From Clostridia bacterium (GTDB lineage: Bacteria > Bacillota > Clostridia > Oscillospirales > CAG-272), in NCBI GenBank assembly GCA_017622085.1, contig JAGARU010000097.1, forward strand, positions 23,956-87,955: a DNA stretch of 64,000 nt. Reading direction: 5' to 3'. The translations under genes and the position numbers were made by a program. The number at the start of each line of letters is the position of its first letter. The stretch's first letter is position 1. The notes beneath the pieces were generated by a model. The model ran no database searches. It was given only the letters and a program-made list of their open reading frames with translations, and was not told the origin of the DNA. Positions 1-64,000 of this stretch are shown here, in pieces.

Positions 1-3000
1 GCGGGCACCCTCAAGGGCCTCGGGCACAATGGCATCGGCCAAAACCGTTGCGGAGATCTCGTCCTTGTTTGCAAGCACGATGCCCTCCAGCTTTTCGTTG
101 CCGGAAACGGAAACGGTGATGTGGTCGGTTACGTTAAAGTCGGAGTCCTTACGCATGGTCTGTACCTTGCTGACGATCTCGTTTACAAAGCCTTCTTCAA
201 TCAGGGCAGGGGTCAGATTGGTATCCAGCGCCACGGTAATGCCGTTGTCGGCCACAGTGAAGTAACCGGACTTCTGCTGAATATCGATCAGAAGATCCTC
301 AGGTGTCAGACGAACCTCGTCGCCGTCAAAGTTGAAGACCAAAGCACCCTCCGTATCCAGAGTAGCCTTAGCCGCGTTGCCGTTTACTTCAGCCAGCGCG
401 GTGCGGATCTTGCCAAGGAGCTTGCCGTACTTAGGACCAACGGTTTTAAGCTGGGGCTTGAAGCTGTAGGAGGTAAATTCGTCTACGCTGTCAACAAAGG
501 TAACCTTCTTTACGTTCAATTCTTCCTCAATGATCTGCGTGTAGAACGCATTCAGGGTGAACTTAGCGTTAATGAACATTTCCGCCAAGGGCTGACGGTT
601 CTTGATGGTGGAGCCGTTACGCGCGGAACGAGCCAGAACAACCGCCTTGAGCACGTTGTCCATGTTGGCCTCCAGCTCGCGGTCAATGTGTGCCTCGTTT
701 ACTACGGGGAAGTCGCACAGATGTACGCTCTCCGGCGCATTCTTATCCACACTGCAAACCAGGTTGCGGTAAATGGATTCTGCCATGAAGGGAATCATGG
801 GGGCGGAAGCCTTGGCCAGAGTAACAAGCGCGGTGTACAGGGTCATGTAAGCGTTGATCTTATCCTGCTCCATGCCCTGAGCCCAATAGCGCTCACGTCC
901 GCGGCGCACGTACCAGTTACTCAGATCGTCGGCAAACTCGTCCAGAGCGCGAGCCGCCTCGGGAATGCGGTAGTTCTCCAGATGCTCGTCCACCAGCTTG
1001 ACCATGGTGTTCATCTTGGAGAGCGCCCACTTATCCATAACGGAAAGCTTATCGTAGTCAAGGGTGTGCTTGGTGGGATCAAACTTGTCGATGTTGGCGT
1101 ACAGCACGTAGAAGGCGTAGGTGTTCCAAAGAGTACCCATAAACTTACGCTGACCCTCAATTACGGCCTTACCGTGGAAGCGGTTGGGCAGCCAGGGCGC
1201 GGAGTTGGTATAGAAGTACCAACGGATGGCATCGGCACCGTAGGTTTCCAGCGCCTCGAAGGGATCGACGGCGTTGCCCTTGGACTTGGACATCTTCTGT
1301 CCGTTTTCATCCTGTACGTGGCCAAGCACGATTACGTTCTTGTAGGGAGCCTTGTTGAAGATCAAGGTGGAAATAGCAAGAAGGGAATAGAACCAACCGC
1401 GGGTCTGGTCTACAGCCTCGGAGATAAAGTCAGCCGGGAACTGAGCCTCAAACAGATCCTTGTTCTCGAAGGGATAGTGATGCTGTGCAAAGGGCATGGA
1501 GCCGGAGTCAAACCAGCAGTCAATTACCTCGGGCACACGCTTCATCTGTCCGCCGCACTCGGGACACTTCAGGGTAACTGCATCGATGTAGGGGCGGTGG
1601 AGCTCAATGTCGTCGGGGCAGTTATCGGACATAGCCTTCAATTCCTCAATGGAGCCAATGGCGTGACGGTGTCCGCACTCACACTCCCAGATGTTCAGGG
1701 GAGTACCCCAATACCGGTTACGGCTGAGACCCCAGTCCTGTACGTTCTCCAGCCAGTCGCCAAAGCGGCCCTTGCCGATGGATTCGGGAATCCAGTTGAT
1801 GGTAGCGTTGTTCTTGAGCAGATCCTCGCGAACAGCGGTCATCTTAATGAACCAGGATTCTCTTGCGTAGTAGATCAGGGGCGTGTCGCAACGCCAGCAG
1901 AAGGGATAGTCGTGCTCAAACTTGGGCGCGTCAAAGAGAAGTCCCTGCTCCTCCAAATCACGGAGAACCATGGGGTCGGCCTTCTTAACGAACACACCGG
2001 CGTAGGGCGTGTCCGCAGTCATTTCGCCCTTGGCATCAACAAACTGCACGAAGGGAAGATCGTAGCGGCGTCCAACCTGAGAGTCGTCCTCACCGAAGGC
2101 GGGCGCAATGTGTACGATGCCGGTACCGTCGGACATGGTAACGTAGTCCGCGCAGGTTACGTAGTGTGCCTTCTTTTTCTGCTTCTTGGCGGAAGCGCCG
2201 GCGCAGGCAAAGAGGGGCTCGTATTCCTTGTATTCAAGGTCCGCACCGGTATACTTCTCAAGGATCTCATAAGCGGGAGCCTCGTCCTTGGCAAGACCGC
2301 CAAGAACCTTGTCAAGCAGAGCCTCGGCCATGTAGTAGGTGTATCCGTCAGCCGCCTTTACCTTGCAGTAGGTCTCTCTGGGATTTACGCAAAGAGCCAC
2401 GTTTGAGGGCAAGGTCCAGGGGGTGGTGGTCCATGCAAGGAAGTAAGCGTCCTCGCCTACAACCTTAAAGCGAACCACAGCAGAGCGTTCCTTTACGCTC
2501 TTATAGCCCTGCGCTACCTCGTGGGAGGACAGGGGAGTGCCGCAACGGGGGCAGTAGGGCACGATCTTGAAGCCCTTGTAAAGGAGACCCTTATCGAAGA
2601 TCTGCTTCAGTGCCCACCATTCGGACTCGATAAAGTCATTGTGATAGGTAACGTAAGGATTGTCCATATCCGCCCAGAAGCCAACGGTGCCGGAGAAGTC
2701 CTCCCACATGCCCTTGTACTTCCAAACGCTTTCCTTACACTTGTCAATGAAGGGGTCGAGACCGTACTGCTCGATCTGCTCCTTGCCGTCAAGACCGAGG
2801 AGCTTTTCTACCTCCAGCTCAACGGGAAGACCGTGGGTATCCCAGCCGGCCTTGCGGGGAACCATGTAGCCCTTCATGGTGCGGTAACGGGGAATCATGT
2901 CCTTGATTACACGGGTCAGTACGTGACCGATGTGGGGCTTGCCGTTGGCCGTGGGAGGGCCATCGTAGAAGGTGTATTCCTTCGATCCGCGGCGAAGCTC

Positions 3001-3096
3001 TACGCTCTTTTCAAAGATGCGATGCTCCCGCCAGAATTTTTCCGTCTCTTTTTCGCGGGTGACGAAATCGAGATTCGGTGATACTTTTTCGTACAT
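1..3096 (-). CDS. ileS: isoleucyl-tRNA synthetase, type 2 (3' end of gene lies beyond window start)
   Basis: Absent from the ORF track because it runs off the window. Hand translation of the reverse strand from 3099/3096 gives MMYEKVSPNLDFVTREKETEKFWREHRIFEKSVELRRGSKEYTFYDGPPTANGKPHIGHV. KMSKS is read at rev-comp ~1285-1300. GGAGG at 3103-3107 favours ATG 3096 (alternative 3099). The + ORF 121..2406 is its antisense shadow. Confidence 0.93.
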   Translation of the reverse strand, partial: MYEKVSPNLDFVTREKETEKFWREHRIFEKSVELRRGSKEYTFYDGPPTANGKPHIGHVLTRVIKDMIPRYRTMKGYMVPRKAGWDTHGLPVELEVEKLLGLDGKEQIEQYGLDPFIDKCKESVWKYKGMWEDFSGTVGFWADMDNPYVTYHNDFIESEWWALKQIFDKGLLYKGFKIVPYCPRCGTPLSSHEVAQGYKSVKERSAVVRFKVVGEDAYFLAWTTTPWTLPSNVALCVNPRETYCKVKAADGYTYYMAEALLDKVLGGLAKDEAPAYEILEKYTGADLEYKEYEPLFACAGASAKKQKKKAHYVTCADYVTMSDGTGIVHIAPAFGEDDSQVGRRYDLPFVQFVDAKGEMTADTPYAGVFVKKADPMVLRDLEEQGLLFDAPKFEHDYPFCWRCDTPLIYYARESWFIKMTAVREDLLKNNATINWIPESIGKGRFGDWLENVQDWGLSRNRYWGTPLNIWECECGHRHAIGSIEELKAMSDNCPDDIELHRPYIDAVTLKCPECGGQMKRVPEVIDCWFDSGSMPFAQHHYPFENKDLFEAQFPADFISEAVDQTRGWFYSLLAISTLIFNKAPYKNVIVLGHVQDENGQKMSKSKGNAVDPFEALETYGADAIRWYFYTNSAPWLPNRFHGKAVIEGQRKFMGTLWNTYAFYVLYANIDKFDPTKHTLDYDKLSVMDKWALSKMNTMVKLVDEHLENYRIPEAARALDEFADDLSNWYVRRGRERYWAQGMEQDKINAYMTLYTALVTLAKASAPMIPFMAESIYRNLVCSVDKNAPESVHLCDFPVVNEAHIDRELEANMDNVLKAVVLARSARNGSTIKNRQPLAEMFINAKFTLNAFYTQIIEEELNVKKVTFVDSVDEFTSYSFKPQLKTVGPKYGKLLGKIRTALAEVNGNAAKATLDTEGALVFNFDGDEVRLTPEDLLIDIQQKSGYFTVADNGITVALDTNLTPALIEEGFVNEIVSKVQTMRKDSDFNVTDHITVSVSGNEKLEGIVLANKDEISATVLADAIVPEALEGAR

Positions 3097-3107
3097 CATA
3101 TACCTCC

Positions 3108-3378
3108 GTCGCAAATTGCGTCGTAATAAATAACAAAACAAACAGTCCTCCGCCCGAAAAGGGCGAAGGACTGAAAAAACACTTCGCTACCACCTGTTCC
3201 ATACGTTCATATGTATCCCTGTAACGGGGGAACCGTCCGGGGCTACGGTATCTTCGCTCCGGCTGCTCGAAAGTGATCTTCCTCCGTCGCCTACTTCCAT
3301 CGGGCTCGCACCTTGCCCCGACTCTCTTTGGGTTTTAGCGGCGGATTACTGTCTTTGTCATCGCATTTATGGTATTCG
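3108..3378 (-). promoter_or_regulatory. T-box leader, Ile (AUC) specifier, with terminator/antiterminator
   Basis: Reverse-strand elements: AGAGAG (rev-comp 3323-3328) and GGTGCGA (3306-3312) in stem I. Specifier context GAAG-ATC-A (ATC = rev-comp 3275-3277). T-box core ACAGGTGGTAGCGAAG (rev-comp 3183-3198). Terminator hairpin CAGUCCUUCGCCC/GGGCGGAGGACUG plus U-tract (3130-3173); its 5' arm can alternatively pair with the T-box GCGAAG. Confidence 0.85.
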
Positions 3379-3383
3379 ATCAA

Positions 3384-3412
3384 ATTGTAGCACAGAAAAG
3401 GGATTCTGTCAA
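3384..3412 (-). promoter_or_regulatory. sigma-A type promoter driving T-box/ileS
   Basis: Reverse strand TTGACA (3407-3412), 17-nt spacer, TACAAT (3384-3389), directly after the glyQS stop. Confidence 0.7.
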
Positions 3413-3417
3413 GGGTC

Positions 3418-4815
3418 TTAGAAAGCGATCTTTTCCTCAATATAAGCCTTAAGGGAATCGATCGGAATACGAACCTGCTCCATAGTATCGCGGTCACGTA
3501 CGGTTACGCAGCCGTCGGTCTCGGACTCAAAGTCGTAGGTGATGCAAAGGGGAGTACCGATCTCATCCTGGCGGCGGTATCTCTTACCGATGGAGCCGGT
3601 CTCGTCGAAGTCCACGTTGAAGAACTTCGCAAGGTCGGAGAATACCTCCTCAGCCTTGTCGGAGAGCTTTTTGGAGAGGGGAAGAACCGCTGCCTTGAAG
3701 GGGGCAAGGGCGGGATGAAGGTGAAGAACTACGCGAACGTCGTTCTTTTCCGCATCCACAACCTCCTCGTCGTACGCGTCAACCAAGAAGGCAAGTGCCA
3801 CGCGGTCTGCACCGAGAGAGGGCTCAACGACGTAAGGGATGTACTTCTCGTTGGTTTCGGGATCGAAGTATTCCATGGACTCGCCGGAGTGGTTTGCGTG
3901 CTGGGTCAGGTCGTAATCGGTACGGTCCGCTACGCCCCAAAGCTCGCCCCATCCGAAGGGGAAGAGGAACTCAAAGTCCGTGGTAGCCTTGGAGTAGAAG
4001 CAAAGCTCCTCGGGGGAGTGGTCGCGGAGACGAAGGTTTTCGTCTCTCATGCCAAGGTTCAGAAGGAACTGATGGCAGTAGTTCTTCCAGAAGTGGAACC
4101 ACTCAAGGTCAGTGCCGGGCTTGCAGAAGAACTCAAGCTCCATCTGCTCAAACTCGCGGGTACGGAACACGAAGTTGCCGGGGGTGATCTCGTTACGGAA
4201 GGACTTACCGATCTGAGCTACGCCGAAGGGAACCTTCTTGCGGGAAGCACGCTGAATGTTCTTGAAGTCAACAAAGATACCCTGCGCAGTCTCGGGACGA
4301 AGGTAGAGCTCATTCTTGCTGTTTTCGGTAACGCCCATGTAGGTTTTGAACATCAGGTTGAACTTACGGATCTCGGTAAAGTCACGGGAGCCGCAGTCGG
4401 GGCAACAGATGCCCTTTTCCTTGATGAAGGCAGCCATCTGGTCAAAGTCCCAGCCGGCGGGATTGTCGTCGGTGCCGTTCTCAAAGGCGTATTCCTCAAT
4501 CAGCTTGTCCGCACGGTGGCGTCCACGGCAAACCTTACAGTCCATAAGGGGGTCGGAGAAGCCGCCTACGTGGCCGGAGGCAACCCAGGTCTGGGGGTTC
4601 ATAATGATGGCGCTGTCAAGGCCCACGTTATATTTGCACTCCTGTACAAACTTCTTCCACCAAGCGCGCTTCACGTTGTTCTTGAACTCTACGCCAAGGG
4701 GGCCGTAGTCCCAGGAGTTGGCAAGACCGCCGTAGATCTCGGAGCCGGGGAAGATAAAGCCGCGGTTCTTGCAAAGAGCGACGATTTTGTCCATTGTCTT
4801 TTCTGTGTTCTGCAT
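3418..4815 (-). CDS. glyQS: glycyl-tRNA synthetase, dimeric class II
   Basis: 465-aa ORF. N-terminus [34 protein letters not shown] and overall length are typical of alpha2-type GlyRS. Confidence 0.95.
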
Positions 4816-4847
4816 GTTGATTTATCCTTTCGGTAACAAATAAAAAC

Positions 4848-5849
4848 TTAACGGTAGGGAGTGAAGGCCGCCAAGGCCTCCTCAGTATCGGGGTAAAATA
4901 CCTCGCGGTCGGCAGAATAGGTGCCGGGATAGGTTTGGGATTTGATGGAATAGGATGCATAGGAGAGCAAAATGGAAATGTGATCCCGCACGTCCTCGAT
5001 GGTAACGTTTGTGGAGACGACCCGTGATACGGCCGTATACAGCTCGTCGATCCGCAAAAGATTCTCAAGGGTCGTAAACCGAGCCATCAAGGCATTCGCA
5101 AAAGTCAGCACTGTGGAGACACGGCTGCCGCCGTTTTCATAATCGTCAAAGGAGAGGAGCCACACGGCGTTTTCCTTGGTGATGTAGCGGTCACCGGCCT
5201 CCAGCAGCAGGGTCGCACCCGCACTCTTGGGCGCGGAGGTGTACTGCTTGTTTTCCAGATACATATTGCAGGGCACGGATACCACCGCGTTGCCGGCCAG
5301 CTCCACAATGCGGCCGACGTCGCATACGTTTACGGCCAACCGATAGTCGATCTCAAAGCCAACCAAGGCGGCGATCAGACGGCAGAAGTAGTCCTCCCCA
5401 TAGTCGCCGTATACCTGCCGGAGAGGCGTGTCCGTACCGCTGAGAGAGATCACGCTGTCCTCGGGAATGGCAATGACGGAAATTTCCTTGCTTTCGGTGT
5501 TCACACAAAGCACCGCAATAAAATCGGCCTCGATTTTACGGCTGTGCGTGCCAAGAGCACCGGGGGTAGCGGGCGCATCCATGCGGTAGTCGTCAAACTC
5601 CTCCGGACGGTAGTCAAGACCCATCAAAAGCACCGTCACCGTGGTGTCCTCCTCGGGGAACACCGGCGGGCTCTCGGGCAAAAGAGCCGGGGAACGGTCG
5701 TTTTCAAAGAGAAGACGAAGTGCATCCGACAGAGATACCGGCTCACCCGTGTCCGGGATCAGCACCCGTCCCACAAGGAAGAACCCCAGCGCCAGAACAG
5801 CGGCTACCGCGCAAAAGACCGCGAGAACCGTGCGAACTTGGCCCTTCAT
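4848..5849 (-). CDS. membrane-anchored LytR-CpsA-Psr (LCP)-like protein, divergent
   Basis: N-terminal TM helix (VLAVFCAVAAVLALGFFLVG). LCP-like core layout: TVLLMGLDYR ... FIAVLCVNTESKEISVIAIPEDS ... GFEIDYRLAVNV ... LAGNAVVSVP. GGGAGGAG RBS precedes ATG 5849. Confidence 0.5.
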   Translation of the reverse strand: MKGQVRTVLAVFCAVAAVLALGFFLVGRVLIPDTGEPVSLSDALRLLFENDRSPALLPESPPVFPEEDTTVTVLLMGLDYRPEEFDDYRMDAPATPGALGTHSRKIEADFIAVLCVNTESKEISVIAIPEDSVISLSGTDTPLRQVYGDYGEDYFCRLIAALVGFEIDYRLAVNVCDVGRIVELAGNAVVSVPCNMYLENKQYTSAPKSAGATLLLEAGDRYITKENAVWLLSFDDYENGGSRVSTVLTFANALMARFTTLENLLRIDELYTAVSRVVSTNVTIEDVRDHISILLSYASYSIKSQTYPGTYSADREVFYPDTEEALAAFTPYR

Positions 5850-5885
5850 AGCATCTCCTCCCTTGCAATCTTCATCTTTCTTTCC

Positions 5886-5914
5886 ATTATATAATAGTTT
5901 TTTTCAAATTTCAA
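5886..5914 (-). promoter_or_regulatory. sigma-A type promoter for LCP-like gene and glyQS
   Basis: Reverse strand TTGAAA (5909-5914), 17-nt spacer, TATAAT (5886-5891). Confidence 0.65.
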
Positions 5915-6030
5915 TACCGGGGATAAAGAAATAATGGGATTTCTGCCCTCTGTTTTTGGAACATTCGCCAAAATCGGCAAAAAGGGCGGAATATTCTTGA
6001 ATTCTGTGAAAAAATTCTATATTAAACCTA

Positions 6031-6059
6031 TTGATTTTGAAAAAAAAGTCTGCTATAAT
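6031..6059 (+). promoter_or_regulatory. sigma-A type promoter upstream of ptsH
   Basis: TTGATT (6031-6036), 17-nt spacer, TATAAT (6054-6059). Confidence 0.65.
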
Positions 6060-6125
6060 AGTGACAATATAAGAGAGCCCGTAGGATCTCGTCCCTTAGA
6101 TAATCGTTGATTGGAGTTTACTGCT

Positions 6126-6395
6126 ATGGTATCATGTGAAATTACAATAAAAAATAACGTGGGTCTTCATGCCCGTCCTGCTACCTTCTTCATTCAGAAG
6201 GCCAATTCCTATAAGAGCTCGATCTGGGTTGAGCGTGATGAAAGAAGAGTAAACGCCAAGAGCCTTCTGGGTGTCCTTTCCATGGGCATCGTAAAGGGAA
6301 TGACCGTTACCCTTTTGGCAGACGGCGAGGACGAGGATGCCGCGCTGAAGGGTCTGTCCGAGCTGATCGACACAGGCTTCATTGATGCAGAATAA
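6126..6395 (+). CDS. ptsH: phosphocarrier protein HPr
   Basis: Starting at ATG 6126 puts GLH(15)ARPA and NAKS(46)LLGV at the canonical His15 and Ser46 positions. 89 aa. Confidence 0.92.
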   Translation: MVSCEITIKNNVGLHARPATFFIQKANSYKSSIWVERDERRVNAKSLLGVLSMGIVKGMTVTLLADGEDEDAALKGLSELIDTGFIDAE

Positions 6396-6441
6396 CGCTG
6401 TGTAAGCGCGCTAAATTCGGCATAACCGGAAATAATTATGG

Positions 6442-6478
6442 ATAGCGATGGTTTTACAGAGCCATCGCTATGTTTTTT
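6442..6478 (+). terminator. rho-independent terminator of ptsH
   Basis: ATAGCGATGG / CCATCGCTAT stem (6442-6451 / 6462-6471) followed by T6. Confidence 0.85.
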
Positions 6479-6491
6479 AGGAGGTGAGTTT

Positions 6492-8345
6492 GTGACGGAG
6501 GAGACCTTGATGGCCCTCAGGGAAAAATCGGCGGCATTGCCCCGCCGCCCCGGCGTGTATCTTATGAAGGACGTAAACGGCCGTGTGATCTACGTGGGCA
6601 AATCCCGCTCCCTGCGTGACCGTGTGTCTCAGTATTTCCATCTCGGCAAGGACGCCAACGTCAAGACCCGCCGCATGGTGTCCTGCGTATACGACTTCGA
6701 TTTCCTTTTGTGCGATACGGAAATTGAGGCGCTGACCCTTGAAAACAGCAAGATCAAGCAGTACGCCCCCAAATACAACATCAAGCTGAAGGATGCCAAA
6801 TCCTACCCCTATATCAAGCTGACCATGCAGGAGGCCTACCCCCGCATGCAGATGACCCGCCAGCGGGCGGCGGACGGCGCCAAATATTTTGGCCCCTATT
6901 CCGGCACCTCTACCGTTTATGAGGTGATGAAAACGCTGGAAAAGTATCTGAAAATCCCCACCTGCCACCGGGAGTTCCCCCGGGATATCGGCAAGGAGCG
7001 CCCCTGCCTCTATAAGCAGCTGGGTCGGTGCGTTGCCCCCTGTGACAACAGCATCGGGCAGAAGGATTACTACGAGATCATGCAGTGCGCCTCCGGCATT
7101 CTCCGCGGCAATACCCGCGCCGCTATTGCCGAGACGGAGACTAAAATGTACGAGGCCGCAGAGAGGGAAGCCTTTGAGGAGGCTGCCCGTTATCGGGATC
7201 GGCTCATGGCCATCAAAAAGCTGGGCGAATCCCAAAAGGTCGTAGCCTCACCCGATGCGGAGTATGATATCATTGCTGAATATACCGATGACGTTTCCAC
7301 CTGCGTTTCCGTTTTCTATATCCGGAGCGGCATCGTGTTTGATAGCGAAAGCTTTACCTTCGGCGCCGGCGAGGTAACCGCGTCGGAGGAGGGCGACTAT
7401 TCCTTTATGAGCTCCCTGATCAGCCGCCTGTACGCGGGTAGGGAATACATCCCCAAAGAGGTGCTTTTAAGCTTCGACCCCGGTGATGGCGAGAGGGAAA
7501 CCTTAACGGCCTATCTTACCTCGCTGGCCGGACGTAAGGTGGAGGTGCGCACCCCGGAGCGCGGCGAACGCCGCCAGCTCTGCCGCATGGTCATGGAAAA
7601 CGCTATGCACGTGGCCTCCGAGTTTCGCCGTAAGGCCGAAAATGACGTCAAGGTGCTGGTTCGTCTGGCAGATCTGCTGTCCCTTGAGGTGGTGCCGGAG
7701 CGGATCGAGGCCTACGATATCTCCAACCTGGGTGCCGAGCATATTACCGCCGGCATGATCGTCTCGCAAAACGGAAGCTTGAAGCGGGGCGATTACCGCA
7801 CCTTCAAGATCAAGGGCAACGGCGCCCCCGACGATTACGGCGCCATGCGGGAGACCATCCGCCGTCGCTTTGCCCATTTGGCTGACGGAGAGGGAAGCTT
7901 CTCGGAAATGCCCGATCTGATCCTTCTGGACGGAGGCATGACCCACGTAGCCGCCGTCAAGGAGGTTTTGGGAGAGCTTGGACTGGCCATCCCCACCTTC
8001 GGTATGGTTAAGGACGAGCACCATAAGACCCGAACCATCGTTACCGAAGCGGAGGAGCTGAGCATTGCCAACGACCAGGCGGTGTTCGTGTTCGTTTATA
8101 AGCTCCAGGAGGAGGTGCACCGCTACACGGTGTCCCGCATGGATTCTGCCAAGCGCAAGACCCTGCGCCGCTCCGCCCTTGAGAGCATCCCCGGCATCGG
8201 CCCCGCCAAGGCCAAGGCGCTCCACCGCCATTTCGGCACCGTCGCCGCCATGCGCACAGCCACCTGGGAGCAGTTCCGGGAGGTGCCCGGCGTCACGGAA
8301 AAGGATGCAGACAACCTGCTCCGCTATTTTGAAGAGAAAAATTGA
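6492..8345 (+). CDS. uvrC: excinuclease ABC subunit C
   Basis: GIY-YIG motif (GVYLMKDVNGRVIYVGKSRSLRDRVSQYF) and a C-terminal HhH region. GTG 6492 follows AGGAGG (6479-6484). The track start 6438 would overlap the ptsH terminator. Confidence 0.95.
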   Translation: MTEETLMALREKSAALPRRPGVYLMKDVNGRVIYVGKSRSLRDRVSQYFHLGKDANVKTRRMVSCVYDFDFLLCDTEIEALTLENSKIKQYAPKYNIKLKDAKSYPYIKLTMQEAYPRMQMTRQRAADGAKYFGPYSGTSTVYEVMKTLEKYLKIPTCHREFPRDIGKERPCLYKQLGRCVAPCDNSIGQKDYYEIMQCASGILRGNTRAAIAETETKMYEAAEREAFEEAARYRDRLMAIKKLGESQKVVASPDAEYDIIAEYTDDVSTCVSVFYIRSGIVFDSESFTFGAGEVTASEEGDYSFMSSLISRLYAGREYIPKEVLLSFDPGDGERETLTAYLTSLAGRKVEVRTPERGERRQLCRMVMENAMHVASEFRRKAENDVKVLVRLADLLSLEVVPERIEAYDISNLGAEHITAGMIVSQNGSLKRGDYRTFKIKGNGAPDDYGAMRETIRRRFAHLADGEGSFSEMPDLILLDGGMTHVAAVKEVLGELGLAIPTFGMVKDEHHKTRTIVTEAEELSIANDQAVFVFVYKLQEEVHRYTVSRMDSAKRKTLRRSALESIPGIGPAKAKALHRHFGTVAAMRTATWEQFREVPGVTEKDADNLLRYFEEKN

Positions 8346-8371
8346 CCGTCACCGACGGGAAAGGATACGAT

Positions 8372-8968
8372 ATGAGAATCATTACCGGAAGCGCCCGAGG
8401 CGCTAATCTTGAAACCTTAGAGGGCGAGGCGACCCGCCCCACCAGCCAAAGAGTCAAGGAGGCCGTGTTCTCCATGATCCAGTTTGAGATCGAGGGAAGG
8501 ACCGTGCTGGATCTGTTTGCCGGCTCCGGCCAGCTGGGTCTTGAGGCTCTCAGCCGCGGCGCCGCCCGTGCCACCTTCTGCGATAACTCCCGTGAGGCGG
8601 TGGACGTGGTGATCCGCAACGCCAAAAAGACCCGTCTCTTTGACCGTTGCCGCATCGGCGTAAACGATTACGCCACCGCCATTCGCTCTATGGCCAAAAG
8701 GGAAAAATACAACCTGATCTTCATTGATCCCCCCTACGCTATGGATCTTTGCCCGGAGGTGCTCCGCCGCTTGGCGGAGGCCGACGTCTGCGCACCGGGT
8801 GCTATTGTGGTGTGCGAGTCCGGCAAGGAGGACGTGTTCGGCGGTGACGAAGCGCTGGCCGCCAAATACCGTGTGCTCAAGAAAAACCGCTACTCCATCT
8901 CCTACATCACGCTCTTGACCCCTGCGGTGGAGAATGCGGAGGAGGAAGTGGGGGAAGACCGTGAATAA
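8372..8968 (+). CDS. rsmD: 16S rRNA (guanine966-N2)-methyltransferase
   Basis: MRIITGSARGANLETLEGEATRPTSQRVKEAVFSMI ... LDLFAGSGQLGLEALSRGA ... DPPY. Confidence 0.9.
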   Translation: MRIITGSARGANLETLEGEATRPTSQRVKEAVFSMIQFEIEGRTVLDLFAGSGQLGLEALSRGAARATFCDNSREAVDVVIRNAKKTRLFDRCRIGVNDYATAIRSMAKREKYNLIFIDPPYAMDLCPEVLRRLAEADVCAPGAIVVCESGKEDVFGGDEALAAKYRVLKKNRYSISYITLLTPAVENAEEEVGEDRE

Positions 8969-9449
8969 AAGGCCCGTTGCCATCGTTACGGGGAGCTTTG
9001 ACCCTGTAACGGTAGGCCATGTGGAGATCGTGCGCCGTGCCGCCACCATGTTTGACCGCGTCTACGTGGTCGCCCTCTCAAACCGGGAGAAGCAACACCG
9101 CTTCACTTCCGCCGAGCGCAAGGAAATGCTCCGTTTGGCCATGGAGGAGATTCCGGGCGTGACCGTGGATGCTTATGAGGGCATGACGGCAGATTATATG
9201 CACGCCCACGGCATCACCACCATCGTTCGCGGCGTGCGGGGCGAGGACGATCGCGCCTACGAGCAGTACGTGGCCGAGCGTATGCGGGAGTTTGACCCCG
9301 CCTTTGAGACCGTATTGCTTCCGGCAGGCGAGGGAATGGAGGAGATCAGCTCCACCTCCGCCCGCGAGGCCATCGAGCAGGGCGACGATCTCTCCCCACT
9401 TCTCCCCCCGAAGGTGGCCGACTATATCCGGCGCCTTGTGAACCCATGA
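8961..9449 (+). CDS. coaD: phosphopantetheine adenylyltransferase
   Basis: VAIVTGSFDPVTVGHVEIVRRA nucleotidyltransferase motif. In-frame GTG 8961 overlaps the rsmD stop. The track start 8934 is an alternative. Confidence 0.9.
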   Translation: MNKRPVAIVTGSFDPVTVGHVEIVRRAATMFDRVYVVALSNREKQHRFTSAERKEMLRLAMEEIPGVTVDAYEGMTADYMHAHGITTIVRGVRGEDDRAYEQYVAERMREFDPAFETVLLPAGEGMEEISSTSAREAIEQGDDLSPLLPPKVADYIRRLVNP

Positions 9450-9461
9450 ACCCATAACCGA

Positions 9462-9500
9462 CAGCCTCTTCGCTTTCCCGGCGAGGAGGCTGTTTCTTTT
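9462..9500 (+). terminator. rho-independent terminator of coaD
   Basis: CAGCCTCTTCGC / GCGAGGAGGCTG stem followed by TTTCTTTT. Confidence 0.75.
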
Positions 9501-9555
9501 GTGCGTAAATGTAAAAAATATCCATCATTACCAACAATTACTAAATAAAATTGTT

Positions 9556-9619
9556 AAAAATTAGAAATACCCTCGGAAAAATGCTCATAACGCTTAAAAA
9601 AATCGACAAAAATTAGAAA
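9556..9619. repeat. 12-bp direct repeat AAAAATTAGAAA (two copies) upstream of the dcw promoter
   Basis: Identical copies at 9556-9567 and 9608-9619, start-to-start spacing 52 bp. ATCGACA (9603-9609) lies beside the second copy. Confidence 0.6.
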
Positions 9620-9636
9620 AAATGCAAAATTCCCTA

Positions 9637-9665
9637 TTGCTATTTTTGGGTGAGTGTTGTATAAT
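9637..9665 (+). promoter_or_regulatory. sigma-A type promoter of the dcw cluster (Pmra)
   Basis: TTGCTA (9637-9642), 17-nt spacer, TATAAT (9660-9665). Confidence 0.7.
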
Positions 9666-9677
9666 GGAAACACAAAA

Positions 9678-9702
9678 GTGGGTAAAAGTGGTTCATTGTG
9701 GT
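9678..9702 (+). promoter_or_regulatory. putative MraZ operator: three GTGG[GT] boxes at 10-bp period
   Basis: GTGGG 9678-9682, GTGGT 9688-9692, GTGGT 9698-9702, just downstream of the -10 element and upstream of mraZ. Confidence 0.6.
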
Positions 9703-9743
9703 TTAAAATACCACAATAAATGCATAAGAAAGGAGGACGCGGC

Positions 9744-10163
9744 ATGCTGTTTGGAAAGTTTGAGCATTCCATTGATGCGAAAAACCGTATTTTTATTCCC
9801 GCCAAACACAGAGAAAAGCTGGGCGCCTCTTTTATTATCACCCTCAATGTCGATAAATGTCTATCCGTGTATTCTTTTGAGGATTGGCAGAAGTACTCCG
9901 AAAAGCTGGATGCGCTTCCCAACACTCAGTCGAGAAACATCATCCGCTTTATTTATTCCAACGCCGTGGAGGTCCAGCCGGACAGCCAGGGACGTGTGGT
10001 CATTCCCAACGACCTGAAGGCCTATGCGGGAATTGAAAAGGATGCAGTCATCAACGGTGCCGGCGACCACGCCGAGATCTGGGCCAAGGAGCGCTGGAGC
10101 GCTCTCAACGATTCGCTGGATCTTGCGGCTCTCACCGAGCAGATGATCGAGCTGGGACTTTAA
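9744..10163 (+). CDS. mraZ: transcriptional regulator MraZ
   Basis: MLFGKFEHSIDAKNRIFIPAKHREKLG (SpoVT/AbrB-like duplicated domain). AAGGAGGA RBS precedes ATG 9744. Confidence 0.93.
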   Translation: MLFGKFEHSIDAKNRIFIPAKHREKLGASFIITLNVDKCLSVYSFEDWQKYSEKLDALPNTQSRNIIRFIYSNAVEVQPDSQGRVVIPNDLKAYAGIEKDAVINGAGDHAEIWAKERWSALNDSLDLAALTEQMIELGL

Positions 10164-10164
10164 T

Positions 10165-11106
10165 ATGAGTATTGAATTTGCACACGTGCCCGTCCTCCTC
10201 GATGAGTGTATCGAGGGCTTGAAGATCGATCCTGCGGGAATCTACGTGGACTGTACCGCCGGCGGCGGAGGCCATTCCTCCGAGATTGCCAAGCGGCTCA
10301 CCACCGGCAAGCTGATCTCACTCGATCAGGATCAGGACGCCATTGATGTTTGTCGGGAACGGCTCTCCGTATTCGGTGAGCGCTCCATTCTTGTAAAATC
10401 CAATTTCTCCATGCTGGATCAGGTGCTGAAGGACCTTGGCATCGACCGGGTGGACGGAGTTTTAATGGACCTTGGCATCTCCTCCTATCAGATTGATGAA
10501 GGAGAGCGCGGCTTTTCCCTCCGCTATGACGCGGAGCTGGACATGCGTATGGATCGCAGTATGCCGCTCAGTGCCTATCACGTAGTAAACGAGTATCCCC
10601 AGGAGAGGATCAAGGAGATCCTTTACGCTTACGGAGAAGAGAAGTTCGCCCCTCAGATTGCCCGGCGCATCGTGGAGCAGCGTGCCATCGCTCCCATAAA
10701 GACCACCTTCGCCTTGGCCGACGTTGTCCGCCAGGCCATGCCGGAAAAGGCCATCCGTAAGGAAGCCCAGCACCCGGCCAAGCGTACCTTCCAGGCGATC
10801 CGCATCGAGGTCAATCATGAGCTTGACGTGATCACTCCGGCCATTCAGGCGGCGGAGGCTCACCTGAACCCCGGTGGAAGAATCGCCATCATCACCTTCC
10901 ACTCGCTGGAGGACCGAATTGTAAAAAATGCCTTTGCCGATCTCGCCAAGGGCTGTACCTGCCCCCCCGACTTTCCCGTTTGCGTCTGCGGCAATAAGCC
11001 CAGAGTTCACTTGGTCAGCCGCAAGCCGATCCTGCCCGGGGCAGAGGAACTGAAAAGAAATTCTCGCGCGGCCAGCGCCAAGCTGAGAATATGTGAAAAA
11101 ATCTAA
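10165..11106 (+). CDS. rsmH: 16S rRNA (cytosine1402-N4)-methyltransferase
   Basis: HVPVLLDECIEGL ... DCTAGGGGHS ... DLGISSYQID. Confidence 0.95.
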   Translation: MSIEFAHVPVLLDECIEGLKIDPAGIYVDCTAGGGGHSSEIAKRLTTGKLISLDQDQDAIDVCRERLSVFGERSILVKSNFSMLDQVLKDLGIDRVDGVLMDLGISSYQIDEGERGFSLRYDAELDMRMDRSMPLSAYHVVNEYPQERIKEILYAYGEEKFAPQIARRIVEQRAIAPIKTTFALADVVRQAMPEKAIRKEAQHPAKRTFQAIRIEVNHELDVITPAIQAAEAHLNPGGRIAIITFHSLEDRIVKNAFADLAKGCTCPPDFPVCVCGNKPRVHLVSRKPILPGAEELKRNSRAASAKLRICEKI

Positions 11107-11126
11107 AGGATGGAGGAATACCGACC

Positions 11127-11852
11127 ATGTACGAAGATGCAGTGAGAACGGAAAATCGCTCCCGTACCAATATGAATAATTCTCAGTTGCGCACTCGTAA
11201 TCGGGATTCTATTTTTGATTCTGAGCTTGACTACAGCGGCTCTGCCCAGCGCACCAAGGTTCGCAGCTATCTCTCGGAGATGGTGGATCCTTGCAAGACC
11301 GTGGAGGCAGACGGAACCCGTTACCTGAACGTGGAGGCGCCCAAGACCGCTCGTGTGGCGCAGACCCGCACAGCGGAAATGCCTGCCGTAAAGGAACGTG
11401 CGACCACTGCGTCGATCCCGCGGGTCAAGGCCGCTACAAGAGAGGAAGCAACCCGCCTCCGCAACGCCAAGGCGTCCTTCCCCATTGCAACGATCACCCT
11501 CACCATCATCTGCACTTTGCTTGCCATGATCATGGTGTACAGCTTTACCCAGAAGCACGAGGCTACGGCAGACCTGGCCGCCCTGCAGGCGACGGTTGCC
11601 CAGCTCAGCGCAGAGAATAAGGAGCTTTCGCTGGCTCTTGAGGAAAAGGACAACCTTACCTTAATCGAGCAGCTTGCCCGTAACGAGTACGGCATGGTCG
11701 GCGAGGAGGAGCTCCCCAAGCGTTATCTCAGCCTGTCTACCTCCGATTACGTTCGTAGCCTGGAGGCGGAAACCAGCAATCCCGGTGTGTTTGCCACGAT
11801 TCTTAGTGCAATAGGAATCAATTTTGGCAACCTCGGGGAATACGGGCAGTGA
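11127..11852 (+). CDS. ftsL: FtsL/DivIC-type cell-division protein with long N-terminal extension
   Basis: Sits at the ftsL position in the dcw cluster. Single TM helix (IATITLTIICTLLAMIMVYSF) followed by a coiled coil (LAALQATVAQLSAENKELSLALEEKDNLTLIEQLARNEYGMV). Confidence 0.7.
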   Translation: MYEDAVRTENRSRTNMNNSQLRTRNRDSIFDSELDYSGSAQRTKVRSYLSEMVDPCKTVEADGTRYLNVEAPKTARVAQTRTAEMPAVKERATTASIPRVKAATREEATRLRNAKASFPIATITLTIICTLLAMIMVYSFTQKHEATADLAALQATVAQLSAENKELSLALEEKDNLTLIEQLARNEYGMVGEEELPKRYLSLSTSDYVRSLEAETSNPGVFATILSAIGINFGNLGEYGQ

Positions 11853-11975
11853 GAGCCGAATAGAATATAACGATTCGCGAGGCATCGCCCTCGCATGGAG
11901 AAGGGTGATTTGCATGCACCCTTTCTCTCTATTTTAGGAGCTTTTTTGAAAGAGCCTTGAGGAGGATTCCCCCGC

Positions 11976-14282
11976 ATGAACCAAAATAAAATAAACGGAA
12001 TGATGGCGCGCCGCAGCGTCGTGCTTCTTGCTTTATTCTTGGTCTTTGCCCTCATTGTTGTCGGCACCCTGTTTGATCTGCAGGTGCTGAAGTACGATCA
12101 ATACCAGCAAAGTGTCCTTGACCAGATCACCATTGAGACCAAGGTCAACGCCGAGCGCGGCGCCATCTACGACCGAAACGGCAAGACCCTTGCCACCAAC
12201 ACCACCGTCTGGCTTGTGTTTATTTCTCCCCAGGATATCATTGACGCCATGGCCGAGGAGGACGCGGAGGTCTATACCGTAGCCAATACCGACGGCACGG
12301 AGGCCACCGTCCCCATGAATGAGCTGATCGCCCGCCGCCTCTCGGAGATCCTTGGGGTGGACTATAGCAAGATCCTCGAAAAAGCTGCCAAGGTCGGTCG
12401 CCGCTACGAGGTGATCAAGGCCGGAGTGGAGAAGGAGCTGGCGGATCAGATCCGTGCCTTCATTGACCAGTACGACCTGACCTCTCAGATCTATCTCACC
12501 GCCTCTGCCACCCGCTATTATCCCTACTCTACCTTAGCCAGCCACGCGCTGGGCTTCGTAAATTCCGACGGCGTCGGCATTTACGGCCTCGAGCGATACT
12601 ATAACAACATTCTTGAAGGAACGGAAGGCAAATACGTCACCGCCCAGGACGCCAAGGGCGACGATATGGCCTTTGAGTACGAAACCTACGTGGAGGCCAA
12701 AAACGGCTATAACCTAATGACTACTCTGGATATTTACATCCAGTATGAGCTTGAAAATCAAGTCAAGGCCGCCGCCCTCGATTCCGCCGCCGCCAACCGC
12801 GCCTGCGGCATCGTGGTCAATCCTAAAACCGGCGAGATCTACGCCATGGCCACCTATCCCCCCTTCGATCTGAACTCTCCCTATACCTTGGATTCCTGGT
12901 CTCAGAGTATGCTGGACGAACTGGATCTGACAGGAGAGGACTACACGGAAAAATACTTCGAGCTTGTGTATACCATGTGGAACAATAAGGCCGTAACCGA
13001 GCTTTACGAGCCCGGCTCCACCTTCAAGATCCTCACCACCGCCATTTCTCTTGACGAGGGCATGGCATCCCTCCAGGATTCCTTCTACTGCACCGGCTCC
13101 AAAAAAATTGAGGGCTACGGACGCCCCATCAGCTGTCACAAAAACACCGGACACGGCAATTTGTCCTTTGCCGAGGCCCTTCAGCAGTCCTGCAACCCGG
13201 CCATGATGACCATTGCCGCCCGCATCGGCCGTCAGGTGTTCTACGACTATTTCCTGGATCTCGGTTACTCTGAAAAAACCGGCGTGGACGTCCCCGGCGA
13301 GTCCAAGAGCTACTACCATACCTACAAGGACTTTTCAAACGTGTCCTTGGCCGTTTATTCCTTCGGCCAGACCTTTAAGACCACCCCCATCCAACAGCTT
13401 ATGGCCATTTGCTCCGTTGCCAACGGCGGCTATCTGGTCACCCCTCATTTTATGAAGGAGATCGTGGACGACGACGGCAATACCGTACTTTCCTATGAGA
13501 CCAACGTCAAGCGACAGGTGCTCAGCTCCGAGAGCTGTGCGGCCATTGCGAAAATTCTTGAGGAGGGTGTATCCGGCAACGGCGGTGCGAAAAACGCCTA
13601 CGTGGCCGGCTATAAGGTAGCCGCCAAAACGGGTACCTCGGAAAAGAAGGATAAATACGATGCCTCCGGCAACACCACCTACCGCGTGGGCTCCTGCGTA
13701 GCCTTCGCTCCCTACGACGATCCTCAGGTGGCCGTGATCCTCATGGTCGACGAGCCCACCAAGGGTAGCCGCTACGGCAGTACCGTTGCCGCCCCCTACG
13801 TAGCCAATCTTCTCTCCGACGTTCTGCCTTATCTCGGAGTAGAGCCGGATTATTCCCCCGAGGAGCTGGCTAAGGTACAGGTTACCATCGGCAGTTACGT
13901 GGGTGCCGCTACCTCCGTGGCAGAAAATGCATTGAAATCCAAGGGCTTGCGCTACGAGATCGTGGGCACCGGCGAATTTGTTACCTCCCAGCTCCCCGCC
14001 TCCGGCAGTAAGATCTCCAGTAGTACCGGCAAGATCATCCTGTATACCGGCGGCGAGACCCCCAAGGCGACGGTCACCGTGCCGAATCTGGTCGGCAAAA
14101 CGGCAGAGGCCGCCAACAAGCTGCTCATCGATAGCGGCTTAAACATCTGTATTGAAGGAACCATCAACTACGACGAGGGTGAAGGTGCTACTGTGGTCAG
14201 CCAAAGCCCTGCCCCCGGCACCGTTTTAGCTCCCTCGGACGTAGTAACCGTGCGCTTTATGTACTTGGACGGTGACGATTGA
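11976..14282 (+). CDS. class B penicillin-binding protein (FtsI/SpoVD-type) with two C-terminal PASTA domains
   Basis: N-terminal TM helix, STFK and KTGT transpeptidase motifs, and two PASTA-like repeats at the C-terminus. Confidence 0.92.
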   Translation: MNQNKINGMMARRSVVLLALFLVFALIVVGTLFDLQVLKYDQYQQSVLDQITIETKVNAERGAIYDRNGKTLATNTTVWLVFISPQDIIDAMAEEDAEVYTVANTDGTEATVPMNELIARRLSEILGVDYSKILEKAAKVGRRYEVIKAGVEKELADQIRAFIDQYDLTSQIYLTASATRYYPYSTLASHALGFVNSDGVGIYGLERYYNNILEGTEGKYVTAQDAKGDDMAFEYETYVEAKNGYNLMTTLDIYIQYELENQVKAAALDSAAANRACGIVVNPKTGEIYAMATYPPFDLNSPYTLDSWSQSMLDELDLTGEDYTEKYFELVYTMWNNKAVTELYEPGSTFKILTTAISLDEGMASLQDSFYCTGSKKIEGYGRPISCHKNTGHGNLSFAEALQQSCNPAMMTIAARIGRQVFYDYFLDLGYSEKTGVDVPGESKSYYHTYKDFSNVSLAVYSFGQTFKTTPIQQLMAICSVANGGYLVTPHFMKEIVDDDGNTVLSYETNVKRQVLSSESCAAIAKILEEGVSGNGGAKNAYVAGYKVAAKTGTSEKKDKYDASGNTTYRVGSCVAFAPYDDPQVAVILMVDEPTKGSRYGSTVAAPYVANLLSDVLPYLGVEPDYSPEELAKVQVTIGSYVGAATSVAENALKSKGLRYEIVGTGEFVTSQLPASGSKISSSTGKIILYTGGETPKATVTVPNLVGKTAEAANKLLIDSGLNICIEGTINYDEGEGATVVSQSPAPGTVLAPSDVVTVRFMYLDGDD

Positions 14283-14321
14283 CCATAAATACGCATCGTC
14301 ACCTCCTCAGAAAGGAATTAA

Positions 14322-15830
14322 ATGAAGCTTTCAGCACTACTTGAAAAAATTCCCGCCGTATATACCGGCGACTGTGAAAAAGAAATCACCGCCATCGTCT
14401 CCGACTCCCGTAAGCTGTGCCCCGGCTGTGCCTTTGTGTGCATTAAGGGCGGCAAGCACGACGGACACGATTTTGTGGAGGCCGCCATTCAGGCGGGCGC
14501 CGCCGCGATTGTTGCGGAGCACCCCGTGGTACTTTCCTCCTCGGACGTTACGTTGGCTCAGGTGTCCGACACCCGTGAGGCACTTGCCCATATGTGGGAT
14601 ACTCACTTCGGCCACCCTACAGAGGGGCTTACCTGTGTGGGTATTACCGGCACCAACGGAAAAACCACTACCTCCTACGCCATTAAGTCCATTCTTGAGG
14701 CCGACGGCCGACGGGTGGGCGTCATCGGAACACTTGGTACCATGGTGGGCACCCGCGCCGAGAGCTTGCCCAATGGCGGCTCGGATATGGTCTTTGCCGG
14801 CGCGGCTATGACCACCCCCGACCCGGAGATTCTCTATCGCCTCCTTCGCACAATGAAGGATTCCGGTGTGGATACCGTGGTTATGGAGGTATCCTCCCAC
14901 GCCTTGGCGCAAAAAAAGGTTTCTCCCATCTGCTTTGACGTTGCCGTCTTTTTGAATCTCGGTGAGGATCATCTGGACTTCCATCGGACAAAGGAAAATT
15001 ATTTTAAATCCAAGTCTGCGTTATTTACGCAGTGCAAAAAGGGAATCGTAAACTATGACGATCCCTACGGCCGCCGCCTCGCAGAGGAGGCCACCGCGCC
15101 CATTCTCTTCTGCTCGGCCGAGTCCGGCGCTGAGGAAGTCGTCTATCGGGCGGAGTGCTTTGTCAACCATAACGAAAATGGCATCGAATATACCCTGACC
15201 GCAGACGGTGTCTGCCTGCCCATCCGCTCGCCCATTATCGGCGCGTTCAACCAGTATAATACCTTCCTTGCCGCCGCGGCCGCCCTGGCACTGGGCGCCA
15301 AGGGAACATCCGTTCAGCACGCCCTCGCCACCTTTGGCGGTGTGGAGGGACGGATGGAACGGGTGGCCGACCCCGACGGTCATTGCGACTTTACGGTCAT
15401 TATCGACTACGCCCACACCCCGGAGGCCATGCATAACGCCATCGCCTGCCTCGGCACACGCAAAAAGGGAAGAGTTATGACCCTCTTTGGCTGCGGCGGT
15501 GACCGGGATGCCACCAAGCGCCCCAAAATGGGCAGGATCGCCGTTGAGGAATCGGATTTTGCCATCATCACCTCGGATAATTGCCGCACGGAATCTCCCC
15601 ATGCCATCCTGTCGGATATCCTTATGGGCGTGGGCGACGCCAAGAACTACGTGGTCATCTGTGACCGCGGCGAGGCCATCCGATACGCCATGGATTTGGC
15701 AAAAGCAGGAGACATCCTCCTTCTTCTTGGCAAGGGTCACGAAAAATACGAAATTACCGCTGAGGGCAAGCTTCCCTTTGACGAGAAGCAGATTGTTCTC
15801 GACGGATATAAAAATCTGGCGGGCAAATAA
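14322..15830 (+). CDS. murE: UDP-N-acetylmuramoyl-L-alanyl-D-glutamate--2,6-diaminopimelate ligase
   Basis: GITGTNGKTTT P-loop and Mur ligase layout. The specificity motif reads DNCR where DNPR is usual. Confidence 0.92.
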   Translation: MKLSALLEKIPAVYTGDCEKEITAIVSDSRKLCPGCAFVCIKGGKHDGHDFVEAAIQAGAAAIVAEHPVVLSSSDVTLAQVSDTREALAHMWDTHFGHPTEGLTCVGITGTNGKTTTSYAIKSILEADGRRVGVIGTLGTMVGTRAESLPNGGSDMVFAGAAMTTPDPEILYRLLRTMKDSGVDTVVMEVSSHALAQKKVSPICFDVAVFLNLGEDHLDFHRTKENYFKSKSALFTQCKKGIVNYDDPYGRRLAEEATAPILFCSAESGAEEVVYRAECFVNHNENGIEYTLTADGVCLPIRSPIIGAFNQYNTFLAAAAALALGAKGTSVQHALATFGGVEGRMERVADPDGHCDFTVIIDYAHTPEAMHNAIACLGTRKKGRVMTLFGCGGDRDATKRPKMGRIAVEESDFAIITSDNCRTESPHAILSDILMGVGDAKNYVVICDRGEAIRYAMDLAKAGDILLLLGKGHEKYEITAEGKLPFDEKQIVLDGYKNLAGK

Positions 15831-15854
15831 ACCCGCCGGGGTAAGGAGTAAAGC

Positions 15855-17279
15855 ATGAGCATTGAGCTGAAGATCCGTCCGCTTAACCTCGACGAGATCG
15901 CCCGCGCGGTGCAGGGAAGCCTTGTGAAAACCGCGCAAAGCCCCCGTCCCGTGCGCTATATCAGCACCGATTCCCGGGATACGGGCGAGGATATTTTGTT
16001 CTTTGCCCTCCGCGGCGAGCGCTTTGATGGCCATACCTTCGCCGCCACCGCCGTCAAAGGCGGCGCGACCTGCCTCATTTGCTCTACCTTGCCCGAGGAC
16101 GTAAAGGCGCTGGACTGCACCGTGATTTTGGTGGAGGATACCACCCGCGCGCTGGGCGCGCTCGCCTCCTATTACCGCTCCTTGGCGGACGTTTGTCTGG
16201 TGGCCGTGACGGGAAGCGTCGGAAAGACCACCACCAAGGAGTTTATCTACAGCGTCCTGTCCGAGACCTATCCTACCCATAAAACGGAAGGAAACTTCAA
16301 CAACCACATCGGCCTCCCCCTGACCCTCTTTGCCCTGGCCCCTCATCATCGGGCGGCGGTTCTTGAAATGGGCATGAGCGCCCGGGGAGAGATCGCCTAT
16401 CTGACTCGTCTGGCGCGTCCCGACGTTGCCGTGATCACAAACGTGGGCACCTCCCACCTTGAGCACCTCGGCACGCGGGAAAACATCGCTGAGGCTAAAA
16501 TGGAGATCATCGAGGGACTGTCCCACGACGGATTGCTGCTGATCAACGGTGACGAGCCCTTGCTTCAGCCCGCCTGCGCCCGTTTTCCCCGCGTAAAGAC
16601 CTTCTCCCGTACCAATTCCGCCGCCGATTTTTCGGCCGCAAAGGAGATTCTTTGCGCCGACTCCGTAAGCTATGAGCTGACGGAGCAGGGAAAGGCAAGC
16701 ATCCCCGTCCGTTTGCCCGTTCCGGGTGCCCATAACGTCTATAATTCGCTGGTTGCCTACGCCGTAGGCCGTCAGCTTGGCATGGAGGATGACGCCATCT
16801 GTCGCGGTCTCCTCCGCTTCCGCGGCGCGGCCATGCGCCAGAACGTGTATTCCGTCGGCGGAATACGAATTATTGAGGACTGCTACAACGCCAGCCCCGA
16901 ATCCATGCGAGCCTCCATTGACGTGCTCACAGCCATGGAGCGGGCTGAGGGCGGACGCTATGCCGCACTCCTCGGCGATATGCTGGAGCTGGGTGAGCGC
17001 TCGGCCGAGTACCACGTGGCAGTGGGAGAATACGCCGCACAGCACGGCGTGGAGCTTTTGTTCGCCTACGGCGACCGTGCCGAGGATCTGGCACGCGGTG
17101 CAGGCGCAGGTGGCCTTGCTCCGACGGCCATCCACCGGCAAAGGGATAAAAACGATCCTCTCTCCATGGCGCAAGCGATTCTTGCCACTTTGCGGGAGAA
17201 CGACGTCCTTTTGGTCAAGGCCAGCCGCGGCGTTGCGGCCGAAAACGTACTGAAGCATATAAAAGAGCTGAAAAAATAA
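15855..17279 (+). CDS. murF: UDP-N-acetylmuramoyl-tripeptide--D-alanyl-D-alanine ligase
   Basis: VTGSVGKTTTKE P-loop, Mur ligase layout, dcw position. Confidence 0.93.
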   Translation: MSIELKIRPLNLDEIARAVQGSLVKTAQSPRPVRYISTDSRDTGEDILFFALRGERFDGHTFAATAVKGGATCLICSTLPEDVKALDCTVILVEDTTRALGALASYYRSLADVCLVAVTGSVGKTTTKEFIYSVLSETYPTHKTEGNFNNHIGLPLTLFALAPHHRAAVLEMGMSARGEIAYLTRLARPDVAVITNVGTSHLEHLGTRENIAEAKMEIIEGLSHDGLLLINGDEPLLQPACARFPRVKTFSRTNSAADFSAAKEILCADSVSYELTEQGKASIPVRLPVPGAHNVYNSLVAYAVGRQLGMEDDAICRGLLRFRGAAMRQNVYSVGGIRIIEDCYNASPESMRASIDVLTAMERAEGGRYAALLGDMLELGERSAEYHVAVGEYAAQHGVELLFAYGDRAEDLARGAGAGGLAPTAIHRQRDKNDPLSMAQAILATLRENDVLLVKASRGVAAENVLKHIKELKK

Positions 17280-17303
17280 CAAAACAAGGAATGAGGAGCC
17301 GGT

Positions 17304-18305
17304 ATGTCTGATACACGCATTTTTATTCTGTCCCTGGCCGTTACCTTTATTATTACCGTTTTTATTTTAAAATGGCTGATTCCCGTGCTGAAGAGCCACA
17401 AAATGGGACAGAAGATCTTGGAGATCGGTCCTCGCTGGCATAAAAATAAGGAGGGCACTCCCACCATGGGCGGCCTGTCCTTCATTGTCGCCATTGCCGT
17501 GGCGGCTATAGCAGGCTTTGCTTTGATCGGCGTGCGGGACGGTATCAAATCCGTGATTCCCGGTGCCATCACCCTGTGCTATGCCATTTTAAACGGCCTC
17601 GTGGGCATCATTGACGACAAGGCCAAGCTCCGCCATAAGAAAAACGAAGGCCTCACCGCCAAGCAAAAATACCTCCTCCAGCTCATCGTAGCCGGTGCGT
17701 ATCTGGCGGCCATGGCTCTGACGGAGAGCATCACCACCGCCCTCTATATCCCTTACTTTGATATCACGCTGGAGCTGGGGATTGCTTACTATATCGTTGC
17801 CCTGCTTCTTCTCACAGGAATCGTCAACAGCGTCAATCTGACGGACGGCATCGACGGCCTCGCCTCCTCGGTAACCGCCGTGGTGGGCGTGTTCTTTGCA
17901 CTCGCCGCCTTTTTTGGCCGCGCAGATGCCAACGAATCCGCCGTGTCTCTGGTCGCTTCCCTTCTTATCGGCGGCACCCTTGGCTTCCTTGTGTATAATT
18001 TCTATCCCGCCCGCGTATTTATGGGTGATACAGGATCGCTGTTCCTCGGCGGCCTTGTGGTAGGCACGGCCTTCCTTATGAACAATCCTTTGATCGTTCT
18101 GGTCATCGGCTTTGCTTATCTTATGGAAACCGCATCGGTTATTCTGCAGGTTTCCTGTTTCAAGCTGACCCACGGCAAGCGCATCTTCAAAATGGCACCC
18201 ATTCATCACCATTTTGAGCAGTGCGGCTTCTCGGAGATCGGCGTCGTTATTCTGTTTACCGCAATCACCGTACTCGGCGGCGTTGCCGCGTGGTTCGGTC
18301 TTTAA
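17304..18305 (+). CDS. mraY: phospho-N-acetylmuramoyl-pentapeptide transferase
   Basis: Polytopic membrane protein with GIIDD, NSVNLTDGIDGL and PIHHHFE motifs. Confidence 0.95.
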   Translation: MSDTRIFILSLAVTFIITVFILKWLIPVLKSHKMGQKILEIGPRWHKNKEGTPTMGGLSFIVAIAVAAIAGFALIGVRDGIKSVIPGAITLCYAILNGLVGIIDDKAKLRHKKNEGLTAKQKYLLQLIVAGAYLAAMALTESITTALYIPYFDITLELGIAYYIVALLLLTGIVNSVNLTDGIDGLASSVTAVVGVFFALAAFFGRADANESAVSLVASLLIGGTLGFLVYNFYPARVFMGDTGSLFLGGLVVGTAFLMNNPLIVLVIGFAYLMETASVILQVSCFKLTHGKRIFKMAPIHHHFEQCGFSEIGVVILFTAITVLGGVAAWFGL

Positions 18306-18329
18306 TTTACCGTAGTCGAAGGAGGCTGT

Positions 18330-19598
18330 ATGGAATCGGAGAACCGCTATAAAAGAATCAATACAGTCTCTCAAGGCCGTCCCATCCGCGAGGCAGAGAA
18401 GGAGCATGACACCGACCTCATGGAGAATGAGGAGGTGGTGCAGGAGGAAGAAAACACGGCGGCACGCTTGACCAAATCGGTATTCAAGGGCACGCCGGAC
18501 CGCTTTTTCTTGATCCTCGTTTTGCTTCTTGTAAGCCTCGGCTCCATTATTGTTTTCAGCGCAAGCTATCCGTATGCTCTCGCCAAAACGGGAGATAGTA
18601 TGTACTACATCAAGCGGCAGGTCATCTTTTTGATGCTGGGCCTGTTCTTTATGATCATTGCCGCCCGCTTTCCCTATAAGCTCTACCAGCGGCTTGCCGT
18701 TCCTTCCTATGGCGTTGCGCTCCTTCTTTTGGTGGCCGTTCTCTTTATCGGTCTGACGGAGGGCTCTGCCAAGCGCTGGATCGGCGTGGGAAGCATCACC
18801 GTACAGCCCTCCGAGATCATGAAGCTGGCGCTGGTGCTCATGCTGGCCTGGTACCTTGACCGATACCAGAAATCGGTGCAGGAGAGACGCAATAAAAGGG
18901 AAATGATCGTCCGCGGCGTTCTTCTCCCCGGACTGATCCTCGGCGCCGCCTGCGGCCTTGTGCTACTGGAAAAGCATCTGTCCGGCACTATTATTTTAGC
19001 AGCCATCGGTATGATCGTCCTGCTCATCGGCGGCGTACATATCGGCTGGACGGCGCTGATCTACGGCACCATCGGCATTACGGGTGCCACCGTCTTTCTT
19101 ATGACTAACAGCTACGCCCTCGCGCGTATTAAAACCTTCCTCAGCCCTGTGGAGGATATTCTGGGTGCCGATTGGCAGACCACCCAAGGCCTGTACGCCA
19201 TCGGCTCCGGCGGCTTCTTCGGTATGGGAATCGGCAACAGCCGCCAGAAATATAGCTACGTATCCCAGCCCCAAAACGACTTTGTCTTTACCATTTGGTG
19301 TGAGGAGACCGGCTTCCTCGGTGCTTTCCTCGTGGTTACCCTCTTCATTCTTTTGCTTTGGAGAGGCTACGTGATCGCCATGCACGCGCCGGATACCTTT
19401 TCTGCCCTCACCGTTTTCGGTATCACCAGCCAAGTGGGCATCCAGGCCCTCCTCAATATGGCGGTAGTAACCGATCTGATCCCCAATACCGGCATCTCCC
19501 TCCCGTTCTTCTCCTACGGCGGCAGCTCTCTGGTGCTTCTGCTGACGGAGATGGGCATTGTCCTATCCATATCCCGCTATTCCCATAAACGAATGTAG
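18330..19598 (+). CDS. ftsW: SEDS-family peptidoglycan polymerase FtsW/SpoVE
   Basis: Polytopic membrane protein with ...QPSEIMKLALVL... and ...GISLPFFSYGGSS... motifs. AAGGAGG RBS. Confidence 0.9.
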   Translation: MESENRYKRINTVSQGRPIREAEKEHDTDLMENEEVVQEEENTAARLTKSVFKGTPDRFFLILVLLLVSLGSIIVFSASYPYALAKTGDSMYYIKRQVIFLMLGLFFMIIAARFPYKLYQRLAVPSYGVALLLLVAVLFIGLTEGSAKRWIGVGSITVQPSEIMKLALVLMLAWYLDRYQKSVQERRNKREMIVRGVLLPGLILGAACGLVLLEKHLSGTIILAAIGMIVLLIGGVHIGWTALIYGTIGITGATVFLMTNSYALARIKTFLSPVEDILGADWQTTQGLYAIGSGGFFGMGIGNSRQKYSYVSQPQNDFVFTIWCEETGFLGAFLVVTLFILLLWRGYVIAMHAPDTFSALTVFGITSQVGIQALLNMAVVTDLIPNTGISLPFFSYGGSSLVLLLTEMGIVLSISRYSHKRM

Positions 19599-19617
19599 AA
19601 AAACACGGAGGAATCCA

Positions 19618-20742
19618 ATGAGAGTACTTATGACAGGAGGCGGCACGGGCGGCCACGTAAACCCCGCGCTGGCGATTGCAAGCACCATAAAAGCACATCA
19701 CCCCGATGCAGAAATAGCCTTTGTCGGCACGTCCCGCGGTCTTGAGAACACCTTGGTTCCTGCCGCCGGATACCCGCTCTATCACGTGAAAATTCAGGGC
19801 TTTCAGCGAAAGCTGACCCTTTCCAATCTGAAAACCATTTATTACGCCCTGACCTCCCCCGGCAAGGCTAAAAAGATCCTTCGGGAGTTCAAGCCGGACG
19901 TGGTCATCGGCACGGGAGGCTACGTCTGCTGGCCGATCATGAAGGCTGCCGCGCAGATGGGCATCCCTACCGCGCTCCACGAGTCCAACGCCCTCCCCGG
20001 CGTTGCCGTGCGTATGCTTCAGGGCTCGGTGGATCGCATTTTCCTCAACTTCAAGGAAACCGCCGATATGATCCACGCCAAGAGCAAAACCATGCACGTG
20101 GGCAATCCCCTTCGTTCCGGCTTTTCCGTGGCGGATAAGGCAGAGGCGCGACGCGCACTGGGCATTGACGAAAACGCCCATGTCCTTCTTTCCTTCGGCG
20201 GTAGCCTTGGTGCCCGCAACGTAAACGATGCCGCACTGGCGCTGATGCAGGATTACGTTAATGACCACCCGGAGATCTGCTACATCCACGCCACGGGCTC
20301 CCGCGCCTATCCGGAGTACCGCGCCCTCTTTGAGGAGGCCGGACTGGATCAGCTTCCTAATCTCCACATGGAGGAATACCTTTATAATATGCCCGTCCAG
20401 ATGGCTGCGGCAGACGTGGTCATCAGCCGTGCCGGTGCTATGACCGTATCTGAGCTGGCCGCCATGGGCAAGTGCGCCATTCTCATTCCGTCCCCTAACG
20501 TAACGGATAATCACCAGTACAAAAACGCCAAGGTTCTCTCTGACAAGGGCGCCGCCCGCCTCATTGAGGAGAAGGATCTGCCCGACGGCGCGCTTCTGGA
20601 TGCCGTCCGCGAACTGCTCTCCGACGACAAGGCGCGTCAGAAGATGTCCGCCGCCATCCGCACCTTCTCCGTTCCCGACGCAAACGAACGCATCTATCGG
20701 GAGGTTGCCCGTATGGTGGAGGAAAACCGCCAGAAGAAATAA
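19618..20742 (+). CDS. murG: UDP-N-acetylglucosamine--N-acetylmuramyl-(pentapeptide) pyrophosphoryl-undecaprenol GlcNAc transferase
   Basis: MRVLMTGGGTGGHVNPALAIA. GGAGGA RBS precedes ATG 19618. The track start 19558 overlaps ftsW. Confidence 0.94.
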   Translation: MRVLMTGGGTGGHVNPALAIASTIKAHHPDAEIAFVGTSRGLENTLVPAAGYPLYHVKIQGFQRKLTLSNLKTIYYALTSPGKAKKILREFKPDVVIGTGGYVCWPIMKAAAQMGIPTALHESNALPGVAVRMLQGSVDRIFLNFKETADMIHAKSKTMHVGNPLRSGFSVADKAEARRALGIDENAHVLLSFGGSLGARNVNDAALALMQDYVNDHPEICYIHATGSRAYPEYRALFEEAGLDQLPNLHMEEYLYNMPVQMAAADVVISRAGAMTVSELAAMGKCAILIPSPNVTDNHQYKNAKVLSDKGAARLIEEKDLPDGALLDAVRELLSDDKARQKMSAAIRTFSVPDANERIYREVARMVEENRQKK

Positions 20743-20766
20743 TGTAAAAGAAAGGGGCGATGCTCC

Positions 20767-21840
20767 GTGAACGAAAACGAATACCGCCCCGTGGATCCGC
20801 CGGACGAGGATCTCAGTCCCTCCTTTACAAGGGAGCGCCCCCGTCCCGTCCGACAAATGCCCAATCACCGAGCGCCTGCCGACACGCAGGGAGCTCCCGC
20901 CCGCCCGTCGGAGGAGGGAGGGATATCCCGTCCCCCCGTTCCGGCTGAGCCCCCTATCCCCCGCAGAGAGCGATATGCGCCTCCGCCGGCACCTGTCCGA
21001 CCGAAAGAGGAGGAACAGGCTTCGTGGCAAAACACCCCCCTTGACGAGCCGGAGGAGGAAGAAAACACGCCTGCTCGGACAAGCCGCATCCCCCGTCTCC
21101 ATTTTGGACGGCTGGCATTGCTGATCCTCGTGATACTGCTGATCCTCGGCACCGTCGGATTTGGTGCCAAGGCACTCCTGACCGTCCGATCCGTTACCGT
21201 CTCATCCGAGGCGGATCTGCTCCGCACGTGGACGGAGGAGGAGCTTCTCCGCGCCGCCGGAATCCCCGCAGGCGTCGCCATGTGGAAGGTAGATGCCGTC
21301 GCTGTGTCCGACCGCGTGGCAGAATCCATTGCTTCCCTTGACGGTGTCAAGGTGGTTAAATCGTTTCCCGGCAAGATCGTTCTGATCCCCCTGCAGGCCG
21401 CCCCCTCTTATCGTTTTACTTATAAAAATACGACCTACATCCTTTCCGCCGAGCTGAAGGTTTTGATGCCCGCGGACTCCTCCACCGCTCATTTGCCGGA
21501 GCTGATTCTCGGCCGTGTGAGCACCTGTGAGGTGGGAAAATTTGTCACCTTCGAGGGTGAATACGACTATGAAACCGTCCTTGAGGTCACCTCGGAGCTC
21601 CGTGATTTGCTGTCCGATATGACCGTAAATTCCATCAACATGGAGAACAAATTTTCCATTTCGGTTCTTTGCGAAAGCAAATATAAATTGCTTTTTGGCG
21701 ATAAAAAGCAATTGGAGCAAAAGGTAAAATTGGCTCGCGGTATCCTGGATTCTCCCGGATTCAACCCGGAGGCCGCGGCGGTGATTGACGTTTCCAGCGG
21801 AAATAAGGCAGTTGTAAAATTTACAGAATTTGGAAACTGA
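20767..21840 (+). CDS. ftsQ: FtsQ/DivIB-type cell-division protein with Pro-rich N-terminal region
   Basis: dcw position. Roughly 110 aa of P/E/R-rich sequence, then a TM helix (LALLILVILLILGTVGFGA), then a POTRA-like extracellular part. Confidence 0.75.
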   Translation: MNENEYRPVDPPDEDLSPSFTRERPRPVRQMPNHRAPADTQGAPARPSEEGGISRPPVPAEPPIPRRERYAPPPAPVRPKEEEQASWQNTPLDEPEEEENTPARTSRIPRLHFGRLALLILVILLILGTVGFGAKALLTVRSVTVSSEADLLRTWTEEELLRAAGIPAGVAMWKVDAVAVSDRVAESIASLDGVKVVKSFPGKIVLIPLQAAPSYRFTYKNTTYILSAELKVLMPADSSTAHLPELILGRVSTCEVGKFVTFEGEYDYETVLEVTSELRDLLSDMTVNSINMENKFSISVLCESKYKLLFGDKKQLEQKVKLARGILDSPGFNPEAAAVIDVSSGNKAVVKFTEFGN

Positions 21841-21872
21841 CTTTTTGAATAAGGGCGTTTTCAACGAATTTC

Positions 21873-21907
21873 GGCATCTTATGCATCTGTGTAAGATGCC
21901 GTTTTTG
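21873..21907 (+). terminator. rho-independent terminator after ftsQ
   Basis: GGCATCTTA / TAAGATGCC stem followed by GTTTTT. Confidence 0.7.
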
Positions 21908-22098
21908 GTGTTATGCATTTGCATAAAACGCCATTTTCGTCGAAAAGTGAAGAGAAAACGCAAAAAACCAAGAAAATTTTCTGAAAAGCAGCAAAAAAAT
22001 TTCCAAAAGCACTTGCAAAAAAAGCAAAAACCCGCTATCATATACAGTGTAACGTGTATTATCGACCGAAATACATAAAATCGGAGGATTGAAAGAAA

Positions 22099-23247
22099 AT
22101 GGCATTTGAAATTGATAAGAGCTACGATTCCGGCGTGAACATTAAGGTTATCGGCGTCGGCGGCGGCGGAAACAATGCAGTAAACCGAATGATCGAATCG
22201 GATATTAAGGGTGTAGAGTTTGTTGCAATCAACACGGACAAGCAGGCACTGCTTCTTTCCGGTGCAACCCACAAGATCTCCATTGGTGAGCGTATCACCA
22301 AGGGTCACGGCGCAGGCGCAAACCCTGAGGTTGGTGCAAGAGCCGCTGAGGAGAGCCTTGAGGAGATCAAGAAGGTTATCACCGGAGCAGACATGGTATT
22401 CATCACCACCGGTATGGGTGGCGGTACCGGTACCGGTGCGGCTCCCGTTGTTGCTAAGGTTGCCAAGGAAATGGGCATCCTTACCATCGGTATCGTAACC
22501 AAGCCCTTCGCATTCGAGGGCAAGAAGCGTATGGAGCAGGCAGAGCTCGGTATCGCTAATCTGAGAGAGCACGTTGACTCCCTCGTTATTATCCCTAACG
22601 AAAGACTGAAGCAGGCATCCGAGACCAGAATCACTCTTCTCAACGCCTTTGCAATTGCTGACGACGTTCTTCGCCACGGTGTACAGAGCATCTCCGAGCT
22701 GATCAACGTTCCCGGCTTTGTAAACCTTGACTTTGCAGACGTTACTTCCGTAATGAGCAACGCAGGCTACGCACACATGGGCGTAGGTGAGGCTACCGGA
22801 CGCGACAAGGCAGAGGCTGCCGCTAAGGCTGCAATCTCCAGCCCGCTTCTTGAGACCTCCATCGGCGGCGCACACGGTATCCTTGTAAGCATCACCGCTT
22901 CTCCCGACATCGGACTTGAGGACGTAGACCGCGCATCCACCATGATCGCGCAGGAGGCTGCTCCCGATGCAAACATCATCTGGGGTGCTGCCTTCGATCC
23001 CTCTCTCGAGGACAAGATGAAGGTTACCATCATCGCTACCGGTTTTGCTAAGAAGGAAGAGCAGGCTCTTGCCGCTAAGATTGAGACTCCCAAGGAAGCT
23101 CCCGTAGAAGAGGCTCCCGTTGCTCCTGTAGCAGAAAAGCCCGTTCAGCAGGAGGTATCTCAGGATCCCGATTACGACGAGATTCTTGACATCCTTAAGA
23201 GACCCCGTCCCACCGGCAATACCAGCCAGTTCACCAAGCGCTATTAA
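22099..23247 (+). CDS. ftsZ: cell-division GTPase FtsZ
   Basis: [17 protein letters not shown] and [13 protein letters not shown] tubulin signature. C-terminal peptide [13 protein letters not shown]. Confidence 0.97.
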
Positions 23248-23262
23248 TTTTTGAGATAAATG

Positions 23263-23291
23263 AAAAAACGCTCCCGCGGGAGCGTTTTTTC
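23263..23291 (+). terminator. rho-independent terminator of ftsZ
   Basis: 16-nt perfect palindrome CGCTCCCGCGGGAGCG (23269-23284) followed by T6. Confidence 0.85.
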
Positions 23292-23371
23292 TTATATAAA
23301 TTCGGAAACCGGTTGTTCCGATCGAAAAAATATGGTACAATAACCGAAAACGACCAATCACGGAGGTGCCT

Positions 23372-25366
23372 ATGGAGGAAAAAGGAAGCCAGATGATCAA
23401 TCTGGGCATTTTTGCCCACGTAGATGCCGGCAAGACTACCTTGACCGAGCAACTTCTCACCGTCTGCGGCAAGCTTCGCCAGGCGGGCAGCGTGGATTCC
23501 GGTACTGCTCAAACGGACTTTTTGCCCATTGAGCGCGAGCGGGGAATCTCGGTTGCCGCAGCCGCCACCAACCTTACGTGGAAGAACCATTCCATCAACA
23601 TTCTGGACACCCCCGGCCACGTGGATTTCGCCGGGGAAGCGGAGCGCGCCATGATCGCTCTGGACGCGGCCATTTTGGTGGTTTCCGCCGTGGAGGGCGT
23701 CCAGTCTCATACGGAGAACCTGTGGCGCGCCTTTACGGAAATGCACATTCCTTGTATTGTTTTTATCAATAAGATTGACCGCGTCGGTAGCTCTGTCTCC
23801 CGGGTTCTGGAGGAGTTGGCGGATATGGAGAGCTGTACTCCGTGTCCCCTCAACCGCCCCCTGTCTGAAGGCGACCGCAACTGCTCCGTTGCCCCCGTCG
23901 GGGAGGAGCTGACGGAACGGTTGGCGGATTACGACGATACCGTGGCGGAGGCTTATCTTTCCGGTACGCCCATTGCCGCCGAGACATTATACGCAACGCT
24001 CCGACACCTGACCGGGAATCGAACGTTGACCCCCGTCCTCTGCGGCTCGTCCCTTGTTACCGTGGGCATTGCGGAGCTGTTGGATGCCACCGTAGCGCTG
24101 TTGCCCCACGCCGACTGTCGGGAAACCGAAGCCCTGTCCGGCCTTGTTTTCAAGATCGAGCACGACAAAGCCATGGGCAAGATCGCTCACGTCCGTCTCT
24201 TCGGCGGCGAGATCCGCAACCGGGACGCCGTCGTCCTGAACGAGGATAAGGACGCGGACGGCAATTCTCTCCCGCCGGAAAAGGTCACCCAGATCCGAAA
24301 ATTCAACGGCTCTCGCTACATGGATATCGGCTCCGTCCGCGCCGGCGACATCGCCGCCCTCTGCGGCCTTGATCGGGCCCGCGCCTTTGATACCATCGGT
24401 GAATATCGATTAAGCGACGTTTATCGCCTGGCCAACCCCTATTTAACCGTTCGCATTGCCCCCAAAAACGCCGCGGATCTGACCCGTTTGGTGGCCGCCG
24501 TCAAGGAGCTCTCCGACGAGGATCCCCTCATCAACTATAAATGGGAACGCACCGAGCGGGAGATCCACGTCAACATTACCGGCGAGATCCAGCGCGAGAT
24601 TCTGGAGGTGCTCCTAAAGGAGCGCTACGGGTTGGAAACCGTCTTTTCCGATCCCTCCGTTATTTACAAGGAGACCCCTGCTACCTCCGGCATCGGTTTT
24701 GAAGCCTATACCATGCCCAAGCCCTGCTGGGCAGTGGTCAAGCTGGGCATCGAACCCCTGCCTCGGGGAAGCGGAATCGTCTACGACGGCGGTAACGTGC
24801 CCCACAATAAGCTGTTCTATAAGTACCAGAGCCACATCCGTGCCTCCTTCCACTCCTCCTTGGAGCAGGGAAATTACGGCTGGGAGCTGACGGATATGAA
24901 GGTGACGCTGCTGGACGGCGAGCACCATACCATCCATACCCACCCCTTGGACTTTTTCGTCGCTACCCCCATGGCCATCATGGACGGCATCAACCGGACG
25001 GGTACTACACTTCTTGAGCCCATGCTTCGGGTTAAGATCATCGCCTCCGAGGAGCTCCTCGGTAAGCTCCTGTCGGATATTACCGTCATGCGCGGCGAAT
25101 TTGACGGCCCCACCCTCCATCGCGGTAGCTGTACCGTTCTTTGCCGCCTGCCCGTTGCTACCTCTCTTGATTTTCCCGTGCGCCTTGCCGCCATGTCCGG
25201 CGGAAAGGCCATCTATAGCGCCACCTTCGACGGCTACCGGGAGTGCCCTCTTGAATTGGGCGCCACCGCCAAGCGTCGGGGCGTCAATCCTCTGGATCGC
25301 GCCAAGTGGATCTTGTATGCCCGAGGTGCCATTCAGGCCGACCGCGACGGCAACGTCCGGGCGTAA
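23372..25366 (+). CDS. translational GTPase of the TetM/TetO ribosomal-protection / EF-G family
   Basis: INLGIFAHVDAGKTTLTEQLL ... GSVDSGTAQTDFLPIERERGISV ... NILDTPGHVDF ... FINKIDR. RPP-like length and C-terminal helix (NPLDRAKWILYARG). CGGAGG RBS precedes ATG 23372. Track start is 23366. Confidence 0.8.
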   Translation: MEEKGSQMINLGIFAHVDAGKTTLTEQLLTVCGKLRQAGSVDSGTAQTDFLPIERERGISVAAAATNLTWKNHSINILDTPGHVDFAGEAERAMIALDAAILVVSAVEGVQSHTENLWRAFTEMHIPCIVFINKIDRVGSSVSRVLEELADMESCTPCPLNRPLSEGDRNCSVAPVGEELTERLADYDDTVAEAYLSGTPIAAETLYATLRHLTGNRTLTPVLCGSSLVTVGIAELLDATVALLPHADCRETEALSGLVFKIEHDKAMGKIAHVRLFGGEIRNRDAVVLNEDKDADGNSLPPEKVTQIRKFNGSRYMDIGSVRAGDIAALCGLDRARAFDTIGEYRLSDVYRLANPYLTVRIAPKNAADLTRLVAAVKELSDEDPLINYKWERTEREIHVNITGEIQREILEVLLKERYGLETVFSDPSVIYKETPATSGIGFEAYTMPKPCWAVVKLGIEPLPRGSGIVYDGGNVPHNKLFYKYQSHIRASFHSSLEQGNYGWELTDMKVTLLDGEHHTIHTHPLDFFVATPMAIMDGINRTGTTLLEPMLRVKIIASEELLGKLLSDITVMRGEFDGPTLHRGSCTVLCRLPVATSLDFPVRLAAMSGGKAIYSATFDGYRECPLELGATAKRRGVNPLDRAKWILYARGAIQADRDGNVRA

Positions 25367-25381
25367 CCAAATCATTTTTGC

Positions 25382-26764
25382 ATGAAAGGAGACCGCGTCT
25401 TGAAAGAAAAAATAGAAGCGCTCATGCGCGAAGCGGATATGATCCCCAAGCTCAGTCACGTGCTGGTTGGCTTTTCCGGCGGCGCGGATTCCTCGGCACT
25501 TCTGCATTATCTGATGAACCGTAGCCGCGTACACGGCACCCGCGTGTCTGCCATCCACGTTAATCACGGCATCCGCGGCGAGACCGCCCTTCGGGACGAG
25601 GAGCATTGCCGCTCCGTCTGTCAGAGCTGGGGCATTCCCCTCACCGTTGTCCGCGTGGACGTTCCCTCTTTGGCAAAGGAGCAGGGAATCGGTCTTGAGG
25701 AGGCCGCCCGCAACGCCCGCTACGAAGCCTTTTACCGCGCCATGGCGGACGACCCTACGATTACTGCCGTAGCCACTGCTCATAACGCAGAGGATCACGC
25801 AGAGACCGTGCTGTTTCATCTGGCGCGGGGATGCGGGCTTGCCGGCTTGTGCGGCATTCCGCCCGTCACACCCCAAAACGTCATCCGCCCCCTGCTTCAT
25901 TGCCGCAGGGAAGAAATAATTGCGTACTGTAAGGGCAATACTATCACTTATACGGAGGACGAAACCAACGGGGATACCCGTTATACAAGAAATCATATTC
26001 GCCACCGCATTCTGCCTGCCTTTGAGGAGATCAACCCGGATTATGCAGGCGCCATGTTGCGGATGGGACAGACTGTGGCGGAGGACGGCATCTATCTTGA
26101 GCAGTTGGCTGAGGAAGCGTACCGCACCTGCGTGACCGGTGATGCGGCCAAAATCCATGCGCTGACCGCCATGCCCCCGCCCATCCTCTCCCGGGTTTTG
26201 CGGCGAATGTACCGAAAGATGGGTAAGGGCGAGCTGGCTTACGTTCACGTAACCGCCTTGGTTGAAGCCCTGCACGGGGTGCGCACGGATCTTGACATCG
26301 ATCTGCCGGGTGGAATTATCTTTTCGCTCTCGCGAGACGTCGCTTGCTTCCGCCAGGGAGAGGAGACCTCTCCGTTTCAGTACCCTCTGACCTTGGGCGA
26401 AAACCGCTTTGACCGCCTGAATCTGACGGTGTACCTGTCTTTTGACGGAAAGAAACCTGAATATGATGAAAATATTTACAAATTATCAACATACCAGCCC
26501 ATCAATTTTGATACAATAAAAAATAAGGTTTTCATCCGCTCAAGGCAAAATGGTGACCGATACGTTACAAAGAATATGACGAAAAGTGTCAAGCGATGGA
26601 TGTGCGACACCCACATTCCCCGTTGGCGCCGGGATGCGGTACCCCTGTTTTGTGACGGGGCCGGCATCGCCTACGTGCGCGGCATGGGACTCAGGGACGA
26701 CCTGAAGACCGTGGAGGGCTGTAGGATTCTGCACCTGTATCTGCTTGAAAAAGATCCATATTAA
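25382..26764 (+). CDS. tilS: tRNA(Ile)-lysidine synthase
   Basis: PP-loop VGFSGGADSSALL and the conserved tilS-hpt-ftsH order. TTG 25400 after AAGGAG is a possible true start. Confidence 0.92.
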   Translation: MKGDRVLKEKIEALMREADMIPKLSHVLVGFSGGADSSALLHYLMNRSRVHGTRVSAIHVNHGIRGETALRDEEHCRSVCQSWGIPLTVVRVDVPSLAKEQGIGLEEAARNARYEAFYRAMADDPTITAVATAHNAEDHAETVLFHLARGCGLAGLCGIPPVTPQNVIRPLLHCRREEIIAYCKGNTITYTEDETNGDTRYTRNHIRHRILPAFEEINPDYAGAMLRMGQTVAEDGIYLEQLAEEAYRTCVTGDAAKIHALTAMPPPILSRVLRRMYRKMGKGELAYVHVTALVEALHGVRTDLDIDLPGGIIFSLSRDVACFRQGEETSPFQYPLTLGENRFDRLNLTVYLSFDGKKPEYDENIYKLSTYQPINFDTIKNKVFIRSRQNGDRYVTKNMTKSVKRWMCDTHIPRWRRDAVPLFCDGAGIAYVRGMGLRDDLKTVEGCRILHLYLLEKDPY

Positions 26765-26774
26765 GGAGACGACT

Positions 26775-27323
26775 ATGCATAACGACGTAGAAAGAATACT
26801 CATCGACGAAAAAGAACTGGACGCCATCAACGCGAGAATTGCCGCTGAGATCGACCGGGATTATGCCGATACCGACCGCAAGCTGGTTCTCATCGGTATT
26901 TTAAAGGGAAGTGTGGTCTTCATGGCTGACTTGATGAAGAAGATTCGTCGCCAGGTGGAGATCGACTTTATGCGCGTTTCCTCCTACGGTAGCGGAACGG
27001 AATCCAGCGGACGTATCAAGATCATTCTTGACCTCCACTGCGACGATCTTGCCAGTTGTGACGTGCTGGTGATCGAGGATATTATTGACAGTGGCCGCAC
27101 CCTCTCCTATCTGATCGAGTATCTGAAGCTGAACGGTGCCCATAGCGTCAAGACCTGCACGCTTCTTGATAAGCCCTCCCGCCGCCAGGTGGACTTTACG
27201 CCCGACTACATCGGTAAGGAGATCCCCGACGAGTTCGTGATCGGCTACGGCCTCGACTATGACGAGCGGTACCGCACTCTGCCCTTTGTGGGTATTCTCA
27301 AGCGGGAAGTTTATTCCGAATAA
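26775..27323 (+). CDS. hpt: hypoxanthine phosphoribosyltransferase
   Basis: PRPP-binding motif VLVIEDIIDSGRTL. AAGGAGA RBS precedes ATG 26775. Confidence 0.93.
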   Translation: MHNDVERILIDEKELDAINARIAAEIDRDYADTDRKLVLIGILKGSVVFMADLMKKIRRQVEIDFMRVSSYGSGTESSGRIKIILDLHCDDLASCDVLVIEDIIDSGRTLSYLIEYLKLNGAHSVKTCTLLDKPSRRQVDFTPDYIGKEIPDEFVIGYGLDYDERYRTLPFVGILKREVYSE

Positions 27324-27362
27324 TTTATGTTTCGCCGCTCCGCACGCGGCACGAGGATGGTA

Positions 27363-29378
27363 ATGAAGAAAAATTTAAAGGTAATTATTTTTTATGCGGT
27401 GTTGATCCTGGTTATCATTATCGCCGCCACATCCCTTTTTAAGGATACCTATGAGGAAAAGGGATACAGTGATATTGTAAAATATTTTGAGAATGAACAA
27501 GTCCACAAATTTGTCGTTGATGAAAAGAACCAGCTGGTAATGGAGCTTTACACCGACAAAGAGGGCGAGTACACGTATGTGTCGTATAAGATGCGGGATC
27601 TCTCCATCTTCTATAACGACCTGAACGAAATGATTCGCAGTCAGCACCAGGCCGGCATTATTGAAAGCTACGATTATCCTGCTCCCACGGAGATTCCCTT
27701 CTGGGTAAGCATTTTGCCCTACATCATCATGGGCGTGCTCTTTATCCTGCTTTGGATCTTCATGATGAATCAGGCCTCCGGACGCAACGGCAAGATGAAC
27801 TCCTTCGGCCGTGCTAAGGTCAAGACTCCCTCGGCGGATCAGAAGAAGGTCCTCTTCACCGACGTGGCCGGTGCCGACGAGGAAAAGGAGGAGCTCCGTG
27901 AGATCGTAGAGTTCTTGAAGAATCCCACCAAGTTCCAGAAGCTGGGCGCAAAGATCCCCCACGGCGTATTGCTGATGGGCCCTCCCGGTACGGGTAAGAC
28001 CCTCCTTGCCAAGGCCGTTGCCGGCGAGGCCGGCGTGCCCTTTTACTCCATCTCCGGCTCGGATTTCGTTGAGATGTACGTAGGTGTGGGTGCCTCCCGC
28101 GTTCGCGATCTGTTTGAAACCGCAAAGCGCTCTCCCTCCAGCATCATCTTCATTGATGAGATCGACGCCGTAGGTCGCCACAGAGGTGCAGGCCTCGGCG
28201 GCGGACACGACGAGCGTGAGCAGACCCTCAACCAGCTGCTGGTTGAAATGGACGGCTTTGAGTCCGGCGACGGCGTTATCGTGATTGCCGCCACCAACCG
28301 TCCCGACATTCTTGACCCCGCCCTTCTTCGTCCCGGCCGCTTTGACCGTCAGGTTACGGTCAACTATCCCGATATTGCCGGACGCGAAGAGATTCTTAAG
28401 GTTCACGCAAGAAATAAGCCTCTTGAGGCCGGCGTGGATCTGAAGTCCATCGCCAAGACCACCGCCGGCTTCACCGGTGCGGATCTGGCAAACCTCTTGA
28501 ACGAGGCCGCCCTGCTGGCCGCAAGACGCGGCAAGAGCCTGGTCGGTATGGACGATATGGAGGACGCCTTCATTAAGGTGCTGGCCGGCCCCCAGAAGAA
28601 GTCCATGGTTCGCAAGGAAAGCGAAAAGAAAAAGACCGCCTATCACGAGGCCGGTCACGCCATCCTCGCTCACGTGCTTCCCACCCAGGACCCCGTACAG
28701 CAGATCTCCATTATCCCCAGCGGCAATGCCTTGGGCTACACTCTCAATCCTCCCGTGGAGGATCGGCAGAGCGTTTACAAGCAGGAGCTTAAGGAGCGCA
28801 TTGCCATGCTTCTTGCCGGCCGTGCCGCAGAGGAGCTGATCTTTGAGGACGTATCCGGCGGCGCCTCCAACGATATCCAGCGCGCCACTGCTACCGCAAA
28901 GCAGATGGTTATTAAGCTGGGTATGAGTGAGGTCATCGGTCTCCGCTCCTTCGGTAGCGGCGACGGCGAGGAGGTCTTCCTCGGCCGCGACTTCTCCAAC
29001 TCTCAGGATTATTCCGACGAGACGGCGGCTAAGATCGATAACGAGATCCACCGTATCATCAGCGAGGCCTATGAGACCGCCAAGACCGTTCTCCGTGAGA
29101 ACATGGATAAGCTTCACTTTGTTGCTGAGTTCCTGGTTCGTAACGAGGTTATGGACGGCGAGCAGTTCAAGGCTGCCATGGACGGTGAGCCCACCTTTGA
29201 GGAGCTTGAGGAGATGGCAAATGCCAAGCGCCGCAAGAGCCGCGAGGAGAACGATATCCGCCACAGAGAGCAGAAGGAAGAGGAGGAGCGTCTCAACCGT
29301 GAGGAGGAGGCCCGCCAGCGTGAAGAGGCGGCCAGAAACCGCATGGAGCACGACCCCTACGACTTCCCGAAGGACTGA
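27363..29378 (+). CDS. ftsH: ATP-dependent zinc metalloprotease FtsH
   Basis: Two TM helices, Walker [12 protein letters not shown] region, HEAGH zinc site, and an E/R-rich C-terminal tail. GAGG RBS precedes ATG 27363. Confidence 0.96.
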
Positions 29379-29392
29379 CTTGAATAAAAATG

Positions 29393-29428
29393 AAATCCCC
29401 ACGCCCCTCAGGGTGCGTGGGGATTTTT
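29393..29428 (+). terminator. rho-independent terminator of ftsH
   Basis: AAATCCCCACGC / GCGTGGGGATTT stem followed by a T-tract. Confidence 0.85.
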
Positions 29429-29462
29429 GTGTAAAAAAGTGAGACAGCCGCCATTTGCGTGG

Positions 29463-29491
29463 TTGACGGCGCTCGGTTTTTATGGTAGAAT
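29463..29491 (+). promoter_or_regulatory. sigma-A type promoter (extended -10) for the lipid kinase gene
   Basis: TTGACG (29463-29468), 17-nt spacer ending in TGG, TAGAAT (29486-29491). Confidence 0.6.
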
Positions 29492-29533
29492 GAGTACAAC
29501 AATTCAAAGACTGGAACGGTAAGGAGAACGCCC

Positions 29534-30481
29534 GTGAAAAAAATTCACCTGATCAACCCCTGCGCCGGCCACGGTAAGGGCAAAAAAATCCTCGAAAAGC
29601 TGAAGGAAAGCGGTACGGCAGACGAAATCTACGTGCCCAAATCGTCCGAGGACTTTTCTGCTTATATTGCCAAGCGAGCCGCGGAGGAGGAAAACGTTCA
29701 CTTCCAGGTTTACGGCGGTGACGGCACCGTGTACGATACGGTAAACGGCATCATGGCAGCCGAAGACCGTAAAAACGTGTCCTTTGGCGTTACCCGCATG
29801 GGTAGCGGCAACGATTTTGCCCGCAGCTTTGCGGGAGACGAGCCCCGTCCCATCGATTTGATCAAATTCAACGGTCGCTACAGCGCCAATATGCTGAACA
29901 TCGGCTTCGACTGCTCCGTGGCCATGCGCTCGCACCAGTTTAAAAAGAGCCCCATCGTCAGCGGAAGCATGGCGTATATTCTGGGCGTGGTCAGCGAGCT
30001 TGCACACAAAAAGCCCCTGATTACCTCCGTGCGGCTGGAGCTGGCAGACGGTACGGTCAAAACCCTGAACAACCATGCCTTTCTGTTCATTGCCATTGCT
30101 AACGGCCAGTTCTGCGGCGGCGGCTTTAAGGGTGCGCCCGTTGCCTCCACCGACGACGGCCTCCTTGACGTATTGCTGGTGCATGATATGAATCGTCGGG
30201 ACTTTGTCAAGCTGGTGGCTGATTACCGGAATGGCACCCATATCGATCCGGAAACCGGACGGCCGGCAAAAAAATTTGAGGACAGGCTTTTGTATGAAAA
30301 GTGCCGATCCGTCTATATTGACCGATTGGAGCACGTCTGTGCCGACGGTGAGATCCTGCCCGCCCAATCCCTCACGGTCACCGTAGAGCCTACCGCGCTG
30401 GTGTATGCACCCAACCTCGGTTGCCTGCCCGACGACCTCTCCTCCTTGACGGAAGAGAAGGAGCCGGAGCTGATCTCATAA
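29534..30481 (+). CDS. diacylglycerol/lipid kinase family protein (YegS/DagK-like)
   Basis: MKKIHLINPCAGHGKG ... VYGGDGTVYDTVNG (the GGDGT motif). Confidence 0.85.
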   Translation: MKKIHLINPCAGHGKGKKILEKLKESGTADEIYVPKSSEDFSAYIAKRAAEEENVHFQVYGGDGTVYDTVNGIMAAEDRKNVSFGVTRMGSGNDFARSFAGDEPRPIDLIKFNGRYSANMLNIGFDCSVAMRSHQFKKSPIVSGSMAYILGVVSELAHKKPLITSVRLELADGTVKTLNNHAFLFIAIANGQFCGGGFKGAPVASTDDGLLDVLLVHDMNRRDFVKLVADYRNGTHIDPETGRPAKKFEDRLLYEKCRSVYIDRLEHVCADGEILPAQSLTVTVEPTALVYAPNLGCLPDDLSSLTEEKEPELIS

Positions 30482-30747
30482 AAACAAACAGAGCAAGAGT
30501 GGAAGGCTTATCTCCTTTTACTCTTGCTCGTTCTGCTTGTATGGGGCTCAGGCATAGCTCAACCGCATTTGTTCGGTCCTGTGTGACACATGCGCCGTTG
30601 TCCGTTTGCACTGTTTATGGAGATTGCTTGTTGCATAAATTGTGCAAAATAAACCAATTTTCCCTTCAATTGCCACAAATTTGGCCTAAAGTGTTTTATT
30701 TTGCAGAAAAGTGTGTTATTATAGTTTTGAATGGATTTTTGAGAACG

Positions 30748-31179
30748 GTGGTGATACGGTCCGTGCGACATGAAAAATCTTGCGGTGCAGTCATTTTGCA
30801 TCGTAGCGGAAACAGCATGAAGGTTCTTTTGATCAAAAACCGCTCCGGCAACTGGTCCTTCCCCAAGGGTCATGTGGAAAAGGGTGAAACCGAATACGAG
30901 ACCGCCCTTCGCGAGGTAAAGGAGGAGACCTCTCTCTCCGTCGTTCTTGAGGATGGTTTCCGGGAGGAGTCCACGTATCGGATCGGTCGCAATACGGAAA
31001 AGCTGGTGGTTTATTTTTTGGCCTTCTCCGAGACCCTTCACGTAAAGATTCAGTACCAGGAGATCTCCGCTTACAATTGGGTTGACGTTAAGAACGCCGC
31101 CGAGGCCATTTCTTTTGATAACGACCGCCGCATCCTCCAGAATGCGCTGGAGTTTATCGCCCAAAGAGAAGCAAAGTAA
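30748..31179 (+). CDS. NUDIX hydrolase
   Basis: Nudix box GHVEKGETEYETALREVKEETSL. Likely GTG start at 30748, 30751 or 30763. The track's 30421 start would cross the upstream gene and its terminator. Confidence 0.85.
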   Translation: MVIRSVRHEKSCGAVILHRSGNSMKVLLIKNRSGNWSFPKGHVEKGETEYETALREVKEETSLSVVLEDGFREESTYRIGRNTEKLVVYFLAFSETLHVKIQYQEISAYNWVDVKNAAEAISFDNDRRILQNALEFIAQREAK

Positions 31180-31183
31180 AATA

Positions 31184-31220
31184 AGAACACGGAAGCAGAT
31201 TCGCTTCCGTGTTTTTTCTT
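31184..31220. terminator. bidirectional terminator between the NUDIX and hydrolase genes
   Basis: AACACGGAAGC / GCTTCCGTGTT stem with T/A tracts on both sides. Confidence 0.75.
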
Positions 31221-32136
31221 ATTCTTCAACTGTTTCAACCGGTGCAGGGCAGGCCTCAAGAACGAAGGAGACCACGTCCCGGTAGACGGATTCCTTGTCG
31301 GCCTCGTTAAGGATCTCGTGTCGCATCTCCGGGTAGAGGATGGATCGCACGTCGCGGTAGCCCATGTCCTTCATAAACCGAACGGCATCATGGAATTTCT
31401 TGGGTGAGACAATGCAGGGGTCCTTCTCGCCCGCAATAAACAAAACGGGCATGGTCTTGTGCTTCACGTTCCAAAGGCCAGGACGGTATACGTCACGCAT
31501 CAGCCGGAACAGAGTACCAAAGCCCCCGGCCGTAAAGCAGAAGCCGCACAGGGGATCGTTGCGATAGGCCTCGTTTGACTCCTCCACGGTAGAAAGCCAG
31601 GAGAAATTGGGCCCGTAGGAGGAAAAGGCCATTTTGTCAAGGAAGGGCGAGGGATGCTTTTTGCCCTTGAACAAGCCGATCAGATCCGCCAGCAGAATAC
31701 CTGCGCCGGCCGCCGGATTGGAGGAGGGAGAGCCGCAAACGATCAACCGGTCGATCAGCTGGTCGTATTCCTCCGCAAAGCGGCGCACCTCAAGGGAGCC
31801 CATGCTGTGCCCCATCAATACGTAGGGCAGGGAGGGAAAGCGCTCTTTGATAAAATCACAGATCGCCAGAAGATCCCGCCGCAGGGCAGGGTAGCCGCCC
31901 TCCATATAGCCAAGCTCATCCTTTGATAAAATGCTCTCGCCGTGTCCGCGGGTGTCAAAAATAAGGGACGCGATGCCATGCTCCGCCAGATGCTCCATAA
32001 AGGCAAAGTACCGTTCCTTGTGCTCCGCCATGCCGTGTACGATCTGTACGATGGCAACGGGATCACCCTTCGGCAGGCAAAGCGAGCCGTATAGTTCGCG
32101 GGATTCCGCGCGGGATGTCAGTATGATTTTTTCCAT
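31219..32136 (-). CDS. alpha/beta hydrolase (lysophospholipase/monoacylglycerol lipase-like)
   Basis: Nucleophile elbow GHSMGS; HGMAEH ... and C-terminal His region. Confidence 0.8.
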   Translation of the reverse strand: MEKIILTSRAESRELYGSLCLPKGDPVAIVQIVHGMAEHKERYFAFMEHLAEHGIASLIFDTRGHGESILSKDELGYMEGGYPALRRDLLAICDFIKERFPSLPYVLMGHSMGSLEVRRFAEEYDQLIDRLIVCGSPSSNPAAGAGILLADLIGLFKGKKHPSPFLDKMAFSSYGPNFSWLSTVEESNEAYRNDPLCGFCFTAGGFGTLFRLMRDVYRPGLWNVKHKTMPVLFIAGEKDPCIVSPKKFHDAVRFMKDMGYRDVRSILYPEMRHEILNEADKESVYRDVVSFVLEACPAPVETVEE

Positions 32137-32221
32137 AAGAGTCCTTTCCGTCGACCTGAGCCGAGCAAAACAAGCGTTCTTCTGTACTCATCATACCACA
32201 ATTCGGGGGCAAAGCGCAAGA

Positions 32222-34657
32222 TTAAAACGCGAATTCACCGCAACGGATGCGGATCTTTTTGCCCTCCGCCACAATTTTCACCACGTCTCCCGCCCGGATC
32301 TGCCCCGAAAGGATCCCGTCCGAGAGCGGATTTTCCACCCGCCGCACAATGGCACGCCGCAAGGGACGCGCTCCGTTGTCCCGATCGGTGCCCTCGCTTA
32401 TGAGCAGATCTACGGCAGAGTCCTCAAATTGTACCTGAATTCCCACGCGCTGCAGCTTCTCTTCCGTCTCCGCCAGTAGCCGTCGGGCAATTTTCTGCAG
32501 AGCCTCCCGCCCCAGCGGCTGAAAGATCACGGTTTCGTCGATCCGATTCAAAAACTCCGGCCGAAAGGTACGCTTCAGCGCTTGCCTTACCGCCTCATCC
32601 TCCCGCTCTCGCAGGTGAATTTCACTCCCTGCGCCAAACCCGGGCGAAAGACCGCCCGCCCGATCCGCCCCAAGATTCGACGTCAGAATCAGTACGGTGT
32701 TTTTAAAGTCCACCACCCGTCCTTGCGCATCGGTCAGCCGCCCGTCTTCCAGAATCTGCAAAAGCAAACTGAAAAGATCTCCGTGTGCCTTCTCAATTTC
32801 GTCAAACAGTACTACAGCGTACGGGTGACGCCGCACCTGCTCCGTCAGCCGTCCGCCGTCCTCGTACCCCACGTATCCGGGCGGCGCACCGATCAGCTTT
32901 GCCACGCTGTGGGGCTCAGTGTATTCGGACATATCCAGCCGGATCAGCGAGCCCTTTCGATACATGGCCTCCGCCAAAGCACAGGCCAGCTCCGTCTTGC
33001 CTACACCGCTCCGGCCGAGGAACAGAAAAGAGCCCACAGGCCGACGGACATCCTTCAGCCCAGCCCACCCCCGTCGGATGGCGTAAACCACCGCGTCCAC
33101 CGCCTCATCCTGACCGATGATTCGCTCCTTCAGTCGCTCGCCCAAGGTGAGCAGAGCCACATCCTCTCCCGCACCTCCATGCCGTACGGGAATCCCGGTC
33201 CATTGAGCCACCACCGCCTCAATATCCGTTTCCTCCACCGTCGGCATTTTACAGCTCTCATCATCCTTGCCCCGCCGTTCCTCCCGGAGGGCTTTTTCCT
33301 TGTCTCTAAGAATGGCCGCCAGCTCAAAGTCCTGTGCCAGAATGGCCGCTTCCTTTTCCCGCGTGGCCGCGTCGATCTGCTGCTCCAGCACAAAAAGGCT
33401 GGAGTCCTCTCCGTGAGCGCGCAGGCGACAGCGGGATGCCGCCTCGTCCATCAGATCAATGGCCTTGTCGGGCAAAAATCGGTCGGGGATGTATCGCGCC
33501 GAAAGGGAGACCGCCGCCCGGATGGCCTCATCGGTGATCCTCAGCCCGTGATGCGCCTCATACCGGGGGCGTAGTTCCGTCAGGATCGCACACGCACCCG
33601 CCTCATCCGGCTCATCCACCGTAATGGGCTGGAACCGACGCTCCAGTGCCGGATCCTTTTCAATGTACCGCCGATATTCCTCCACGGTGGTGGCACCGAT
33701 CATCTGTACCTCGCTTCGCGCCAGCGCCGGCTTTAAAATGTTGGCCGCATCAATGGCACCCTCTGCCGCACCGGCTCCCACAATGGTGTGGAGCTCATCC
33801 ACAAACAAAACGACCTCCGGGTTTTTTCGAACCTCCGTCAAAATGCCCTTCAACCGATCCTCAAATTCGCCCCGATACTTTGCCCCGGCCACCATGGAGG
33901 AAATGTCCAGAGCCACCAAAACACATCCGCGCAAATTCTCCGGCACTCGTCCCCGGACGATCCGCTCAGCCAAGCCCTCCACCACCGCCGTCTTACCAAC
34001 TCCTGCCGCACCGATCAGACAGGGATTGTTTTTGGTTCGGCGGGATAGAATCTGGATCAGCCGCTCCGTCTCCCGTTCCCGCCCTGTCACCGGATCCAGC
34101 CGCCCTTGCGCGGCCAGCGCCCGAAGGTTCCGTCCGTATTGGGAGAGAAGGGGTGCATTTGGAACAGCCAATTCCATGCCGGGCTTGCTTTTGCTTACAC
34201 GTCCGCCCGGCGCCTTCTCTGTGGTCGCCCGGAGAAGGGCTGTGAGGTCGGCGCATAGCTCCGGTATATCCGCCCCCAAGGCAGAAAGCAGACGGACGGC
34301 CATGCAGTCAAACTCATCCAGCATTGCATCCAGTAAATGCTCCGTCCCAATGGTTGCCCGTCCTTGCTCCAAGGCCGACACCCCGGCATGCTCAATGATC
34401 TTTTTCAGCCTCGGCGTCATATCCGAGGCTGAAACTGTGCTGGGAACCCCCTTGCCGTAGGCCTCCGTCAGCTTTTTTGTGACCCCATCGCAGGAAATTC
34501 CGTGGGCGAGGAGAAATTTGCCCGCCGTCGTGCCCGTGTCGGCCAAAAGCCCCAGGAGCAAATGCTCCGAGCCCACGTAGGAGTGCCCAAGCGCCTTGGC
34601 CGAGGTAAGGGAAGCGCTCAGAGCATTTTGTGCTTTTTGTGTAAATTTTACTGCCAT
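32222..34657 (-). CDS. clpC: ATP-dependent Clp protease ATP-binding subunit ClpC
   Basis: Clp_N repeats, two AAA+ modules (GAAGVGKT, GRSGVGKTE), and a UVR-like linker (ILAQDFELAAILRDKEKALREE). Confidence 0.93.
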   Translation of the reverse strand: MAVKFTQKAQNALSASLTSAKALGHSYVGSEHLLLGLLADTGTTAGKFLLAHGISCDGVTKKLTEAYGKGVPSTVSASDMTPRLKKIIEHAGVSALEQGRATIGTEHLLDAMLDEFDCMAVRLLSALGADIPELCADLTALLRATTEKAPGGRVSKSKPGMELAVPNAPLLSQYGRNLRALAAQGRLDPVTGRERETERLIQILSRRTKNNPCLIGAAGVGKTAVVEGLAERIVRGRVPENLRGCVLVALDISSMVAGAKYRGEFEDRLKGILTEVRKNPEVVLFVDELHTIVGAGAAEGAIDAANILKPALARSEVQMIGATTVEEYRRYIEKDPALERRFQPITVDEPDEAGACAILTELRPRYEAHHGLRITDEAIRAAVSLSARYIPDRFLPDKAIDLMDEAASRCRLRAHGEDSSLFVLEQQIDAATREKEAAILAQDFELAAILRDKEKALREERRGKDDESCKMPTVEETDIEAVVAQWTGIPVRHGGAGEDVALLTLGERLKERIIGQDEAVDAVVYAIRRGWAGLKDVRRPVGSFLFLGRSGVGKTELACALAEAMYRKGSLIRLDMSEYTEPHSVAKLIGAPPGYVGYEDGGRLTEQVRRHPYAVVLFDEIEKAHGDLFSLLLQILEDGRLTDAQGRVVDFKNTVLILTSNLGADRAGGLSPGFGAGSEIHLREREDEAVRQALKRTFRPEFLNRIDETVIFQPLGREALQKIARRLLAETEEKLQRVGIQVQFEDSAVDLLISEGTDRDNGARPLRRAIVRRVENPLSDGILSGQIRAGDVVKIVAEGKKIRIRCGEFAF

Positions 34658-34717
34658 ACTATACCGCCCGCATCAAGATTCCTTTCCATCATATCCCAAG
34701 GAATGGGGTTTTATTCT

Positions 34718-35245
34718 CTATTTGCTGTCGCGGAGCAATTTTTCGTAGTCCTCGGCGATCCGTCGCCGCACGGGTAGAGTCAGCCGCCCGTCGGGTGTAA
34801 ATCCCGCCTTTTCCTGAAACTCTACCACCGCCGCGCGGGTGGGCTCGTCGTACTGCCCGGTCACTGCAAGCCCGTCGGATAACCCGTAATTGCCCCCCAA
34901 AGCAGAGAGCATGATCTGCAAAATGCGGATGTAAGAGTCCTCCAGTCCGGAGGAGACGTATTCATACACCGGCGGATGCAGTTGGGATGAGACTGTCGGG
35001 TGGATAAAATCCGTCAGAACGGCTCCTTCTCCTTGCAAAAGCACCCATGTTCTCAGATCAACCACCCCGTCGGGCTCAAGGCCAAAGTCCGTCTGGAACT
35101 CCCGAACCGCTGTGCGGGTGTTTGTGCCGTAAATTCCGTCCACGGGAATCAAAGCAGCCCCGGACAGATAATAGGCGCGATCCCGCAGAATCTCTTGCAC
35201 CTGCCGTACCGCCGCCCCCTCGTCGCTGAATAAAAAATAGGCCAT
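34718..35245 (-). CDS. protein with two peptidoglycan-binding (PGB1) repeats, no signal peptide
   Basis: VRQVQEILR ... DGIYGTNTRTAVREFQTDFGLEPDGVVDLRTW and a second repeat, GQYDEPTRAAVVEFQEKAGFTPDG. Confidence 0.75.
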   Translation of the reverse strand: MAYFLFSDEGAAVRQVQEILRDRAYYLSGAALIPVDGIYGTNTRTAVREFQTDFGLEPDGVVDLRTWVLLQGEGAVLTDFIHPTVSSQLHPPVYEYVSSGLEDSYIRILQIMLSALGGNYGLSDGLAVTGQYDEPTRAAVVEFQEKAGFTPDGRLTLPVRRRIAEDYEKLLRDSK

Positions 35246-35254
35246 AGCTCCTCC

Positions 35255-36652
35255 TTACCGAATGTCGTAGCCGGGATATTGTCCCGTGGAGGTCTGCGCG
35301 CCCCCGTAAAGATCCCGATAGGTGGCGGCAATGGAGTTCCAGAGGGTGGAGCCCACAAAGCCGGTGGGCGTCAGGCCGAAGACGGATTCGTAAGCCGATA
35401 CCGCTCGCTCCGTTGCCGGCCCGAATACCCCGTCCACCTCCACCTTTGGGATCTGGGTGTAGGTGTTTGAAATAAAGTTCAGATACGTCTGCAGGGTGCG
35501 CACCGGCTCGCCCCGGGAGCCGTTCCGCAAGGGATAACCGGGGTAGACCTCCGTCACCCCATCCAAATAGCCCGGGGGCAGGGAATCCACAATGCCCCGG
35601 TACGCCCGATACAGAGTGTCCCACGTGCGGGTGTCCACCACCCCCGTCTCGGGCAGGGCGTAAATGTTCTGAAAGACCCGCACGGCCCGTTCCGTTGCCG
35701 GCCCGAAGATCCCGTCAATGATCAGGGCGGGGATGGCGCTGTTGTAAAGAGACAGAAAGCTCAGGAAAAACTGCAGCTCCCGTACCCCATCGGAGGTACT
35801 TCCCTCCGATAGCTCCGTATCGAAAATCGGCGTTACGTCGGTGACGGAAATTCCCTCCGAGGAGAGGTCGCTGATTTTTTTTACCGCAAAGTAGATCCGC
35901 TGGATGCTGTACCACGTGGCCTTGCCCACAATGCCGTCGGGATCCAAGGAGAATATCCGCTGGAATTCCCGCACCGCTTCCTCAGTTTCCGGTCCAAAAA
36001 TACCGTCCGCGTTACGGATCTTGGGAATGGACGGGTAGTTTTTGGAGATGCGATTCAGTCGGATCTGAACCTGCCGTACGTCATCTCCCACCACCCCAAG
36101 GTCAAGCAACCGCCCGGGATAGCTCTCTCCCGGCTCTCCTACGGGAGCGTTGCGCACAATACGAATGTTGTCGCCATAGTAATAGCGCAAAATCTCGTAG
36201 GGCGTGTAGCCCTGCCGCGCAAGGGAAACGCTTCCCCATTGGGAGAGCCCCCCGCAGGTGGTGCGCACGCCGTCGCAGTATTGGGCAAAATACGGCTCTA
36301 CGGCGTTGCCCTGGGTCAGATAGTTATCAAAGATCTCATCTACGATTTGGCTTATGTTTTCAAAAATATCACGCCCGTACACAAAGGATTGGTCGGTGGC
36401 GGTGGAGTTTGTAATGTCAAAATTATATCCGCGGGAGCGGTAAAACTCTGTGTAGACCCGATTGAGGGCATAGGAGACCTGGGCGTAAATGTTGGCACGG
36501 AGGGCACTCTCCGGCCAGGTGGGATAAATTTCGCTGGAGGCCACATTTTTTATGTAGTCCGCAAAGGGAACGGTCACATTCTGCGCCGCCGTATCGGGCG
36601 GTCCCAGGTGAACGGTGATGGCCTCCGGTATAATCGGTGTCAGTGGTGGCAT
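35255..36652 (-). CDS. SpoIID/LytB-like N-terminal domain plus three PGB1 repeats, no signal peptide
   Basis: FADYIKNVASSEIYPTWPESALRANIYAQVSYALNRV resembles the SpoIID core motif. Three xVRxLQ...DGxFGPxTxxAVxxFQ repeats follow. Confidence 0.65.
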   Translation of the reverse strand: MPPLTPIIPEAITVHLGPPDTAAQNVTVPFADYIKNVASSEIYPTWPESALRANIYAQVSYALNRVYTEFYRSRGYNFDITNSTATDQSFVYGRDIFENISQIVDEIFDNYLTQGNAVEPYFAQYCDGVRTTCGGLSQWGSVSLARQGYTPYEILRYYYGDNIRIVRNAPVGEPGESYPGRLLDLGVVGDDVRQVQIRLNRISKNYPSIPKIRNADGIFGPETEEAVREFQRIFSLDPDGIVGKATWYSIQRIYFAVKKISDLSSEGISVTDVTPIFDTELSEGSTSDGVRELQFFLSFLSLYNSAIPALIIDGIFGPATERAVRVFQNIYALPETGVVDTRTWDTLYRAYRGIVDSLPPGYLDGVTEVYPGYPLRNGSRGEPVRTLQTYLNFISNTYTQIPKVEVDGVFGPATERAVSAYESVFGLTPTGFVGSTLWNSIAATYRDLYGGAQTSTGQYPGYDIR

Positions 36653-36661
36653 GCCTCCTCC

Positions 36662-37102
36662 TTAAAGCTCGCCGTTCTTCGGCGTGGTCTGCACCCGTGG
36701 CGGAAATTCCGGTGTGGCGGAATCCGGGCTGCCGTACTCAGCCAAAGGAATCAGATCCATGGGCTGAATGGAGGTGACTCCTTCAAAAATCGGCACCTCG
36801 TTCTCCTCCGCATAATAGTATCCGTCTTTTCGCACCGTTACGGAATAGGTGGTGTAGGGTGTCAGCTGTCCCGGCACCTCGGACAGTCCCTCTGCCACCG
36901 TGGGCAAAAGTACACGCGGTGTCTGCCCGGTGGCATCGGTCCGTAGGGAATACAGCACGTATTGATTCTCTGCTTCCCCCTCCGTGCCGTAGATCAGTAC
37001 TTGCGCCCCCTCTAAGGGTAAAGCGCCAAGAGCGGTGGTAACTGTTACCAAAAGCCGCCCAAAATGTTCATTCTGTGCTTCCAAAACAAAAACCTCCTCC
37101 AT
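36662..37102 (-). CDS. small beta-sandwich (carboxypeptidase-regulatory-like) domain protein
   Basis: GRLLVTVTTALGALPLEGAQVLIYG ... TDATGQTP ... YSVTVRKDGYY pattern. ATG 37102 chosen because the track start 37180 lies inside the wecB terminator hairpin. Confidence 0.5.
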   Translation of the reverse strand: MEEVFVLEAQNEHFGRLLVTVTTALGALPLEGAQVLIYGTEGEAENQYVLYSLRTDATGQTPRVLLPTVAEGLSEVPGQLTPYTTYSVTVRKDGYYYAEENEVPIFEGVTSIQPMDLIPLAEYGSPDSATPEFPPRVQTTPKNGEL

Positions 37103-37142
37103 GGTGTTTGTTCCATTATATGCACCCGACAGCCTCCATGCC

Positions 37143-37178
37143 AAAAGAAAAAGCGGCGACCCCGAATAGGGTCGCCGC
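37143..37178 (-). terminator. rho-independent terminator of wecB
   Basis: Reverse strand GCGGCGACCC / GGGTCGCCGC stem followed by TTTTTCTTTT. Confidence 0.8.
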
Positions 37179-37186
37179 ATGGCGTT

Positions 37187-38305
37187 TTATTTTGCTAAGG
37201 ATGCAAGAATGTCCGCGATCCGCTCGCTGGCATGGCCGTCGCCGTAAGGGTTGACTGCCCGTGCCATGGTGCCGTAGACCTCGGCATCGTCGAGGAGTCG
37301 GGCGGTCTCCCGCACGACCGTGTCGATGTCCGTTCCCACGATCTTTACCGTGCCGGCCTCCACCGCCTCCGGCCGTTCCGTCTCCTCGCGGAGCACCAGC
37401 ACCGGCTTGCCAAGGGAGGGAGCCTCCTCCTGAATTCCGCCGGAATCCGTCAGAATGCAGTAAGAGCGCTGCATCAGATTGTGCATATCCGTCAAGTCCA
37501 CCGGGTCGGTCAGCACGATCCGCTCCTGTCCCGCCAGCAGCGGGATCACCGTGTTGCGAACGGCGGGGGAGGGATGCACCGGGTAGATGAACACCACGTC
37601 CGGATACTTGTCGCGGAGCGCCAGCACCGCACGGCAGATCCGCTCAATGCCGCCGTTCTGATTTTCTCTGCGGTGAGCGGTCATGGCAATGTAACGCCGT
37701 CCGTCGCTGAAGTCCAGTGCGCGCAGATCCTCGCTGTGGAACGCATAATTCTCACTTACCGTATACCGGAAGGTGTCCAGCACCGTGTTTCCCGTTACGT
37801 ATACGTTTTCCGTAACGCCCTCTGCCGCCAGATTCCGACGGTTCTTTTCCGTGGGGGCAAAGTGATAGGTGGCCAGCTTTCCGGTCAGATTGCGGTTCAT
37901 CTCCTCGGGATAAGGGGAGTAGCGGTCGTAGGTGCGCAGACCGGCCTCTACGTGACCCACGGGGATCTTGTGGTAAAAGGCAGAAAGCGCGGCGGCAAAG
38001 CTGGTGGAGGTGTCGCCGTGTACCAGCAAAACGTCGGGTGCGCATTCGTTCAGAATCTTATCCATACCGAGGAGAATGTCGGAGGTAATGGAGGAAAGGG
38101 TCTGGGAGGGCTTCATAATGTTCAGATCGTAGTCTGCCTTAACCCCGAAAAATTCATTTACACCGTCCAAAAGTTCCCGGTGCTGAGCAGTTAAGAGTAC
38201 AATGCTCTCAATGTCCTCCCGCGCCTCCAGCTCCCGAACCAAGGGGCACATTTTAATGGCCTCCGGACGGGTACCGTATACGCTCATTACTTTCAGCTTC
38301 TTCAT
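37187..38305 (-). CDS. wecB: UDP-N-acetylglucosamine 2-epimerase (non-hydrolysing)
   Basis: MKKLKVMSVYGTRPEAIKMCPLV ... HVEAGLRT ... DSGGIQEEAPSLGKPVLVLR. ATG 38305 overlaps the mrnC stop (ATGA). Confidence 0.92.
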   Translation of the reverse strand: MKKLKVMSVYGTRPEAIKMCPLVRELEAREDIESIVLLTAQHRELLDGVNEFFGVKADYDLNIMKPSQTLSSITSDILLGMDKILNECAPDVLLVHGDTSTSFAAALSAFYHKIPVGHVEAGLRTYDRYSPYPEEMNRNLTGKLATYHFAPTEKNRRNLAAEGVTENVYVTGNTVLDTFRYTVSENYAFHSEDLRALDFSDGRRYIAMTAHRRENQNGGIERICRAVLALRDKYPDVVFIYPVHPSPAVRNTVIPLLAGQERIVLTDPVDLTDMHNLMQRSYCILTDSGGIQEEAPSLGKPVLVLREETERPEAVEAGTVKIVGTDIDTVVRETARLLDDAEVYGTMARAVNPYGDGHASERIADILASLAK

Positions 38306-38703
38306 AGCTCCTCCTGTTGCTCGGCCAGACGGGCGATCTCCTCGCCGTACGCGGCGCGGAACAGCTCGTCGATCCGTTGGATGTCGTTTTTCAAATGTAA
38401 ATAGCCAAACAGGCACTCAAAGCCCGTGGCACGCTTGTATTCGTTTAAGGTCGCGCTCTTCGGCGGGGTCAGGTGGGAATTTTTTCCCCGCTTGAATACG
38501 TCGGTCTCCTCCTCCGTCAGAAGGGGAAGGATCACCTTGACCGCCTCGCTTTGCCGTTGGGCGGTGACAAAGGAAAGCGCCACACGGTTCAGGGCGGCCG
38601 ATCGGGTCAGCCGATGGGTCACAAGATACTCTCGCACCTTAACCTCAAGCACCGCATCCCCAAGATAGGCCAGTGCCTGGGATGTCATCTGATAAGCGTC
38701 CAT
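38302..38703 (-). CDS. mrnC: mini-ribonuclease III
   Basis: LAYLGDAVLEVKVREYL ... RGKN ... ATGFECLFGYLHL; 133 aa. Confidence 0.9.
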   Translation of the reverse strand: MDAYQMTSQALAYLGDAVLEVKVREYLVTHRLTRSAALNRVALSFVTAQRQSEAVKVILPLLTEEETDVFKRGKNSHLTPPKSATLNEYKRATGFECLFGYLHLKNDIQRIDELFRAAYGEEIARLAEQQEEL

Positions 38704-38870
38704 ACTACCACCCTTTCTGCCCGTTGACCGTCCCGCGGGTCACAGACCCGAGTACGGCGGAATTCTTAACAAGTATACCATAAAAAAGCAGGAATAGCAA
38801 CATAAAAACTTGAAATCTTAGGCCAGCTGTGGTAGAATAAAAGAGGAAACCATCTGTAGCGGAGGGAATT

Positions 38871-40319
38871 ATGATATACGACATTGCAATAATCGGTGCC
38901 GGTGTAACCGGTGCCATGACTGCGTACTATTTAGCAAAGTACGATCTTCACGTAGCCGTCCTTGAAAAGAACTCGGACGTAGCGTCCGGTACTACCAAGG
39001 CCAATTCCGCCATTGTTCACGCCGGCTTTGATGCCAAGCCCGGCACCAAAAAGGCTGCCCTCAACGTGAAGGGCTGTGCCATGATGGAGACCTTGACCGA
39101 GACCTTGGGTGTCCACTATAAAAAATGCGGCTCCTACGTTCTCGGCTTCTCCGACGGAGATAAGGACCGCCTTGAAGAACTGAAGGCGCGTGGTGAGCAG
39201 AACGGCGTACCGGAGCTTTCCATCCTTTCGGGTGAGGAGCTGAGAAAAAAGGAACCCAACCTCTCCCCGGAGGTCAAATGGGCCCTCAGTGCTCCAACCG
39301 CGGGCATCGTCTGTCCCTACGACTTGACTCTTGCCTTGGCGGAAAACGCTGCCTCCAACGGTGTGGATTTCTATTTTGATTTTCCCGTTTGCGCGGTTCG
39401 CCGCGCAGGCGAGACCTACGTCCTTGAAGGAAACGGCAGGGAAGTAGAGGCACGCTATATCGTCAACGCCGCAGGTCTTGCCTCGGCGGATATGGCAACT
39501 CTTTTGGGCGAGGAGAATTTCCCCGTCACTATTTTGCCCCGCCGCGGCGAGTATATGCTTTTGGATCGCGCCGAGGGAGCCTTCGTTTCCGCTACCATGT
39601 TCGTCCTGCCCGATGAGCGCGGCAAGGGAATTTTGATCTCCCCCACCGTGGACGGCAATCTGATCGTGGGCCCCAATGCCCAACTGGTTGAGGATCGTGA
39701 GGATCGCGCCACCACCGATGCCGGCCTTGCGGAGATCACCGCCGGTGCCAGACGCATTGCTCCCGGCGTAAATCTTCGCGCCGTTATCACCTCCTTCGCC
39801 GGCGTTCGCTCTACCCCCTCCACCGGCGACTTCTATCTTGAAATTTCCGAGCAGTGCCCCCACGTGATCCACGCGGTCGGCATTGAATCCCCCGGACTTG
39901 CTTCCTCTCCTGCCGTTGGCGAGTACATCGTATCCCTCCTTGCCAAGGACGGCGTGGTCCTGCGCGAGAAGGAGACGTACGTTAAGGAGCGCCGCCCCGG
40001 CGGCAACCGCCCCCTCTTCCGTGACCTCAGCGAGGCGGAAAAGCAGGCGCGTATTAAGGAAGACCCCGCCTACGGCAAGATCGTCTGCCGTTGCGAGACC
40101 ATCACCGAGGGTGATATTTTAGATGCCATCCGCCGCCCCGTGGGTGCGCGGAATCTGGATATGGTCAAGCGCCGCGTCCGCGCCGGCATGGGCCGCTGTC
40201 AGGGCGGCTTCTGCTCCCCCCGCGTTGCGGAGCTGTTGGCCTCGGAGCTTAAGGTTCCCCTCAGTACCATCACCAAAACCGGCGGCGGATCCTATCTGCT
40301 GACCGAAAAGACCAAGTAA
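38871..40319 (+). CDS. FAD-dependent oxidoreductase, GlpA/L-2-hydroxyglutarate oxidase-like, with BFD-like [2Fe-2S] domain
   Basis: YDIAIIGAGVTGAMTAYYL dinucleotide fold and a C-terminal CRCETITEGDILDAIRR ... GRCQGGFC. Confidence 0.85.
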   Translation: MIYDIAIIGAGVTGAMTAYYLAKYDLHVAVLEKNSDVASGTTKANSAIVHAGFDAKPGTKKAALNVKGCAMMETLTETLGVHYKKCGSYVLGFSDGDKDRLEELKARGEQNGVPELSILSGEELRKKEPNLSPEVKWALSAPTAGIVCPYDLTLALAENAASNGVDFYFDFPVCAVRRAGETYVLEGNGREVEARYIVNAAGLASADMATLLGEENFPVTILPRRGEYMLLDRAEGAFVSATMFVLPDERGKGILISPTVDGNLIVGPNAQLVEDREDRATTDAGLAEITAGARRIAPGVNLRAVITSFAGVRSTPSTGDFYLEISEQCPHVIHAVGIESPGLASSPAVGEYIVSLLAKDGVVLREKETYVKERRPGGNRPLFRDLSEAEKQARIKEDPAYGKIVCRCETITEGDILDAIRRPVGARNLDMVKRRVRAGMGRCQGGFCSPRVAELLASELKVPLSTITKTGGGSYLLTEKTK

Positions 40320-40332
40320 GGAGGAAACGACA

Positions 40333-41601
40333 GTGAAAAAGAAGATCGTAGTCATCGGCGGCGGCCCCGCCGGCCTTGCGGCCGCTCTGTCTGCCGCAAA
40401 ACACGGTGTTTCCCCCTCGGATATTCTGATCCTGGAGCGCGACCGTGAGCTGGGCGGCATTCTCAACCAATGCATCCACGCCGGCTTCGGCCTCCACTAC
40501 TTCGGCGAGGAGCTGACCGGCCCGGAGTATGCCTCCCGCTTTGTGGAACAGGTTCAGGCGGCGGAGATCGAGTATGCTACCGATAGCATGGTTCTCTCCC
40601 TTGCTGAGGACCGTACCGTTACCTTCGTCTCTCCTAAATACGGCTTCTGTACCGTAGAGGCCGAGGCCGTTATTTTGGCTATGGGCTGTCGGGAGCGCAC
40701 CCGCGGTGCCCTGAATATCCCCGGCACCCGTCCGGCCGGTATCTATTCTGCCGGCACGGCACAGCGCTACGTCAACATTGACGGCTATCTCCCCGGCCGC
40801 GAGGTGGTCATCCTCGGCTCCGGCGACATCGGCCTTATTATGGCACGCCGCCTTACTCTGGAGGGAGCTAAGGTCAAGCGCGTATGTGAGCTGATGCCCT
40901 ATTCCGGCGGCCTTGCCCGTAACATTGCCCAGTGTCTGAACGATTTTGATATTCCGCTCTACCTTTCCCATACCGTAACCAAGATCCACGGACGGGAGCG
41001 CGTCGAGGGCGTAACCATTTCTCAGGTGGATGAAAACCGCCGTCCCATTCCCGGCACGGAGGAATTCGTTTCCTGCGACACTCTTCTGCTTTCCGTTGGT
41101 CTCATTCCCGAGAATGAGCTAACCCGTGGCGCCAACATCCGCCTGGATCCCGTCAGCGGCGGTGCCGTGGTGGATCAGCACTGCGAGACGGAAAAGCCCG
41201 GCATCTTTGCCTGCGGCAACGTGCTCCACGTGCACGACCTGGTGGACTTCGTTTCAACCGAAGCAGAAAACGCCGGTGCCTCCGCCGCCCGCCTGGTGCT
41301 TAACGGTGCCGAGGAGGCACAAAACGTCTGCCCCATCAAGGTGCAGAATCACGTGCGCTATTCCGTGCCCCAATCCGTCCGTGCCTATGAGACCCCGGAC
41401 GAAAAGGTGCGCATTCTCTTCCGCGTGGATAATAACTACCGCAACGTAAAAACCGTTCTCACCGCGGACGGCGTGGTGATCGCGTCCAAAAAGCGCATGG
41501 TCGTAGCCCCCGGCGAGATGGAGAGCCTTGAGGTCAAGGGCGACGCCCTGAAAAAGCTGTATCAGGCAAAGGAAGCCATTCTTTCCTTGGCCGAAGTGTA
41601 A
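40333..41601 (+). CDS. pyridine nucleotide-disulfide family FAD/NAD(P) oxidoreductase
   Basis: KIVVIGGGPAGLAAAL and VVILGSGDIGLIMA Rossmann motifs. GTG start follows AAGGAGGA. Confidence 0.85.
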   Translation: MKKKIVVIGGGPAGLAAALSAAKHGVSPSDILILERDRELGGILNQCIHAGFGLHYFGEELTGPEYASRFVEQVQAAEIEYATDSMVLSLAEDRTVTFVSPKYGFCTVEAEAVILAMGCRERTRGALNIPGTRPAGIYSAGTAQRYVNIDGYLPGREVVILGSGDIGLIMARRLTLEGAKVKRVCELMPYSGGLARNIAQCLNDFDIPLYLSHTVTKIHGRERVEGVTISQVDENRRPIPGTEEFVSCDTLLLSVGLIPENELTRGANIRLDPVSGGAVVDQHCETEKPGIFACGNVLHVHDLVDFVSTEAENAGASAARLVLNGAEEAQNVCPIKVQNHVRYSVPQSVRAYETPDEKVRILFRVDNNYRNVKTVLTADGVVIASKKRMVVAPGEMESLEVKGDALKKLYQAKEAILSLAEV

Positions 41602-41611
41602 GGAGGACACT

Positions 41612-41971
41612 GTGAAAAAGGAATTTACCTGTATTGTATGTCCCGCCGGCTGTCCGCTTACCGTCGAGCTGGATGAGGACGGCGTAGTCGTTTCCGTTAC
41701 CGGCAATACCTGCCGCCGCGGCGAGATTTACGCAAAGGAAGAGCTGACCGATCCCCGCCGCACCCTTACCAGCACCGTTAAGCTGGAGGGCCGGGAGCTG
41801 GCCATGCTGCCCGTCCGTACCGACAAGGGCATCCGGAAGGACGCCATGGCCGAGGCAATGGAGATTTTAAAAACCGTCACCGTCAAGCTTCCCATCAAGC
41901 GCGGCGACGTGATCCTCGAAAACTTCACCGAAGAGGGCATCTCCCTCATCGCCTGCAAAAATATGGACTAA
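41612..41971 (+). CDS. DUF1667 domain protein
   Basis: CIVCPAGCPLTV ... GNTCRRGEIYAKEELTDPRRTLTSTV. This is the usual third member of the oxidoreductase trio. Confidence 0.85.
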   Translation: MKKEFTCIVCPAGCPLTVELDEDGVVVSVTGNTCRRGEIYAKEELTDPRRTLTSTVKLEGRELAMLPVRTDKGIRKDAMAEAMEILKTVTVKLPIKRGDVILENFTEEGISLIACKNMD

Positions 41972-41976
41972 ACAAA

Positions 41977-42006
41977 CGGAGCTGTCCTGCGACAGCTCCG
42001 TTTTTC
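41977..42006 (+). terminator. rho-independent terminator of the DUF1667 operon
   Basis: CGGAGCTGTC / GACAGCTCCG stem followed by T5. Confidence 0.85.
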
Positions 42007-42007
42007 C

Positions 42008-42036
42008 TTGAAGACGGTATCGGTTTGTGATATAAT
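42008..42036 (+). promoter_or_regulatory. sigma-A type promoter (extended -10) of the TIR gene
   Basis: TTGAAG (42008-42013), 17-nt spacer ending in TGA, TATAAT (42031-42036). Confidence 0.65.
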
Positions 42037-42061
42037 AGAGAAAAAAGTAGAAGGAGGCTTT

Positions 42062-44254
42062 ATGACTGAAATATCGGTTAAAACAAGAGGAAGCTCCTCG
42101 CCCCAAGGCAAGCCTCGCGTCTGGTTCTGCGCACATCCGGAGGATTACGCATTCTACCTCGAGCCTGTTTCCGAGGAAATCCTCGCAAAACAAAACTGCG
42201 CTTTTTATTACGAGAAAGCCTCCCTTCAGCCTTGTGATACGGAAAAGCTTCTTTCGGAGCTTTCTCAGATCAATCTGTTCGTCATGCCTGTAACCGCCCG
42301 ATTGCTCACAACAAAAAATCGGGCTCTGGACGTAGAGTTTGCCTATGCCGTGGAGCATCATATTCCCGTCCTGCCCCTCATGCAGGAGCAAGGGCTGGAG
42401 TCCCGCTTCAACGAAGCCTGCGGCGACCTCCAGTTTCTTGATAAAAATCAGCGGGACGAAACTGCGATCAGCTATGACGAAAAGCTGGAGAAATACCTCG
42501 CCTCCGTTTTGGTCAGTGACGAGCTGGCAGAGAAGGTCCGTGCGGCCTTTGACGCTTATATTTTCCTCAGTTATCGCAAAAAGGATCGTAAATACGCCCA
42601 AGAGCTGATGCGCCTGATTCATGAAAACGATTTTTGTCGGGATATTGCCATCTGGTACGATGAATTTCTTACCCCCGGCGAAAATTTCAACGATTCCATT
42701 GCCGAAGCCCTCAAAAAAAGTAAGCTCTTTGCTCTTGCCGTTACCCCAAATCTGGTCAACGAGAAAAACTACGTTATGACCGTGGAATATCCGGAGGCGG
42801 TAAAGGTCGATAAGACGATTCTCCCGATGGAGCTGGTCTCCACCGATGCGGATGCCCTGCGTGAAAGCTATCCGGGCATTCCCGCATGTACGAACGCCTA
42901 CGATCCGGAGGATTTGGCCTCCACGTTGCATTACGCACTGGAATCCATTGCTCTGCGAGAAAACAACAACGATCCCAAGCATAATTTCTTCATCGGATTA
43001 GCTTATCTGAGCGGCATCGACGTGGAGGTTAATCACAAAAGAGCCGTATCGCTCCTTACCGGCGCGGCGGAAGCCGGCCTGCCCGAGGCCATGAGTAAGC
43101 TGATCAATATGTACCGCACCGGAGAAGGCGTTGTACGGGACTACAATACGTCCGTTCAATGGCAAAAGCGGTTGGTGGAGTATCGCAGAGAAGCATACGC
43201 AGCGTGCACCTCGGAGGATAACACCTGGTACTACGTGGAGGAGCTGTGGAATCTGGTCGAGGCCCTGCTCGCTTTGCACACATACGGGGACGCACGGATG
43301 GTATGTGAGCAGACGGTGAGGATCGCTACCGACCTGGTCGATCGCTTTGACCACCCATGGAGCCGACGGCAGCTGGCGAGGGCATACCACCTGCTGGGTC
43401 AGGTTTCTGCCGCTGAGGGCAGATCGGAGATGGCAAAAGAGTGTTATTTAAAAGCTCTGGTAACTGTTGAACCCTTGGAGAATGTGGGTGGATTTACCGG
43501 CACCGTGTTCCGGCGGGATGATTCTTCCGACTGCTTGGCGCTGGCCGATCTCTCCATGGTGCGGGGCGACTTTGCCGAGGCTGAGGACTACCTTCGGAAG
43601 GCCATTGCGATCCGGGAGGATTTGGCAAAGGAAAAGAAAACGCCTGAGGCGCGCAGAGACCTTTCGACAGCCTACAGCCGGATAACCGAGCTTTATCTTA
43701 TGCAAGGCCGCGCCGATGCGGCGGAACCGTATCAGACAAAAGGCTTAGCTATAAACGAAACCTTGGCCGCGGAGTTGAAAACCGCGCCCGTCCGCCGGAA
43801 TTTGTCCGTTGACTACGAAAAAATGGGCGACATTGCCGATCAGAGAAGCAATCGAACAGAAGCGAGGGAGTATTACCTGAAAAGCTTGGCCATTCGAAGG
43901 GAGCTGTCCAAGGAGACCGAGACCTTGGAATCTTATCGGGATTGCTTTGCCATTCTCAGCCGACTGGGTAACCTTTCCGAGATGGAAAACGAGATGAGCG
44001 AGGCATCGGACTATTATGCAGAGTGCTTGAAGCTCAGCGAAATGCTGGCCGAACGGGCGAGCACCGTGGAATCGCTCCATGATTTAGCCATCGCCTGCTA
44101 TAATATGGCCTCCGTTGAATCGGGGGAACGACAGCGGGAGCTTTTTTGTAAAGCGCTCTCTATCTGGGAGGATCTGGTGCGCCGCAACCCGGAAAACGTG
44201 ATGTTTTCACGCGGCCTCCTTGCGGTAAAGCAAGCGCTTGCCCAAATGGAATAA
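42062..44254 (+). CDS. tandem TIR-like domains + Sel1-like repeats + TPR array protein (730 aa)
   Basis: GAAGGAGG RBS precedes ATG 42062. aa ~165-265: AYIFLSYRKKDRKYAQ ... LFALAVTPN ... VMTVEYPEAV ... ILPME (TIR_2-like). aa ~17-115 repeat the same layout (RVWFCAHPED ... LFVMPVT ... ALDVEFAYAV ... IPVLPLM). aa ~305-370 are Sel1-like (GLAYLSGIDVEVNHKRAVSLLTGAAEAGLPEAMSKLINMYRTGEG). The C-terminal ~330 aa are TPR-like helical repeats. Confidence 0.75.
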   Translation: MTEISVKTRGSSSPQGKPRVWFCAHPEDYAFYLEPVSEEILAKQNCAFYYEKASLQPCDTEKLLSELSQINLFVMPVTARLLTTKNRALDVEFAYAVEHHIPVLPLMQEQGLESRFNEACGDLQFLDKNQRDETAISYDEKLEKYLASVLVSDELAEKVRAAFDAYIFLSYRKKDRKYAQELMRLIHENDFCRDIAIWYDEFLTPGENFNDSIAEALKKSKLFALAVTPNLVNEKNYVMTVEYPEAVKVDKTILPMELVSTDADALRESYPGIPACTNAYDPEDLASTLHYALESIALRENNNDPKHNFFIGLAYLSGIDVEVNHKRAVSLLTGAAEAGLPEAMSKLINMYRTGEGVVRDYNTSVQWQKRLVEYRREAYAACTSEDNTWYYVEELWNLVEALLALHTYGDARMVCEQTVRIATDLVDRFDHPWSRRQLARAYHLLGQVSAAEGRSEMAKECYLKALVTVEPLENVGGFTGTVFRRDDSSDCLALADLSMVRGDFAEAEDYLRKAIAIREDLAKEKKTPEARRDLSTAYSRITELYLMQGRADAAEPYQTKGLAINETLAAELKTAPVRRNLSVDYEKMGDIADQRSNRTEAREYYLKSLAIRRELSKETETLESYRDCFAILSRLGNLSEMENEMSEASDYYAECLKLSEMLAERASTVESLHDLAIACYNMASVESGERQRELFCKALSIWEDLVRRNPENVMFSRGLLAVKQALAQME

Positions 44255-44295
44255 GGGTATTCAAAGAGAAACGGGAGAGATCTCCCTGTCCGAAA

Positions 44296-44337
44296 ACAAA
44301 AAAGAAGCACTTGCAAAAGCAAGTGCTTCTTTTTTTT
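44296..44337. terminator. bidirectional terminator shared by the TIR gene and tRNA-Leu
   Basis: AGAAGCACTTGC-AAAA-GCAAGTGCTTCT stem flanked by an A-tract and T7. Confidence 0.85.
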
Positions 44338-44423
44338 GGTGCCGGTGATCGGGGTCGAACCGATACGGTATCACTACCACAGGATTTTGAGTCCAGCACG
44401 TCTGCCAATTCCATCACACCGGC
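44337..44423 (-). tRNA. tRNA-Leu (anticodon CAA), CCA encoded
   Basis: Reverse strand GCCGGTGTGATGGAATTGGCAGACGTGCTGGACTCAAAATCC... with anticodon loop CT-CAA-AA, a long variable arm, TPsiC arm GGTTCGACCCC, and acceptor ...CACCGGCACCA. Confidence 0.92.
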
Positions 44424-44515
44424 GTACCGACGGAAATGATTATATCATACCGCACGGGATATTTCAAGAGTTTTTTTTATTTTTGTAAAAATTCTTTTTT
44501 TCTCGCGGATAGTGG

Positions 44516-44544
44516 TTGATTTGTTGCGCGGAATGATGTATAAT
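44516..44544 (+). promoter_or_regulatory. sigma-A type promoter of hom
   Basis: TTGATT (44516-44521), 17-nt spacer, TATAAT (44539-44544). Confidence 0.65.
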
Positions 44545-44604
44545 GATTCATATTTACCATTTTACCTTGGTAAAGTTTTGCGCCCGAGGGGCATTGGAGG
44601 CAAT

Positions 44605-45795
44605 ATGAAAGGAATCGCAATTTTAGGCTTCGGAAACATCGGCAGCGGTGTGGCCGACCTGATCGAGAAAAATAAATCCATTATCGAAAAGGCCGTTTCC
44701 GACACGGTAGAAATTAAATATTTGGTGGATTTGAGGGATTTCCCCGATTCGCCGTATGCGGATAAGATCGTTCACGATCTTACCCCCGTCCTGTCCGACC
44801 CGGAGGTGTCCGTTGTAGTGGAGACCATGGGCGGCTCCCATCCCGCCTATGAATTCAGCCTTGCCATTATGGAGGCAGGGAAGAGCGTCGTTACCTCCAA
44901 CAAGGAGGTTGTGGCCAACTTTGGTACCGAGCTTTTGGCGGCCGCCGGGAAGAACGGCGTCAGCTACTGCTTTGAGGCCAGTGTAGGCGGCGGTATTCCC
45001 ATTATCCGCGCCTTCAAAACCAGCCTTCTCTCCGACGGCGTAGTGGATATCTGCGGTATTCTCAACGGAACCACCAACTATATCCTTACTCAGATGAAGG
45101 AAAATGGCACTCCCTTCGCCGATGCCCTGGCAGAGGCACAGCGCTTAGGCTATGCCGAGCCCGATCCCTCGGCGGATATTGACGCCATCGACACCCAGCG
45201 TAAGACCTGCATCCTCTGCGCTCTTGCCACCGGACAGCTGGTAAACCCGGAAAATATCCATACCAAGACCCTGCGTAACGTCTCCACCGACGATATTGCC
45301 GGTGCAGAAAAGGCCGATGCCGTAATTAAGCTCATCGGCCGCGCCACCGTTCGCGAGGATGGGAAGGTCAACCTTTCCGCTAAGCCCAGTATGGTTCGTA
45401 AGTCCAACCCCTTGGCCACCATCCGGGACGTATACAACGGCATTTACGTAAAGACCGCGCTGACCGGTGACTTGATGTTCTACGGCCGCGGTGCCGGTAA
45501 ATTCCCCACCGCAAGCGCCGTTGTCTCTGACGTGATCAACGTTCTGACCGGCGCCGACCAGCGCCTGACCCCTTGGACCCGTGCCGAGGCCGATTATATT
45601 GCTCCGGCCGACGCCTGCGTGACCGAGCGTTATCTCCGCGTACCCGCTGACGTTGCCGCCGAGGCGAATAAGCTTTTTGCGGATGCCACCAAGCTTTCTC
45701 CCACCGAGTTCCTCTGCGTCGCCGAGACCGAGGCCTCCTTCCTTGCGAAGGTAGCCCCCCTCGCCCCCGAGGCCATCTACGATCTGATCGGATAA
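44605..45795 (+). CDS. hom: homoserine dehydrogenase
   Basis: MKGIAILGFGNIGSGV NAD-binding fold ... GGGIPIIR ... LNGTTNYILT, plus a C-terminal ACT-like region. GGAGG RBS precedes ATG 44605. Confidence 0.92.
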   Translation: MKGIAILGFGNIGSGVADLIEKNKSIIEKAVSDTVEIKYLVDLRDFPDSPYADKIVHDLTPVLSDPEVSVVVETMGGSHPAYEFSLAIMEAGKSVVTSNKEVVANFGTELLAAAGKNGVSYCFEASVGGGIPIIRAFKTSLLSDGVVDICGILNGTTNYILTQMKENGTPFADALAEAQRLGYAEPDPSADIDAIDTQRKTCILCALATGQLVNPENIHTKTLRNVSTDDIAGAEKADAVIKLIGRATVREDGKVNLSAKPSMVRKSNPLATIRDVYNGIYVKTALTGDLMFYGRGAGKFPTASAVVSDVINVLTGADQRLTPWTRAEADYIAPADACVTERYLRVPADVAAEANKLFADATKLSPTEFLCVAETEASFLAKVAPLAPEAIYDLIG

Positions 45796-45945
45796 TTTTT
45801 AAGAGCCGCAAGGGCATTGCCCTTGCGGCTCTGTGCATACATAAGTGTTGACCCGGCAACAACCGTTGCGTCGTGGAATCGCGGAGGAGCAAGGTGTATA
45901 CTGTAGATGCTTCGGAGCAAAGATTAAACGAAAGGAAAAGACAGA

Positions 45946-46569
45946 ATGCTTTATTTAACGGAAAATTTAAAAAAGTATCGCACAGAAAAGGGTTTAACCC
46001 AAGAGGATGTCGCTGAGGCGCTGGGCATTACGCCCCAAAGCGTGTCGCGCTGGGAGCGGGGCGAATGTTGTCCGGATATCCTGTTTTTGCCCGCTCTTGC
46101 CAACCTGTTTGAGATCAGCGTGGATATGTTGATCGGCATGGATGTCATCCGTGCGGATGAAACCTATTATACCATCCATCAAAAGGCCAACGCGGCACAG
46201 CACCGAGGCGATTACGCCGCGGCCGCCGCCCTCTACCGAGAGGCTTTGCTGGTGTACCCCAACCGCCCGGATATGATGTTAGGCCTGGCCGGTGCCCTTG
46301 CGTTAGGCGGGAAGTATGCGGACGCAATTCGATGGGCGGAGAAAGGGCTTGTCCGCTCGGAAAATGAAAAGCAAAACGCCACCATGCGTGCAGCTTTGTG
46401 CTTTTTGTACCTGCGGAGTGGACAGCTTGACAAAGCACACCGCGCCGCTTCTCGATTGCCCCACGCAAGAGAAAGTCGCGAGGAGATTTTGCCCTTGATT
46501 GCCGAATGCCGCACCCCCGACCTGATCGATGCGGATCTCCACCGCATCCTTTTGGGTGAGGAAAAATAA
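45946..46569 (+). CDS. XRE-family HTH regulator fused to a short TPR domain
   Basis: LKKYRTEKGLTQEDVAEALGITPQSVSRWERGE (HTH_3), followed by ~130 aa of TPR-like repeats. Confidence 0.8.
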   Translation: MLYLTENLKKYRTEKGLTQEDVAEALGITPQSVSRWERGECCPDILFLPALANLFEISVDMLIGMDVIRADETYYTIHQKANAAQHRGDYAAAAALYREALLVYPNRPDMMLGLAGALALGGKYADAIRWAEKGLVRSENEKQNATMRAALCFLYLRSGQLDKAHRAASRLPHARESREEILPLIAECRTPDLIDADLHRILLGEEK

Positions 46570-46606
46570 AAAAGATCCCGACGGCCAAGCCGTCGGGATC
46601 TTTTCT
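46568..46606. terminator. bidirectional terminator (XRE-TPR gene / coaW)
   Basis: AAGATCCCGACGG / CCGTCGGGATCTT stem flanked by A- and T-tracts. Confidence 0.85.
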
Positions 46607-46610
46607 GTTA

Positions 46611-47453
46611 TCAGGAAAAGTGGGACAGTGCCGCGCCGATTACGGTGGCATACTGCGCGTACTTTGGGATGGTAAAGTTCATCTCAAACATCTTGTTCAA
46701 GGTGTCAAATACCTCCTTGGCCTGACGCACCTGGGTCAGGTTTCCGGTCAGCACAATGTCCTTCAGATCATGGTTCCGCGCCGCAAAAACGCCCACCATG
46801 CCGATGGTCTCAAACACCATGTTCAAAAGGCCCAGCGCAATGTCGCTCTTGGAGGCAATGTCGCTGAGATTGCCGAAGTTGGAGGCCGTCATCAGATCGG
46901 CAAAGCCGGGAATGATATCGTTTTTGGTAATATCCTTGATTTTCAGATCCACGTTGTGGATGTTTCCGTCGTTGGCCAGCGCCTCAATGTGCTCGATGGA
47001 GTCCAGATTCAGAATTTTACGTGCCAGACCCATCAGCGTGCCGCCGCCCATGCCGGTGCCGCCCAGATAATCAGGCTCAAATCCGCGCTTGGCGTGCACA
47101 AAGGCCGTACCGGTACCAAGGCTTCCGATAATTGCCTCGTTCAGTCCGGAAAGATACAGTCCTCCAATGCCGATGGACTTAAACTCCGGGGTGACCTCGC
47201 AGTCACAGCCGTAAATAGGCTGTGCAAGGAAGGACGCACCAACGCCCGTAATCATGATCTTTTCGATGTCTGAAAGTCCCAGATTGTTCTGGGAGGTAAA
47301 CTTGCCGAATGCACCGTAGATGGATGTAATAGGGTCCGTCGCCTTGACAAAGATCGGCTCGATCAGAGTCGGCTCCTTGCTCTGCGACTCGGCGTTAAAG
47401 CCCACAATTTTGGTCGTACTGCCGCCAATGTCGATTCCAATAATAACACCCAT
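46611..47453 (-). CDS. coaW: type II pantothenate kinase
   Basis: IIGIDIGGSTTKIVG ... GTGTAFV ... GGTGMGGGTLMGL ... ASNFG ... TGNLT, an ASKHA-fold layout matching staphylococcal CoaW-type enzymes. Confidence 0.75.
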   Translation of the reverse strand: MGVIIGIDIGGSTTKIVGFNAESQSKEPTLIEPIFVKATDPITSIYGAFGKFTSQNNLGLSDIEKIMITGVGASFLAQPIYGCDCEVTPEFKSIGIGGLYLSGLNEAIIGSLGTGTAFVHAKRGFEPDYLGGTGMGGGTLMGLARKILNLDSIEHIEALANDGNIHNVDLKIKDITKNDIIPGFADLMTASNFGNLSDIASKSDIALGLLNMVFETIGMVGVFAARNHDLKDIVLTGNLTQVRQAKEVFDTLNKMFEMNFTIPKYAQYATVIGAALSHFS

Positions 47454-47567
47454 GGGGAAACACCTCCGAATTTATTTTTCTCAGTATAACATTTTGTTGA
47501 AAAAAAAGCAACACTGTGCTATAATGATTTTTAGAAAAAACGCCATTTTTAGGCTCAGGGAGGCGCT

Positions 47568-48407
47568 ATGCTGACGTACGGAAAGGAAAATGGGGCAATC
47601 GGCTCGATGCTCCGGGATAAAAAGCTTTATATTTTTGACATGGACGGAACGATCTACCTGGGTGCCCGCGTATTTCCCTACGCGGTGTCCTTCATTAACC
47701 GCCTGCGGGCCAGCGGCCGCCGGGTGCTGTTCTTTACGAATAACGCATCCCACGACCCGATCTTTTATTACGAAAAGCTCGCAAAAATGGGCTTTGATCC
47801 CCGACCCGGCGAGGTTATGACTGCCGGAGACGTAACCATTGAGTTCCTTCTCCGTCACCGCCCGGGCAAAAGCGTGTACCTTGTGGGCACGGAGCAGCTC
47901 CATCGCTCCTTCTGTGCGCGCGGTATTCAGCCCCTCCCCATGGGCGCTAAGGAGGCCGATATCGTGGTCAGCAGCTTTGATACCTCGCTTACCTATGAAA
48001 AGCTCAACGACGCCTGCCGCCTGATCCGGAACGGCGCCGAATACCTTTGCACCCACCCGGACTTCAATTGCCCCACCGAGGACGGCTTTATTCCCGACAG
48101 CGGTGCCATCGCCGCTCTGATCACCGCCTCCACCGGCAAGGAGCCCCGCTATTTCGGTAAGCCCCACCGCTTCACGGTAGAGATGATCGCCGAGGCTACG
48201 GGAATGTCCTTTGACGATATGTGCATTTTTGGCGACCGGCTCTATACGGATATTGCCGTTGGCCGACGTCACGGAATTTCCGCCATTCTCGTCCTCAGCG
48301 GCGAGACCGATGAGGCCGCCCTTGCTGCCTGTGCTGAGGCCGACCGCCCCGATGCCGTCTTGCCCTCCCTTGCTGAGGCCGACGAGCTTCTGTTCGATGT
48401 TAAATGA
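47568..48407 (+). CDS. HAD-IIA family hydrolase (NagD-like phosphatase)
   Basis: YIFDMDGTIYLG motif I, FFTNNAS, and GDRLYTDI motif IV. Confidence 0.85.
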   Translation: MLTYGKENGAIGSMLRDKKLYIFDMDGTIYLGARVFPYAVSFINRLRASGRRVLFFTNNASHDPIFYYEKLAKMGFDPRPGEVMTAGDVTIEFLLRHRPGKSVYLVGTEQLHRSFCARGIQPLPMGAKEADIVVSSFDTSLTYEKLNDACRLIRNGAEYLCTHPDFNCPTEDGFIPDSGAIAALITASTGKEPRYFGKPHRFTVEMIAEATGMSFDDMCIFGDRLYTDIAVGRRHGISAILVLSGETDEAALAACAEADRPDAVLPSLAEADELLFDVK

Positions 48408-48428
48408 CAATTTGCGGAGGAAGATAAA

Positions 48429-49067
48429 ATGAGAAAGAGAATTGGTTCCTTGCTTCTGCTGATTGCTCTTCTATCCATGTGCGTGTTCGGAAGCGGTTGT
48501 ACGGTTCTTAGCTGCTCCCACTGCGTCGATGCGTCCTTTTGGGACTGCATTGCCTGTGTAGTGGAGGCTCCCGGCTGTGTAAACGGTGTTTGCTGGGATT
48601 CCATGTTCGGCTATCGGGACGAATGCGTTGAGTGTATGAGCATTGCGCCCTGGTATATGTGCGGAGGCTGTATCCGCACCTGCGGCAACGATGACTGCAT
48701 GATGTGCACCAACGTTTCCGAGGATATGGAAGTGTTAAGCGAAGAGGATTATGCGGTGGAGTTTGTCCTTGACAAGCGCGACGCAGATTATCTGGATTCT
48801 TACTACGTAATTAACGTAAAGATCCTCGTCAGAGCCTACGTGCCGCTGAAGGACGTGGTCGTCCGCTTCCGCCTGACCGACTCCAACGGAAACCGCCTGA
48901 ACGATGCCTATTTGTACATTGCGGAAGAGGTCGAGGTTGGCTCCAACAATCGAAAGTCCGCGGAGGCCTCCTTCTTCTTTGCCTATGAAACCAAAGAACA
49001 GCGGTTTGAAAACCGAGAGGACTATACCGTAGAGGCAGACGTAATCGCCGTGTACGGCCGATCTTGA
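48429..49067 (+). CDS. secreted or lipid-anchored protein with a 14-Cys, five-CxxC N-terminal module
   Basis: Signal peptide MRKRIGSLLLLIALLSMCVFGSGC with possible lipoboxes LSMC/GSGC. CSHC, CIAC, CVEC, CGGC and CMMC occur within ~72 aa. A beta-rich C-terminal domain follows. Confidence 0.6.
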   Translation: MRKRIGSLLLLIALLSMCVFGSGCTVLSCSHCVDASFWDCIACVVEAPGCVNGVCWDSMFGYRDECVECMSIAPWYMCGGCIRTCGNDDCMMCTNVSEDMEVLSEEDYAVEFVLDKRDADYLDSYYVINVKILVRAYVPLKDVVVRFRLTDSNGNRLNDAYLYIAEEVEVGSNNRKSAEASFFFAYETKEQRFENREDYTVEADVIAVYGRS

Positions 49068-49074
49068 TCGAATC

Positions 49075-49911
49075 ATGCTGCAACGAATTGAAATAGGACC
49101 GTTGTCCATTCCTTCCTATGCTTTGATGGTTTTTCTGGGTGGCACCGCTTTTCTGATTTTTTCTTTGATCGTTCTGATCAAACTTGAGCATAAGAGCCGC
49201 GACGTAGTTATGCAAACGCTTCTGACCGCATTGCTTTCCTTCGGCGTTATGTTTCTGTCCGCCTATTTTTTCAATGCACTTTTCCACTCGCTTAAGGCGG
49301 GTCGTCTTGTGGTGGGCGGCATCACTTGGGAGGGCGGTGTTATTGGAGGATTCGCAGCATTTCTCCTTTTGGCGCATTTTCTTGTAAAGCGCGAGCGCGG
49401 CAGGGAGCTTGAACTGTTTTCGCTTGTCATGCCCGGCGTGGTTTTGGCACACGCGCTGGGGCGGGTCGGATGCTTTCTTGGCGGATGTTGCTTTGGCCGT
49501 ATTACGGAAGGCCCCTTGGGCGTGGTATTTCCTGCCGGAACGGCTGCGGCGGACCAATATCCCAACACCCTGACAGGAGAGGGAAGCTTCCCGGTGCTTC
49601 CCACACAGCTGTTTGAAGCAATTTTTGAGTTGGCCTTGTTCACGGTGATGCTGTGCACTTACCGAAAGCTTAAGCATAAAAATCTGGCCGTTTATCTCAT
49701 TTTTTACAGCGTTTTTCGCTTTGTTCTGGAGTTTTGGCGCGGAGATAACCGAGGAAGTACCGGCATTTTTCTTTCGCCATCTCAGCTTATGAGCTTGGTT
49801 CTTCTTGCCGCAGGCATCCTTGTGCTTCTTTTCCAAAGAAGACAAATGCATCACAGGAGGAATGCAGAGAACCATGCAAATGGATCGGACTTCCCCGATC
49901 CGCAAAAATAA
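49075..49911 (+). CDS. lgt: prolipoprotein diacylglyceryl transferase
   Basis: GGITWEGGVIGG ... HALGRVGCFLGGCCFG ... PTQLFEA. Confidence 0.9.
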   Translation: MLQRIEIGPLSIPSYALMVFLGGTAFLIFSLIVLIKLEHKSRDVVMQTLLTALLSFGVMFLSAYFFNALFHSLKAGRLVVGGITWEGGVIGGFAAFLLLAHFLVKRERGRELELFSLVMPGVVLAHALGRVGCFLGGCCFGRITEGPLGVVFPAGTAAADQYPNTLTGEGSFPVLPTQLFEAIFELALFTVMLCTYRKLKHKNLAVYLIFYSVFRFVLEFWRGDNRGSTGIFLSPSQLMSLVLLAAGILVLLFQRRQMHHRRNAENHANGSDFPDPQK

Positions 49912-49949
49912 TTGTAATAAAAACGAGTGTTTCTGTGCAGATTACCCGA

Positions 49950-49978
49950 TTGACAGATAGCGCGAAATGTGATATTAT
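49950..49978 (+). promoter_or_regulatory. sigma-A type promoter (extended -10) of guaB
   Basis: TTGACA (49950-49955), 17-nt spacer ending in TGA, TATTAT (49973-49978). Confidence 0.7.
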
Positions 49979-50021
49979 ATTAGGTAACAATTCATTACAT
50001 AACTAACAGGGAGTAACGACA

Positions 50022-51527
50022 ATGGCTTTTTATTACGATGAACCTTCTCATACCTTTGCGGAGTATTTGCTGGTCCCCGGTTATTCCGATTCCACCCATA
50101 TTCCTGCCAATGTATCCTTGAAGACCCCTCTCGTTAAGTACAGAAAGGGTGAAGAAGAGCCCGCACTTTCTATGAACATTCCTTTGGTATCCGCTATCAT
50201 GCAGGCCGTTTCGGATGACAAAATGGCCATTGCTTTGGCAAAGGAGGGCGGCGTATCCTTCATTTACGGCTCTCAGACCATTGAGAACGAGGCAAACATG
50301 GTTCGCCGTGTTAAGAACTACAAGGCAGGCTTTGTCACCTCCGCCTCCAACATCCGCCCCGACCAGACTCTGGCGGACGTTATTGCGCTGAAGGAAAAGC
50401 TTGGCTTCTCCACCATTGCCGTTACCGATGACGGTACGGCCAACGGTAAGCTCCTCGGTATTGTCACCAGCCGTGACTACCGTGTCAGCCGCATGAGCCT
50501 TGACGAAAAGGTTTCCACCTTCATGACTCCCTTAGAAAAGCTGGTAACTGCTCCCGAGGGAACCTCCCTTAAGGAAGCCAACAATATTATTTGGGACCAC
50601 AAGCTCAATTCTCTCCCCATTGTCAGCAAGGAGGGTAACCTGGTTGCCTTCGTATTCCGCAAGGACTACGATCAGCATAAGGAAAACCCCACCGAGCTTC
50701 TCGATAAGGATAAGAGATACGTAGTAGGCGCCGGTATCAATACCCGCGACTACGAGGAGCGCGTTCCCGCTCTGGTAGAGGCCGGTGCTGATGTGCTTTG
50801 CATCGACTCAAGCGAAGGCTTTACCGAGTGGCAGTCCCGCACCATCAGCTGGATCCGTTCCAAGTACGGCGACACCGTTAAGGTTGGCGCCGGTAACGTG
50901 GTAGACCGCGATGGCTTCCGTTTCCTCGCCGAGGCAGGCGCTGATTTCATTAAGATCGGTATCGGCGGCGGCTCCATCTGTATCACCCGTGAGACCAAGG
51001 GTATCGGCCGCGGACAGGCTACCGCAGTCATCGAGGTTGCCAAGGCAAGAGACGAGTACTTCAAGGAGACCGGCGTTTACGTGCCGATTTGCTCCGACGG
51101 CGGTATCGTTCTTGACTACCATATCACCCTTGCACTTGCCATGGGTTGTGATTTCTGTATGCTGGGTCGTTACTTCTCCCGCTTTGACGAGAGCCCCACA
51201 AACAAGGTTATGGTAAACGGCAGCTACATGAAGGAATATTGGGGCGAGGGAAGTGCCCGTGCCCGCAACTGGCAGAGATACGATATGGGCGGCGCGTCCA
51301 AGCTCTCCTTCGTTGAGGGAGTTGACTGCTACGTTCCCTATGCCGGATCCCTTCACGATAACCTGGCTGTAACTCTCAGCAAGGTTCGTCATACCATGTG
51401 CAACTGCGGCTCTCTCACCATCGAGGAGCTCCAGCAGAAGGCGAAGCTGACCCTTGTCAGCGCCGTGTCCATCGTAGAAGGTGGCGCACACGACGTTCTC
51501 GTTAAGGATAACACCAACCATCAGTAA
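50022..51527 (+). CDS. guaB: IMP dehydrogenase
   Basis: LVPGYS ... [13 protein letters not shown] ... CBS pair ... [12 protein letters not shown] catalytic loop. Confidence 0.9.
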
Positions 51528-51543
51528 TTTCATATCTGCAATG

Positions 51544-51592
51544 AAACCCATCGCGGAGCCGATATCCGGCCCTTGCGATGGGTTTTCTTTCA
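51544..51592 (+). terminator. terminator after guaB
   Basis: AAACCCATCGC / GCGATGGGTTT stem with a large loop, followed by TTTCTTTC. Confidence 0.6.
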
Positions 51593-51717
51593 TTTCAATG
51601 AATTGAGGGGAATGATCCGCTCCTTTTCTCTTGCAAAATTTCTTCAACTATGCTAAACTATAAAAAACGGTACTGCGAGCAAACGCCCGCAAACAAAAAT
51701 AAGAAAAGGTGACGGAT

Positions 51718-53247
51718 ATGAAAAAGAACTATCTCGGCATTGAACTCGGCTCTACCCGCATCAAGGCAGTAGCCATTGACGAAACCCACGCAACCGCATC
51801 CTCCGGTGACTATACCTGGAAGAGCACCTACGAAAACGGAATCTGGACCTACGACCTCGGCGAGGTGTGGACTGGCCTGAAAGCCGCCCTGAGCGGTGTT
51901 TCCGATCGGGAATCCGTTTCCGCTATGGGCGTTTCCGCTATGATGCACGGCTATCTCGCCTTCGACAAGGATTGGAACCTGCTGGTACCCTTCCGCACCT
52001 GGCAGAACACCATTACAGGCCAAGCTGCCGCCGAGCTGACGGAGCTCCTCGGCTTTAACATCCCCCAGCGCTGGAGCATTGCCCACCTCTATCAGGCCGT
52101 GCTGAACGGGGAAGAGCACATTTCCAAAATCGCCCATATCACCACCTTGGCCGGCTACGTGCACTATATGCTCACCGGCGTCAACGCCATCGGCGTGGGC
52201 GAGGCCTCCGGTATGTTCCCCATCGACAGTGAAACACTGGGCTACGACGCGGCTATGATCGAAACATTCAACTCCCTCGTTGCTCCCCGCAACCTGCCTT
52301 GGCAGCTGATCGACATTCTTCCCGCCGTGCTTCCTGCAGGCGCTCAGGCCGGTACACTTACGGAAAGCGGCGCCGCCATGCTGGATCATCTTCTCACGCC
52401 CGGCATTCCCTTCGCTCCCGCCGAGGGTGACGCCGGCACCGGTATGACAGCCACCAACGCCGTTGCCCCCCGAACCGGCAACGTGTCCGCCGGCACCTCC
52501 ATCTTCTCGATGATCGTTTTGGAAAAGCCCCTTGCTAAGGTTTATGAGGAGATCGACCTCGTAACCACTCCCACCGGTAAGCCCGTTGCCATGGTGCATT
52601 GCAATAACTGCACCAATGATATCAATGCTTGGGTTTCCGTTATCGGCGAGATCGCAGGCCTCTACGGCGCAAGCCCCACAAAGCCCGAGCTTTACGATAA
52701 CCTTTACTATAAATCCCTCGAGGGCGACCCCGATTGCGGCGGTATCCTCGTTTGCAACTATATGGCAGGTGAGGGCGTAACCCACATGGACGCAGGACGT
52801 CCCATGGTGCTTCGCCGTCCCGACAGTAAATTCACCCTCGCCAACTTCTTCCGCGCTCAGCTCTATTCCACCATGTCCACCTTGAAGCTTGGTATGGATA
52901 TCCTGGCGGAGGAGAAGGTTGCCATCGATAGCCTGACCGGACACGGCGGCCTCTTCAAGACCCCCGGCGTTGGCCAGAGATATATGGCGGCGGCTTGCAA
53001 CGCCCCCGTTACCTGCATGGAGACCGCCGGTGAAGGCGGCCCCTACGGCATGGCCCTCCTTGCGGCATATATGATGAATAAGTCTGAGGGCGAAACGCTG
53101 GAGGCGTACCTGAACGCCAAGGTCTTTGCCAGCGCCAAGAGCACCACCCTTGCACCCGACCCCGTCGAGGTCTCCGGCTTCAATACCTACATCGCAGAGT
53201 ACAAAAAGATGCTCGCCGTAGAAAAATTGGCCGTTGAGTCCATCTGA
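51718..53247 (+). CDS. FGGY-family carbohydrate kinase (xylulokinase-like)
   Basis: [17 protein letters not shown] ... GDAGTGM ... GHGGLFK; ~510 aa. AAGGTGA RBS precedes ATG 51718. Confidence 0.8.
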
Positions 53248-53268
53248 TCAGCTGTCCTATAAACAATT

Positions 53269-53309
53269 CATCGCAAGAGCAGTTTTTGCTCTTGCGATGT
53301 TTTTTTTTG
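53269..53309 (+). terminator. rho-independent terminator of the kinase gene; left edge of the accessory island
   Basis: CATCGCAAGAGC / GCTCTTGCGATG stem followed by T9. Confidence 0.85.
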
Positions 53310-53312
53310 CAG

Positions 53313-53654
53313 TTATGGGCAGTCCGACTCGCATCTTATAACCGTGCAGGGCTTTCCGCACATTTCGGCATACTTTATGACCCATTGGGTTCCTTTTGAT
53401 TTTCCATCCCAAAAAGCAAGGATATGATCGGCATAATCTACGATTTGCCGGTTGCGAACAATGGGTGCACCGCGTCCGTAGCGTTTGTATTCCGGCATAA
53501 ATTCTTTTAGCGGAATGTTGTGCTCCTTCGCATACTTGGCGGCGTATGCATCAACCCCTTTTGCACCGCCCGAAACAATTTCATCGCAGTCCGCAAGGTA
53601 TTCGGCAAGATTCGTTGGCACGGTGCCCCTTGACCCAATGATGGCAATTCTCAT
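53313..53654 (-). CDS. SLOG-fold protein (DUF2493/YspA-like)
   Basis: MRIAIIGSRG ... IVSGGAKGVDAYAAKYA ... PIVRNRQIVDYADHILAFWDGKSKGT. Confidence 0.65.
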   Translation of the reverse strand: MRIAIIGSRGTVPTNLAEYLADCDEIVSGGAKGVDAYAAKYAKEHNIPLKEFMPEYKRYGRGAPIVRNRQIVDYADHILAFWDGKSKGTQWVIKYAEMCGKPCTVIRCESDCP

Positions 53655-53681
53655 ACAATGACCCTCTCACAAAATTTAGTG

Positions 53682-53750
53682 TACTTAATGTAAGTATACT
53701 AACGCCATTGTACCACAAAATAATCTTAAAATATACTTAAATCAAGATTA
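53682..53750. promoter_or_regulatory. palindromic candidate operators in the SLOG/RHH divergent region
   Basis: TACTTA-ATG-TAAGTA (53682-53696). TAATCTT-N16-AAGATTA (53721-53750). The TACTTAA half-site recurs at 53734-53740. Confidence 0.45.
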
Positions 53751-53762
53751 TTGAGGGAAACT

Positions 53763-53951
53763 ATGAGAAATAAGAACAACAAACATTTTGGCATTGAGGT
53801 CCCGCCGGAACTGCATTATAAATTACATTATATTGCCAAATATTATGGACGTTCGGCCAACGGCCAGATTTTGTACCTCATTCGGCAAGCGATCAAAGAG
53901 TTTGAGACGACCGAGGGTGAGATTGAGATCCCCGCAAATAAAGAACAATGA
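53763..53951 (+). CDS. ribbon-helix-helix (Arc/CopG-like) DNA-binding protein
   Basis: HFGIEVPPELHYKLHYIAKYYGRSANGQILYLIRQAIKEFE fits a beta-strand/helix/helix layout. 62 aa. Confidence 0.6.
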   Translation: MRNKNNKHFGIEVPPELHYKLHYIAKYYGRSANGQILYLIRQAIKEFETTEGEIEIPANKEQ

Positions 53952-53953
53952 TT

Positions 53954-53983
53954 AAAAAAGCTCCCAATTGCGCATTGGGAGCT
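53954..53983 (-). terminator. terminator of the reverse-strand five-gene operon
   Basis: AGCTCCCAAT / ATTGGGAGCT stem. The T-tract is on the reverse strand (A6 at 53954-59 on +). Confidence 0.6.
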
Positions 53984-54056
53984 GTCACCGCAGGTGACGG
54001 AGCGATTTTTCTTGAAATGTATGCTTTACAATCCTTCCGTCAGCCTTCGGCTGCCA

Positions 54057-54085
54057 CCTCCCTTTACACAAGGGAGGCTTTTTTA
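54057..54085 (+). terminator. plus-strand terminator-like hairpin
   Basis: CCTCCCTT / AAGGGAGG stem followed by CTTTTTT. Confidence 0.5.
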
Positions 54086-54123
54086 TTCAACACATTTTAT
54101 TGGAAAGGCTCGCATTGATGCGT

Positions 54124-54456
54124 TTAAGCTTCGGGCCTTGGACGGTTAGGTAGGGCCTTTCCGTCTTCATCCCGATTGATAGGCGATGCTTTGAGATGAA
54201 AATGGATGCTCTTACAGGGGCAGATCAAATTCATTTCATGCGGTTCCTTCGATCCCCGGTACGTGAAATTTCCGCCGCACCGAATAACCTCACACCAGGT
54301 ATATACCTGTGTCATTACTCTGGGGCACATTCCCTCCGGGCATGCATATGTAAATGTAAATTTGTCACCCTTCTCTAAGCCGAGCCTGCAATTTCCGGCC
54401 TTGCCGTCGATGACTGTCAGCTCAAAGCCCCAATCTTCCACAATCCATTTTTTCAT
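54124..54456 (-). CDS. TIGR04076-like small Cys-rich protein
   Basis: GNCRLGLEKGDKFTF..ACPEGMCPRVM...WCEVIRCGG...LICPCKSIHFHLKA; 7 Cys. Confidence 0.55.
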   Translation of the reverse strand: MKKWIVEDWGFELTVIDGKAGNCRLGLEKGDKFTFTYACPEGMCPRVMTQVYTWCEVIRCGGNFTYRGSKEPHEMNLICPCKSIHFHLKASPINRDEDGKALPNRPRPEA

Positions 54457-54477
54457 ATCGAATCCCCCGTTGCTATA

Positions 54478-55398
54478 TCATTGCTTGAATTCTCTCAGAA
54501 ACCTCAGATTTTTAATACAAAAATCGGCCTTCCACCAGATTTTTGAGGTTTCAAATTCCGGATAGTCCGTCCACCATTGCCACAGAACATCGAAGGATCC
54601 GTCCGGCAATTGGTGGCTTAAAATGCGGGCACATTCCTTTTCCACCAGCTCTTGGTTGTCCTTGTAGAAAATACTGTCGCGCGTTTCAATAAAATTTGAG
54701 GGCATGCACACGTACTCGGTGTCCCATTTCTCGGCAACACCGTTCAGCTCGTATTGTACTTGCTCCATAAGCCGTTGCTTGAAGATGCTCATGTCTGTGA
54801 TTGCAATACTTGCCTCTGTGCAGTATTCATACAGCCGTATAAAGCAAGAGGTCACGTGCTGCTCTGCGTACGGCCGACTGGCAACCCAAAATTTGTAGGC
54901 CTCCTGTGCGATCTGCATTGCCATGCCGTAGAAGGAGCTTTGCCTGTCACCGTATCGGAGAAAGAACCCGGCAAGGCAAGCGGTAGGATTGTATTTGAAC
55001 TCTACCTCGCCTTCCTTGTACGTCCACCAAATAGCGTGGGGATAATCGTTGTTGCTGGGTACGGTGTTCAGCCATTGACGTTTCTCTGCGTCAAAATGCA
55101 TGCCCGACGCTAAATAGCGCAAAATGCCTTGGATCATTGGGTGGGAGCTGTCCGTACAGCCAATCTCACGCAAAAGTTCCGTTGCCGCCCACGTCTGAAT
55201 GGGCGAGGAGTTGGGATTGAAGCAATCTGCCTCAAGGCCATGCCCAAAGCCTCCATCCTCGTTTTGGTAACGTGCCAGCTCGGCCAGAACCGCGTCTTTT
55301 GTTCCATTTTCAAAGTGGTATTGCCAGCGTGCCAAGTCAAGCGGCCGTGCATTCCGACGAATAAAGTCTTTGGCCTTTTCTTCCGATCGAGTAATCAT
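54478..55398 (-). CDS. alpha/alpha-toroid (prenyltransferase/terpene-cyclase-like QW repeat) protein
   Basis: LARYQNEDGGFGHG and LSHQLPDGSFD QW-like motifs in a Trp-rich helical protein of 306 aa. Confidence 0.5.
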   Translation of the reverse strand: MITRSEEKAKDFIRRNARPLDLARWQYHFENGTKDAVLAELARYQNEDGGFGHGLEADCFNPNSSPIQTWAATELLREIGCTDSSHPMIQGILRYLASGMHFDAEKRQWLNTVPSNNDYPHAIWWTYKEGEVEFKYNPTACLAGFFLRYGDRQSSFYGMAMQIAQEAYKFWVASRPYAEQHVTSCFIRLYEYCTEASIAITDMSIFKQRLMEQVQYELNGVAEKWDTEYVCMPSNFIETRDSIFYKDNQELVEKECARILSHQLPDGSFDVLWQWWTDYPEFETSKIWWKADFCIKNLRFLREFKQ

Positions 55399-55910
55399 GC
55401 GAGTCCTCCTTGGCCATTTAAAATATCGTTTTTCCGTATTTCCACCATCCGCATCATGAAGGGAAGGTCCCTTTCCTTCGGATTATCAAAACGGAAGGTG
55501 CAGTTGCATACGTTGTCAAAGGAACGGCCGAGAATCACCCGCGTCCGTCCGCCGCCGCAAGCACCGCAAAAGCCGCAGTAGTCGATGCTTGCGTGACCGA
55601 TGCGGATCAGCGCATCGTCCATCCCATGGGTCTTGGCCCAATCGGTGTTACCGTCATCGCACCACACCGTCCAAAGATTTTGTGGCTCCTCCGGGTCTTT
55701 GATCGCAAGAAATCCTACGCAAGCATCTCCACATTTCAGCCAGTAGTAGATTTTGTCCCGCCAGCAGGGGCAGTTGTCCTTGTAAAATTCGATGCCGATT
55801 TCCCGTAAGAAGGACACAAACTCGGTCGCAACTGCTTTGGCCGCTCCGTCAAGATTTTCGTCTATGTATGCTTCAATTTGTTTTTCCAATTTCAGTACCC
55901 TCGCTTTCAC
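55395..55910 (-). CDS. hypothetical Cys-rich protein (10 Cys; CPC, CGDAC, CGFCGAC, CNC)
   Basis: ORF with a GTG start. It overlaps the downstream gene by 4 nt and the upstream small ORF by 38 nt. No family recognised. Confidence 0.5.
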   Translation of the reverse strand: MKARVLKLEKQIEAYIDENLDGAAKAVATEFVSFLREIGIEFYKDNCPCWRDKIYYWLKCGDACVGFLAIKDPEEPQNLWTVWCDDGNTDWAKTHGMDDALIRIGHASIDYCGFCGACGGGRTRVILGRSFDNVCNCTFRFDNPKERDLPFMMRMVEIRKNDILNGQGGLA

Positions 55911-56163
55911 TTTTTGGTGTTATCACCCGATCCATATCCTCTTGCGCCAGCACGGAAAGATTCTCATAGGGATAGCTGCACAAAACGCTGTCCAAATACT
56001 GGACTCCGCAAAAATATTTGCAGATCGAGGTGTCCTTGACGGCGCATTTGTGCTCGCTTGTCCCATCGGCCATGTTCCACGGGCATACGGAATTGCCCCA
56101 ATTTTTATTGCTGAAGTCAATGTCCATGTTCCCGCCAACTAATTTTTTGATTCTGTTATCCAT
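55873..56163 (-). CDS. hypothetical small Cys-rich protein (96 aa, 5 Cys)
   Basis: AAGGGGGG RBS precedes ATG 56163, 13 nt after the kinase stop. No family recognised. Confidence 0.45.
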   Translation of the reverse strand: MDNRIKKLVGGNMDIDFSNKNWGNSVCPWNMADGTSEHKCAVKDTSICKYFCGVQYLDSVLCSYPYENLSVLAQEDMDRVITPKSESEGTEIGKTN

Positions 56164-56176
56164 AGGCCCCCCTTGA

Positions 56177-57208
56177 TTACCGTAACTCAAGCAGGCGCCG
56201 GGAGATTTCCTCCCCGTGCTCTTCTAAATAGCGGCACATTTCGGTGCGCCAAAGGGCAAAGCGCAAAAGCGCCTCCCGATCCTCCGACTCTCCCGACAGA
56301 TATTGCGCGAACCCGTACTTGCTTCGCGCCAATTGATAAAGATACACGTATGGCATGGCCGCCAGATCCTGCTCACTTAAAGAAAACTCCTCCATGTAGG
56401 CGCTTACGTACTGGCACAACTCCGACCAATCGATGGTGCAATCGCGCCGACACCGGACGGAGGACTGTACAAAGGAGCGCATGACCTCCCACACCGCGGG
56501 AAGCGTGCGTGCCGATGAAAAATCAATGACCGCCCGGATTCCATCCGCCCCGCAAATCACCTGGCACCCCTGATAATCGCCGTGGGTGGCACAGTACGTG
56601 ATGCCGTCGAAATATTTTGCGTAATCTCCACATCGGTAGGCCAACTCCTTTTTATATTGGAGCTCGGATAACAGCTGCAGCGTGTTGGGATCGTCCGCAC
56701 GCTCGCCGGCCAGCCGCATCATTCGGTCGTAGTGCGCCGCCGCGCCCTCGGCCGAGTAAGCCGCCAGCCATTCCGCGCCCATATCAACGGGCAGGGAATC
56801 ATCCTTCAGCACACGGTGCAAGCGACCCAGCATGCGCGCAAGCGCCGTCAAATGCTCCGGCGGAAAGCTCTCATAGCCGGAGGCCTCTCCTTCTACATAT
56901 TCCTGCAGACAAATAAGATGTCCCTCGTAAGTCAGATAGGGCTCGCCATCCTGCGTATGCAAAAACTGCGCGGTCGGGATGCCATTTTCCTTAAGATGGC
57001 AGACAAGCTCCGCCTCGCGGAGAAGATTTTCCCGGCTAAATCCGCTTTGGAACTCCTTCAAAAAGACCGTGCCGCTCTCTGTCTGAACCCGGTAGCAGTT
57101 GGCCGAGCCCAAAGGAAGCCGCTCTGCGCTACGCACCTGCAGACCGTAGTATTCTCCCAAAAGCGTGCGGATGATGTCCGCCGTTAAAACCGATTGCTCC
57201 AGTGCCAT
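56177..57208 (-). CDS. aminoglycoside-phosphotransferase (APH)/CotS/homoserine-kinase-II family kinase
   Basis: N-lobe LPLGSANCYRVQTESGTVFLKEF. Catalytic region THGDYQGCQVICGADGIRAVIDFSSA (HGD...N/Q...IDF). GGAGG RBS. Confidence 0.8.
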   Translation of the reverse strand: MALEQSVLTADIIRTLLGEYYGLQVRSAERLPLGSANCYRVQTESGTVFLKEFQSGFSRENLLREAELVCHLKENGIPTAQFLHTQDGEPYLTYEGHLICLQEYVEGEASGYESFPPEHLTALARMLGRLHRVLKDDSLPVDMGAEWLAAYSAEGAAAHYDRMMRLAGERADDPNTLQLLSELQYKKELAYRCGDYAKYFDGITYCATHGDYQGCQVICGADGIRAVIDFSSARTLPAVWEVMRSFVQSSVRCRRDCTIDWSELCQYVSAYMEEFSLSEQDLAAMPYVYLYQLARSKYGFAQYLSGESEDREALLRFALWRTEMCRYLEEHGEEISRRLLELR

Positions 57209-57221
57209 ACGTGCCTCCCTC

Positions 57222-57254
57222 GAATCAAAGTGCCCTCGGCGTGCGCCGAGGGCA
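57222..57254 (-). terminator. GC-rich hairpin with a weak U-tract (leaky terminator/attenuator) between repressor and kinase
   Basis: Reverse strand UGCCCUCGGC-GCAC-GCCGAGGGCA followed by CUUUGAUUC. Only 56 nt separate the two genes, leaving no room for a promoter. Confidence 0.5.
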
Positions 57255-57264
57255 TCCGTTTTTC

Positions 57265-58035
57265 TTAATTCTTCTTTTTCTTAAGCCGACCGACTACGGC
57301 ACCGATGCAGGAAACGTCCTGATGATCCTTCAAGAGAATATCCGAGTAATCGGGGTTCAGAGAAATCAGACGATCGCCGCCGAATTTTTTGAAATATCCG
57401 TCGCCGTCCAGCGCGAAAATACCAAGCTCGCCCACGCGCACCTCGGCACCCTGCTTAATGAGCAGAATGTCGCCCTCGTGATAAACGGGCTCCATACTGT
57501 TGCCTCGGATGCGAAGGGTAAAGTCCGCATCCACCGATGCCGGCACGGTGATCTCCTCGTAGCCTGCGTTTTCAAGAAACACGCCCACACCGGCGGAAAC
57601 CGGCAGATCGTACAAGCGGATGCTTCGCTTGCCCGTCTGCTTTTCCACCAGACGAACGGGGGAGAGAACCTTGGCGGTTGCCTTGGAAGAGGCCGCCACG
57701 CCCTCGTAATAAGCCTCGTCTGCACTGAGCTCGCATTCCTTCTCTAACAGCGCCAGAACCGCCTTTTGTCCCCGACGGTCGCAGGCACGGAGCAGCTCCA
57801 GAAAACGGCGCTCCTCTACGCTGATCTCCGAGGCCTCCGTCAGCCCACAGGCCTCGTCAAGGGAAACGGAAAGCGCCCGACAAACCGCCACAGCGGTGGA
57901 AAGCTTGGGGTCCGCACTGTCTCCACTCAGCACCTTGTTTAGGGTGCCAACGGATACGTCGGAGGCCTCCGCCAGCCGTTCGTTGGTCCATTTTTTCTTT
58001 GCCTTTTCCGCCTTTATCCTTTTGATAAATGTCAT
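57265..58035 (-). CDS. CI/LexA-type repressor: XRE HTH + S24 self-cleaving peptidase domain
   Basis: WTNERLAEASDVSVGTLNKVLSG (HTH). LPVSAGVGVF (Ala-Gly site). GNSMEP (Ser), GDILLI, GYFKKF (Lys), IGAVVGRL. ATG 58035. Confidence 0.88.
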   Translation of the reverse strand: MTFIKRIKAEKAKKKWTNERLAEASDVSVGTLNKVLSGDSADPKLSTAVAVCRALSVSLDEACGLTEASEISVEERRFLELLRACDRRGQKAVLALLEKECELSADEAYYEGVAASSKATAKVLSPVRLVEKQTGKRSIRLYDLPVSAGVGVFLENAGYEEITVPASVDADFTLRIRGNSMEPVYHEGDILLIKQGAEVRVGELGIFALDGDGYFKKFGGDRLISLNPDYSDILLKDHQDVSCIGAVVGRLKKKKN

Positions 58036-58077
58036 ATAATCAGCCACTCCTCGGCACGGTTTTTTCGTTACGGCTTT

Positions 58078-58106
58078 ATTATAGCACACGCCCGCCGGTT
58101 TGTAAA
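58078..58106 (-). promoter_or_regulatory. sigma-A type promoter of the repressor gene
   Basis: Reverse strand TTTACA (58101-58106), 17-nt spacer, TATAAT (58078-58083). Confidence 0.65.
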
Positions 58107-58124
58107 GAGGAAAATTTAAAAAAA

Positions 58125-58204
58125 TTACCGAAAATGGTAAAAAACCTCTTGACAATTACCGAAAATGGTGGTAATATGGTGTCACAGATTACCGAAAACG
58201 GTAA
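58125..58204. promoter_or_regulatory. three copies of a 16-bp palindromic operator TTACCGAAAAYGGTRR
   Basis: TTACCGAAAATGGTAA 58125-58140; TTACCGAAAATGGTGG 58156-58171; TTACCGAAAACGGTAA 58189-58204. Start-to-start spacing is 31 and 33 bp. Confidence 0.8.
58149..58177 (+). promoter_or_regulatory. sigma-A type promoter of the divergent 2-TM gene, with an operator filling the spacer
   Basis: TTGACA (58149-58154), 17-nt spacer consisting of operator copy 2, TAATAT (58172-58177). Confidence 0.7.
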
Positions 58205-58221
58205 AAACGGAGGATGAAAAA

Positions 58222-58530
58222 ATGGATGGATATCGCGCAGGAAACCGCAAAAATACAACCTACGGAGGCACTCGCCGAAGCGTGCGTACTGCCCCCGCCC
58301 GCCTTGCTCGCGCGGCCAGATTTTTGGCCGGAATTTTCTCCGCGGACAAAACCGTCAGCGCCTTCCGCTATGCCCTTGTTGCCGCCTCCTTCGTTTTCCT
58401 TCTCAGCGTGGTTGCCGCGATGGAGTCGGGCCTCGTTTCTCTCGGCGCTGGCGTGGTGATCTGTGTATCCATTGGTATTGGATATCTGTTCCTCACCCGT
58501 CACATGGACGAGGATGGGGAAGAGAACTGA
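58222..58530 (+). CDS. small two-TM membrane protein (holin-like topology), basic N-terminus, acidic C-terminus
   Basis: GGAGG lies 8 nt before ATG 58222. TM1 FRYALVAASFVFLLSVVAAM; TM2 LVSLGAGVVICVSIGIGYLFL; tail RHMDEDGEEN. The competing frame 58214..58459 has no usable RBS spacing. Confidence 0.6.
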   Translation: MDGYRAGNRKNTTYGGTRRSVRTAPARLARAARFLAGIFSADKTVSAFRYALVAASFVFLLSVVAAMESGLVSLGAGVVICVSIGIGYLFLTRHMDEDGEEN

Positions 58531-58604
58531 TTCTTAAAAACCCAGAGGTTTTCTCCTTTCATTTTTATACTCAAAGCCGCCTCCAGTCCCTGGGGCGGCT
58601 TTGC

Positions 58605-59495
58605 TTATGAGCGAAAGGCAAGCCCGATGGCGTCAGCAAAAAGCCGTGCACCTTCCGCCACCACCGTGTCGCAGTCTTTTGGGGAGACGAAAAAGCTCTC
58701 TCCGTCGTTCAATAGCGTTGTCAGCGCCTCTCCCTCTGTTGGTAGCTCTGCCTCCGTCAGCGCTTCGTGAATTAGCGCTGAGGCGCTGACCACCGTGGGA
58801 ATGCCGAGAGAGAATACGGGCACTCCCATGGTTTCCCGATCAATGCTCTGCCTGTGGTTGCCAATGCCGGAGCCCGGCATGATCCCGCGGTTGGAAAGCT
58901 GAACCGTCGTTCCCAGCCGATGGCAGGAGCGCGCCGCCAGCGCGTCGATGACTAAGATCAAGTCCGGCTTTGCGCATCTCGCCGCTCCCAGCACCATCTC
59001 TGCCGCCTCAAATCCGGTTTGTCCCACCACACCCGGGGCAATGAGAGAGAGCTCCGCATGGCCGATCAGTCGGAACAGCCGCTGGTCAGCCTCCCGGATG
59101 TGCCGCGTGGCAATCAGACGATCCACCGTCAAGGGCCCGAGAGCATCGGAGGTGATAAACCGGTTCCCAAGCCCCGCTACCAGCAGCTTCAGGTCGCGAA
59201 TTGGCTTGTGAGGCAGGGCACATTCCGCCATTTTTCGTAGGTGCTCCGCCAAGGCCTGTAGAGTGGCCTCGTATTCCTCTGCTCCCTTTAGCCAAAACTG
59301 TCCTGTAAACACCGTTACGTACTGACCTGCCGCCCGACCTGAGCGCCGCTCTCCCTCGCCCGGCGATACCTCGGTCAGCAAAATCTCCGTCCCATGCACG
59401 GTCTTTTCCTCCGTTCGGACCCCGGGTACTCCCTCGCCTCGTACGGGACTTCGCATTTCACAGGCAAGGTCCGTTTTGTCGTAGCTTTTTTTCAT
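58605..59495 (-). CDS. gpr: germination protease (GPR endopeptidase)
   Basis: KTDLACEM ... LLVAGLGNRFITSDALGP ... LIAPGVVGQTG ... LILVIDALAARS ... GIMPGSGIGN. AAGGAG RBS precedes ATG 59495. Confidence 0.88.
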   Translation of the reverse strand: MKKSYDKTDLACEMRSPVRGEGVPGVRTEEKTVHGTEILLTEVSPGEGERRSGRAAGQYVTVFTGQFWLKGAEEYEATLQALAEHLRKMAECALPHKPIRDLKLLVAGLGNRFITSDALGPLTVDRLIATRHIREADQRLFRLIGHAELSLIAPGVVGQTGFEAAEMVLGAARCAKPDLILVIDALAARSCHRLGTTVQLSNRGIMPGSGIGNHRQSIDRETMGVPVFSLGIPTVVSASALIHEALTEAELPTEGEALTTLLNDGESFFVSPKDCDTVVAEGARLFADAIGLAFRS

Positions 59496-59586
59496 GATTC
59501 TCGCTCCTTTGTGATGGCAGAATGTCCAAAATATTTTTCTTATTTTGGTCAAAGTGTTAAAGTTTATTTTGGTTTTTGAAAAATTG

Positions 59587-59615
59587 TTGATTGTGAACAA
59601 ACTTAGTGTTATAAT
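59587..59615 (+). promoter_or_regulatory. sigma-A type promoter (extended -10) of the SBP gene
   Basis: TTGATT (59587-59592), 17-nt spacer ending in TGT, TATAAT (59610-59615). Confidence 0.65.
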
Positions 59616-59682
59616 ACATAAAGAATAATATGTGATATTTCTGCCGTTTGGTGAAAATATCCTGCCAGGAGGACATCAAATT

Positions 59683-61470
59683 ATGAAAAAAATGCTATCG
59701 CTTATCCTTTGCCTTGTCATGGTCATGGGCGCATTCGTTGGCTGTTCCAAGCTTACGTCCGGTGGCGCAACGATCGAGGTTTACTTGACCGAGGCCATTT
59801 ATGACCTTGACCCCGCTCGTGCATATGACGATGCATCTCTTATGAAGATCATCCCTCTCCTCTTTGAGGGTGCTACCAAGATCAATGCAAAGGGTAAAGT
59901 GGAAAAGGCATTGATGGAAAGCTACGAGACCTACATAGATCCCATCACCGACAAGCTCACCTTGGAGATCACCTTGGCCGAGAGCTGGTGGAGCGACGGT
60001 AAGGCCGTACAGTCTGCCGACTTCGCCTTCGCTTGGAAGCGTATTCTGGATCCTTCGGCCAGCTACGGTGCCGCAGCACTTCTCTATGATGTTGAGAATG
60101 CATACGCCGCTAAGAACGGTGACATTTCCATCGACAAGGTTGGTATCAGCTCCCCCTCTACCGACATCGTTAAGATCGTATTCCAGCACAACGACGTGGA
60201 CGTGGATCAGTTCCTTGCGACCCTTGCTTCTCCCGCACTGGTTCCCGTTCGCTCCAATAAGGCGGTTAATACCGACCACTGGGCAAAGCAGCCCTTCTCT
60301 CTGCTTACCAACGGTCCCTTCATGGTAAGAACCCTCGACTATCAGGAAGGCTTCGTATTCGAGCGTAACCCCAACTACCGTTACGATCCCGAGCTTGCCG
60401 ATTCCGACGAGGCTCCCGCTGTTGATACCTACGTAACTCCTTACCGCATCTCCTTCAAGTTTGCTCAGGGCCTTGACCTGGCCGCTATGCTGGCAAACAA
60501 TGAGATCTACTTCATCGGTGAGCTTCCCATGGAAAACCGTGCCGCTTACCTTGCAAACGCAGAGACCGTTTCTACCTACAACACCATGTCTCTTGAGTTC
60601 AACCTGAACAACGCTCTCTTCGCAAACGCAAACGTTCGCCGTGCGCTTTCTCTTGCCGTTGACCGTGAGTACATTGCAAAGCAGGTTCTCCTTATGGGTG
60701 AGGCCGCTACCGGTCTGGTTCCCACCGCAGTGAAGTACGGCTCCACCAAGAAGTCCTTCCGTGATAAGAGCGGCGCGCTGATCGCTACCACTCCTAACGT
60801 ACCGGAGGCTCAGTCTCTTCTTCAGCAGGCCGGCGTGAACGGCGGCTCCTTCACTCTTGCCGTTCGTAACCGCGCAGAGGATGTTGCGGTAGCAAACTAC
60901 CTTGCTTCCGCTTGGGGCGCACTTGGCTTTACCGTAACCGTTAAGGCGGTTGATCCCGTTGAGATCGAGGATCCCCAGTCCAACTACTTCGCAGATACCT
61001 TTACCGAAATGCATGAAAACGGCGAGTTCGACGTCGTTCTCTTCGACTACAGCGCGCTCGGCACCAATGCATCCTCCATGCTTGCTCCCTTTGCAACCGG
61101 TTACTCCGGCAACGGCGTGAACATGGATGATCCTGCCTTCCCGCTTCTTCCTCATGAGTCCGGCTACGTAAGCGATGCTTACACCGCGATCATCAACCGT
61201 GCCTATGCAACCGGTGATGCCGATGCCCGTGACGCGATCATGATCGAGGCAGAGAAGCAGTTGATGGCGGATATGCCCATCGTTCCCCTTGTATTCCTTG
61301 AGGATGCTTACATCGTTCACAAGGATCTGGACAACGTAGTTGTCAATCCCTTCGGCACCGTGTTCTTCACCGCTACCGAGCTCACCACCTGGGAGCCCCC
61401 GGCTGAGGTTAAGCCCGTTGAGACCACTCCCGCAGAGGACGCAGCAGGTGAGGAGACCCCTGCAGAATAA
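59683..61470 (+). CDS. ABC transporter substrate-binding lipoprotein, family 5 (peptide/nickel, OppA-like)
   Basis: Lipoprotein signal MKKMLSLILCLVMVMGAFVGC and SBP_bac_5-like length and layout. The acidic Pro-rich tail is PPAEVKPVETTPAEDAAGEETPAE. Confidence 0.85.
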   Translation: MKKMLSLILCLVMVMGAFVGCSKLTSGGATIEVYLTEAIYDLDPARAYDDASLMKIIPLLFEGATKINAKGKVEKALMESYETYIDPITDKLTLEITLAESWWSDGKAVQSADFAFAWKRILDPSASYGAAALLYDVENAYAAKNGDISIDKVGISSPSTDIVKIVFQHNDVDVDQFLATLASPALVPVRSNKAVNTDHWAKQPFSLLTNGPFMVRTLDYQEGFVFERNPNYRYDPELADSDEAPAVDTYVTPYRISFKFAQGLDLAAMLANNEIYFIGELPMENRAAYLANAETVSTYNTMSLEFNLNNALFANANVRRALSLAVDREYIAKQVLLMGEAATGLVPTAVKYGSTKKSFRDKSGALIATTPNVPEAQSLLQQAGVNGGSFTLAVRNRAEDVAVANYLASAWGALGFTVTVKAVDPVEIEDPQSNYFADTFTEMHENGEFDVVLFDYSALGTNASSMLAPFATGYSGNGVNMDDPAFPLLPHESGYVSDAYTAIINRAYATGDADARDAIMIEAEKQLMADMPIVPLVFLEDAYIVHKDLDNVVVNPFGTVFFTATELTTWEPPAEVKPVETTPAEDAAGEETPAE

Positions 61471-61484
61471 TTTTCGGAGTTAGT

Positions 61485-61521
61485 AAATTCCGGGGCTGCC
61501 CTTGGCAGTCCCGGAATTTTT
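61485..61521 (+). terminator. rho-independent terminator of the SBP gene
   Basis: AAATTCCGGGGCTGCC / GGCAGTCCCGGAATTT stem followed by a T-tract. Confidence 0.8.
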
Positions 61522-61560
61522 CCCCACATGCATCCTAAATATGTCGAAAGGGGCGTAAAT

Positions 61561-62112
61561 ATGCAGATCCCAATTACAGATAAAAATGAAATAAAGATAT
61601 TCGTGCTCTATCTGATGAAAAACGTCGGTATGGAGCTGGATTTCAACAATGTGAGCGATATCGTCATTCAGGACAATGTGGTGAGCTACTTCGATTTTGC
61701 AATCTGCTTTGCTGAGTTGGTTGAGGCCGGCCACGTGTTGGTGGACAAGAACGAAAACGGGGTAGAGATGTACCGCGTATCCCCCACCGGTGCTGAGGTG
61801 GCGGATGAGCTTTCCAGCTCGATTCTGTCTAACATCCGGGAGATCTCTCTCCAGAACGCCAAGCGGCACCTTTCCTTCCAGCGCATCGGCGCCTCGGTGG
61901 ATTGCCACAGCGAGGACGTAGGAGACGGAAAATACCGCGTGACCTTCGAGATCCGACAGAAGGACGGCGGCGATTTCCGTATTTCCGTTATGGCAGATTC
62001 CAAGCAAAACCGGGATCGGATGATGCTTAATTTCAAGCGTCGACCGGACGTTGTGTACCGTGGCACTCTGGCTCTCTTGTCCGGAGACGTCAATTACATC
62101 TTTGAACCCTGA
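61561..62112 (+). CDS. DUF4364 family protein
   Basis: MQIPITDKNEIKIFVLYLMKNVG ... winged-helix-like N-terminus. The family call is from memory only. Confidence 0.55.
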   Translation: MQIPITDKNEIKIFVLYLMKNVGMELDFNNVSDIVIQDNVVSYFDFAICFAELVEAGHVLVDKNENGVEMYRVSPTGAEVADELSSSILSNIREISLQNAKRHLSFQRIGASVDCHSEDVGDGKYRVTFEIRQKDGGDFRISVMADSKQNRDRMMLNFKRRPDVVYRGTLALLSGDVNYIFEP

Positions 62113-62192
62113 GTTTTTCGTGTGGAATTGTAAAAAACCGACAAAATATCCGCGCTAAACTTGGATTTTTTTGAGAAAATATAGAAAAGGCT

Positions 62193-62258
62193 ATTGACAA
62201 CCTTCAAAATCGTGCTATAATGATCTTGTGCGATTGTGAGATTTTGTAGGTTGTCAAT
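62193..62258. repeat. 18-bp inverted repeat bracketing the sigma-factor promoter
   Basis: ATTGACAACCTTCAAAAT (62193-62210) versus ATTTTGTAGGTTGTCAAT (62241-62258); 17 of 18 positions are complementary. Confidence 0.75.
62194..62221 (+). promoter_or_regulatory. sigma-A type promoter of the sigma-factor gene
   Basis: TTGACA (62194-62199), 16-nt spacer, TATAAT (62216-62221). Confidence 0.65.
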
Positions 62259-62276
62259 CGTCATTTGTGAGGCAAA

Positions 62277-62834
62277 ATGAGTCATGTTTCGGAATTGATC
62301 AAGAAGGTAAGAGGCGGCGACCAAGCAGCTTTTGAAGCCTTATCAAAGCATTATTCTCCCTTGATCCTCAGTATGACCCAGCTCTACAGCTCCCTGTGCG
62401 AGGCCGACGAGACGGAAAAGGAGGACATCCTTCAGGAGGCAATGGTTGCCTTCTACCGCGCCAGCCTTCGCTATGACCTTGCCTCTACGGAGGTCACCTT
62501 CGGCCTTTACGCCAAGGTCTGCATCCGCAATCGACTGATCTCCTTCTGGCGGCGTATGCCCGATCGCAAGAACTTTTCAGAGCTTAGCGAGCTGGAATCC
62601 CGCTTGAACGGTAGCTCCCCGGATCCCTTGGAGGGCATCCTGCAAAGGGAAGACGTATCCCGCATGCTGGCGATCGTCAACAATGAATTATCCCCTTACG
62701 AGAAAAAGATATTTTCACTCTACATGCTTGGCAGAACATCGGATGAAATCGCTTTGTCGGTTGGCAAAACAAAGAAATCGGTTAGCAACGCCATTTATCG
62801 GATCAGAGTCAAAATCAAAGGGTTACTGAGTTAA
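62277..62834 (+). CDS. sigma-70 family RNA polymerase sigma factor, SigH-like
   Basis: Region 2 (EDILQEAMVAFYRA ... FGLYAKVCIRNRLISFWRR) and region 4 HTH (LSPYEKKIFSLYMLGRTSDEIALSVGKTKKSVSNAIYRIRVKI). The layout and the neighbouring rlmB recall Bacillus sigH. Confidence 0.75.
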   Translation: MSHVSELIKKVRGGDQAAFEALSKHYSPLILSMTQLYSSLCEADETEKEDILQEAMVAFYRASLRYDLASTEVTFGLYAKVCIRNRLISFWRRMPDRKNFSELSELESRLNGSSPDPLEGILQREDVSRMLAIVNNELSPYEKKIFSLYMLGRTSDEIALSVGKTKKSVSNAIYRIRVKIKGLLS

Positions 62835-62969
62835 CTTGGTATTAAAACGCAATGCGTTTTGATCATATAAGCCCATATAGCTTAAAAAAGAGCGTTGTTA
62901 TCAAAGGTGGCGGTTGAAATCCGCCTGAGGGCAAAATCCAATCCTATTTTACAAAGCGAGGAAGAAAAG

Positions 62970-63248
62970 ATGTACCAGGACAAGACATTGAAGTGCAAAG
63001 AGTGCGGAGCAGAGTTCGTTTTCACTGCAGGTGAGCAGGAATTCTACGCAGAGAAGGGCTTCCAGAACGAGCCTCAGAGATGCAAGGCGTGCAGAGATGC
63101 AAGAAAGAACGCCGGCAAGGCTCAGAGAGAAATGTTCGACGCCGTATGCGCAAATTGCGGTAAGGAAGCAAAGGTTCCCTTCCAGCCCAACAACGACAGA
63201 CCTGTATACTGCAGCGAGTGCTTTGCTGCAATGAAGGATCAGAAGTAA
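62970..63248 (+). CDS. zinc-ribbon protein (two CxxC...CxxC units)
   Basis: CKECGAEFVFTAGEQEFY...CKAC and CANCGKEAKVPF...VYCSEC. GAGGAAG RBS precedes ATG 62970. Confidence 0.75.
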   Translation: MYQDKTLKCKECGAEFVFTAGEQEFYAEKGFQNEPQRCKACRDARKNAGKAQREMFDAVCANCGKEAKVPFQPNNDRPVYCSECFAAMKDQK

Positions 63249-63300
63249 TTTTTCCGTTTTACGGAGTTGCTTCCATAAAAGAGTTGTAATTTATGCATAT

Positions 63301-63338
63301 AAAAAGATGCGACACTGCGGTGTCGCATCTTTTTTTGC
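63301..63338 (+). terminator. rho-independent terminator of the zinc-ribbon gene
   Basis: AGATGCGACAC / GTGTCGCATCT stem followed by T7. Confidence 0.85.
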
Positions 63339-63461
63339 GTGAAAATGTAAAAAAATCGAAAATTCTTGTGTACAAAAGGGAAAGTGTGTGTTATAATGGA
63401 GTAGTAAAGCAGTAATATGTAGTATTATGCGCTTTAACCAGATAGAAATTGAGGTTATACC

Positions 63462-64000
63462 ATGAAGAAGAATTACGATCTTCCGGCCGGCTCTGCCGAG
63501 AAGGGTAAGCGGAGCGACCGCGCACCCAAAAAGTTCTCGTCCGGTAAGCCGTCCTATGAGGGTCGCCCGCCGATCCGTCGGGAGGAGAGTGGTCCTGCCG
63601 CAGGAATCATCGTAGGACGCAATGCCGTCCGTGAGTTGCTTAAATCCGACCGGGCGATTGATAAAATTTTGGTTCGACGGGGAGACCGTGAGGGATCGAT
63701 CGTCGTCCTCGTGGCGGAAGCTATCAAAAAGGGAATTCCCGTCATTGAAACGGACGCCGCAAAGCTGGACAGCCTCTCCGGCTCGGAAAACCATCAGGGC
63801 ATCGTTGCCATGGCCGCCGAGAAGGAGTACGTCAGCGTGGACGATATTCTGGCCATTGCCGAGGAGCGGGGAGAAAAACCGCTGATCGTCATTGCGGACT
63901 GCATTGAGGATCCCTATAATTTAGGCGCACTGATCCGTTGCGCGGAGTGTGCCGGCGCACATGGAATTATTGTTCCCAAGCGTCACGCTGTAGGTCTTAC
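63462..64000 (+). CDS. rlmB: 23S rRNA (guanosine-2'-O)-methyltransferase RlmB (SpoU/TrmH family), 5' part only
   Basis: Not in the ORF track because it runs off the window end. Hand translation gives MKKNYDLPAG ... IVGRNAVRELLKSDRAIDKILV ... HQGIVAMAA ... IEDPYNLGALIRCAECAGAHGIIVPK. Confidence 0.85.
   Translation, partial: MKKNYDLPAGSAEKGKRSDRAPKKFSSGKPSYEGRPPIRREESGPAAGIIVGRNAVRELLKSDRAIDKILVRRGDREGSIVVLVAEAIKKGIPVIETDAAKLDSLSGSENHQGIVAMAAEKEYVSVDDILAIAEERGEKPLIVIADCIEDPYNLGALIRCAECAGAHGIIVPKRHAVGL

Follow-up and report, generated by a model that had tools for sequence, protein, structure and literature searches.

A tandem-TIR protein with Sel1 and TPR repeats from a Clostridia bacterium: a candidate single-protein NADase immune sensor

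Main finding

We describe a gene for a 730-aa cytoplasmic single-chain protein of the TIR class, which with modest confidence we read as a single-protein NAD-degrading TIR immune sensor-effector. The gene lies in a stretch of 64,000 nucleotides of a Clostridia bacterium (contig JAGARU010000097.1), referred to here as the window. The protein starts with a degenerate TIR-like domain (TIR1) and a second TIR domain (TIR2), followed by Sel1-like repeats and a putatively sensory TPR-like solenoid (table 1). A sensor/effector role had been suggested in the first-pass annotation of this DNA, and it is made plausible by copy-number polymorphism of the TPR units and by the enrichment of family members beside other TIR genes.

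Table 1. Features of the tandem-TIR gene, its product and its immediate surroundings (positions in the window).
Feature	Position	Strand	Evidence
Intrinsic-terminator-like hairpin, end of the upstream DAO / Pyr_redox_2 / DUF1667 operon	41974..42007	+	13-nt arms, 100% complementary, 4-nt loop, then T-run; stem proper 41974-42003, 13-bp
Sigma-70-type promoter-like site, TTGAAG, 17-nt spacer, TG-n-TATAAT	42008..42036	+	10/12 consensus matches, with TG
GGAGG ribosome-binding site	42053..42057	+	4 nt 5' of ATG; read directly from the sequence
CDS, tandem-TIR / Sel1 / TPR protein, 730 aa	42062..44254	+	ORF (ATG start); AlphaFold model, pLDDT 88.0
Domain 1 (aa 1-162), predicted degenerate TIR-like flavodoxin fold and helical linker; Glu92 codon 42335-42337	42062..42547	+	Profile-profile match to TIR2; best Foldseek matches are TIR domains
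Domain 2 (aa 163-262), TIR_2, BB-loop WYDEFLTPGE; invariant Glu242 codon 42785-42787	42548..42847	+	Pfam TIR_2; family profile against AbTir/BtTir
Two Sel1-like repeats (aa ~301-372)	42962..43177	+	Family profile against solved Sel1-repeat proteins
TPR-like solenoid (aa ~385-729), 16 helices, ~8 helix pairs, putative sensor	43214..44248	+	Pfam TPR_12, TPR_2 and TPR_1; helices in the model; Foldseek
Bidirectional terminator-like hairpin between the gene and tRNA-Leu	44298..44335	.	17-nt arms, 100% complementary; A-run 5', T-run 3'
tRNA-Leu(CAA), neighbour, outside the system	44337..44423	-	ARAGORN

The gene and its locus

The TIR gene is monocistronic and lies between a terminator and tRNA-Leu(CAA). 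It had been described as an isolated transcription unit with no partner gene nearby, and both statements hold: there are hairpins on both sides and no partner gene within the window. The neighbours are genes for a DUF1667 protein, tRNA-Leu and homoserine dehydrogenase. No defence or mobile genes were found around the window copy, the surroundings consisting of housekeeping genes. The promoter-like site upstream of the gene is a consensus match only, in a region with three such sites against 2.2 expected by chance. The tRNA gene has a promoter-like site of its own at 44467-44439. A protein identical to the window product (P0001) is found on five contigs.

The 3' end of the tRNA gene, which is on the minus strand, points toward the TIR gene, as had been noted at first. 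The idea of a tRNA-linked island that accompanied this observation is not supported by the data. The window contains no integrase ORF, no direct repeat of the tRNA 3' end (att) was found, and the TIR gene shows no compositional anomaly (GC 53.1% against 54.7% for the window). In a small sample obtained by exact-protein lookup of DUF1667, the gene is present in all five of the five conspecific contigs that reach past the DUF1667 gene. In a scan of GTDB genomes with the neighbouring Pyr_redox_2 protein, the three-gene operon recurred at 80 loci, and the TIR gene was not found within 10 kb of any of them; at no more than 69% identity in the neighbouring gene and with a non-syntenic homoserine dehydrogenase, these loci are too distant to tell insertion from loss. 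A 12-nt match between the promoter region (42014-42025) and the tRNA body (44358-44369) is inverted and imperfect, and was treated as chance.

Domain architecture of the protein

The order tandem TIR, Sel1, TPR is supported in agreement by Pfam, by the family profiles and by AlphaFold/Foldseek, as the first reading of the sequence had proposed. The Pfam family TIR_2 (PF13676) matches aa 167-256 with 39.1 bits against a cut-off of 28, over profile positions 1-89 of 122. The C-terminal array matches TPR_12 with 68.9 bits, and in Foldseek it is matched to the TPR proteins LGN/Pins (target TM up to 0.76). The single Pfam Sel1 repeat scores 25.6 bits, under the cut-off of 30.7; the family profile matches solved Sel1-repeat proteins at aa ~303-374 (E 7e-37). 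The AlphaFold model shows nothing but a linker and Sel1-like helices at aa 263-385, and Pfam and NCBIfam searches of the 730-aa protein detected no NTPase family of the P-loop type. The BB-loop (aa 203-207) is the sole segment of the full-length model with pLDDT below 50, which fits the mobile loop expected at this place.

Foldseek with the full-length model retrieved TPR proteins only, and the N-terminal domain was hence modelled separately (pLDDT 87.9). The best matches of this model are RPS4, PdTIR, BtpA, BtTir, RUN1, SARM1 and AbTir (E 5e-5 to 2e-3, TM 0.5-0.65), suggesting a flavodoxin-like beta-alpha fold of TIR type at aa 1-125. The region aa 1-162 has no Pfam or NCBIfam match, and in a profile-profile comparison by hhalign it is related to TIR2 with 97.4% probability (E 1.3e-11), Glu92 falling opposite Glu242. 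A DUF4062/NIR identity of this domain was also considered and rejected, as there is no Pfam match at E <=1. Taken as a statement on function, the claim that both TIR copies carry the glutamate stands for the second copy, in which Glu242 is invariant in the family, and is not supported for the first: of 255 members, 185 have E and 41 have D at position 92, and at least 26 have a hydrophobic residue there (V, A, L or I). Because its Glu is not conserved, domain 1 is probably non-catalytic.

The second TIR domain and Glu242

TIR2 is very highly conserved, with 74% mean pairwise identity across the family. Glu242, located in helix alphaC, occurs in every member compared (255 of 255), and the residues F168, S170, R172, W198, D200, E201, G206, T228 and N236 are likewise invariant. 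Together with the TIR_2 score above the cut-off, this conservation bears out the description of the domain as a canonical TIR with a conserved Glu. By both hhalign and BLASTP, Glu242 lies opposite the catalytic Glu642 of SARM1 (the SARM1 sequence was checked against PDB). A phmmer alignment to the TIR of IL-1RAcP pairs it with the LEF-motif Glu, which belongs to the same helix region.

Among solved structures, the best matches of the family profile are AbTir (4e-4) and BtTir (5e-3), and hhalign relates TIR2 to the AbTir/BtTir group with 95% probability (E 6e-9). In the AbTir-group profile alignments, Glu242 is four residues past the catalytic Glu208, and the site of Glu208 is occupied by a strictly hydrophobic residue, V/I238. 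Judging from its sequence TIR2 is the likely enzyme of the protein, with Glu242 as a candidate catalytic residue by the SARM1 alignment though not by that to the AbTir group.

Size, distribution and repeat variation of the family

At 50% identity the family falls into at least 1,652 clusters. All named sources are Clostridia MAGs from gut, rumen and faecal samples. The N-terminal module stays ~60-68% identical across the family, and the retrieved proteins range from 210 to 1903 aa (fragments and a double-module protein counted). Homologues of the tandem-TIR module are absent from the 50,697 phage and 72,556 plasmid records searched, in which only Sel1 matches were obtained. One IMG/VR contig carries the gene, at the contig end beside McrBC; the segment is probably host flank.

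The TPR array of the family evolves rapidly by gain and loss of 47-aa units. Of 646 aligned residues, 643 (99.5%) are shared by the proteins P0020 (1022 aa, 11 contigs) and P0268 (646 aa, 19 contigs), which differ by one deletion of 376 aa, exactly 8 x 47 aa. At the DNA level, 13 of 81 loci contain repeats with a period of 141 nt or a multiple of it (71-90% matches). In the species of the window, seven of 13 replacements fall within aa 547-567, inside the TPR solenoid.

Genomic context of family members

Another TIR gene was found within 10 kb in 13 of 61 family contexts, against one of 80 control loci (Fisher p = 8e-5). Individual family loci also carry a Card1-like endonuclease-domain protein, McrBC, an ADP-ribosylglycohydrolase, ThsB-like proteins or a type IV restriction enzyme. 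Specific defence models are matched by a modest fraction of the immediate neighbours only, and the matches of neighbours to the ABC-type and HTH models of PADLOC are probably generic. No conserved partner gene was found across the 61 contexts. One family protein, P0119, is carried by 23 contigs, and its context was stable at the four places sampled, which came from different samples.

Comparison with known TIR systems

A search of PADLOC-DB v2 gave no confident system match; the models reached were a generic TPR model (1e-5), SAVED_TIR (3.5e-5) and ThsB1 (5e-4). Membership of Thoeris is not indicated: the ThsB1 match has this same E value of 5e-4, and no ThsA effector (SIR2/SLOG or Macro) is encoded beside the window gene.

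The first-pass annotation set a one-gene TIR defence, should the gene be defensive, apart from the described systems. Its novelty is overstated, as single-protein TIR and TIR-TPR systems have already been published (PMC11350192). Single-protein TIR defence systems of E. coli, including TIR-II with its TPR domain, have been validated experimentally, and defence requires the conserved active-site residues of the TIR (PMC11350192). In TIR-II, TIR and TPR can share one protein, and it is not one of the five systems named in that work as consisting of two proteins; it is reported to exceed the other new TIR systems in abundance and spread, and about 30% of TIR-II systems have an ATPase domain (PMC11350192). 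The window protein resembles TIR-II in combining TIR and TPR in one polypeptide, a likeness at the level of architecture only. It differs by an additional degenerate TIR in front, by Sel1 repeats between TIR and TPR, by its 47-aa unit and by the lack of an ATPase domain. The host range is also different, the window family being found in gut and rumen Clostridia and TIR-II in E. coli.

In SARM1, an ARM-SAM-TIR NADase, a helical-repeat solenoid is likewise combined with a Glu-dependent TIR. In both proteins the Glu and the Pro of the betaD motif (I-L-P in the window protein, I-V-P in SARM1) are spaced by 13 residues, and the box-1 motifs are similar (FLSYRKK and FISYRR, respectively). Unlike SARM1, the window protein has two TIR-like domains and no SAM oligomerization domains; its repeats are TPR/Sel1 rather than ARM, with the TIR at the N-terminus and the solenoid at the C-terminus. 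AbTir and BtTir, which produce 2'cADPR, have the WYDEF motif of the BB-loop in common with it, whereas they consist of a coiled-coil N-terminus and a single C-terminal TIR without a repeat sensor. The AbTir/BtTir group yields v-cADPR-x in vitro (supplement of PMC9092222). In the parts of the supplements of the gut TIR NADase survey that were searched, the family motif was not found and no family member figured among the proteins tested.

TIR-STAND proteins (Avs / NLR-like) also combine an N-terminal TIR effector with a C-terminal TPR array that varies in repeat number, as here, but the window protein has no STAND NTPase module (NB-ARC, NACHT or AAA). The anti-phage protein of ICEBs1 is SpbK of Bacillus subtilis, an abortive-infection protein with a single TIR domain. 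SpbK is a one-gene TIR defence without a partner effector, like the window gene; unlike the window protein it is encoded by a mobile element and lacks a TPR array. Two articles on ICEBs1 report an anti-phage gene and an NAD-degrading defence on this element (PMC8880864, PMC11984713).

Proposed function

For the favoured role as an immune sensor-effector we propose the following mechanism. The Sel1/TPR solenoid would bind a trigger, most likely a phage protein, and binding would lift autoinhibition or promote self-association. The putatively catalytic TIR2 would in this way be drawn into the TIR-TIR contacts that NADase TIRs require, the probably non-catalytic TIR1 being a possible built-in partner or scaffold. 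TIR2 would then cleave NAD+, leading either to its depletion or to an ADP-ribose-derived signal, and the infected cell would stop growth (abortive infection). The proposed logic is like that of SARM1, in which an ARM solenoid gates a TIR NADase, and of the single-protein NADase defences with a repeat sensor.

The same domains could instead serve the cell itself. In that case we would be dealing with a TIR enzyme or signal generator that has a conserved role, its TPR array binding an endogenous partner and its activity providing an NAD-derived second messenger, a stress or sporulation-linked control of NAD or a product reaching the host gut. We regard this as unlikely, while giving it appreciable weight. 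Defence effectors are not usually as conserved as TIR2 with its 74% identity, which could reflect a conserved cellular partner or role. The housekeeping neighbourhood and unremarkable composition of the window copy point in the same direction, as do its presence in all sampled conspecific contigs past DUF1667, the stable context of P0119 and the absence of homologues from the phage and plasmid records searched. Gut bacterial TIR domains, moreover, produce cADPR variants that are detectable in vivo (PMC9092222). Against such a role stand the clusters that family members form with other TIR genes and with some defence genes, and the lack of any conserved neighbour across the 61 contexts. The copy-number polymorphism between near-identical TPR alleles and the turnover of repeats in the DNA also argue against it; they are more in keeping with a diversifying receptor than with an interface to a fixed partner.

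That the two TIR-like domains act for assembly only, as a non-enzymatic scaffold or adaptor in which the Glu is structural, appears improbable to us. The hydrophobic residue at the catalytic position of the AbTir-group alignment would be expected of such a protein, domain 1 is clearly freed of any Glu requirement, and the closest single-sequence match in PDB is a scaffold-type TIR, IL-1RAcP (6e-4). Yet the alignment of Glu242 with Glu642 of SARM1 speaks for catalysis, and the residues of the betaA/AA-loop and BB-loop are invariant as well, a pattern found more typically in active sites than at interfaces. Bacterial TIR proteins studied to date are mostly enzymes, which also counts against a scaffold. 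We consider it very improbable that the protein is the signal-producing TIR of a Thoeris-like system with its effector encoded elsewhere in the genome. The weak ThsB1 and SAVED_TIR similarities in PADLOC could be read in this way, and some members are found in multi-TIR islands with a Card1-like endonuclease-domain protein, an ADP-ribosylglycohydrolase or small RyR-domain proteins. Described Thoeris systems are, however, tightly linked operons, whereas most family members, like the window gene, have no ThsA-like gene (SIR2/SLOG or Macro) beside them, and the protein has a large sensor domain of its own.

A more specific and speculative proposal, which we put forward as a long shot, is that the tandem module forms a pair of enzyme and pseudo-enzyme TIRs, TIR1 supplying in cis the partner surface that is otherwise gained by oligomerizing. 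Such a pair would make the protein a self-contained switch, with direct gating by the Sel1/TPR solenoid. Given its identity of ~60-70% over the more than 1,600 clusters from gut and rumen Clostridia, the module might even be a dominant but unrecognized innate-immune or NAD-signalling enzyme of gut anaerobes, perhaps with a distinctive ADPR-derived product.

Significance

If the immune reading is true, this family would be among the largest uncharacterized TIR families, and it would add a STAND-free tandem-TIR layout to the known one-protein NADase immune sensors. It would also offer a natural system for studying how a pseudo-TIR and an active TIR are partnered, and how the specificity of a TPR array changes through gain and loss of 47-aa units. 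The finding is of interest for the phage-host biology of gut anaerobes and may be so for NAD-derived metabolites in the gut. Should the immune inference fail, we would have one of the rare bacterial TIR families that are highly conserved and act outside immunity.

Domain organization of the TIR protein

Pfam assigns a TIR_2 domain to aa 167–256 of the 730-aa TIR protein (39.1 bits; cut-off 28), several TPR families to aa approximately 395–700, and one Sel1 repeat below threshold. A profile built from 58 full-length relatives matches solved Sel1-repeat proteins over aa approximately 303–374 (E = 7e-37). The first domain (TIR1, residues 1–162) has no match in Pfam or NCBIfam; by profile–profile comparison it aligns with the second TIR (TIR2, aa 163–262) at 97.4 per cent probability (E = 1.3e-11). 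Modelled alone (pLDDT 87.9), it has TIR domains as its top structural matches (RPS4, PdTIR, BtpA, BtTir, RUN1, SARM1 and AbTir; E from 5e-5, TM 0.5–0.65). The confident AlphaFold model of the entire protein (pLDDT 88.0, pTM 0.71) comprises two beta–alpha domains followed by at least 16 helices; the BB-loop (aa 203–207) is its sole very-low-confidence segment, and its whole-model Foldseek matches are TPR proteins, for example LGN/Pins. On the basis of these Pfam, profile and structural matches, the protein has the tandem TIR-like/TIR/Sel1/TPR architecture proposed in the first-pass annotation. PADLOC contains no model specific for such a protein.

Size and composition of the family

Over 3,000 relatives came from a word-indexed search; leaving out the protein itself, the best match is about 50 per cent identical overall. 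TIR_2 and TPR families occur in every one of the 120 best, and Sel1 in most of them. The few with a name come from MAGs labelled Ruminococcaceae, Oscillospiraceae, Lachnospiraceae or Clostridia bacterium and are annotated as 'TIR domain-containing protein' or 'tetratricopeptide repeat protein'. An exhaustive HMMER scan of 1.84 billion representatives at 50 per cent identity, with aa 1–300 as the query, gave at least 1,652 proteins at E ≤ 1e-30. In nearly all of the 150 best, the tandem-TIR module is N-terminal and 52–68 per cent identical. The proteins retrieved measure 210–1903 aa, counting fragments and one double-module protein. The latter (P0121, 1903 aa) has two complete modules, at aa 12–279 and 937–1260, as if two family genes had fused, and at one metagenomic locus (L114:684-8651) two family genes lie 6 kb apart; tandem paralogy therefore exists in the family.

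Exact copies of the TIR protein are confined to a handful of metagenome assemblies (samples ERZ28655052 and ERZ28654748; run SRR12529200). The organism of the window has no close relative among 185,579 GTDB species representatives, in which the 422-aa housekeeping neighbour is at most 69 per cent identical.

Conservation of the two TIR domains

The N-terminal regions of 255 family members were aligned. Glu242, in the second TIR, is present in 255 of 255, and F168, S170, R172, W198, D200, E201, G206, T228 and N236 are likewise invariant. The corresponding position in the first domain, Glu92 in the window protein, holds E in 185 members, D in 41 and a hydrophobic residue in at least 26. As a claim about function, the earlier statement that both TIR copies carry the glutamate thus stands for the second domain and fails for the first; given this variation, enzymatic activity of the first domain is very unlikely. 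TIR2 has a mean pairwise identity of 74 per cent, compared with 60 per cent for the Sel1 part and 54 per cent for TIR1.

The alignments differ in the register they give Glu242 against known catalytic residues. It faces Glu642 of SARM1 (local and global hhalign, BLASTP; SARM1 sequence checked against the PDB) and, with phmmer, the LEF-motif Glu of IL-1RAcP. The AbTir/BtTir group otherwise provides the best solved-structure matches to TIR2 (4e-4 and 5e-3; hhalign 95 per cent probability), and in these profile alignments Glu242 falls four residues past AbTir Glu208, the Glu208 site being occupied by the strictly hydrophobic V/I238.

Turnover of the TPR array

The TPR region of the family is composed of 47-aa units. 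Tandem DNA repeats of 141 nt and multiples (71–90 per cent matches, up to 14 copies) occur in 13 of 81 family loci; none of this type is detectable in the window gene. Two alleles belong to the same 90 per cent identity cluster, P0020 (1022 aa) and P0268 (646 aa); apart from a single clean deletion of 376 aa, exactly eight 47-aa units, they match at 643 of 646 aligned positions. They are found on 11 and 19 contigs, respectively, so TPR copy number is polymorphic inside what appears to be one species.

A second allele in the species of the window shows 98.45 per cent DNA identity to the window gene, against a single difference over the 360 nt of DUF1667 next door. Of the 13 amino-acid changes in this allele, seven lie within aa 547–567, 21 residues of one TPR unit (window 43700–43762), a clustering that suggests local diversification or a recombination patch.

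The TIR locus in the window

The features of the locus are listed in the table. With a promoter-like site of its own and a terminator-like hairpin on each side, the TIR gene is an isolated transcription unit at the sequence level, as first described, the promoter and terminator assignments being consensus matches only; the tRNA-Leu does face it with its 3' end.

Features of the TIR gene and its flanks (window coordinates)
Feature	Position	Strand	Remarks
TIR-protein ORF	42062–44254	+	ATG to stop, 730 aa
GGAGG	4 nt 5' of ATG 42062	+	seen in sequence
Upstream hairpin and T-run	41974–42007	+	perfect 13-bp stem; closes preceding three-gene operon
Promoter-like site TTGAAG-17-TG-n-TATAAT	42008–42036	+	consensus match; begins at the base right after the upstream hairpin/T-run
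Downstream hairpin	44298–44335		perfect 17-bp stem between A-run and T-run; divides TIR gene from tRNA-Leu(CAA)
tRNA-Leu(CAA)	44337–44423	minus	3' end towards TIR gene

The neighbouring genes are a DAO/Fer2_BFD, Pyr_redox_2 and DUF1667 operon, tRNA-Leu, homoserine dehydrogenase, an HTH_3-TPR protein and a type III pantothenate kinase-like gene; the 64-kb window contains no further TIR gene. The operon (38871–41971; 482, 422 and 119 aa) resembles an anaerobic glycerol-3-phosphate dehydrogenase-type cluster, and its gene order is kept in all 80 related genome loci retrieved. The HTH_3-TPR protein (XRE-type, 207 aa, 45946–46569) is encoded 1.7 kb downstream of the TIR gene, past tRNA-Leu and homoserine dehydrogenase; some family genes also adjoin HTH_3 proteins (e.g. 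L084:10851-11432).

A tRNA-linked island, suggested in the first-pass annotation, is unsupported. There is no integrase or direct repeat of the tRNA-Leu end at the locus, the composition is ordinary (GC 53.1 per cent for the gene versus 54.7 per cent for the window; GC3 62 per cent versus 62–74 per cent for the neighbours), and all five conspecific contigs with sequence beyond the same DUF1667 protein have the gene. In the 80 nearest reference genomes the three-gene operon is retained without the TIR gene downstream, but these genomes are too divergent (at most 69 per cent identical) and synteny ends at the operon, so this comparison is uninformative. A 12-nt inverted match (92 per cent complementary) between the promoter region (42014–42025) and the tRNA-Leu body (44358–44369) was rejected as an att site by its orientation and position, and is probably due to chance.

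Genomic context across the family

No neighbour is conserved over 61 distinct metagenomic contexts of family members, and the TIR protein therefore has no obligate linked partner. In 13 of the 61 contexts another TIR gene, from outside the family, is located within 10 kb, versus one of 80 control loci drawn from comparable genomes (Fisher p = 8e-5). The TIR island L159:6564-18003 contains a family gene and a truncated family paralogue (394 aa, TIR_2 + Sel1), together with genes for a 95-aa RyR-domain protein and for a 999-aa protein bearing a Card1-like endonuclease domain, and three more TIR_2 genes in a row. Elsewhere, a family gene adjoins two other TIR genes and an ADP-ribosylglycohydrolase (L134:3531-14413), and L096:836-12338 holds three other TIR genes, one of them coding for a TIR-SecA-like ATPase (TIR-SecA_DEAD, 1724 aa). 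A few neighbours match system-specific defence models (ThsB-like, type IV restriction, CARF-nuclease, SduA).

The RyR-domain protein of about 95 aa recurs beside family genes (L114:6468-6755, L159:9582-9866, also L135, L139 and L146); its sequence cluster is found in four of 61 contexts, and Pfam RyR in five of 169 immediate neighbours. In some cases a membrane protein of approximately 590–760 aa without Pfam match is encoded next to it.

Phage and plasmid collections yielded no homologues of the tandem-TIR module. The single IMG/VR match, at a contig end next to McrBC, is probably host DNA.

Proposed function

The best-supported reading is that the TIR protein is a single-chain sensor–effector, each functional step being inferred from homology, conservation pattern and context. 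The Sel1/TPR solenoid would recognize a trigger, and the tandem TIR module would answer with NAD+ cleavage, leading to depletion or signal production, with TIR2 as the putative enzyme and TIR1 as its non-catalytic partner. The main rival is a conserved NAD-related role outside defence. It is favoured by a TIR2 conserved to an unusual degree, by the housekeeping surroundings of the window gene and by the apparent fixation of that gene in the species; the association of the family with other TIR genes and the turnover of the TPR array count against it. Two further readings, the protein as a scaffold only or as part of a Thoeris-like system whose effector is unlinked, are less likely.

The gene spbK, which provides the defence of ICEBs1, is a single-gene TIR defence. 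PMC8880864 and PMC11984713 describe an anti-phage gene and an NAD-degrading defence of ICEBs1. A systematic study validated twelve E. coli TIR systems, mostly single proteins (PMC11350192), and the initial premise, a partner for TIR in every described TIR defence, is outdated. The most widespread of them, TIR-II, combines TIR and TPR domains in one protein or two, with an ATPase domain in about 30 per cent of systems (PMC11350192). The BcTir/Tpr preprint describes a two-gene arrangement, unlike the window protein. Given the published single-protein E. coli systems and spbK, TIR NADases that carry a repeat sensor in the same single protein are already known as a kind of system; the accessible supplements of a survey of gut TIR NADases (PMC9092222) contain no family motif.

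The window family differs from the known one-protein TIR defences in its duplicated TIR with one degenerate copy, its Sel1 bridge, its array of 47-aa units without a STAND NTPase, its restriction to gut and rumen Clostridia, and the extreme conservation of its effector. A conserved effector joined to a rapidly changing array of repeats is typical of an immune receptor.
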